The notes beneath the pieces are model-generated. The model did not search any database, was not told where the DNA came from, and was given only the letters and a program-made list of their open reading frames with translations. This document shows positions 1-30,378 of a DNA stretch of 30,378 nt, piece after piece. Position 1 is the first letter of the stretch. Every line of letters starts with the position of its first letter. Origin of the DNA: a candidate division TM6 bacterium GW2011_GWF2_37_49. GTDB lineage: Bacteria; Babelota; Babeliae; Babelales; RVW-14. The stretch covers positions 1-30,378 of the forward strand of contig CAMATL010000013.1 in assembly GCA_945861145.1 (NCBI GenBank), in the 5' to 3' direction. The translations under genes and the position numbers were made by a program.

Positions 1-1361
1 TTCAGCGTCAAGGTGTAACAGCGCATGATCGAGTGATTATTTACTACGAAAATAGTGTTGAATTCTACGTTGGTTACTATGCAGCCTGGATGCTGCATGC
101 AGTGGCAACACCAGTCAATACCTATTTGCATGCAAAAGAATTGGCTCACGTCATCGCTGATGCTGAGCCAAAAATTATTTTTACTCAGACCTCATTTGTT
201 GCTTTGCTAGAAGGCCTCGTAACTGATGGTCTTTTAGCCGTTTTGCCACCAGTTTTGACTGGTGAGGTAATTGATTGGACGGCGATGACACTGGGTGAGG
301 CAATTATTCCAAGCGCTACCTTGAAGCCTGACGATCTTGCTTTATTGCTTTACACATCAGGAACAACTGGCGCACCTAAGGGCGTGATGCTTTCATCGCG
401 CAACGCGCTTACCAATGCATTGCAAGTGTATCCACGATTTAAGATGGCTGGCTTGAATGACGGTGAACGCTTTTTCTGTGTGTTGCCATTATTTCACGCA
501 TTTGCGCAAGTTGCCTGTATTTGGTTTGCTGCGCTTACCTCTTCAACCGTTATTATTGTGCCACGCATTGACCGCAAACTTATTCTTGAAGGTTTGCAAA
601 ACGGACCTACGGTGTTTTTTGGGTTTCCTGCACTTTATGGTCTACTATGCTTGATGAAAACAGCACCACTCGATACCATAAAACTGTTTGTGTCTGGAGC
701 TGATGCATTGCCTGATAAAATTAGAGCAGGCTTTGCTATGATTTACGGTCGGCGTATTTGCTCAGGTTATGGCCTAACTGAGACATCACCGGTAGTTGCA
801 ATTAATAGTGAAAATGAAGAGCGACCTACCAATGAAGTCGGTCGTCCCGTGTGTGGCTTAGAGATGCAATTGCGCGGCGAGAATGGTGAACTCGTTGAGC
901 AGGGCAGTGTGGGCACCTTGTGGCTTAAGGGTGGCAACATTATGCTTGGTTATTACCGCAGCCCAGAAGCTACATCTCAGATTCTTGTTGATGGCTGGCT
1001 TAACACTGGCGATCTGGTAAGCTTAGATGCTCAAGGACGGATAGCAATACGAGGCCGCAGTAAAGATTTGATTATTCACAAGGGATTTAATATCTATCCG
1101 CAAGAGATAGAAAACGTGCTACTTAAACATCCTAGTGTGTTCAAGGCGGCAGTGATTGGTAAGGCGGAAGATATGAGCGGGCAGGTGCCCGTGGCTTACG
1201 TGGCGGTACGTAGTGCTGACCACAAGATGACTGAAGAGGGATTGAGGAAATTGTGTAATGAATATTTGGCTGCGTATAAAATGCCGCGCCAGATAATATG
1301 CCTTGAGGATTTGCCGATGAATGCGACAGGAAAGGTCGATAAGAAGCAGCTCAAGCAGTAA
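1..1361 (+). CDS. AMP-forming acyl-CoA synthetase (long-chain-fatty-acid--CoA ligase family); 5' end lies upstream of the window
   Basis: The frame of the listed ORF 33..1361 is open back to position 3 with no stop. It carries the AMP-binding signature YTSGTTGAPKG, the GYGLTE motif and the TGDL motif, and ends in the typical C-terminal ...MPRQI...LPMNATGKVDKKQL region. The conserved motifs sit closer to the ORF start than in full-length enzymes, so about 80-100 N-terminal residues are missing. Confidence 0.85.
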   Translation, partial: QRQGVTAHDRVIIYYENSVEFYVGYYAAWMLHAVATPVNTYLHAKELAHVIADAEPKIIFTQTSFVALLEGLVTDGLLAVLPPVLTGEVIDWTAMTLGEAIIPSATLKPDDLALLLYTSGTTGAPKGVMLSSRNALTNALQVYPRFKMAGLNDGERFFCVLPLFHAFAQVACIWFAALTSSTVIIVPRIDRKLILEGLQNGPTVFFGFPALYGLLCLMKTAPLDTIKLFVSGADALPDKIRAGFAMIYGRRICSGYGLTETSPVVAINSENEERPTNEVGRPVCGLEMQLRGENGELVEQGSVGTLWLKGGNIMLGYYRSPEATSQILVDGWLNTGDLVSLDAQGRIAIRGRSKDLIIHKGFNIYPQEIENVLLKHPSVFKAAVIGKAEDMSGQVPVAYVAVRSADHKMTEEGLRKLCNEYLAAYKMPRQIICLEDLPMNATGKVDKKQLKQ

Positions 1362-1371
1362 TGGGGTTACG

Positions 1372-2679
1372 ATGTCTATGAGTATTTCGACTGAGTTACT
1401 ACTATTTGCTGTATGTATGTTTTTTGCAGCGCTGTTTGCGTTTTTGGAAACAGCATTCACAGCTCTCCGGCTCTTCAAGCTTAAAGAGCTTGCAGCGTCG
1501 GTAGCAAAATACAAAGCACTTTTTGAATCATGGGAAAAGAATCCGCAACGGATTTTGATTACCATTTTAATTGCTAATAATTTTGCTCATGTTCTTACTT
1601 CGGTGCTTATTTCGCATATCATGCAGCGTTCTTTTGGATCCATTGGGCTTGCTGTCGGTGTTGCTGTAGCCACCGTAGCGATTCTTATTTTTGGTGAGAT
1701 TATCCCAAAAAGTTTTGCAAAAACGCACCATGAAAAACTATTCGCCTCATTTTTATGGCTCATTAATTTGCTATTTCATCTCTTGTATCCATTTGTTACA
1801 GGCCTGCTGCGTATTGCAGATGTCTTTTTGACCAAGGTTGGTGGGCAGCATGTGCTAGAAAAGCAGGCTGATATTTCTGAAAAAGAAATTGAATTTTTGA
1901 TTGATTACAGTGATGAAAAAGGCTTAATGGAGACTGAAAAGACTGAAATGTTACAAAACATTTTTAGCCTTGGGCAGACGCAAGTGCGCGAGATTATGAT
2001 CCCTAAAAATAATGTGGTAGCGATCAATGCGCAATCCAGCTTGCAAAATGCTATGGAAGTTTTGAGTGCATCACGCTTTTCACGTCTACCTGTTTATGAA
2101 GATAAAGAAGATAATATTGTTGGCATAATTCATCAAAAAGACATTTTTGATTTACTGTCCAACAATAAAATAGAAACCTCATCACTTGCGCTGCTCATAC
2201 GGCCAATTCTTTTTATACCAGAAACCAAGCGAATTAATCAGCTGCTCAGTGAATTTTTGAAAAAACGCATGCATATGGCTGGTATTGTCGACGAGTATGG
2301 CTGCTTGAGTGGCATCATCACGCTTGAAGATATTCTCGAAGAGATTGTTGGTGATATTGCTGACGAACATGAAAAAATTAATTCACTCATTGTCCCACTT
2401 GACCAAGGTGGCTGGCTTGTAGATGCAAGCGTTGAGCTTGATGAGCTGGCAGATTTGCTCCGCATCAAGTTTGATGTTGATTCTTCAGTGACCTTGGGTG
2501 GTTTTTTGGCTGAGCGACTTCAGCATCTGCCTAAAAAAGGCGAGCGCTTGTTGTATGAGAGTTATTATTTCCAGGTCCAGCAGGCAAATACCCGCAAGGT
2601 TTTTCAGGTATTAATTTTTCAAAATCAAGAACCGATAATTTCTGATTCTGATCGGCATTTGTTCGGAGATGATCAATAA
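1372..2679 (+). CDS. CorC/CNNM (HlyC/TlyC) family Mg/Co transporter: DUF21 membrane domain + CBS pair + CorC_HlyC C-terminal domain
   Basis: N-terminal hydrophobic DUF21-like segment, followed by a central CBS pair (REIMIP...VAIN / ...GIVDEYG...GIITLEDILEEIVGDI) and a C-terminal transporter-associated domain. The listed ORF begins at 1321 inside the upstream gene. The first ATG after the upstream stop (1372) is the more likely start. Confidence 0.8.
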   Translation: MSMSISTELLLFAVCMFFAALFAFLETAFTALRLFKLKELAASVAKYKALFESWEKNPQRILITILIANNFAHVLTSVLISHIMQRSFGSIGLAVGVAVATVAILIFGEIIPKSFAKTHHEKLFASFLWLINLLFHLLYPFVTGLLRIADVFLTKVGGQHVLEKQADISEKEIEFLIDYSDEKGLMETEKTEMLQNIFSLGQTQVREIMIPKNNVVAINAQSSLQNAMEVLSASRFSRLPVYEDKEDNIVGIIHQKDIFDLLSNNKIETSSLALLIRPILFIPETKRINQLLSEFLKKRMHMAGIVDEYGCLSGIITLEDILEEIVGDIADEHEKINSLIVPLDQGGWLVDASVELDELADLLRIKFDVDSSVTLGGFLAERLQHLPKKGERLLYESYYFQVQQANTRKVFQVLIFQNQEPIISDSDRHLFGDDQ

Positions 2680-2721
2680 AATCCACATAAGCCGTTCTTA
2701 GCGAGAGTAGTATAATCGACG

Positions 2722-4398
2722 ATGAAACAGCTTAAACGCCTTTGGGCGTACACGAAACGTTATTGGAAGATGTTGGCAGCATCGCTTTCTTCGGCCGCCT
2801 TATTCGGCGTAGTTGCCGCGGGTCCGACCTATCTTTTAAAGCGGGTTGTAGATGATATTTTTGTGAATAAAAATCATCATCTCATTCTTCCCATGGCCTT
2901 TGTATTGGTATTTATTTTTGCCTGCAAGGGCATTTTTAGTTTTTTGACTTCATACACCATGCATTGGGTTGGGCATCGCGTTGTTAACGACATACGTTCC
3001 GATTTGTTGGTAAGCGTTATGTGTTATCCGCTGAGTTTTTTTCAGGCGATGACGACAGGGCAGCTTATGTCACACTTTCTCAATGATGTACAGATGATGC
3101 AAAACGCCGCATCGGCGACCATAAAAAACGGTGTGCGAAGCCTTTTTGAAACAATGTTTTTGATTACTTTTGCTTTTCTTCAAAACTGGCAGCTAGCACT
3201 CATGATGGTGTTAGTGGGGCCGGTGATGGGTGTGATTATTAAAAAAATGGGCGCATCAATCAAGCGTTCATCATATCGCATCCAGCAAGAAGTAGGATCG
3301 CTCAGTGATCAGCTACAAGAAACGTTTAGCGGCATGCGTGAAGTGAAGGCTTTTAATGCTGAAGCTTACCATATTTCTCGCTTCGACAACCAGCTCCAAA
3401 GATTTTTTACGGCGACTATGCGTTTTGTTAAAGCTGAAGCACTGCTTCCTTCGCTCATTGAGCTGGTAACCATGGTTGGTGCAGCGCTTGCGTTTTATGT
3501 GGCAGCACAGCAGGTGATCAGTGGCTACATCACCCCCGGGCAATTAACGTCATTTGTGGCGGCATCACTTTTGGCCTATGCGCCGATGAAGCGACTTATC
3601 AATGTGTATGGTGAAATTCAATATGCTTTGGCTGCAGCAGATCGTGTTTTTATGCTGATGGATCGTGTGGTGCCTGCGCAACGCATTGGGCAGCACATAT
3701 CGTTTAAAGAGCAAATTTCATTCAATAATTTATCATTTGCCTACGCGCCAGACCGCCCGGTACTGCGCAATATTAATTTGACACTAAAAAAAGGCGAGCG
3801 GGTTGGCATTGTTGGGCCTTCTGGAGGGGGCAAGAGCACGTTGATTGACCTTCTGCTTGGCTTTATCACTCCGATTGACGGGACCATTACCATTGATGGC
3901 CAGGTGCTTACGCTGGGGAATGGTGCGCAGTGGCGTCACTATGTTGGTTATGTTGGCCAGCGGCCATTTTTGTTTAATGATACCGTACAAAACAATGTGA
4001 TGTATGGTCGAACTAAATTGAATCAAGAATCTATTCAGACGGCAATTGAAGCGGCTGATGCTCAAGATTTTGTCTGTGCGTTAGCAAAGGGATACGACAC
4101 CATGCTGGGTGAAAACGGCAATCTCTTGTCTGGCGGGCAACGACAACGGTTAACGATTGCACGAGCGCTTGCTGGGCGCCCACAATTATTAATTTTTGAT
4201 GAAGCGACTGCATCGCTTGATGCAGCTTCTGAAGATGAAATAAAAAACTCATTACAGCGCTTGCCTGCCGATGTGACCGTAATTATCGTTACGCATCGAG
4301 CCTCATTGCTTAAAGCCGTAGATCGAGTATTGCTTGTGGATGACAATTCGGTGCGTGTTGTACTCAAAGATCAGGCGCTGCGTTCGGTAGCGGTCTAA
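2722..4398 (+). CDS. ABC exporter, fused permease + ATPase (MsbA/lipid A exporter-like)
   Basis: An N-terminal domain with six predicted transmembrane helices, followed by Walker A GPSGGGKST, the ABC signature LSGGQRQRLTIARAL and Walker B LLIFDEATASLD. Confidence 0.9.
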   Translation: MKQLKRLWAYTKRYWKMLAASLSSAALFGVVAAGPTYLLKRVVDDIFVNKNHHLILPMAFVLVFIFACKGIFSFLTSYTMHWVGHRVVNDIRSDLLVSVMCYPLSFFQAMTTGQLMSHFLNDVQMMQNAASATIKNGVRSLFETMFLITFAFLQNWQLALMMVLVGPVMGVIIKKMGASIKRSSYRIQQEVGSLSDQLQETFSGMREVKAFNAEAYHISRFDNQLQRFFTATMRFVKAEALLPSLIELVTMVGAALAFYVAAQQVISGYITPGQLTSFVAASLLAYAPMKRLINVYGEIQYALAAADRVFMLMDRVVPAQRIGQHISFKEQISFNNLSFAYAPDRPVLRNINLTLKKGERVGIVGPSGGGKSTLIDLLLGFITPIDGTITIDGQVLTLGNGAQWRHYVGYVGQRPFLFNDTVQNNVMYGRTKLNQESIQTAIEAADAQDFVCALAKGYDTMLGENGNLLSGGQRQRLTIARALAGRPQLLIFDEATASLDAASEDEIKNSLQRLPADVTVIIVTHRASLLKAVDRVLLVDDNSVRVVLKDQALRSVAV

Positions 4399-4525
4399 AA
4401 ATAGTAAAAGGCCCCCGAGATTTCTCTCGAGGGCCTTTTTTCATTACTAAAAGTGCTCACACCTAAGCAGCTTTATTATCTTTGTCTTTTTCTTGTTAAC
4501 CAAGCGTGCCAAGGAACGCCGGCAA
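4396..4525. repeat. Direct-repeat copy (~94% identity) of 6677..6807: terminator plus degraded flotillin C-terminal codons (minus strand reads ...LPAFLGTLG-stop)
   Basis: Direct nucleotide comparison with 6677..6807 shows 8 mismatches over about 130 bp. In this copy Gln -> stop (gttgacc -> gttaacc). Confidence 0.85.
4406..4441. terminator. Rho-independent bidirectional terminator (A-tract, 11-bp stem with one mismatch, T-tract); copy 1 of a duplicated element
   Basis: aaaa GGCCCCCGAGA tttc TCTCGAGGGCC tttttt lies immediately after the ABC-exporter stop codon. Confidence 0.7.
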
Positions 4526-4526
4526 A

Positions 4527-5027
4527 TTAATCTTCATCTATATAAATTGATATAATTTTTTCAGGACGTTCCGGTCCAGAAATAGGACAATCATATTGAA
4601 ACCTTTGCCTTGCAGTTTGAAAGTTTTCAAACTGACTAGTGTAACCATTGATAGAAGATCTATCGTTAAATAACGACGGATACGTTTGATCAAGGATAAC
4701 AAACGCCCCACTATTCTTCAGAATGACATCTCCACAATGAAATATCTTCGTAAAATCATCTGATTCTAGTGGCCCTGCAGCAAGGGGAATAACATGTATT
4801 TGTACATTCTCTTTTTTATAAACGCGCACTCCAGTACCTGAATCAACGGTCTTTTCCCATCCTCCATCTTCTCTAATCACAAGCGGATCTCGAGGATCAC
4901 GAAAACAACTAAATGATGGATCAACAAGAAAAATATAAATAGGGACTGTTGGGTGTTGTCCTATAAACTCTTGTAAATACAGTGGAAATTGTTGATCTCG
5001 AGCTTCTTGGATAATACTGTTACGCAA
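4527..5027 (-). CDS. Hypothetical protein (166 aa), no recognisable family; stop codon is the first triplet of a 1.27-kb insertion in the flotillin-tail remnant
   Basis: Clean ORF whose TAA (4527-4529) directly abuts the end of the repeat copy. Lies downstream of the 201-aa ORF on the same strand, with a 35-bp gap. Confidence 0.5.
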   Translation of the reverse strand: MRNSIIQEARDQQFPLYLQEFIGQHPTVPIYIFLVDPSFSCFRDPRDPLVIREDGGWEKTVDSGTGVRVYKKENVQIHVIPLAAGPLESDDFTKIFHCGDVILKNSGAFVILDQTYPSLFNDRSSINGYTSQFENFQTARQRFQYDCPISGPERPEKIISIYIDED

Positions 5028-5062
5028 ATAATTAGGCCTATTAAGAAAATCAACGTAACAAC

Positions 5063-5668
5063 CTAATGCAAAAATAAAACCGCAGGTTCTTGAATCGGCT
5101 CAGCTAGCTGATGTAAATGTTGAAATAACACTTCTCTAACTTGCTTATTTTTTTCTCTCACTGCAGTCTTAACACTTTTATCACCAACCTCAAGCGTTGG
5201 CAACGCCCAAGCAACCTGCTCGTCTAAAGCTTGATAATCTGTGTCAGAATCTAGTCGATACATACTAAAAAGCTTTCTTGAAAGAAGATAAATTTGAAAA
5301 AAATGTTGTAATCCTGGGTCAGCAAATGGCTGAAAATCAGCAGAATAACCTGGTGTAATAGCATACTCCCAACCAGTTATATCATTAGGTCTTTGACTGG
5401 ACCGTAAACTGTCTTTATAGTTCTCAAATTTTGAGAATTCAGCTTTTGCCGCATTATATTCTTCAGCTGAGATATTAAAACTCTTTTGCCATGCGTCCTC
5501 TTGAGCCTGTCGCCAAACAGCTTCTTCAGTTGGTAGCTCTGAATACCTGTAGAAATACCCCATCGGCTTTACATTCAAACTAACAAAAGTCAGCATCAGC
5601 ATACAACTCAACACTTGTCGAACAAAATTCATACAAACCCCGCACAAACTTATCAATGCAATTAACAT
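5063..5668 (-). CDS. Hypothetical protein (201 aa), probably exported: hydrophobic N-terminal stretch, possible alternative start MNFVRQ at 5632
   Basis: N-terminus ...CMLMLTFVSLNVKP resembles a signal peptide. No recognisable domain. Co-oriented with 4527..5027. Confidence 0.5.
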   Translation of the reverse strand: MLIALISLCGVCMNFVRQVLSCMLMLTFVSLNVKPMGYFYRYSELPTEEAVWRQAQEDAWQKSFNISAEEYNAAKAEFSKFENYKDSLRSSQRPNDITGWEYAITPGYSADFQPFADPGLQHFFQIYLLSRKLFSMYRLDSDTDYQALDEQVAWALPTLEVGDKSVKTAVREKNKQVREVLFQHLHQLAEPIQEPAVLFLH

Positions 5669-5796
5669 ATCCTATTCATAAGCTTAGTAGCGATATATTC
5701 AAACAGTCAATATAAAAGTGCTAATTAATCATCTTTTTTATATTGATCACGCACGCCTAAGAAGGCTTGAGAACTCTTGCTTACCCTGATTTTTAT

Positions 5797-5856
5797 ACAA
5801 AAACTAATGCCACTCATTGCTGCAATATCATGCAACGGCGGTAGCGACTTGACCAT
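5797..5856. repeat. Second piece of the degraded flotillin 3'-end copy (~86% identity to 6812..6871); minus strand reads ...MVKSLPPLHDIAAMSGI
   Basis: Aligns to the intact flotillin codons ...SMVKSLPPLHDIAALSGI. Together with 4396..4525 it forms one remnant, split by the 4526..5796 insert, which sits exactly where the intact copy has gtct. Confidence 0.8.
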
Positions 5857-5962
5857 GCAGCTCATAGCCCGACTCAAACCCTAGTCATTTAGGACGAAAA
5901 CATTGTAGTTATTGCATGAAATAGTACCTTAATGATAGTCTCTTTGGAGATAGGAGGACCTT

Positions 5963-6283
5963 ATGATCACAAAAGAATTATTTGATGAGATCACACGTCG
6001 TTTAGTTCAAGCATACGATCCTGAAGCAATTTATCTTTTTGGATCTTACGCATGGGGTTCACCAACCGATGATAGCGACGTTGATCTTGCAATTATTGTA
6101 CGGGTAGCAAACCCTCGCCGTATTAAACGTACACTTGCCGCTTCAGAAGCATTATGGGGACTCGGCATCTCCAAAGACGTAATCGTTTACACGCAAGAAG
6201 AATTTGCTCGTGCAGCAGAACATCCTTCAACACTGGCCCATAAAATTTTACAAGAGGGACATGTGTTGTATGGAAAGGCATGA
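5963..6283 (+). CDS. Minimal nucleotidyltransferase (MNT, NTP_transf_2-type), antitoxin-like partner of the downstream HEPN protein
   Basis: Contains the G-S-x9-13-D-x-D motif (LFGSYAWGSPTDDSDVDL). Small at 106 aa. RBS ggagataggagga lies upstream. Confidence 0.8.
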   Translation: MITKELFDEITRRLVQAYDPEAIYLFGSYAWGSPTDDSDVDLAIIVRVANPRRIKRTLAASEALWGLGISKDVIVYTQEEFARAAEHPSTLAHKILQEGHVLYGKA

Positions 6284-6686
6284 ACTATGGCTTTATAAAG
6301 CTGAGGGGGATCTGGCTCTTGCGATAGAGGCATTGGCTATACCAAATGAAAAAATTCGGGATGCCGCAATTTATCACACGCAACAAGCTGCTGAAAAAGC
6401 ATTAAAGGCTTTTCTCGTTTTTAAGCGCGAACCATTACTCAGAACACACGACCTAGAAGATCTTCTCTGGATATGCATGAAGCATGATATTTCGTTCAAT
6501 TATCTTTTTAGATTTGCAGCACAGCTCAATCCTTTAATTATGGAATATCGCTATCCACTCGAAGATTTTGATGAACCTCAAACACCGTTGCCTGAAGAGT
6601 TAAGAGAGGCAATAGAAGCCGCAACAGAGGTTTTTAAGTTTGTAGTCGATATGATCGCAACTGATTCCGTCAGCAGTAAAAAATAG
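6270..6686 (+). CDS. HEPN-domain protein (PF05168-like), toxin-like partner of the MNT
   Basis: Contains ...HTQQAAEKALKAFLVFKREPLLRTHDLEDLL (an R-x6-H-type HEPN motif). Overlaps the MNT gene by 14 bp. Start chosen at ATG 6270, which has an acceptable spacing to the GAGGGA upstream. Alternative start ATG 6261. The listed ORF begins further upstream at 6204. Confidence 0.75.
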   Translation: MERHELWLYKAEGDLALAIEALAIPNEKIRDAAIYHTQQAAEKALKAFLVFKREPLLRTHDLEDLLWICMKHDISFNYLFRFAAQLNPLIMEYRYPLEDFDEPQTPLPEELREAIEAATEVFKFVVDMIATDSVSSKK

Positions 6687-6687
6687 T

Positions 6688-6724
6688 AAAAGGCCCACGG
6701 AATTTCTCTCGAGGGCCTTTTCTC
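6688..6724. terminator. Copy 2 of the duplicated terminator-like element (weaker stem than copy 1), between the convergent HEPN and flotillin genes
   Basis: aaaaGGCCCacggaatttctctcGAGGGCCttttctc. Confidence 0.45.
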
Positions 6725-6744
6725 ATTACTAAAAGTGCTCACAC

Positions 6745-8097
6745 CTAAGCAGCTTTATTATCTTTGTCTTTTTCTTGTTGACCAAGCGTGCCGAGGAACG
6801 TTGGTAAGTCTATGCCACTCAACGCTGCAATATCATGCAACGGCGGCAGTGATTTGACCATGCTGCTCATAAAGTTTGCGGTAGATGAGCCACCCTTGTC
6901 GCCATTGCCACTGTCCCAAACCGTGATCTTATCAATCTTAAGATTTTTGATCGCTTCGGTTTGGAGCTTGACCATTTCTTCCATCTTTTCGACTAAGAGC
7001 ATGGTTGCAGCTTCGCGAGGGTTACCACCGCAAGCATTAACCAACATACGGTAACCATCTGCCTTAGCAGCCAATACCTTCAAGGTACCTTCAGCTTCAG
7101 CCTGCTTAAGGGCAATTACAGCTGCTGCTTTACCGGTAGCTTCAATTCTTTCACGATCAGCCTCAGCCGCTGCATCGATCGATATTTTACGCTTTTCAAT
7201 TTCTTTGGGCACAATTTGCTCTGCTTCAAGACGCGCAAGCTCAGAAAGGCTTTTTGCTCTGCTGATCTCAGCATTTGATTGCTGTTGTGACACCTGGCCA
7301 CGCATAGCCGCTTCTGATTCACGTTGCAAAAGTTCTGCATTAAATGCTGCAATTCTTGCTCGTGCATCGTTTTCGCCCTGTACCGCTTCAGCATTAAAGC
7401 TGGTTACTTTGATACGACGTTCGCGATCCGCTTCTGCACTACCAATATCGCCGCGCTTTTCTTGTTCAGCCACATCTACTTTAGCTTGGTTGATAGCGGT
7501 TGAAGCCGCTTTTTTACCAATGCTTTCAATATAACCAGACTCATCCGTGATATCGGTGATGTTTACGTTAAGCAACATCAAACCAATTTTACGAAGCTCA
7601 GGCTCAATGTGCTTGCGAATTTCCATCAAAAAGCGCTCACGGTCTTGGTTGATTTCTTCAATACGCAAAGAAGCAACCGTCAAACGTAGCTGACCAATAA
7701 TGATTTCAGTCGCCATCATCTCAATGCCTTTGATTGGCAAGCCCAACAAGCGAACTGATGCGTTATTCATCGCTTCAGCTGTCGTATCAATCGCCACCGT
7801 AAAAGTACTTGGCACGTTGATACGAATATTTTGCTGAGACAGCGCCGACTTAAGCGGGATGTGCAAAGTAATCGGGGTCAAATCGAGATAATCATAATCT
7901 TGGATCAATGGCCACACAAAGGTACCACCGCCATGATAACATCTAACCGACTCGCCGCCCGTCACCTTACCATACACGGCTAAGATGCGGTTTGATGGAC
8001 AACGCTTGTAGCAATTGGCCAAAAACACGAAGGTGAAAAAAATGAACGCTGTGGCTGCTACAATCGCAGCTACAAAAAAGTTAATCGTTACAAACAT
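6745..8097 (-). CDS. Flotillin-like SPFH/band-7 protein (FloA/YqiK-type)
   Basis: N-terminal transmembrane helix, an SPFH domain, then a long Ala/Glu-rich coiled-coil region (EAEQIVPKEIEKRKISIDAAAEADRERIEATGKAAAVIALKQAEAEG...). Confidence 0.85.
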   Translation of the reverse strand: MFVTINFFVAAIVAATAFIFFTFVFLANCYKRCPSNRILAVYGKVTGGESVRCYHGGGTFVWPLIQDYDYLDLTPITLHIPLKSALSQQNIRINVPSTFTVAIDTTAEAMNNASVRLLGLPIKGIEMMATEIIIGQLRLTVASLRIEEINQDRERFLMEIRKHIEPELRKIGLMLLNVNITDITDESGYIESIGKKAASTAINQAKVDVAEQEKRGDIGSAEADRERRIKVTSFNAEAVQGENDARARIAAFNAELLQRESEAAMRGQVSQQQSNAEISRAKSLSELARLEAEQIVPKEIEKRKISIDAAAEADRERIEATGKAAAVIALKQAEAEGTLKVLAAKADGYRMLVNACGGNPREAATMLLVEKMEEMVKLQTEAIKNLKIDKITVWDSGNGDKGGSSTANFMSSMVKSLPPLHDIAALSGIDLPTFLGTLGQQEKDKDNKAA

Positions 8098-8169
8098 GTT
8101 ACGACTCCTTACCTCTAAAGATGTTTAATAAAAATCACATTTATGGACATACTGATAAGATATACCAGC

Positions 8170-8433
8170 TCACTTAAAAAATCTTTTTGTTGTTTGAGCG
8201 TAGACTTGGATTTGCGGTTTTTTTATCCACACAGTCACCACAATCATCAGCCATACTGTAATCACAGCACATGAAATAGCTGAAGAAACGGATAGCCCAA
8301 AATAAACTCCAACAACGCACAACACAATTTGTGTGGCTAGCACGGTGGCAATCCTGGGAACTACAAGCAACAAAAGTAAACTTACGGTGAGCGCAACAGT
8401 AGCGGCTATCAAAAAATCTGATGTTATAACCAT
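8170..8433 (-). CDS. Small polytopic membrane protein (87 aa) between NfeD and flotillin
   Basis: Strongly hydrophobic throughout, with AAGGAG six nt upstream of the ATG. The overlapping 88-aa Cys-rich frame (8174..8440) is rejected. Confidence 0.5.
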   Translation of the reverse strand: MVITSDFLIAATVALTVSLLLLLVVPRIATVLATQIVLCVVGVYFGLSVSSAISCAVITVWLMIVVTVWIKKPQIQVYAQTTKRFFK

Positions 8434-8460
8434 GTTGCAACTCCTTAATTACTTAACTAT

Positions 8461-8613
8461 TTAATTGATACAGCCCTTGCATCGGCTATCTAAGCAGCCA
8501 CAAGAAAAAGCTCGCAGATACGAAGAAAATGACACATAACGCCTGTACAGGCTTGCCAAAACAATGCCGGCAAACGTACCAGGCAACAGAAAATGAATAA
8601 ATCCAGATAACAT
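8461..8613 (-). CDS. Possible 50-aa single-TM peptide (MLSGFIHFLLPGTFAGIVLASLY...), too short to appear in the ORF track
   Basis: ATG lies 12 nt after the NfeD stop codon, with AAGG upstream. Contains one hydrophobic helix. Support is weak. Confidence 0.2.
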   Translation of the reverse strand: MLSGFIHFLLPGTFAGIVLASLYRRYVSFSSYLRAFSCGCLDSRCKGCIN

Positions 8614-8624
8614 ATAAAAAAACC

Positions 8625-9200
8625 TTAAACTTTAAACTGTTCTACGACTACGGTGTGCTCATCAACAACGGCTACCACTCGTACGTGAACAAAAGAATCA
8701 ATCTCAGCGCCTTCATGCGCTTTAGCAGCAAGTTCACGCGTCATACCACGCACTTCCACCTGCACCTTGCCATCTTCTGTAGCTGTGATGCGCTGGTATA
8801 CAATGGCTGGCAACCCAATCGCCTCTTCAATGCGAAACACGGTGCCATGACTGGTCACATGGGATGCGCCATAAAAAATGGCCCCAACAAGCAACATCAT
8901 GAAACAACCAGCCAACAATGCAAGCCCAAGCGTCAGCCCAAACGGGTAATCAAGCTGATGGCGCAACCCAAGACCAAGCAATCCAAACACCATTAAAAAA
9001 CCGGTAAGGGTGTGCAAGGTCAAAAATTTAAACGTTGGCTCAACATCTTCATGATGATGGTCGGCATCATCAGCATCACCAAATACACTGCCAGAAAGCA
9101 TCAACAAGCCGCGCAGAGCAAACAAGGTAACGCCGGTAATTGCGCATACCAAAAATATTAAATCGGCAGAGCCGTGAATAGAGCTTAGATAGGTGAACAT
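8625..9200 (-). CDS. NfeD-like membrane protein (short YuaF-type: TM helices + C-terminal OB-fold), partner of flotillin
   Basis: Hydrophobic N-terminal half. The C-terminal VFRIEEAIG...GKVQVEVRGMTRELAAKAHEG...VHVRVVAVVDEHTVVVE resembles the NfeD beta-barrel. Sits upstream of flotillin on the same strand. Confidence 0.7.
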   Translation of the reverse strand: MFTYLSSIHGSADLIFLVCAITGVTLFALRGLLMLSGSVFGDADDADHHHEDVEPTFKFLTLHTLTGFLMVFGLLGLGLRHQLDYPFGLTLGLALLAGCFMMLLVGAIFYGASHVTSHGTVFRIEEAIGLPAIVYQRITATEDGKVQVEVRGMTRELAAKAHEGAEIDSFVHVRVVAVVDEHTVVVEQFKV

Positions 9201-9438
9201 GGCTCACTCCTCAGGGAAAAAGAACCAAATTTATTAACAATAATGACGTTAAGCTATCGAAAATACTAACCCCTCGATGCCTTCGACAAGCTCAGGACTG
9301 TCGGGATATTTAAATTAATCGGGGCGATCGGGGTTGATTTTTATTTTATTAGCTCTTCAACTCCGAGCATGGTGAGTGTCCACCTAAGCCTTGGCGCAGG
9401 CTGGATGTATCGAACCATAAAATTCAAACGACCACCGA

Positions 9439-9466
9439 ATTCTATCAGGTGCTGGACAAAAGTCAA
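9439..9466 (-). promoter_or_regulatory. Near-consensus sigma70 promoter on the minus strand (TTGACT, 16-bp spacer, TAGAAT) reading toward the NfeD-flotillin operon; implies a ~230-nt leader
   Basis: Read on the reverse complement: ttgacttttgtccagcacctgatagaat. Confidence 0.35.
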
Positions 9467-9674
9467 CATCCTTTTTTGCCCATATTGCGCAATACATGGC
9501 GCATATGCCGCAACAACAACTCATTTAATGCACAGGCAGCAGATAACAGGCTAAGAGGTGCAACAAATAATCGTAATCGCGCCTGCCCGCGGGCAAAATA
9601 AATATTAATCGCAGGTTCAACCTTGAAGTGCATTGCAAAATACCAAGGGGCGCACGCCACTATATTTGACTGCG

Positions 9675-10514
9675 CTACTCGATATCAAAATCAAAATAAG
9701 TATCAGGGAATGGCTCATTATTGAGCGTGTAGTGCCACCATTCTTGCTCGTAAGCGCGAAAGCCCTGTTTTTCCATTTTAGTGCGCAGGTAATTGCGTTG
9801 AGTGGCGCACTCATCAGCTACCTTAGGGCTACTATGGTGTGATGCTTGATCCAAAAGATCCCAGCTTGAGCCCATGTCTACAGTGCCGTCATCAAGAAAA
9901 GGCAACGTCTCACAGCCTTTTACTGAACGAAGCGCAAAGATTGGTGCTTTGAGCTTGCCATCCACTTTGATTATTGAAAGGTCGATCGTGCTGCCGCGTG
10001 TATGGCCAGATTTTTTAGCAACATAACCACGGTCAAAAACATTTCTTTTATCGATTTTTGGGTAGTATTTTGCTTTCATTGCTTGGTCGTTTAAATCTTC
10101 GCTCCAGCGCATAAAGTGATTAACTGCTTTTTGAGGGCGATAAGCATCGTACACAACGAGGCTATAGCCATTCTCTAAGAGCTCTTTTTGAACCTTGCTC
10201 AGTGCTTGCGCCGCCTGCTTGGTTATGACAATACGAGCTGCTTTGTAACCGTCAACCCTTGCGCCAACAAAGTTTTCCGTCGAAAAATAACGCACTGATG
10301 CTTGTATGGTTTTATCCTGCTCATCCAGGTACACAAAGCCTTCTGGGATTGAAAAGCATGTGGCAGCAAAAACAGCAACAAACGCTACTGAGAGCTCAAG
10401 GCCGCGTAAAAACCTAATAATCATAGGATAATCCTTTCTTGATTTGTGCTTACCCATCATCATAGCCATGTCCTTAACCCTTGTACAACAGGGCTTGATC
10501 AACAAACAACTCAT
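9675..10514 (-). CDS. ddpX: D-alanyl-D-alanine dipeptidase, peptidase family M15D (VanX/DdpX-like), with an N-terminal signal or anchor sequence
   Basis: LVVYDAYRPQKAV, the zinc-ligand region SGHTRGSTIDLS and EQEWWHYTL all match the DdpX/VanX family. The true start may be the internal MIIRFL (hydrophobic leader). Confidence 0.8.
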   Translation of the reverse strand: MSCLLIKPCCTRVKDMAMMMGKHKSRKDYPMIIRFLRGLELSVAFVAVFAATCFSIPEGFVYLDEQDKTIQASVRYFSTENFVGARVDGYKAARIVITKQAAQALSKVQKELLENGYSLVVYDAYRPQKAVNHFMRWSEDLNDQAMKAKYYPKIDKRNVFDRGYVAKKSGHTRGSTIDLSIIKVDGKLKAPIFALRSVKGCETLPFLDDGTVDMGSSWDLLDQASHHSSPKVADECATQRNYLRTKMEKQGFRAYEQEWWHYTLNNEPFPDTYFDFDIE

Positions 10515-10745
10515 TTATTTCTTCTAAGCTCAATTGCTTAAAAATCTTCATGGCGACACTTTTTCTGCTTACCCTGAATTATATCAGGGACGGTGGCACA
10601 CTTCATCCTAGAATTTCCCTTTCATTATTGACTTTGCCCCTGCCATATTTCAAATTATTTTATTTTTGATTGCAAATAGAAATTAAAATAATGTAGGCTG
10701 AATAAATGAGTAATAGTTTTACTAAACCAAATCCAGGAGATATCC

Positions 10746-11096
10746 ATGAAGAACATGAACAAACTTTTCTTAATGTCTGCTCTTTTATTAGCAGCAAGTT
10801 CAACAAGTTACGCTGTAATGAATTTGCAACTCGATAATGATCGAGCTGAAGCTCTAACTGCACATTTTGCTCAACCTTTGGCCGATGGCCGAATGCACGA
10901 AGCTGTTAATGCCAACAGTCAAGAAACTGTTGAAGTTAGCAGCAAATGGCTAAACAATGAGGTTGTTGTTACTTGGAAAAATGCAGCTGGCGAAGTGAAG
11001 GATACGGATACTGTCCACTTCGACAATGCTAATGAAACTCTTAAATCTTCGTCTGATGATGACCAAGGCGACGGTCACGCAGACAAATTACGCTAA
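10746..11096 (+). CDS. Small secreted protein (116 aa), unknown function
   Basis: Signal peptide MKNMNKLFLMSALLLAASSTSYA. RBS ccaggagatatcc upstream. A terminator follows. Confidence 0.6.
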   Translation: MKNMNKLFLMSALLLAASSTSYAVMNLQLDNDRAEALTAHFAQPLADGRMHEAVNANSQETVEVSSKWLNNEVVVTWKNAAGEVKDTDTVHFDNANETLKSSSDDDQGDGHADKLR

Positions 11097-11137
11097 TCCA
11101 GCACCGTAATTTTTTTAATTCTAGATTAGAATTGTAG

Positions 11138-11169
11138 GGCCTTGGTTTTAAAAACCAAGGCTCTTTTTA
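11138..11169 (+). terminator. Rho-independent terminator
   Basis: GCCTTGGTTTT a AAAACCAAGGC followed by tcttttt. Confidence 0.75.
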
Positions 11170-11285
11170 ATTAGATCTCTTCCGAAACTTAAACTTTTAA
11201 TGTAACAGACTCAAATTCAAACTCTGCGTAACCTTCAGTTTGTGGTACACTGGATCAAACATGGCCATACAAAGAAGGATCTGGT

Positions 11286-12536
11286 ATGATTACGCGCGTC
11301 ACAGGGACTGAAGATTTACTTGATTTACGACTCTATAATTTTCTTATTTCTACAGCAAAAAAACATTTTGAGAGTTTTAATTTCAATGAAATAAGAACTC
11401 CAATCATCGAATACACACCATTGTTTGTACACTCGCTCGGCGAGCAAACCGACGTGGTCTCAAAAGAGATGTACGTATTCTTACAGGATCAAGAAAAATC
11501 AGTCTGCTTACGCCCAGAAATGACCGCATCCACTATTCGCGCTTGTTTTGAAAATCGCGTTGAGCGCTTCCCCTGGAAAGTGTTCTCATTCGGACCAATG
11601 TTTCGCCGCGAACGCCCTCAAAAAGGCCGTTTACGCCAATTTCATCAATTCAACGTGGAAATTATTGGCGCACAATCAATCATGCACGATGCACACTTAA
11701 TCAAAATGTTAGACACATTATTCAGCAAATCGCTTCAGCTTGAACATTATGTAATTAAAACTAATTTTCTCGGCTGCTTAAACGACCGTCAAACACATAA
11801 AGCTGCACTGATTGATTTTTTAAACCAACACAGCGCCAGCATTTGCGAGACCTGCCAAAAGCGAAAAGATGCCAACACGTTGCGCGTGTTTGACTGCAAA
11901 AATGCCGCCTGCCAAAAATTATATACCACAGCCCCCTTCATCATTCAGCACCTCTGTACCGGCTGCTCTGATGAATGGACAGCGCTGCAAGACCAGCTTC
12001 GCTTGCTCGGTGTAAACTCAATCATCGATAACGCATTGGTGCGCGGTCTTGATTATTACCAAAAAACAGTATTTGAATTTTCATCCAATCAGCTAGGCTC
12101 CCAGTCAGCATTCTGCGGTGGTGGTCGCTACCATCTTGGCAAAGAAGTTGGTGCAACTGAAGATTATCAAAGCGTCGGGGTAGGAATAGGCATTGAGCGA
12201 GTTCTTATGCTGCTTGAGCTCATTCAAGATAAGTTGACACTCGAAAACCCTCAGCGCCTGCACATGATAATCCCAATGACAACAGCTCAAGACACATTAG
12301 GATTATTATTGGCGCATGAATTGCGTCGTGAAAACTTGGCCTGCGACATTATCCTTGATAAAGCATCTGCCACCAACATGATGAAAAAAGCCAACAAGAT
12401 GAGCGCCGCCTGGGTACTACTCATTGGTGAAACCGAACAACAACAAAATACGGTTATGCTAAAAAATATGATGACCGGCGAATCAACGCCGGTCAAACAA
12501 GATGAACTGATCAAAAAATTAAAAGCTAATACTTAA
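11286..12536 (+). CDS. hisS: Histidine--tRNA ligase (class IIa aaRS with C-terminal anticodon-binding domain)
   Basis: N-terminal ITRVTGTEDLL, motif 2 FRRERPQKGRLRQFHQ, motif 3 GGGRYHLG, and a C-terminal anticodon-binding domain (AWVLLIGETEQQQNTVMLKNMMTGE). RBS AGAAGGA upstream. Confidence 0.9.
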   Translation: MITRVTGTEDLLDLRLYNFLISTAKKHFESFNFNEIRTPIIEYTPLFVHSLGEQTDVVSKEMYVFLQDQEKSVCLRPEMTASTIRACFENRVERFPWKVFSFGPMFRRERPQKGRLRQFHQFNVEIIGAQSIMHDAHLIKMLDTLFSKSLQLEHYVIKTNFLGCLNDRQTHKAALIDFLNQHSASICETCQKRKDANTLRVFDCKNAACQKLYTTAPFIIQHLCTGCSDEWTALQDQLRLLGVNSIIDNALVRGLDYYQKTVFEFSSNQLGSQSAFCGGGRYHLGKEVGATEDYQSVGVGIGIERVLMLLELIQDKLTLENPQRLHMIIPMTTAQDTLGLLLAHELRRENLACDIILDKASATNMMKKANKMSAAWVLLIGETEQQQNTVMLKNMMTGESTPVKQDELIKKLKANT

Positions 12537-12540
12537 TAAA

Positions 12541-13287
12541 TTAAGCCTTGCTCTCAATTAAAGGGTGCGCCGTAGCGCCCTCTTGAGGCTGTAGTTCTAG
12601 ATTTTCGTGATAACGGATATAGGCTTCAACCTGTAAAATCCGTTTGATCTGCGCTTGAAATCCAAAATTGTAACGTGAGAAGCTGATGTTTAAATCTTTA
12701 CGAATGCTTTTCACGTACTTTTTGATGAACCGAACTTTTTCTTTAATGTAGATGAAAAAATCATCCGGTTCTGACATCCAAGCAACTACTTGCCCCGGCA
12801 AATCATTTCCCATGAAAAGCCCGAAGTAGTTGATCTCGCTATCAATCTCAATAATAATATTGTCCAAAAGCCCTGCATACTGAGTCACGCTTTCTTCAGA
12901 TTTTCTGTACTCATCCTGATGGATTTGTACCTTACCTGAAGTTACCAAGGTGCCAACCTTCTCTTTGATAAAGAGGCTTTGGCGCATTGCTTCATCACGC
13001 TTTTGCAGTACTTCATTTTTCAATTCAATAAGGCATAATAATACATCTTCAACAAGCCGCTTATCACCAACAGTAAGAGGTTTAACCAGAATAATTTTTT
13101 TATTCGCCTTAGTTAAATTATCCAAAAAATGTTGGTACTCTTCTGTCGACAACGTTTTGAGTTGACGGTTAAGCTCAAGCGAATCTTCAACCAAAAGCTC
13201 TTGGTCTTGTACTGCTTCTTCAAAGCTTGAAGCATTTAATGCTTCTGAAGGTGTAGTGATCATGTCTTTATTTTCTAATTCCATCAT
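12541..13287 (-). CDS. Hypothetical protein (248 aa), Glu/Lys/Leu-rich, no recognisable family
   Basis: Clean ORF convergent with hisS, only 4 bp apart, with no intervening terminator. Confidence 0.5.
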   Translation of the reverse strand: MMELENKDMITTPSEALNASSFEEAVQDQELLVEDSLELNRQLKTLSTEEYQHFLDNLTKANKKIILVKPLTVGDKRLVEDVLLCLIELKNEVLQKRDEAMRQSLFIKEKVGTLVTSGKVQIHQDEYRKSEESVTQYAGLLDNIIIEIDSEINYFGLFMGNDLPGQVVAWMSEPDDFFIYIKEKVRFIKKYVKSIRKDLNISFSRYNFGFQAQIKRILQVEAYIRYHENLELQPQEGATAHPLIESKA

Positions 13288-13839
13288 GCTTCCAATCTCA
13301 CGGTAATTAAAAATGTTGACTGAAAAACAAGTTTATCTATGTTAAAAAAAATAGCAAAATCGAAAAATATTCTAAAAAAAACGCCGCATCCTTGACTTTA
13401 TCATTTCACAAGTTTGGTCAAATATTATTTTCCAATTGAAAAATATAAATCCAACTAATCTTACAAGAAAAGACGCTTGAACTCAACCCACAAATGCTTT
13501 CAAATAAAACCAATCATCCATGGCTGCCTTTGGTTAAAAAATTCAAACTGACAGTATTAACTTCTCTTAAAAAGAACCAATTCAACGACCCAATAGGCTC
13601 TTAACTAAAATACTAAATTGTTATCAACAACATTGTTGGTAACCTAATCGAGTGCTTGGGAAAGCCCTTGCCTAGAGAGCTTGCCTGCAATGTGTCCCAA
13701 AATTATACAGTTGCTTGCCCACCGACTAGCCCACTCTTTTAGGCAATGTTTACATAAAGTTTTTTTTTACGACACAACAGTAAAAAACCTCTTTAAAATC
13801 GATTAATTTTGTATACTTATCAAAAAACTTGCTGAAAGG

Positions 13840-15297
13840 TTGATCATGAAAACAGACTTAGGTTTTTCGTTCTTGCCGGTCACCTGCGACAGTGCAAAAA
13901 TAAATATCGGCTCTACATTCGTTGCATGCGATGGATCGCAGTTTCGCGGCATTGATTTTATACCACAAGCAATAAGAAATGGCGCTGCGCGGATCATTGC
14001 AGGCATACAATACACCCAAGAACTCGCAACTTTTGAACAACAATATCCACGTGTTATATTCTCATATACCTCAGACCCGCGCAAAGCGCTGGCCGAAGAA
14101 GCAGCCAAGGCGCACGGTTATCCAACAAAAAAGCTTCGCATTGTTGGTATCACAGGCACCAAAGGAAAAAGCACCATCACCCATCTCGTCGATCACATGC
14201 TGCGCACAGCAGGCCGCAAAACAGCACTGATCGGTGGTGTTGCAAATAAAATCTTAGATACGTCAATACCAAGCTCACTCACCACACCAAACAGTGATTT
14301 CTTACAAGCTTTTTTTGCTGCTTGCGTTGAAGAAGGTGTTGATACGGTAGTTATGGAAGTTTCATCCCATGCATTAAGTCTAGACCGCGTGCACAGCATT
14401 AAATTTGATGCGGTTGGTTTTACTAATCTGGCGCAAGATCATCTCGATTTTTATGGCACAATGGCAGCCTACTGCGACGCAAAACTATTACTTTTTAATC
14501 AACTTAAACCAACTGGCCATGCAATCATTAACCTTGATCATCCATGGGGGCAATATGTAGAAGAAGCCGCCAAAACGCAACTAAACCAGCAACAAATAAT
14601 CACGATCAGCAAGCAAAAACCAGCAACCGCCACGCTCGCTATTTTAGATAGCAGCCTTGCAGGCCTTGAGCTTTCAGTCACGAATTATTTACATGATAAC
14701 TCGCTGTATCTTACCAGTAGTTATCTTTTTGGCGCCCCCTATGCTTACAATATTGCCATGGCTGCACTTATTGGCCAGTCACTTGGCATTGCAGATGAAA
14801 TAATTACTCAAGCATTAACATCCTTCACTGGCACGCCAGGACGCTTACAACTCCATGTTTTAAAAAATGGTGCAAAAGCTTTTGTTGATTTCGCCCACAG
14901 CGGGCCTCCGATGGAAGCAGTCCTGCAGATGCTCAGGCCGCTCACCGACAATCTCATTGTATTGTTTGGCTGTGGCGGTGATCGCCCCAAGGAGCGACGC
15001 TTTTTAATGCCGCGAGCTGCGGCAGCCTTTGGTGATCATATTATTATTACAGAAGACAACCCGCGAACTGAAGACCGGTTACAAATTTTACGCGACATCG
15101 AAGCGAATATTCCGCCAGAAGCGCAACACAAAACACAAACGATCCAGGATCGCCGCCAAGCAATCGCAGCAGCCGTTAGCCTCGCCACAACACCGTCAAG
15201 CATTGTGGCCATCCTAGGCAAGGGTCATGAGCCATACCAAATCATTGGCACAACTCATCACCACTTCGATGATTTCGAAGAAATTAAAAATTTTTAA
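13840..15297 (+). CDS. murE: UDP-N-acetylmuramoyl-L-alanyl-D-glutamate--2,6-diaminopimelate ligase
   Basis: Mur-ligase P-loop GITGTKGKSTITHL and the MurE-specific DNPR motif (TEDNPRTED). Lies on its own, not inside a division-cell-wall (dcw) cluster. Confidence 0.85.
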   Translation: MIMKTDLGFSFLPVTCDSAKINIGSTFVACDGSQFRGIDFIPQAIRNGAARIIAGIQYTQELATFEQQYPRVIFSYTSDPRKALAEEAAKAHGYPTKKLRIVGITGTKGKSTITHLVDHMLRTAGRKTALIGGVANKILDTSIPSSLTTPNSDFLQAFFAACVEEGVDTVVMEVSSHALSLDRVHSIKFDAVGFTNLAQDHLDFYGTMAAYCDAKLLLFNQLKPTGHAIINLDHPWGQYVEEAAKTQLNQQQIITISKQKPATATLAILDSSLAGLELSVTNYLHDNSLYLTSSYLFGAPYAYNIAMAALIGQSLGIADEIITQALTSFTGTPGRLQLHVLKNGAKAFVDFAHSGPPMEAVLQMLRPLTDNLIVLFGCGGDRPKERRFLMPRAAAAFGDHIIITEDNPRTEDRLQILRDIEANIPPEAQHKTQTIQDRRQAIAAAVSLATTPSSIVAILGKGHEPYQIIGTTHHHFDDFEEIKNF

Positions 15298-15301
15298 GGA
15301 T

Positions 15302-16918
15302 TTATGACTCTAAAATTTTGAAACAACGTGCTTCATAATCCCAGATAACGATTACACGAGGAATATCAAATCTATCGTTATGCATGTCCCAATGAAGCAC
15401 CGTTGCATCGCCTTCTTCAAATAATTCTTTAGTGCCAAAATTTGTACCACGATCTTGAAACGAAAATTTTTGCGCCTTGTTAAGCCTCATCTCAAGAATG
15501 CCATCGCTCAATAATTTTGCTTGCATATGAATAGGCTCCTTATCTGGCATAAATTCAGTCCACACAAAAGCGCCCTTGTCATAATAAATTGGGGTTGTCT
15601 CTGGGAAACCATTCATGTAAAAGGCCTGTGCAACACTGGTACAAAACCAACCAAAAGGTAATCCTGCAAAGCAGATAGGTCCGGGTCTATCTTTCAATTG
15701 CACCACTAACTCTTTAACGGCAGTATTAATATTTGCAAGCACCTGCTCACGCTCATGTAGAAAAAATGGAAATACTGCGGCATTAAAAACGATAAGCCCC
15801 GCAAAGCACCAGGCTTTGGGTTTAAAAGGTAAATCATTTTCAAAAACAAGCAGAAGAATCGCTGCAACAAAAAAAAGTAGCGCTTCGTACATAAAGCGAG
15901 ACGTGTAAAATCGAATCACTGCCGGCCAAGCAAAGGCAATACTGCTCGCAAACAAAAACAGCACCATTGATTTTTTACGGCATTTAAAAAACAACCATAC
16001 TAAAAAAGCTACTACTAAAATTATCAACGATCCTTTACGTAAGCGGTTGCCACCACCTACAAATCCTAGATTGGTTAGATCAACAAGCCAAGTAACATAG
16101 TTCAAAAATTGATCTTTTAAGAAAGCAAAAAAAGCAAATCCAGGCTTAGTAACCCAGGTCAAATCGCCTTCTGATGATTTAAGAGGAAAGCGACTAACCC
16201 GCCAACCAAGATACCCAACAACAGGCACAAGCGCGCTCACGAATAGCCAAGCTTTATCTCGCACGCATCGCCAGTTCCAGATACACGCAAAGGCTACCCA
16301 TAACGGTAGTACCAGTATAGTTTCACGCGTTAAAAGAGAACAACAACTTAATACTATCATTGGCAGAAGTAGAAATTTATTACGAGATACTTCAAACCGA
16401 AGATACAACACAGCTATCAGCAGAGTGAAAAATAGTGCTAAAAGATGTTGCTGAGCCGTTGCCCACCCAAACCAATTCAACATAGATAAATGAAATAAAA
16501 AATACCCAGCACCCAGAGCGGCGACGCTTAATGAAAAATACCGCTTGAAAACAATCCACACGAGCACCGCATTTAAGCCATGCAGAAGGGATGAAACTAG
16601 TAAATAACCATAAGGAGAAAATCCAAAAAGAAGATATTGCACCCCATAAAAACCATAAAGTAATGGCCGGTACAATACAGCAAAAAATGACTGCTCCGGG
16701 GCTATATAATTAGAAGGCTGCATAAAAGTATGTAATCCAATCTCGGTAAAAAAATTACCTAACTCGCGCAAAGCTTCAATTTTACCATGCCACACAAGCC
16801 CAAAATCATCAACACCAAAACCCCATGAAAGATAGGGTAAGCCGAGAACAATTAATGCTATAGCCACTAAAAATATAGGTGCAATTTTTTGCATTTTTCT
16901 ACATTGAAGCAGTATCAT
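15302..16918 (-). CDS. GT-C fold membrane glycosyltransferase, PMT/ArnT-like (GT39/GT83-like), 538 aa
   Basis: About 11 predicted transmembrane helices and a first-loop acidic motif WGFGVDDFG, followed by a soluble C-terminal domain. AAAGGAG lies 5 nt upstream of the ATG. Paralogous to 29594..30378. Confidence 0.65.
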   Translation of the reverse strand: MILLQCRKMQKIAPIFLVAIALIVLGLPYLSWGFGVDDFGLVWHGKIEALRELGNFFTEIGLHTFMQPSNYIAPEQSFFAVLYRPLLYGFYGVQYLLFGFSPYGYLLVSSLLHGLNAVLVWIVFKRYFSLSVAALGAGYFLFHLSMLNWFGWATAQQHLLALFFTLLIAVLYLRFEVSRNKFLLLPMIVLSCCSLLTRETILVLPLWVAFACIWNWRCVRDKAWLFVSALVPVVGYLGWRVSRFPLKSSEGDLTWVTKPGFAFFAFLKDQFLNYVTWLVDLTNLGFVGGGNRLRKGSLIILVVAFLVWLFFKCRKKSMVLFLFASSIAFAWPAVIRFYTSRFMYEALLFFVAAILLLVFENDLPFKPKAWCFAGLIVFNAAVFPFFLHEREQVLANINTAVKELVVQLKDRPGPICFAGLPFGWFCTSVAQAFYMNGFPETTPIYYDKGAFVWTEFMPDKEPIHMQAKLLSDGILEMRLNKAQKFSFQDRGTNFGTKELFEEGDATVLHWDMHNDRFDIPRVIVIWDYEARCFKILES

Positions 16919-17039
16919 GCCACTCCTTTATTTAACAATAATTCGGCGCCATACCAACAGGATGCATTGCACCTTCTCCAAAAATTAGTATGCTCAGAAC
17001 GTTGCAAAGCACAAGGAAGAGTAATGAAGAGGAGAGGTA

Positions 17040-19130
17040 ATGAGAGCAATCAGTCATTGGTTTGGCACCAATAAATTACGTGCATTATTTATAAGCACGG
17101 TGTTCATTAAACTGTTTTTTATCATTTTGTTTTGTTCCGAATTTGTTCCAAAATTCTTCCTCCCCTTTGTTGACCACTTTGTTAATAACTGGGGAGATCC
17201 TTGGCAACATTTTTGGCGACAAGGCAACGGCATAGAATTTCCTTACAACCCATTGATGTTGTATATTTTGGCCATTTTTGTAAAATTCGGCCAATTACTA
17301 CATGCCCCTGTTTTTTTAACTGAAATATTGCTCAAATTACCCATTCTTGCCGCTGACTGTCTTCTTACTTATCTCATGCTGCGATCCTGTAGAGGTAAAG
17401 CGCTTGAAACACTCTTCTTTCTCTCTTTTTCACCAATATTAATCTACGCCTCGTTTATGCATACTCAACTGGATATCATTCCCACAGCATTACTGTTTTT
17501 AGCCATCTATCTGATTCGATTTCAGCCGTCACGTATCGCTGGTGGTATTTTTGGCAACACGCTTGTCGCTGGTAGTGTGTTTGGCGCCGCGCTTGCTACC
17601 AAGCTTCATGTTGCGGCTGCAGGTCCACTCCTAGCAATCTATCTTTGGAAAAATAAAGGCTGGCGCATCGGACTACTATTCACAACTATGGCCACAACCG
17701 TTTATGCCTTTTTTATAACACCTTTTTTATTCTCAGAAGGGTTTTATCGCATGGTACTTACCCATCCAAAGCAAATGATGGTATTTGATGTATTTGCTCA
17801 ACTGGGACAATTAAAAATACTCGTCCCTGTATTTTCTTTAATGGTTTTATATGGTCGTTTTTTGACCTATAAAAAAATCAACCTTGACCTACTCGAAAGC
17901 TTTTTAGCAATCACTTTTGCCACACTCGTATTTTTTATTATTCCTGCGCCAGCATGGTATGTGTGGATGCTACCATTTATTGCATTGCTTTTCATACGCA
18001 ATTACCAACAAAACAGCCTCTTAGTCTTTCTGTACCTTGCGCTCAATGTTAGTTATCTGATTTTTTTTGTTTTCTTTTATCGTGAAGCGGGCATGCAAGA
18101 TTTGCTGCTTTTCGGGCAATCACTTAACTTCAAAATCCACCATGAAAAATTAGCTAATCTTTCTTTTACCTTGCTCGAAAGTATCTTATTTCTTGTCATC
18201 TATTTTGTTTATAAAGCAGGCATCAAAAGTAATGAGCTCTACGCGCGCCAACAAAATTTGGTTATAGGCATCAGTGGAGATAGTGGCACTGGGAAGAGCA
18301 CGCTCATGAAACAATTTATCGAAATTTTTAACGTCAAGGCAACTCTTATTGAAGGTGATGGAGATCACCGATGGGAGCGAGGCGATACACATTGGCAAGA
18401 AATTACTCACCTCAATCCTAAAGCAAATTTTTTGCATCGGCAGGCAGAACACATACTGCTTTTAAAAAATCACCAACCCGCGTGGCGCACCAACTATAAT
18501 CACCACACTGGCAAATTTGATGCCCCGCAAAAAATAGAACCTACTGACTTTATTCTTCTCAGCGGCTTACACCCGCTCTACTTACCAAAGATGCGCAAAC
18601 TTATAGACGTTAAAATTTATCTTGATCCTCAAGAAAAGATCAAACGACACTGGAAAATTACACGTGATATGCGCGAACGCGGTCACAGCAAAGACCATAT
18701 CTTAGAACAAATGGACCGCCGCACAAATGACATTAAAAAATATATTGATCCTCAAAAAGAATTTGCTGACATCATAATTCATTATTTTACTACTGATGAC
18801 TTTGAAGTAGGCTTTACTCAAGCACAATTCGCAAAACAGCTCAAAATTACCTTTGATTCCAGTATTAAAATTGAGCCTCTCTTGCAAATACTTATTCAGG
18901 CCCAGGTCAATACAGAATGGAATTATGCTGATGATTTACGCACTCAGGAATTAATTTTAGATAAGCCTTTAGATGCTCAAATTTTATGCCAACTACACAC
19001 CGATTTATTACCAAATATTGAAGAGCTCTTAGCAAGCAAGCTTGAGTGGCTTGACGGATACGATGGATTTGTGCAATTTATTTGCTTAATGGTTGTTAGT
19101 GAAAAAATGAAGGAGCGTCATGCAAGCTAA
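17040..19130 (+). CDS. Fusion protein: N-terminal polytopic membrane domain (~420 aa, unknown family) + C-terminal phosphoribulokinase/uridine-kinase family P-loop kinase
   Basis: C-terminal domain carries IGISGDSGTGKSTL, YNHHTGKFD, LLSGLHPLY, DVKIYLD...WKITRDMRERGHS and YIDPQKEFADIII, which are strong PRK-family signatures. The N-terminal half is uniformly hydrophobic. Confidence 0.75.
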   Translation: MRAISHWFGTNKLRALFISTVFIKLFFIILFCSEFVPKFFLPFVDHFVNNWGDPWQHFWRQGNGIEFPYNPLMLYILAIFVKFGQLLHAPVFLTEILLKLPILAADCLLTYLMLRSCRGKALETLFFLSFSPILIYASFMHTQLDIIPTALLFLAIYLIRFQPSRIAGGIFGNTLVAGSVFGAALATKLHVAAAGPLLAIYLWKNKGWRIGLLFTTMATTVYAFFITPFLFSEGFYRMVLTHPKQMMVFDVFAQLGQLKILVPVFSLMVLYGRFLTYKKINLDLLESFLAITFATLVFFIIPAPAWYVWMLPFIALLFIRNYQQNSLLVFLYLALNVSYLIFFVFFYREAGMQDLLLFGQSLNFKIHHEKLANLSFTLLESILFLVIYFVYKAGIKSNELYARQQNLVIGISGDSGTGKSTLMKQFIEIFNVKATLIEGDGDHRWERGDTHWQEITHLNPKANFLHRQAEHILLLKNHQPAWRTNYNHHTGKFDAPQKIEPTDFILLSGLHPLYLPKMRKLIDVKIYLDPQEKIKRHWKITRDMRERGHSKDHILEQMDRRTNDIKKYIDPQKEFADIIIHYFTTDDFEVGFTQAQFAKQLKITFDSSIKIEPLLQILIQAQVNTEWNYADDLRTQELILDKPLDAQILCQLHTDLLPNIEELLASKLEWLDGYDGFVQFICLMVVSEKMKERHAS

Positions 19131-19830
19131 TCACAATCGACGCATTATTAAGGGCTTGCTTTTCGATCTTGATAACACATTGTATCATTATAATCCTGCT
19201 CATGAAGCTGGACTCAGTGCTGTTTTTAAAACACTCAGTCAACAAGTAACTCAATCTCCAGCAGAATTATCTACCGTTTACGAGCAGGCAAAGCAACAGG
19301 TTAAACACCGACTTCATAGTACCGCAGCTTCTCATCATCGACTACTATATCTTCAAGCTATGCTTGAACTGCTTGGGCTTTTCTCTCCCACCCTTACCCA
19401 AGATCTTTACAACCATTACTGGAATGCATTTTTTGCAGCCATGCAACCAATTACAGGGATGAGTGAAACCCTGCATAGATTAGCAAAAAGCTATAGTATC
19501 GGAATAGTAACTAATTTTGTTGCAGACATTCAGTATCGAAAACTTGAACAACTCGGTATTGCAAACCTCATAAGCCATCTCGTCACAAGCGAAGAAATAG
19601 GCTGCGAAAAACCTGATCCAAGAGTCTTTTTTGCCGCTTGTAAAAAAATGCAGCTACAAGCAGATGAGGTATGCATGATCGGTGACGATCTAGAGATTGA
19701 TATAATTCCTGCACAACATTTAGGCATGGAAACTTATTGGCTGGTCCCACAAACCAGTACTACAAAACAAGAGCATTCATTGTTTAAAACATGTTCGACC
19801 TTCTATGACATCGAAGAGAGATTACAATGA
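19120..19830 (+). CDS. HAD-superfamily hydrolase (subfamily IA-like phosphatase)
   Basis: Motif I FDLDNTLY, motif II IGIVTNF and motif IV GDDLEIDI. Overlaps the upstream gene by 11 bp. Confidence 0.8.
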   Translation: MQANHNRRIIKGLLFDLDNTLYHYNPAHEAGLSAVFKTLSQQVTQSPAELSTVYEQAKQQVKHRLHSTAASHHRLLYLQAMLELLGLFSPTLTQDLYNHYWNAFFAAMQPITGMSETLHRLAKSYSIGIVTNFVADIQYRKLEQLGIANLISHLVTSEEIGCEKPDPRVFFAACKKMQLQADEVCMIGDDLEIDIIPAQHLGMETYWLVPQTSTTKQEHSLFKTCSTFYDIEERLQ

Positions 19831-20924
19831 CAACAATCTTAGACCTTATTGAACTTTCAAAATGGGCCGGCCAACGCTTTGACCTCGTGCAAGCTGGCGG
19901 GGGTAACTCATCATTTAAAACTGATGATAACCAAATGTTTATTAAAGCATCTGGCATTAGTTTAAGCGAAGTAAGCACATCAAATGGTTTTGTTACCGTT
20001 GATTTAGTCCCCTTGCGCAAAGGGCTTACAAAGCTACACAAACAACAAGAAACCCTTGATAAAAAAGCGCTCGAAGCTGCTGCAGAAGAACTTCTAGCTA
20101 AAGTAAAAACAGCAACCAACGTCGCTCGCCCATCAATCGAGACCTTTTTACATGCTTATCTTGAGACCTATGCTATGCACACTCACGGCATTGTAGTTAA
20201 CACAATTGCTTGTCGTAAAAATTGGCGCGAAACTTTTGAGCAAATTTTCCCCGAGAGCCTCTGTGTTTCCTATAAAACACCAGGCATTGAGCTCGCGCTT
20301 GAACTCGACCTACAAGTCAGCGCCTACATCAAAGAAAAAGGCAAGAAACCAAGTATTATTTTTTTACAAAATCACGGGCTCATTGTCAGCGCACCAACAG
20401 CGGCTGAAGTTAAATTTTTGACCGAAGAAGTTACGATTAAACTCGAACAATTTCTTAATATCACCAACAATACGTACCGCTTAACATCAGTGATTTCGGA
20501 AAACATACACAACGTATTTGGCGCCAGCAAGGTTTCCTACCTTTCTAACGACGCAGGCCTACGCGAGCTAATTATTAATGCAAAGCCTTTATTTTTCCAA
20601 CGACCATTTACCCCTGACACACTCGTGTATTGCGGCGTGCGCCTGCTCGTCCTCAATGATTTTGACGATGCAGACACACTAACTAAATATAAAGAAAATT
20701 TCACAGAAATTCCTCGTGTTATTATTTGCCGCGATCTGATATTTTTCATTGCAGATTCAGTACGCAAAGCACGCGAGATCGAAGAAGTACTGAAATTTCA
20801 CCTTGCAGTACTTGTGATTAATGTCACCCAAAATATTCAACCACAAGACATTCAATTCTTGGAAGAAGAAGAGCTTAATTATTTAGCCAAATGGGATGCT
20901 GAAAAGTACCGTCAGGCAGTTTAA
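19827..20924 (+). CDS. Class II aldolase/adducin-family domain protein (ribulose-5-P 4-epimerase / MtnB-dehydratase-like N-terminal domain) + C-terminal domain of unknown function
   Basis: AGGGNSSFK (substrate-phosphate-binding GN-S motif), the HTHG metal-ligand pair and the NHGLIVSA motif. ATGA overlap with the HAD gene. Confidence 0.65.
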   Translation: MTTILDLIELSKWAGQRFDLVQAGGGNSSFKTDDNQMFIKASGISLSEVSTSNGFVTVDLVPLRKGLTKLHKQQETLDKKALEAAAEELLAKVKTATNVARPSIETFLHAYLETYAMHTHGIVVNTIACRKNWRETFEQIFPESLCVSYKTPGIELALELDLQVSAYIKEKGKKPSIIFLQNHGLIVSAPTAAEVKFLTEEVTIKLEQFLNITNNTYRLTSVISENIHNVFGASKVSYLSNDAGLRELIINAKPLFFQRPFTPDTLVYCGVRLLVLNDFDDADTLTKYKENFTEIPRVIICRDLIFFIADSVRKAREIEEVLKFHLAVLVINVTQNIQPQDIQFLEEEELNYLAKWDAEKYRQAV

Positions 20925-20926
20925 AT

Positions 20927-20969
20927 AAAAAGAGAGATCCCTGGCCCTTGCCAGGGATCTCTCTTTTTA
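20927..20969 (+). terminator. Strong rho-independent terminator, bidirectional in form (A-tract, 14-bp perfect stem, T-tract)
   Basis: aaaAGAGAGATCCCTGGcccttgCCAGGGATCTCTCTttttt. Confidence 0.85.
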
Positions 20970-20987
20970 AGTCGAAAGAAAACCCAC

Positions 20988-22697
20988 ATGCACATCATTA
21001 TCCCAATGTCTGGCGTAGGCGCACGATTTCAAGCCGCAGGATACAAAGACCCCAAGCCTCTTATCTTGGTAGATGGCAAACCAATTATTGAGCATGTGGT
21101 TAATCTTTTTCCAGGCGAAACAAAATTCACCTTCATCTGCAATGAAGAGCATTTACAAACCACCGCAATGCGTGAAATCTTACAACGCATTGCTCCCTTA
21201 AGCTCCATTGCAAGCATCCCTCCACACAAGTTAGGCCCCGTATTTGCAACACTGCAAATGCAAGATTTAATCGATGACCAAGAAGAAGTAATCGTTAATT
21301 ATTGCGATTTTGGCACCTACTGGGATTACCAAGATTTTTTAAGCCACACGCGCAATCGCGCCGCCGCCGGAGCTATTCCAGCCTATCGAGGTTTTCATCC
21401 CCACATGCTTGGTACCACTAACTACGCATTTATTAAAGATTCAAATCAATGGCTAGAAGCCATTAAAGAAAAAGAACCTTGGACCAATAATCGCCTGCAA
21501 GAATATGCCTCCAATGGCACCTATTATTTCGCACGCGGCAGCTACGTAAAAAAATATTTTGAACAGGCAATCAAGCGCAATTTAAGCATCCCCGGTGCGA
21601 CCGGTGCGAATGGCGAATTTTATGTAAGCCTTGTGTACAACCTCATGGTTGAAGACAAATTACCAGTCTCAATCTACGAAATTCAGCATATGCTGCAGTG
21701 GGGAACCCCGCAAGATTTACGCGAATACGAAGCCTGGTCTGGCTATTTTCGCCAGCTTGTGGAAAAACCAAGCATCTCTCAATCTGTTGAACAGCGGAGC
21801 GTTAACCTTATCCCGCTCGCAGGGCGCGGCAAACGATTTGCTGACGAAGGCTACACTACACCAAAGCCTTTAATTCCAGTCAGCGGTAAGCCCATGATTG
21901 TACAAGCAGCGGCAGCACTGCCACGAGCAGAACAGCAAATATTTGTGTGTTTACAAGATCATTTAAATACCGCCCCGCTTAAACAAGCACTTAAGCAGGC
22001 CTACCCTCATGCATCGGTGATTGGTATCAATGCCGTCACAGAAGGGCAAGCTTGTACGTGCGCCATTGGATTGAATAATGTTGCCCCTGAAGCACCTGTT
22101 ACTATTGGCGCTTGTGACAACAGCATGCTTTTCGATAGAAAAAAGTATGAGGCTTTGCGCGATCGCGCTGATGTCGATGCCATCATATGGACATTTAAAA
22201 ATCATCCTTCTGCAAAAACTAATCCACAAATGTACGGGTGGGTTATCACTGATGATCAAAATAAGGCCGTAGGCGTTTCAGTAAAAAAAGCAATCTCATC
22301 TACGCCTGAAAAAGACCATGCCATTGTTGGTGCTTTTTATTTTAAAAAAGCAGCTCATTTCACGGCAGGACTTGAATCACTCTATAAAAACAATATTCGC
22401 ATAAATAATGAATTTTATGTCGACAGCCTCTGCGGAGAGCTGATCAAACTCGGGCTCAATGTTTATGTCTTTGAAGTTGATTTTTATGTGTGCTGGGGAA
22501 TCCCAAACGATTTACGCACCTTCAATTACTGGCAAAGCTTTTTCCATAAGTGTTCATGGCACCCCTACTCAATCAGCAAGGATCATATGGTTGCAGCTGA
22601 GGCTCAACAAAAGCTCATTGAGGAAGCAACAACATTTGCACAATCATGTGACTCTTTTTATAGTTCGCAATCAAACGATTTAGCAAAAACGATTTAG
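20988..22697 (+). CDS. Protein with two tandem sugar-phosphate nucleotidyltransferase (NTP_transferase/GxGxR-type) domains
   Basis: Each half begins with the nucleotidyltransferase signature: IIPMSGVGARF...PKPLILVDGKPIIEHV and LIPLAGRGKRF...PKPLIPVSGKPMIVQA. Confidence 0.7.
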   Translation: MHIIIPMSGVGARFQAAGYKDPKPLILVDGKPIIEHVVNLFPGETKFTFICNEEHLQTTAMREILQRIAPLSSIASIPPHKLGPVFATLQMQDLIDDQEEVIVNYCDFGTYWDYQDFLSHTRNRAAAGAIPAYRGFHPHMLGTTNYAFIKDSNQWLEAIKEKEPWTNNRLQEYASNGTYYFARGSYVKKYFEQAIKRNLSIPGATGANGEFYVSLVYNLMVEDKLPVSIYEIQHMLQWGTPQDLREYEAWSGYFRQLVEKPSISQSVEQRSVNLIPLAGRGKRFADEGYTTPKPLIPVSGKPMIVQAAAALPRAEQQIFVCLQDHLNTAPLKQALKQAYPHASVIGINAVTEGQACTCAIGLNNVAPEAPVTIGACDNSMLFDRKKYEALRDRADVDAIIWTFKNHPSAKTNPQMYGWVITDDQNKAVGVSVKKAISSTPEKDHAIVGAFYFKKAAHFTAGLESLYKNNIRINNEFYVDSLCGELIKLGLNVYVFEVDFYVCWGIPNDLRTFNYWQSFFHKCSWHPYSISKDHMVAAEAQQKLIEEATTFAQSCDSFYSSQSNDLAKTI

Positions 22698-22756
22698 CCG
22701 CTACCAAGACAGCTTGAATATTTAAACCTACCTGCACTCAAAAGCCCTGGCAATTC

Positions 22757-22785
22757 TTGACAACAGCTATAAACCCGCGCTAAAT
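22757..22785 (+). promoter_or_regulatory. Sigma70-type promoter of cassette copy 1 (TTGACA, 17-bp spacer, CTAAAT); 48-nt leader conserved with copy 2
   Basis: ttgacaacagctataaacccgcgctaaat. Paralogous block at 25674..25702. Confidence 0.55.
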
Positions 22786-22833
22786 TTCGCCCAGTTAGTC
22801 ATTTATTGCTGATTCCTATTTGAAAGGGCTATC

Positions 22834-23199
22834 ATGGATTTAATTATGAGATGTAATAAGTGCAACAGAGAGGTTCATTTTGCTGAATTTATGGGGTATG
22901 CAACAGGATATTTGCTTGAAAAAATTGGTCCTATGTTATTAGAGGCGACCGTTAAGGCCCTTATTGCATGTCTTACAGCCACAGCAGAAAAATCCTCACC
23001 AAATGCACCTACAGAAATCACCTTACAAACCAGAGGGGTGGTAGATAATACAATGGCTGGTATAGCTCTTTACTTTAAAATTGCCTGCCCTGATTGCAAA
23101 CAATGCTGCTGGCAAGCAGCTTCTACACCTAACGTAGAAATTCAAAAAAAGGCCATACCAAAGAGTCCCCAAAAAAAAGAAGTCTCTACTTCAACTTAA
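22834..23199 (+). CDS. Small cytoplasmic CxxC...CPDC (zinc-ribbon-like) protein with Lys/Ser/Thr-rich C-terminal tail; family A, copy 1
   Basis: MDLIMRCNKCNREVHFAEFMGYA...IACPDCKQCCW...KKAIPKSPQKKEVSTST. Paralogous to 25751..26095. Confidence 0.6.
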   Translation: MDLIMRCNKCNREVHFAEFMGYATGYLLEKIGPMLLEATVKALIACLTATAEKSSPNAPTEITLQTRGVVDNTMAGIALYFKIACPDCKQCCWQAASTPNVEIQKKAIPKSPQKKEVSTST

Positions 23200-23237
23200 T
23201 TTGAAAATTAATTATAAATCGAAGAAAGGGGAGTGTA

Positions 23238-23759
23238 ATGAATGTTTATCAAATTATGTTTATTAGCATACTTGTAGTATCAACACCGCTGATTGCATGG
23301 GACAACAAGGATGTCAATCAAGAATTAGAAATTTCTTGCAATGCTGATTTAACTTCACTTCTCAATGAAAACATCTCCAAATTCACTGTCATGGCTGTTA
23401 AAGCTAACTCGGTGGTAGTTTTTTTTGATGAAAAATTCAATGGCAACCCAGAATTAATTTGTACAAACTGCAGCAGAAGACTTTCTTATGCTGAATTTTT
23501 TGGTGTTATTGGAGCCATGACACTACAAAAAGTGCTAACAAGTAGCGATAAGTTTGAAGTTGTCATCTCTTTTTTTGACTCATTTACTAAGTTACTTGAA
23601 GCAGAAAATTTGGCCGTAATTGCAGCTTTCATGCTGGAATCAATTAAAAAAAAAGATGATCTGAGGAGCTATCCATGCCCAGATTGCAAGAAAAGTAACT
23701 CATGGATTTATGCCCCATATGAATCAGAAGTCAACGCAAAAATCAAAGCCCAGGCATAA
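23238..23759 (+). CDS. Secreted CxxC...CPDC protein; family B, copy 1, distantly related to family A
   Basis: Signal peptide MNVYQIMFISILVVSTPLIA. Core CTNCSRRLSYAEFFG...YPCPDCKKSNSW. RBS aaaggggag. Paralogous to 26134..26670. Confidence 0.6.
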   Translation: MNVYQIMFISILVVSTPLIAWDNKDVNQELEISCNADLTSLLNENISKFTVMAVKANSVVVFFDEKFNGNPELICTNCSRRLSYAEFFGVIGAMTLQKVLTSSDKFEVVISFFDSFTKLLEAENLAVIAAFMLESIKKKDDLRSYPCPDCKKSNSWIYAPYESEVNAKIKAQA

Positions 23760-23787
23760 CTGCTAAAAAAATCTACCACTCACTTTG

Positions 23788-24023
23788 TTGAAGTTGATTT
23801 TTATGTGTGTTGGGGAATCCCAAACGATTTACGCACATTCAATTACTGGCAAAGCTTTTTCCATAAATGTTCATGGCACCCCTACTCAATCAACAAGGAT
23901 GATATGATTGCAGCTGAGGCTCAACAAAAGCTCATTGAGGAAGCAACAACATTTGCACAATCATGTGACTCTTTTTTTACTTCTCAGTTGAGTAAAAAAA
24001 AGGTGACTGAATTATGCAAATAA
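23788..24023 (+). pseudogene. Duplicated 3' fragment of the nucleotidyltransferase gene (~97% identity to 22471..22659). It has no ATG (the listed ORF 23805..24023 starts at a GTG) and preserves a different, probably ancestral, C-terminus overlapping the GNAT start
   Basis: 6 mismatches over about 190 bp against 22471..22659. Homology fades over the next ~13 bp in both copies. In-frame remnant reads ...VCWGIPNDLRTFNYWQSFFHKCSWHPYSI... Confidence 0.75.
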
Positions 24024-24514
24024 GATCACTAACTCAAAAAGATTGGTTAATTTGGAAGAAAATTCGATTAGAAGCTCTAAAAGATTCGCCCGAAAATTTT
24101 GGATCCGCTCATGAAGAAGAATCAAATTGGAAAGGTTCAGATTTTCGAAATAGCTTACAAAAAAACAATATCTTTGGAGCCTTCATTAACCATGAACTTA
24201 TAGCTTGCGCTGGATTTTATAAAATGAATTCACTCAAAACAAAACATCGAGGTGTTATTTGGGGGGTATATACACAGCCTGAACACAGATTGAAAGGCGC
24301 ATCCAACAGCTTAATTGAAGCTATTATTATTCATGCCAAAGAACATGTAATACAAATACATTTAACTTGTGTAACAACAAATCTTGGCGCAATTAAGCTT
24401 TATCAAAAACATGGTTTTTTAATTTATGGAACTGAACCTCGCTCGCTCAAAATTGATGATATATTTTTTGACGAACACTTGATGATTTTTGTATTTAACA
24501 AAGATTCGCAATAA
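24014..24514 (+). CDS. GNAT-family N-acetyltransferase
   Basis: Acetyl-CoA-binding motif HRLKGASNSLIEAII in a 166-aa protein. RBS aaggtga upstream. Confidence 0.75.
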   Translation: MQIRSLTQKDWLIWKKIRLEALKDSPENFGSAHEEESNWKGSDFRNSLQKNNIFGAFINHELIACAGFYKMNSLKTKHRGVIWGVYTQPEHRLKGASNSLIEAIIIHAKEHVIQIHLTCVTTNLGAIKLYQKHGFLIYGTEPRSLKIDDIFFDEHLMIFVFNKDSQ

Positions 24515-24559
24515 TCAAACTATACTCTTCATGGTTGAAAAACAGGATTTTGGTGGATC

Positions 24560-24627
24560 CCGGCTCGCAGGCCGGGATGACAGGAGAGGAATGACCTTCT
24601 ACATTGTCATCCCGCCCTGCGAGCCGG
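24560..24627. repeat. GC-rich 23-bp inverted repeat (22/23 match) with a 22-nt spacer, between convergent genes; REP/MITE-like palindrome or bidirectional terminator
   Basis: CCGGCTCGCAGGCCGGGATGACA ... TGTCATCCCGCCCTGCGAGCCGG. Each arm also carries an internal CCGG...CCGG mini-palindrome. Confidence 0.6.
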
Positions 24628-24708
24628 AATACATTCTTGATATAAAAAAGTCAGTATTTTCAAGAGGGTTGAGTATAATATCAATATTTACTCCAGAATT
24701 CACTTACA

Positions 24709-25599
24709 TCATCCCTCGCGCTTGTAATCGGCAAGTACTTCATCAATAACTCGCCAAGATTTTTCTATCTCAAGGCTATTGGTGCCAGGCAGTGCAGCAC
24801 ATACGATTAAAGCCTTCCACAGGGCCCATCCTCGCCCACGCGCCCAAGTGGCACTATCGAGTGGCAGTGCTGCTCGAAATACATCTCGGCTCTCCCCTTT
24901 GAATAATGTCCAAGCAATCACCAAATCACAAGCAGGGTCGCCGACACCAGAACAACCAAAATCAATGACGGCGCTCAACGCGCCATTTTCAACTAATAGA
25001 TTCCCGACAGCAACATCCCCGTGAAACCAGACAGGAAAGCCTTGCCAGGAGGACTCAAGAGCTTTATCCCATACGGCAGTGACCGCGGCAACATCAATCG
25101 CATCGGCAAGAATCGCGAGCGATTGTCTTATTTCAGCATCATAAATTAACAGTGGCCCGCCACAGCGAGAAAAATTATGTGGTCCTCCGGTAGAGTCGAT
25201 TCGCTGCAGAGCAACTAAAAATTCGGCCAAGGCGGTGGCAAATTGCCACAGGTCAGCAATCCGCTCGATCGACACCGTTTCGCCATCAAGCCACTTATAA
25301 ATAGACCAATGCCATGGATACCCTTGGGCAGGCTTACCCATAGCCAAAGGAACAGGAATCGGGAGAGGCAGAAGTGGAGCCAATTTTGGCAACCAACAAT
25401 GTTCTTTTTCCACCGACGAAACATACTCCTCAGCACTCGGTAGCCGAACTGTCATCTGCTCACCGAGATGAAAAGTTCTGTTGTCCCATCCGCCAAACTC
25501 AACCGGCTTAACCGGAAGGTCAGCCCATTGCGGAAATTGCACGGCAACAAGGCGGCGAACAAGAGCGGCATCAATATGAATTTTGTCTGTGTTTGGCAT
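24709..25599 (-). CDS. APH-fold small-molecule kinase (aminoglycoside/choline/sugar phosphotransferase family), compositionally foreign
   Basis: Contains the catalytic HGDVAVGNLLV and IDFGCSGVGDPACDL motifs. Sampled stretches are 48-57% GC against about 36-40% for neighbouring genes. Amino-acid composition is Ala/Leu/Trp/Gly-rich, typical of a high-GC donor. Confidence 0.75.
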   Translation of the reverse strand: MPNTDKIHIDAALVRRLVAVQFPQWADLPVKPVEFGGWDNRTFHLGEQMTVRLPSAEEYVSSVEKEHCWLPKLAPLLPLPIPVPLAMGKPAQGYPWHWSIYKWLDGETVSIERIADLWQFATALAEFLVALQRIDSTGGPHNFSRCGGPLLIYDAEIRQSLAILADAIDVAAVTAVWDKALESSWQGFPVWFHGDVAVGNLLVENGALSAVIDFGCSGVGDPACDLVIAWTLFKGESRDVFRAALPLDSATWARGRGWALWKALIVCAALPGTNSLEIEKSWRVIDEVLADYKREG

Positions 25600-25673
25600 A
25601 ATTATTTCCTATCAAAAATTTGCATTAGCACTGCAAGCCTCACATCCCTAAGTCTTAACAACCCTCAGGGGCC

Positions 25674-25702
25674 TTGACAATAGCTAGAAATCCGCGTTAA
25701 AT
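25674..25702 (+). promoter_or_regulatory. Sigma70-type promoter of cassette copy 2 (TTGACA, 17-bp spacer, TTAAAT)
   Basis: ttgacaatagctagaaatccgcgttaaat, with the same 48-nt distance to the ATG as copy 1. Confidence 0.55.
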
Positions 25703-25750
25703 TTCGCCCAGTTAGTCATTTATTGATGGTTCCTCAGCGAAAGGATTATC

Positions 25751-26095
25751 ATGGATTTACGAATACGATGTAATAATTGTGAGCGAGAAATGCACTTTTT
25801 TGAATTTATGGGGTATGCAGAAGTGTATTTGGTGACTGCTATTGGAGCAGTTTTAGCACCTTTTGCACTAAAAAAACTCGTTGATTATCTTGCAACACCA
25901 ATAACTACACCTCCAACAAAGGGGCTAATTGATATGCCAATGGCCACATTCGCTCGTCAATTTTTTATTAAATGCCCAGATTGTGGTGAATGTTTTTGGC
26001 AACCAGCTTCTGAACCTAAAACAACTACAATATTTCTGAAAAAAAAGGCCACACCAAAAAGTACCAAAAAGAAGGAAGTTACCACTTCAGTTTAA
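25751..26095 (+). CDS. Small cytoplasmic CxxC...CPDC protein with Lys/Ser/Thr-rich tail; family A, copy 2
   Basis: MDLRIRCNNCEREMHFFEFMGYA...IKCPDCGECFW...KKKATPKSTKKKEVTTSV. About 45% identical to 22834..23199. Confidence 0.6.
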   Translation: MDLRIRCNNCEREMHFFEFMGYAEVYLVTAIGAVLAPFALKKLVDYLATPITTPPTKGLIDMPMATFARQFFIKCPDCGECFWQPASEPKTTTIFLKKKATPKSTKKKEVTTSV

Positions 26096-26133
26096 TTTTA
26101 AAATTAATTAAAAATCGGAGAAAGGAGGATGTA

Positions 26134-26670
26134 ATGAAGCTCTTTAAAATCATATTCTTTATCTTGCTCATGATACCATCATCATCATCAGCAGGATCGG
26201 CTAAAAACACAACCTCCAAGAAACCGTTGGTTTATTCCGCAGAGAAAACACCACCCATCTTCCATAGCAACACCTTCAGCTATCTTGCTATGATTCTAAC
26301 AATGGCCCAAATTACAACTCCTTACATAGAAAAACACGGCGTCCACCCTAGATTAACATGCACAGGCTGTGACAAAATGCTTTCACACATGGAGTTTTTT
26401 ACTGAAGCACAAAGTACGATTTTACTTAAAATAATGTTAGGCACTGATGAAATCGAGATCTTTAAGTCTTTTATAAATAAATTTGCTGAATTACTCATAG
26501 CAGAAAATTACGATGCAATCGCAGCATTCATGATAGAATCACTTCAAAATAAAGATATTATCTCTCGGCCTTGCCCAAGCTGTAATAAAAATGCCTGGGT
26601 TTATAAGCCTGGCGATTTAAATCCAGGTACCAATACAAAAGACCATCCTATTCAACATACTGCCACATAA
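26134..26670 (+). CDS. Secreted CxxC...CPSC protein; family B, copy 2
   Basis: Signal peptide MKLFKIIFFILLMIPSSSSA. Core CTGCDKMLSHMEFF...AENYDAIAAFMIESL...RPCPSCNKNAW. About 45% identical to 23238..23759 over the core. Confidence 0.6.
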   Translation: MKLFKIIFFILLMIPSSSSAGSAKNTTSKKPLVYSAEKTPPIFHSNTFSYLAMILTMAQITTPYIEKHGVHPRLTCTGCDKMLSHMEFFTEAQSTILLKIMLGTDEIEIFKSFINKFAELLIAENYDAIAAFMIESLQNKDIISRPCPSCNKNAWVYKPGDLNPGTNTKDHPIQHTAT

Positions 26671-26676
26671 AAAAAT

Positions 26677-27396
26677 TTATCGCTCATTCTGCTGCGGCAA
26701 TTTTTTACGCAAGCTAGCCGAATAGCTCATCGTCCTCGCAATTAATTTCCAGCGAGCTTTTAAGCCTGAATTCCATGAAGATGAGCCGAATTGGCGAGGC
26801 CCAAATGAGACTTGAAAACGAATCAATTTAAGACCAAGCTTTTTTGCCATGTAACAGGCGTACAAATCAAGCGAAAAATCATGTGGCGGGTTTTTCCACT
26901 GCTCAAAAAAACTACGATGAAATATATTTGGCTGGGCATTTATATCCCAGAGAGGCGTCTGCAAATACAGTGTTTCAAACGCGCTCATACCCACGGTAAA
27001 AAACTGATCAAAAATAGGCCGCCCCGCGCGAGCGCCCTTCACAAATAATTTTTCAGATACTGAGCTTTTAGCGATAATGTCATACGCACGAACCACGTCT
27101 CTTGGATCTGCTTGCAGGTCTGCATGCGTCCAACCAAGCAGCTCTCCCGTTGCCACACGCAGCCCACTCAAAATTCCAAAACCGTAACCCTGATTTTTTT
27201 CAACGCGAGTAGTTTTTGCAAACTCGTAACGAGGAAGTAAAGCGGCAAGCACTGCGGCAGTCTCATCAAACGAACCATTATCTACAAGCATCACTTCAAT
27301 ATCTCGATCACCAATAACATCGGCAAAACGATCAAGTAAAAAGGGGATACTTTTTGATTCATTGTAACAAGGCACAATAATTGATAACTTCTTCAT
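26677..27396 (-). CDS. GT2-family glycosyltransferase (dolichyl/polyprenyl-phosphate sugar synthase-like), soluble form
   Basis: LSIIVPCYNE...VMLVDNGSFD...(DxD region) GWTHADLQADP, the N-terminal GT-A fold signatures. GGGAG RBS upstream. Confidence 0.75.
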   Translation of the reverse strand: MKKLSIIVPCYNESKSIPFLLDRFADVIGDRDIEVMLVDNGSFDETAAVLAALLPRYEFAKTTRVEKNQGYGFGILSGLRVATGELLGWTHADLQADPRDVVRAYDIIAKSSVSEKLFVKGARAGRPIFDQFFTVGMSAFETLYLQTPLWDINAQPNIFHRSFFEQWKNPPHDFSLDLYACYMAKKLGLKLIRFQVSFGPRQFGSSSWNSGLKARWKLIARTMSYSASLRKKLPQQNER

Positions 27397-27432
27397 TTAC
27401 TCTACTCCCATTCCCTTTGCAAGGATGCACAC

Positions 27433-28488
27433 ATGCACACAACGACTGTTAAAAAAACATTACTCAAAGCTTGGCTTACATTCTCAGATTTTTTCTACAA
27501 AACAGTTGAAGCGCTGCCTTCAACTGTTTTTTCGCTGGTAGCAACACTACCAATCCTTATTTTCTGGTTATTGATGGTGTATAAAAAACCGATTAACCAC
27601 TTGCCAGCAATTTTTTATCAAGATCAACTAATACAAACGGCTAGCTCGTGGTTCAACCTACCACAAGATCCTACCTCACTGCCAGCAAGTTTTTTGATTT
27701 TTGGGTTACACACAATCAACATCAGTCTTTTTCTATATCTAGCACGCCCCTACCTTTCCAAATTAATGTTGCTCTGGGCGTGCTGGTATATTGGCATCCA
27801 CCCCAGTCATCAATTATGGCTCGGCAAGCTTGAATATTTACCCTACCTGCTTGAATGCATGATGGTCTTGATTACAATCATTTCGATAAAAAAAACCTCC
27901 GCTACAAATGCAATACCACTCAAACGTTTTTTCATTATAGCTCTTATGTTGGGCCTCTGGTTACCCATCAATATCTGGTTTGGCGCTGCATGCGCCACGT
28001 TGGCTGCTGCTTATTTTTGGCCTCTACCGACAACGCAACTAACAATACTTATGAGCAGCTACGCAATTGCACAACTTATTACAATCGTGCAAGGCTTTAC
28101 TATCAATGCAACAGCAATTTTTTTAAACTTACGGCAGACCTTGGTAGCCCTTTTTGGCCTAGGCTGGATTCCAAGCTCTCAACAATGGCTACGTTACTGT
28201 TTTCTTATTTTTTGGGCAGCAAGCTTAATTGGTCTTTTCCTACATACAACTAAGCGTCGCCAAGCAGGACTACTCTTGCTAGCCATTACTGCATACCTAG
28301 TACCGCAAATTTTCATAAAAATGCATCCTGCGTATGTCTACATAGCACTGCCAGCATTCATTACCTCACTTGGTCTGCTTTATGAAAACACGGGCGAAGC
28401 TGATATGCGCAGCGTTATAAAAAGCCTTATCATCCCAATCTACGCCTCTTTTTTATTTAACGTAGTCATGATTTTATTTTGGGCGTAG
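27433..28488 (+). CDS. Polytopic integral membrane protein (351 aa), unknown family; candidate flippase or GT-C-type partner
   Basis: Hydrophobic throughout (about 9-10 helices). AAGGA upstream. Start codon is only 36 bp from the divergent GT2 start. Confidence 0.5.
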   Translation: MHTTTVKKTLLKAWLTFSDFFYKTVEALPSTVFSLVATLPILIFWLLMVYKKPINHLPAIFYQDQLIQTASSWFNLPQDPTSLPASFLIFGLHTINISLFLYLARPYLSKLMLLWACWYIGIHPSHQLWLGKLEYLPYLLECMMVLITIISIKKTSATNAIPLKRFFIIALMLGLWLPINIWFGAACATLAAAYFWPLPTTQLTILMSSYAIAQLITIVQGFTINATAIFLNLRQTLVALFGLGWIPSSQQWLRYCFLIFWAASLIGLFLHTTKRRQAGLLLLAITAYLVPQIFIKMHPAYVYIALPAFITSLGLLYENTGEADMRSVIKSLIIPIYASFLFNVVMILFWA

Positions 28489-28626
28489 CTCTGCTAATGA
28501 TTCGATAAATTTTGCACATTACAAAATAATCCATACCTCATCATGCATGGGGCTGAATGAGCTATGGATTATTTTTAAAAAATTGTTTAGCCTCACAAAA
28601 AGAGTGTTTAGCTAGAAAGAGTTGTA

Positions 28627-29613
28627 ATGAAGACACCACTTCTTTCTGTGGTCATTCCCCTGCTTAATGAAGAAAAGAATCTGCTTCCTTTATACGGTGA
28701 GCTCTCAACAACCACCAAACAGTTGGAGCATTTTAAACATTACGAATTCATTTTTGTTAACGATGGTAGCTGCGACAATTCATTAGATGTTCTAAAAAAA
28801 CTCGCAACGGCTGATGACCGGGTTAAGATCATCTCATTTATAAGAAATTTTGGTCACGAAAATGCCACGTATGCCGGCATACATCATGCCAAAGGTGATG
28901 CGGTTGTTTTAATTGATGCGGACCGCCAAGACCCTGCGGATCTAATTATTGAATTTGAAAAACATTACATAGAAGGCTATGACATTGTTTTTGGTCAACG
29001 CACAAAACGCCTGAACGAATCTTGGTTAAAAAAATGCACTTCTACCCTTTTCTACCCACTCTTTAAAAAATTAACAAAAGTTGATATGCCCTCAAATACA
29101 GGTGATTTTTGCTTGCTAAGCCGTAAGGCAGTAACAACCTTCAAGCTCTTACCAGAAAACCAAGTATTTGTGCGCGGCCTTATTTATTGGTCAGGACTCC
29201 CCAAAAAAGCAGTCCCTTTCGTACGGCGTAGCCGTGCCAGCGGTACATCAAAATACAACTACACAAAACTTACAATCTTTGCCCTAGAAAATATTATTTC
29301 ATTTTCTACCGTTCCAATGTATGCACTTGTATTTGGATCTCTTGGCCTTATAGCTTTATGCAGTCTTGGTGGGCTCATCGCCTTAGTTATGAAAATACTG
29401 GGACTAGTTGTTATGACAGGGTGGACTTCTTTGATGTTGGCACTACTCTTTTTATTTGCCTGCAATTTTTTTGCACTGGGAATTTTAGGCATCTACATCA
29501 GCAAAATCTTCCAGGAATTAAAACAACGGCCAATGTTTGTGGTAAGTGAGCTCATCGGCATTGAAGCAAATACAACTGCCATAGGAGCGAATTATGCTTA
29601 CCTTAAAAAATAA
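28627..29613 (+). CDS. GT2-family polyprenyl-phosphate glycosyltransferase with two C-terminal TM helices (ArnC/GtrB/DPM1-like)
   Basis: LSVVIPLLNEE...FIFVNDGSCD...VLIDADRQDP, plus the C-terminal hydrophobic pair YALVFGSLGLIALCSLGGLIALV / TSLMLALLFLFACNFFALGILGIYI. Confidence 0.8.
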   Translation: MKTPLLSVVIPLLNEEKNLLPLYGELSTTTKQLEHFKHYEFIFVNDGSCDNSLDVLKKLATADDRVKIISFIRNFGHENATYAGIHHAKGDAVVLIDADRQDPADLIIEFEKHYIEGYDIVFGQRTKRLNESWLKKCTSTLFYPLFKKLTKVDMPSNTGDFCLLSRKAVTTFKLLPENQVFVRGLIYWSGLPKKAVPFVRRSRASGTSKYNYTKLTIFALENIISFSTVPMYALVFGSLGLIALCSLGGLIALVMKILGLVVMTGWTSLMLALLFLFACNFFALGILGIYISKIFQELKQRPMFVVSELIGIEANTTAIGANYAYLKK

Positions 29614-30378
29614 CCTACAAACACGTCTCTTTGTTGCAGCCAGTATTGCTATCAGTATTATTTGCATACTTGGTCTACCATTCACAAAATGGGGCTTTAA
29701 AACGGACGATTGGGCAAATATTTTACACAGCCAATTATCATCATGTAATGATGTTAAAACCTTGTTTACAGAAGGCAATATGGAAAGTATTAATCACCCA
29801 TCAAATATGGATACTGATACTGGATCATTCTTACAAGGCTTGTACCGCCCCATGTCTTTTATTTTTTATTACCCACAAACATTACTTTTTGGCACACAAG
29901 CTTACGGCTATTTTTTGGTTACCGTAGCAATACACGCCCTTAATGCTGGGTTATTTTTCTTAATCCTCAGTAGTTTTTTTAGCATCGGCGCATCATTTTT
30001 AGCAGCCCTTTTTTTTGGTTTTCACCCAAGCCTGCAAAACTGGTTAGGATGGATCAGCGCTCAAACTTACTTTATTGAGCTACTGCTTTTAGGATGTATT
30101 TTTGTCTCTTTTTATCAGTGGCTACAAACTCGGCACATGAGATGGTACACACTTTCAATAACATTATTTTTCATAAATTTATTACTCAAGGAAGCGACAA
30201 TCATTCTTCCTGCATGGATTTTTCTTGCTACCCTGATGTACACAAAAACAACTTTAAAAACTTGCTGGCTCGCTTTTAAAAACTCACTAGGCTTCATTGC
30301 AGTAGCCGGTGCATACTGCCTCTGCAGACTCTATTCCATGCCCTTTAGTAGCAGCAATACAACAACGCTTGGCTTTGC
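29594..30378 (+). CDS. Second GT-C (PMT/ArnT-like) membrane glycosyltransferase, paralog of 15302..16918; 3' end beyond the window, so absent from the ORF track
   Basis: Hand-translated: 261 codons with no stop. LGLPFTKWGFKTDDWANILH, LYRPMSF, GYFLVTVAIHALNAG, LQNWLGWISAQ and LLKEATIILPAWIF align with LGLPYLSWGFGVDDFGLVWH, LYRPLLY, GYLLVSSLLHGLNAV, LNWFGWATAQ and LLTRETILVLPLWV of the other gene. Overlaps the GT2 stop by 20 bp. Confidence 0.7.
   Translation, partial: MLTLKNNLQTRLFVAASIAISIICILGLPFTKWGFKTDDWANILHSQLSSCNDVKTLFTEGNMESINHPSNMDTDTGSFLQGLYRPMSFIFYYPQTLLFGTQAYGYFLVTVAIHALNAGLFFLILSSFFSIGASFLAALFFGFHPSLQNWLGWISAQTYFIELLLLGCIFVSFYQWLQTRHMRWYTLSITLFFINLLLKEATIILPAWIFLATLMYTKTTLKTCWLAFKNSLGFIAVAGAYCLCRLYSMPFSSSNTTTLGF

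What the first reader, a model, noticed from the sequence alone, without database searches (positions are those of the whole stretch)
22757..22850. Promoter and 48-nt leader conserved far better than the coding sequences between the two cassette copies
The -35 TTGACA, 17-bp spacer, -10 (C/T)TAAAT and the leader down to ATGGATTTA are nearly identical between 22757-22842 and 25674-25759. This includes a perfect 27-nt block aaatttcgcccagttagtcatttattg and the RBS aaagg.

The downstream ORFs have fallen to roughly 55-60% nucleotide identity. That asymmetry indicates purifying selection on a cis element, such as an operator, an RNA-level regulator or a shared transcription-factor site. The alternative is recent promoter gene-conversion.

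The intergenic spacer and RBS between the two genes of each cassette (taatt..aaaattaatta.aaatcg.agaaagg.g..tgtaATGAA) are similarly conserved.
Basis: seen in the sequence. Interest (0 to 1): 0.55.

Follow-up and report, generated by a model that had tools for sequence, protein, structure and literature searches.

The report
Conserved promoter-leader of duplicated gene pair
The two near-identical non-coding stretches are the promoter and short 5' leader of two copies of a fast-evolving two-gene operon in an uncultured (probably Dependentiae) bacterium; selection has kept this control module for a very long time, and recombination between the two copies has recently made them even more alike, so it is a real but fairly ordinary regulatory module.

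Summary
**Observation:** confirmed. From the -35 to the ATG, copy A (22756-22833) and copy B (25673-25750) are 66/78 identical. They share a perfect 27-mer. ORF1 is 64% identical, ORF2 52%, and the sequence upstream of the -35 is at 30%.

**Purifying selection.**
- The same module sits upstream of every ORF1-type gene I could recover: L011, L012, L028, L031 and L035.
- It lies in the same register, with a single 1-nt indel.
- Identity is 56-62% where the ORF1 proteins are only 25-30% identical and third codon positions are random.
- The invariant bases fall on canonical signals: TGAC of the -35, T-A...T of a TAAATT -10, AG at the predicted start site, UUUAUU, the GAAAGG ribosome-binding site, and the ATG.

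**Recombination between the copies.**
- A and B promoters (85-94% identical) are closer to each other than to their orthologues (71% and 79%). The ORF bodies show the opposite.
- In strains with 98-99.9% identical flanks, the B promoter differs at 14/78 positions while ORF1B differs at 0-1/345. Nine of the 14 changes are to the A state.
- The perfect 27-mer is missing from that allele.

**What was not found:** no RNA structure, no Rfam family, no nearby regulator and no dispersed copies.

**Verdict:** an undescribed but conventional expression module, evolving in concert between the two copies.

The parts
22757..22762 (+). -35 hexamer TTGACA of cassette A
   Evidence: TGAC is invariant in all 9 aligned copies.
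22781..22786 (+). -10 hexamer TAAATT of cassette A, with an 18-nt spacer.
   Evidence: One search gives 10/12 consensus matches. T, A and the final T are invariant in six independent lineages.
22782..22808 (+). Perfect 27-mer shared with 25699-25725. It spans the -10, the predicted start site and the UUUAUU block.
   Evidence: It is absent from the type-2 B allele, which has 4 differences, and from L011 and L012.
22792..22796 (+). CAGTT. The predicted transcription start is A22793, 7 nt after the -10.
   Evidence: AG and T are invariant in all lineages. The start site is inferred, not mapped.
22802..22807 (+). TTTATT (UUUAUU in the leader), 14 nt upstream of the ribosome-binding site.
   Evidence: Present in all 9 copies, offset by one base in L035. 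In L035 it keeps register with the ribosome-binding site and ATG rather than with the -10.
22822..22828 (+). Ribosome-binding site GAAAGGG of ORF1A, followed by CTATC and the ATG.
22834..23199 (+). ORF1A, 121 aa. It has CxxC...CPDCxxC motifs and a lysine-rich tail, and no signal peptide.
   Evidence: No Pfam match. The 3' end 23141-23199 carries a second paralogue-like (converted) signal.
23200..23237 (+). Intergenic spacer carrying the ORF2 ribosome-binding site AAGGGGAG (23226-23233).
   Evidence: 32/38 identical to copy B. A GGGGAG(A)GTAG-type site is conserved in L028, L029, L031 and L032, with the weaker variant GAGGCGAGAGTAG in L035.
23238..23759 (+). ORF2A, 173 aa. It has a signal-peptide-like N-terminus followed by a four-cysteine helical domain.
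25674..25750 (+). Promoter and leader of cassette B: -35 25674-25679, -10 25698-25703, 27-mer 25699-25725, ribosome-binding site 25739-25744.
   Evidence: Three alleles exist in related strains.
25751..26095 (+). ORF1B, 114 aa.
26096..26133 (+). Intergenic spacer and ORF2 ribosome-binding site of cassette B.
26134..26670 (+). ORF2B, 178 aa.
22471..22669 (+). Direct repeat D1, copy a: the real 3' end of the 569-aa nucleotidyltransferase gene. Together with 23788-23986 it brackets cassette A.
23788..23986 (+). Direct repeat D1, copy b: a 95% identical remnant of the same gene end.
   Evidence: L019 carries a single hybrid copy and has no cassette A.

Best explanation
Each conserved stretch is the expression module of a two-gene operon (ORF1 then ORF2).

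**Anatomy of the module:**
- a sigma-70-type promoter: TTGACA, an 18-nt spacer ending in CCGCG, then TAAATT;
- a predicted start at the A of CAGTT;
- an unstructured leader of about 41 nt with UUUAUU, a pyrimidine tract and the ribosome-binding site GAAAGG(G), all at fixed distances from the ATG.

The leader is about as long as the part of an mRNA that a 30S ribosomal subunit covers upstream of a start codon (textbook knowledge). Promoter plus ribosome landing pad therefore leave almost no free sequence. ORF2 has its own conserved strong ribosome-binding site in the 38-nt spacer.

**Two processes give the pattern seen in the window:**
1. Long-term purifying selection. The module has travelled with this cassette family since before the A/B split and is its best-conserved part.
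2. Recombination (gene conversion or unequal exchange) between the A and B copies, which lie 2.9 kb apart, and between strains. This homogenised the promoter-leader and the 3' end of ORF1, and produced the allele-specific perfect 27-mer.

The proteins meanwhile diverge fast and are often inactivated.

**Shown:** the conservation, the shared register, the mosaic alleles and the conflict between promoter and ORF phylogenies.

**Inferred:** promoter activity, the start site, and the translational role of UUUAUU.
For: **Deep conservation**
- An 8-sequence ungapped alignment runs from the -35 to the ATG.
- Identity of copy A to L028 is 48/78 and to L031 46/78. Shuffles give 20 +/- 4, with 0 of 20,000 reaching the observed value.
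- Identity to L035 is 44/78 ungapped. A profile built without L035 finds it at E = 3e-14.
- ORF1 in these pairs is 25-30% identical in protein, 45-46% in nucleotides and 32-37% at third positions.
- Among closer orthologues the promoter-leader is 67-82% identical, against 21-52% at four-fold degenerate sites.
- 20 invariant and 20 near-invariant positions of 78 fall on the -35, the T-A...T of the -10, AG at +1, TTTATT, the ribosome-binding site and the ATG.

**Conversion or recombination**
- Three-taxon site counts, sites where A=B but not L011 against sites where A=L011 but not B: promoter-leader 15:4, ORF1 middle 18:35 (P = 0.001), ORF1 3' end 18:4 (P = 0.0003). Counts against L012 shift the same way.
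- The A promoter differs from the three B alleles at 12, 8 and 5 sites. The B alleles differ from each other at 14, 9 and 9. The A promoter therefore sits inside B-allele diversity, although ORF1A and ORF1B are only 50% identical in protein.
- Window against L024: flanks are 98-99.9% identical, ORF1B has 1/345 differences, the promoter 14/78 (P = 5e-10). Nine of the 14 changes are to the A state (P = 4e-9).
- A clear conversion tract exists between the two ORF2 copies of L012: 107/116 identical against 209/376 elsewhere.
- L007 joins B-type upstream sequence to cassette A.

**No special RNA element**
- Fold z-scores are -0.3 to +0.6.
- The consensus structure is -0.55 kcal/mol with no compensatory pairs.
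- No Rfam hit falls in the region.

**Not dispersed**
- Across the window and all loci held up, the profile hits only sites upstream of ORF1-type genes (209 kb; nine later loci).
- The 25-nt pattern has 0 matches in 596 Gb of reference genomes.
Against: - There is no transcript data, so the promoter and the start site are predictions. Promoter rules for this phylum are untested.
- The spacer block CCGCG and the block between +1 and +16 are more conserved than canonical signals strictly require. An unseen regulator site could overlap them.
- The direction and number of conversion events cannot be resolved. L011 has a long branch in the promoter, which inflates one of the three-taxon counts.
- L019 carries the A-like type-2 allele but lacks cassette A at the usual site. 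Some allele exchange must therefore be between strains rather than within one genome.
- The claim that UUUAUU is tied to the ribosome-binding site rests on a single indel, in L035.
Confidence: 0.7

Rival explanations
1. A dedicated regulator site. Under this reading, the block from the -10 to about +16 (TAAATT...CAGTT...TTTATTG), and perhaps the CCGCG of the spacer, is an operator or an RNA-binding site for a specific trans-acting factor that controls all cassettes of this family. The factor could be ORF1 itself, which has a zinc-ribbon-like four-cysteine motif and a lysine-rich tail.
For: Conservation goes beyond the minimal -35, -10 and ribosome-binding signals. AG-T and TTTATT are invariant and CCGCG nearly so. 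The same module lies in front of at least three cassettes found in the same samples: A, B and L035. ORF1 is cytoplasmic-looking and has a basic tail.
Against: No dyad symmetry is conserved between copies (by inspection). No RNA structure is detected. No DNA-binding domain is detected in ORF1 or in neighbouring genes. The type-2 allele changes 4 bases inside the block and is common. The motif is not found in front of any other gene in the sequence held.
Confidence: 0.2
2. Purifying selection alone. Under this reading, the A-B similarity simply reflects very strong constraint, and no conversion is needed.
For: The module is conserved at all evolutionary depths. Of the four type-2 differences inside the 27-mer, two look like novelties of that allele.
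Against: A and B are more alike (85-94%) than either is to its orthologue (71% and 79%), while the ORFs show the reverse. The B promoter is the most variable segment between near-identical strains, at 18% against 0-2%. That is the opposite of strong site-by-site constraint.
Confidence: 0.07
3. Gene conversion alone. Under this reading, the region is ordinary neutral spacer that was recently copied between the cassettes.
For: The alleles are mosaic and the perfect 27-mer is allele-specific. Conversion tracts occur elsewhere in the family.
Against: Conversion cannot act between different organisms. Yet the module is 56-79% identical and in register in L011, L012, L028, L031 and L035, where third codon positions are saturated. 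Sequence just upstream of the -35 is unrelated.
Confidence: 0.05
4. A boundary or recombination site of a mobile gene cassette (integron-like or transposon end). Under this reading, the sharp homology edge at the -35 is an insertion junction.
For: The homology edge is sharp at 22756/25673. Cassette A is bracketed by a 199-nt direct repeat and is absent from L019. The cassettes sit in different neighbourhoods in distant lineages.
Against: No integrase or transposase lies nearby. No terminal inverted repeats or attC-like structure were found. The bracketing repeat is a duplicated gene end, typical of homologous recombination. The conserved bases match promoter and ribosome-binding consensus positions.
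Confidence: 0.03

Closest known systems
Bacterial sigma-70 (housekeeping) promoter with a short unstructured 5' UTR and Shine-Dalgarno site
   Same: A perfect TTGACA, an 18-nt spacer and a TAAATT that keeps the critical A at position 2 and T at position 6. A purine start about 7 nt downstream, an A/U-rich leader, and a GAAAGG site 5-6 nt before the ATG.
   Different: The whole 78 nt is conserved in register across cassettes whose proteins are only 25-30% identical. The conserved bases include ones with no canonical role: CCGCG in the spacer and UUUAUU at +10 to +15. Nothing has been tested experimentally in this phylum.
Concerted evolution (gene conversion) of duplicated bacterial genes, as described for tufA/tufB and rRNA operons (from general knowledge)
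   Same: Paralogues in one genome are more alike than their orthologues. The tracts are patchy and the alleles are mosaics.
   Different: Here the homogenised tracts are the promoter-leader and the ORF1 3' end, while the ORF bodies stay about 50% diverged. Exchange between strains also contributes.
Cis-regulatory RNA leaders (riboswitches, ribosomal-protein leaders, RNA thermometers)
   Same: A conserved 5' leader ahead of a small operon. A weak UCCU/AGG pairing with the ribosome-binding site is possible.
   Different: No Rfam match, no stable or covarying structure, and a leader of only about 41 nt.

Membership tests
Sigma-70-type promoter | -35 hexamer close to TTGACA | tested here: met
   TTGACA is 6/6 in both copies. 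TGAC is invariant in 9 copies.
Sigma-70-type promoter | -10 hexamer close to TATAAT, with A at position 2 and T at position 6, 16-18 nt from the -35 | tested here: met
   TAAATT is 4/6 with an 18-nt spacer. T, A and the last T are invariant in six lineages.
Sigma-70-type promoter | Transcription actually starts about 7 nt downstream of the -10 | not testable with these tools
   No transcript data are available. The start at A22793/A25710 is inferred.
Structured cis-regulatory RNA (Rfam family, riboswitch or leader) | Match to a curated covariance model | tested here: not met
   No hit falls in 22700-22850 or 25650-25770, even at E up to 5.
Structured cis-regulatory RNA (Rfam family, riboswitch or leader) | A stable fold better than shuffles, with covarying pairs | tested here: not met
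   Fold z-scores are -0.33 to +0.58. The consensus structure is -0.55 kcal/mol, with 4 pairs and 0 compensatory changes.
Concerted evolution by gene conversion | Paralogues in one genome are closer than orthologues in the tract, but not outside it | tested here: met
   Site counts are 15:4 and 18:4 in the tracts, against 18:35 in the ORF1 middle. The A promoter is nested inside B-allele diversity.
Concerted evolution by gene conversion | Mosaic alleles with abrupt changes of divergence | tested here: met
   14/78 differences in the promoter against 1/345 in the adjacent ORF1B.
Dispersed repeat or mobile-element end | Many copies unrelated to these genes; inverted repeats; a recombinase | tested here: not met
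   Copies occur only upstream of ORF1-type genes. There are 0 matches in reference genomes. No recombinase lies nearby. The source genome as a whole could not be scanned.
Operator of a specific transcription factor | Conserved dyad or direct-repeat half-sites and a cognate regulator | tested here: inconclusive
   No conserved dyad was seen in the alignment. No regulator gene lies in the window. Binding cannot be tested here.

The most novel reading that the evidence does not exclude
The block from +1 to +16 (CAGTT-N5-TTTATTG), together with the CCGCG just before the -10, could be the recognition site of a dedicated regulator that co-ordinates all copies of this cassette family (A, B and the L035 copy next to dnaK). 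The family is rare and probably restricted to Dependentiae. The regulator could be ORF1 itself, a four-cysteine, lysine-tailed small protein acting as an autoregulator. That would define a new regulator-operator pair in an uncultured intracellular phylum.
Probability: 0.15. Interest if true: 0.6.

Novelty: new member of a known kind. Interest (0 to 1): 0.35.

Why it matters
**What it provides**
- The first comparative definition of a promoter and ribosome-binding region for a lineage with no genetics. The phylum assignment (probably Dependentiae) rests on one NCBI label, on L012.
- A marker for a rare, uncharacterised pair of four-cysteine proteins. One of them looks secreted.
- The family has only about 20 representatives among 1.84 billion protein clusters.

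**What it illustrates**
- Concerted evolution here is confined to control regions, while the coding regions diverge and decay.
- The locus is a recombination hot spot inside a cell-envelope glycan gene cluster.

**What it is not**
- It does not reveal a new kind of mechanism.

Tried and rejected
- **RNA element.** Rfam at a permissive threshold, single-sequence folds and a consensus fold of 8 leaders showed nothing beyond a 4-bp UCCU/AGG pairing of negligible energy.
- **Coding explanations, checked by hand on the sequences.**
  - An N-terminal extension of ORF1 is ruled out. Copy A has an in-frame TGA at 22810-22812, and no upstream start is shared.
  - A leader peptide is ruled out. The short upstream frames differ between copies.
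- **Operator dyad.** TAAAT-N15-ATTTA is present in the window. It is not conserved in L011, L012 or L028.
- **Dispersed repeat.** An exact-pattern scan of reference genomes gave 0 matches. A profile search of all sequence held found only the cassette sites.
- **Protein scan of reference genomes.** It found no relatives.
- **L013.** This metagenome hit looks spurious, with phage-like, unrelated genes.
- **Regulator search.** The window holds no helix-turn-helix or other DNA-binding family. Trp-repressor-family genes lie a few kb from the cassettes in L022 and L030. That looks like neighbourhood conservation and was not pursued.
- **Fold of ORF2.**
  - The AlphaFold model has pLDDT 81 and is a helical bundle clipped by the two CxxC motifs.
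  - The afdb50 library was unavailable.
- **Literature.** A search for Dependentiae promoters found nothing relevant.

Full report
**1. What is in the window**

Two two-gene cassettes lie 2.9 kb apart on the + strand.

| Feature | Cassette A (22756 to about 23787) | Cassette B (25673 to about 26697) |
|---|---|---|
| ORF1 | 22834-23199, 121 aa | 25751-26095, 114 aa |
| Spacer | 38 nt | 38 nt |
| ORF2 | 23238-23759, 173 aa | 26134-26670, 178 aa |

- They sit in a chromosomal cell-envelope sugar cluster with a kinase, a HAD hydrolase, an aldolase, a double nucleotidyltransferase, family-2 glycosyltransferases and membrane proteins. The cluster is downstream of hisS, murE and an msbA-like gene.
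- A GNAT acetyltransferase, a GC-rich palindrome and a GC-richer aminoglycoside-phosphotransferase-family (APH) gene lie between A and B.
- The window is identical to an ENA metagenome contig (L001).
- A protein of the related locus L012 is labelled 'Candidatus Dependentiae bacterium' by NCBI. The organism is therefore probably an uncultured member of that phylum.

**2.

| Segment | A against B identity |
|---|---|
| Upstream of the -35 | 30% |
| -35 to ATG | 66/78 = 85% |
| ORF1 | 64% |
| Spacer | 32/38 = 84% |
| ORF2 | 52% |

- The 27-mer occurs exactly twice in the window, with none expected by chance.
- The best promoter reading is TTGACA, 18 nt, TAAATT (10 of 12 matches), and it is the top hit of the region in both copies.
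- The cassette proteins match no Pfam family.

**3. Related sequences**

The family is very rare. Word-indexed searches of 5.8 billion proteins found only a handful of relatives. An exhaustive profile search of 1.84 billion representatives found about 20.

From these I recovered the following loci.

- *Strain variants of the window*: L002-L010 and L014-L018.
- *L019*: about 95% identical, and lacks cassette A.
- *L022/L023*: about 90% identical, with a B-type cassette in a different upstream context. Whether that genome has cassette A is unknown.
- *L011*: an A-type orthologue in another organism, ORF1 59% identical.
- *L012*: holds an A-type ORF2 and a full B-type cassette.
- *L028, L031 and L035*: three deeply diverged cassettes, ORF1 25-30% identical.
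- L035 comes from the same four samples as the window organism. It may be a third cassette of the same genome, next to dnaK.

**4. Purifying selection is real**

- All nine promoter-leaders align from the -35 to the ATG without gaps, apart from one 1-nt insertion in L035.
- Copy A matches L028 at 48/78 and L031 at 46/78. Shuffles give 20 +/- 4.
- Copy A matches L035 at 44/78 ungapped. A profile that did not include L035 finds it at E = 3e-14.
- In the same pairs ORF1 is 45-46% identical in nucleotides and 32-37% at third positions, which is random level.
- Among closer orthologues the promoter-leader is 67-82% identical, against 21-52% at four-fold degenerate sites.
- Across six semi-independent lineages, 20 of 78 positions are invariant and 20 more nearly so. 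They map onto:
  - TGAC of the -35;
  - GCG at the end of the spacer;
  - T-A...T of the -10, the two positions known to matter most;
  - AG-T at the predicted start;
  - TTTATT;
  - a pyrimidine tract;
  - GAAAGG;
  - CTAT-ATG-GA.
- The ORF2 ribosome-binding site (GGGGAG with a GTAG-type spacer) is likewise kept in distant cassettes.

The control region is its best-conserved part.

**5. Recombination adds to it**

Five observations show that the A-B similarity in this genome exceeds what constraint alone gives.

- *Conflict with the ORF tree.* In the ORF bodies A groups with L011 and B with L012 (39 orthology-type informative sites against 11). In the promoter-leader and in the last 59 nt of ORF1 the two paralogues group together. 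The site counts are below.

| Segment | Sites where A=B but not L011 | Sites where A=L011 but not B | P against ORF1 middle |
|---|---|---|---|
| Promoter-leader | 15 | 4 | 0.001 |
| ORF1 3' end | 18 | 4 | 0.0003 |
| ORF1 middle | 18 | 35 | (reference) |

- *Direction of the L012 counts.* Counts against L012 shift the same way (P about 0.005).
- *The A promoter sits inside B-allele diversity.*
  - Three B-promoter alleles exist: type 1 (the window), type 2 (L002, L005, L007, L019, L024, L025) and type 3 (L022/L023).
  - The A promoter differs from them at 12, 8 and 5 sites.
  - They differ from each other at 14, 9 and 9 sites.
  - Yet ORF1A and ORF1B are only 50% identical in protein.
- *Mosaic alleles in near-identical strains.*
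  - Between the window and L024 the flanking genes are 98-99.9% identical and ORF1B differs at 1/345.
  - The promoter-leader differs at 14/78 (P = 5e-10).
  - Nine of the 14 changes take exactly the A state (P = 4e-9).
  - The perfect 27-mer is present in types 1 and 3 but broken at four positions in type 2.
  - At one of those four positions both outgroups agree with type 2. That suggests the window's T was copied from A.
- *Conversion is seen elsewhere in the family.* The two ORF2 copies of L012 are 107/116 identical in a 3' block and 209/376 elsewhere.
- *A recombinant junction.* Contig L007 joins B-type upstream sequence to the A cassette. This is either a recombinant or an assembly chimera.

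The direction and number of events cannot be resolved. L019 has the A-like type-2 allele but no cassette A at the usual site, so part of the exchange must be between strains.

**6. What the element is not**

- No Rfam family matches it.
- Leader folds are no better than shuffles.
- The consensus fold is a 4-bp UCCU/AGG pairing worth -0.55 kcal/mol, with no compensatory change.
- The region is not coding. Copy A has an in-frame stop, and the short upstream frames are not shared between copies.
- It is not a dispersed repeat in the sequence available. Profile hits occur only upstream of ORF1-type genes across the window and all loci held, and the pattern has 0 matches in 596 Gb of reference genomes. 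The source genome as a whole could not be scanned.
- No DNA-binding regulator is encoded in the window.

**7. Most likely mechanism**

- A housekeeping-type promoter drives a bicistronic mRNA. The leader of about 41 nt is essentially the footprint a 30S subunit covers upstream of a start codon.
- UUUAUU lies 14 nt upstream of the ribosome-binding site. In L035, the only copy with an indel, it keeps register with the ribosome-binding site and ATG rather than with the -10.
- This fits a role as an A/U-rich ribosome landing or S1-contact element. That is an inference resting on thin evidence.
- Promoter plus landing pad leave no neutral positions, which explains conservation from the -35 to the ATG.
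- The two modules are conserved islands in otherwise diverged neighbours. They are the natural substrates for homologous exchange, which then reinforces their similarity.
- A regulator site overlapping +1 to +16 and the CCGCG block is not excluded. I give it about 0.2.

**8. The proteins**

- ORF1 and ORF2 share the CxxC...(A/S)EF motif (E = 9e-5).
- The ORF2 family has four invariant cysteines and a signal-peptide-like N-terminus.
- The model is a confident helical bundle clipped by the two CxxC motifs (pLDDT 81). It has no informative structural neighbour.
- The genes are often broken in relatives:
  - two homopolymer frameshifts in ORF1B of L012;
  - a 1-nt deletion in ORF2B of L016;
  - a lost start codon plus a nonsense codon in L022/L023.
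- This fits fast-evolving, dispensable host- or envelope-interaction genes. The promoter is kept in L012 and L022, where ORF2 is still intact.

**9. Verdict**

- The feature is an undescribed instance of a familiar thing: a compact promoter and translation-initiation module under long-term selection, further homogenised by recombination.
- Interest is modest.

Noticed in passing
22471-22669 and 23788-23986; L019:3620-3915: A 199-nt direct repeat (95% identical) brackets cassette A. It is the 3' end of the 569-aa nucleotidyltransferase gene and a remnant copy of it. The related genome L019 (GCA_945869805.1) has one hybrid copy, with the body of copy a and the tail of copy b, running straight into the GNAT gene with no cassette A. 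Cassette A is therefore present or absent between strains, consistent with recombination between the repeats.
   Followed up: partly
24554-24633: A GC-rich palindrome with 29-nt arms (90% complementary) and a 22-nt loop lies between the GNAT and APH genes. It resembles a small dispersed palindromic element. Its only Rfam hits are sub-threshold microRNA models, which are spurious.
   Followed up: no
24709-25599 (- strand): The aminoglycoside/choline-kinase-type phosphotransferase (APH family) gene is about 50% G+C, against 35-40% for its neighbours. It may have been acquired horizontally. A divergent copy of its 5' end precedes cassette A in contig L007.
   Followed up: partly
L012:1322-1668; L016:1518-1560; L022:5582-5625; L011:182-196: Cassette genes are repeatedly inactivated in relatives. 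ORF1B of L012 has two homopolymer frameshifts (a T run and an A9 run). ORF2B of L016 has a 1-nt deletion near its start. ORF1B of L022/L023 has ATG changed to ATA and a CGA-to-TGA nonsense codon. L011 has ATC at the conserved start position. This could be pseudogenisation or slipped-strand phase variation.
   Followed up: partly
L007:1-233: In one contig (sample GROS21-1), the 86 nt upstream of the cassette A promoter are B-type: the APH 5' end plus intergenic sequence, with 5/86 differences from that contig's own B upstream. This is either the product of unequal exchange between the two promoters or an assembly chimera.
   Followed up: partly
L012:1055-1170 and the matching 3' block of ORF2B (1701-2186): The two ORF2 paralogues of L012 are 107/116 identical in a 3' block but 209/376 identical elsewhere. 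This is a clear gene-conversion tract within coding sequence in another genome of the family.
   Followed up: yes
L035:2510-3534 (also L036-L038): A third, deeply diverged cassette (ORF1-like 123 aa, ORF2-like 177 aa) lies next to dnaK. It occurs in the same four samples as the window organism and carries the same promoter-leader module. It may belong to the same genome.
   Followed up: partly
22834-23759 and 25751-26670: ORF1 and ORF2 are distant paralogues in a rare family defined by four cysteines (CxxC...CxxC). The family has about 20 representatives in 1.84 billion clusters and no Pfam model. ORF2-type members carry signal peptides and some are tandem two-domain proteins. The model is a helical bundle with no informative structural neighbour.
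   Followed up: partly
4397-4525 / 6679-6807 and 5807-5866 / 6812-6871; 6204-6686: Two further direct-repeat pairs (93% and 90% identical) surround a HEPN-domain gene in the upstream part of the window. This looks like another local duplication or rearrangement.
   Followed up: no
20926-20969: A perfect 20-nt inverted repeat with a 4-nt loop lies between the aldolase-like gene and the nucleotidyltransferase gene. It is probably a terminator or attenuator hairpin.
   Followed up: no
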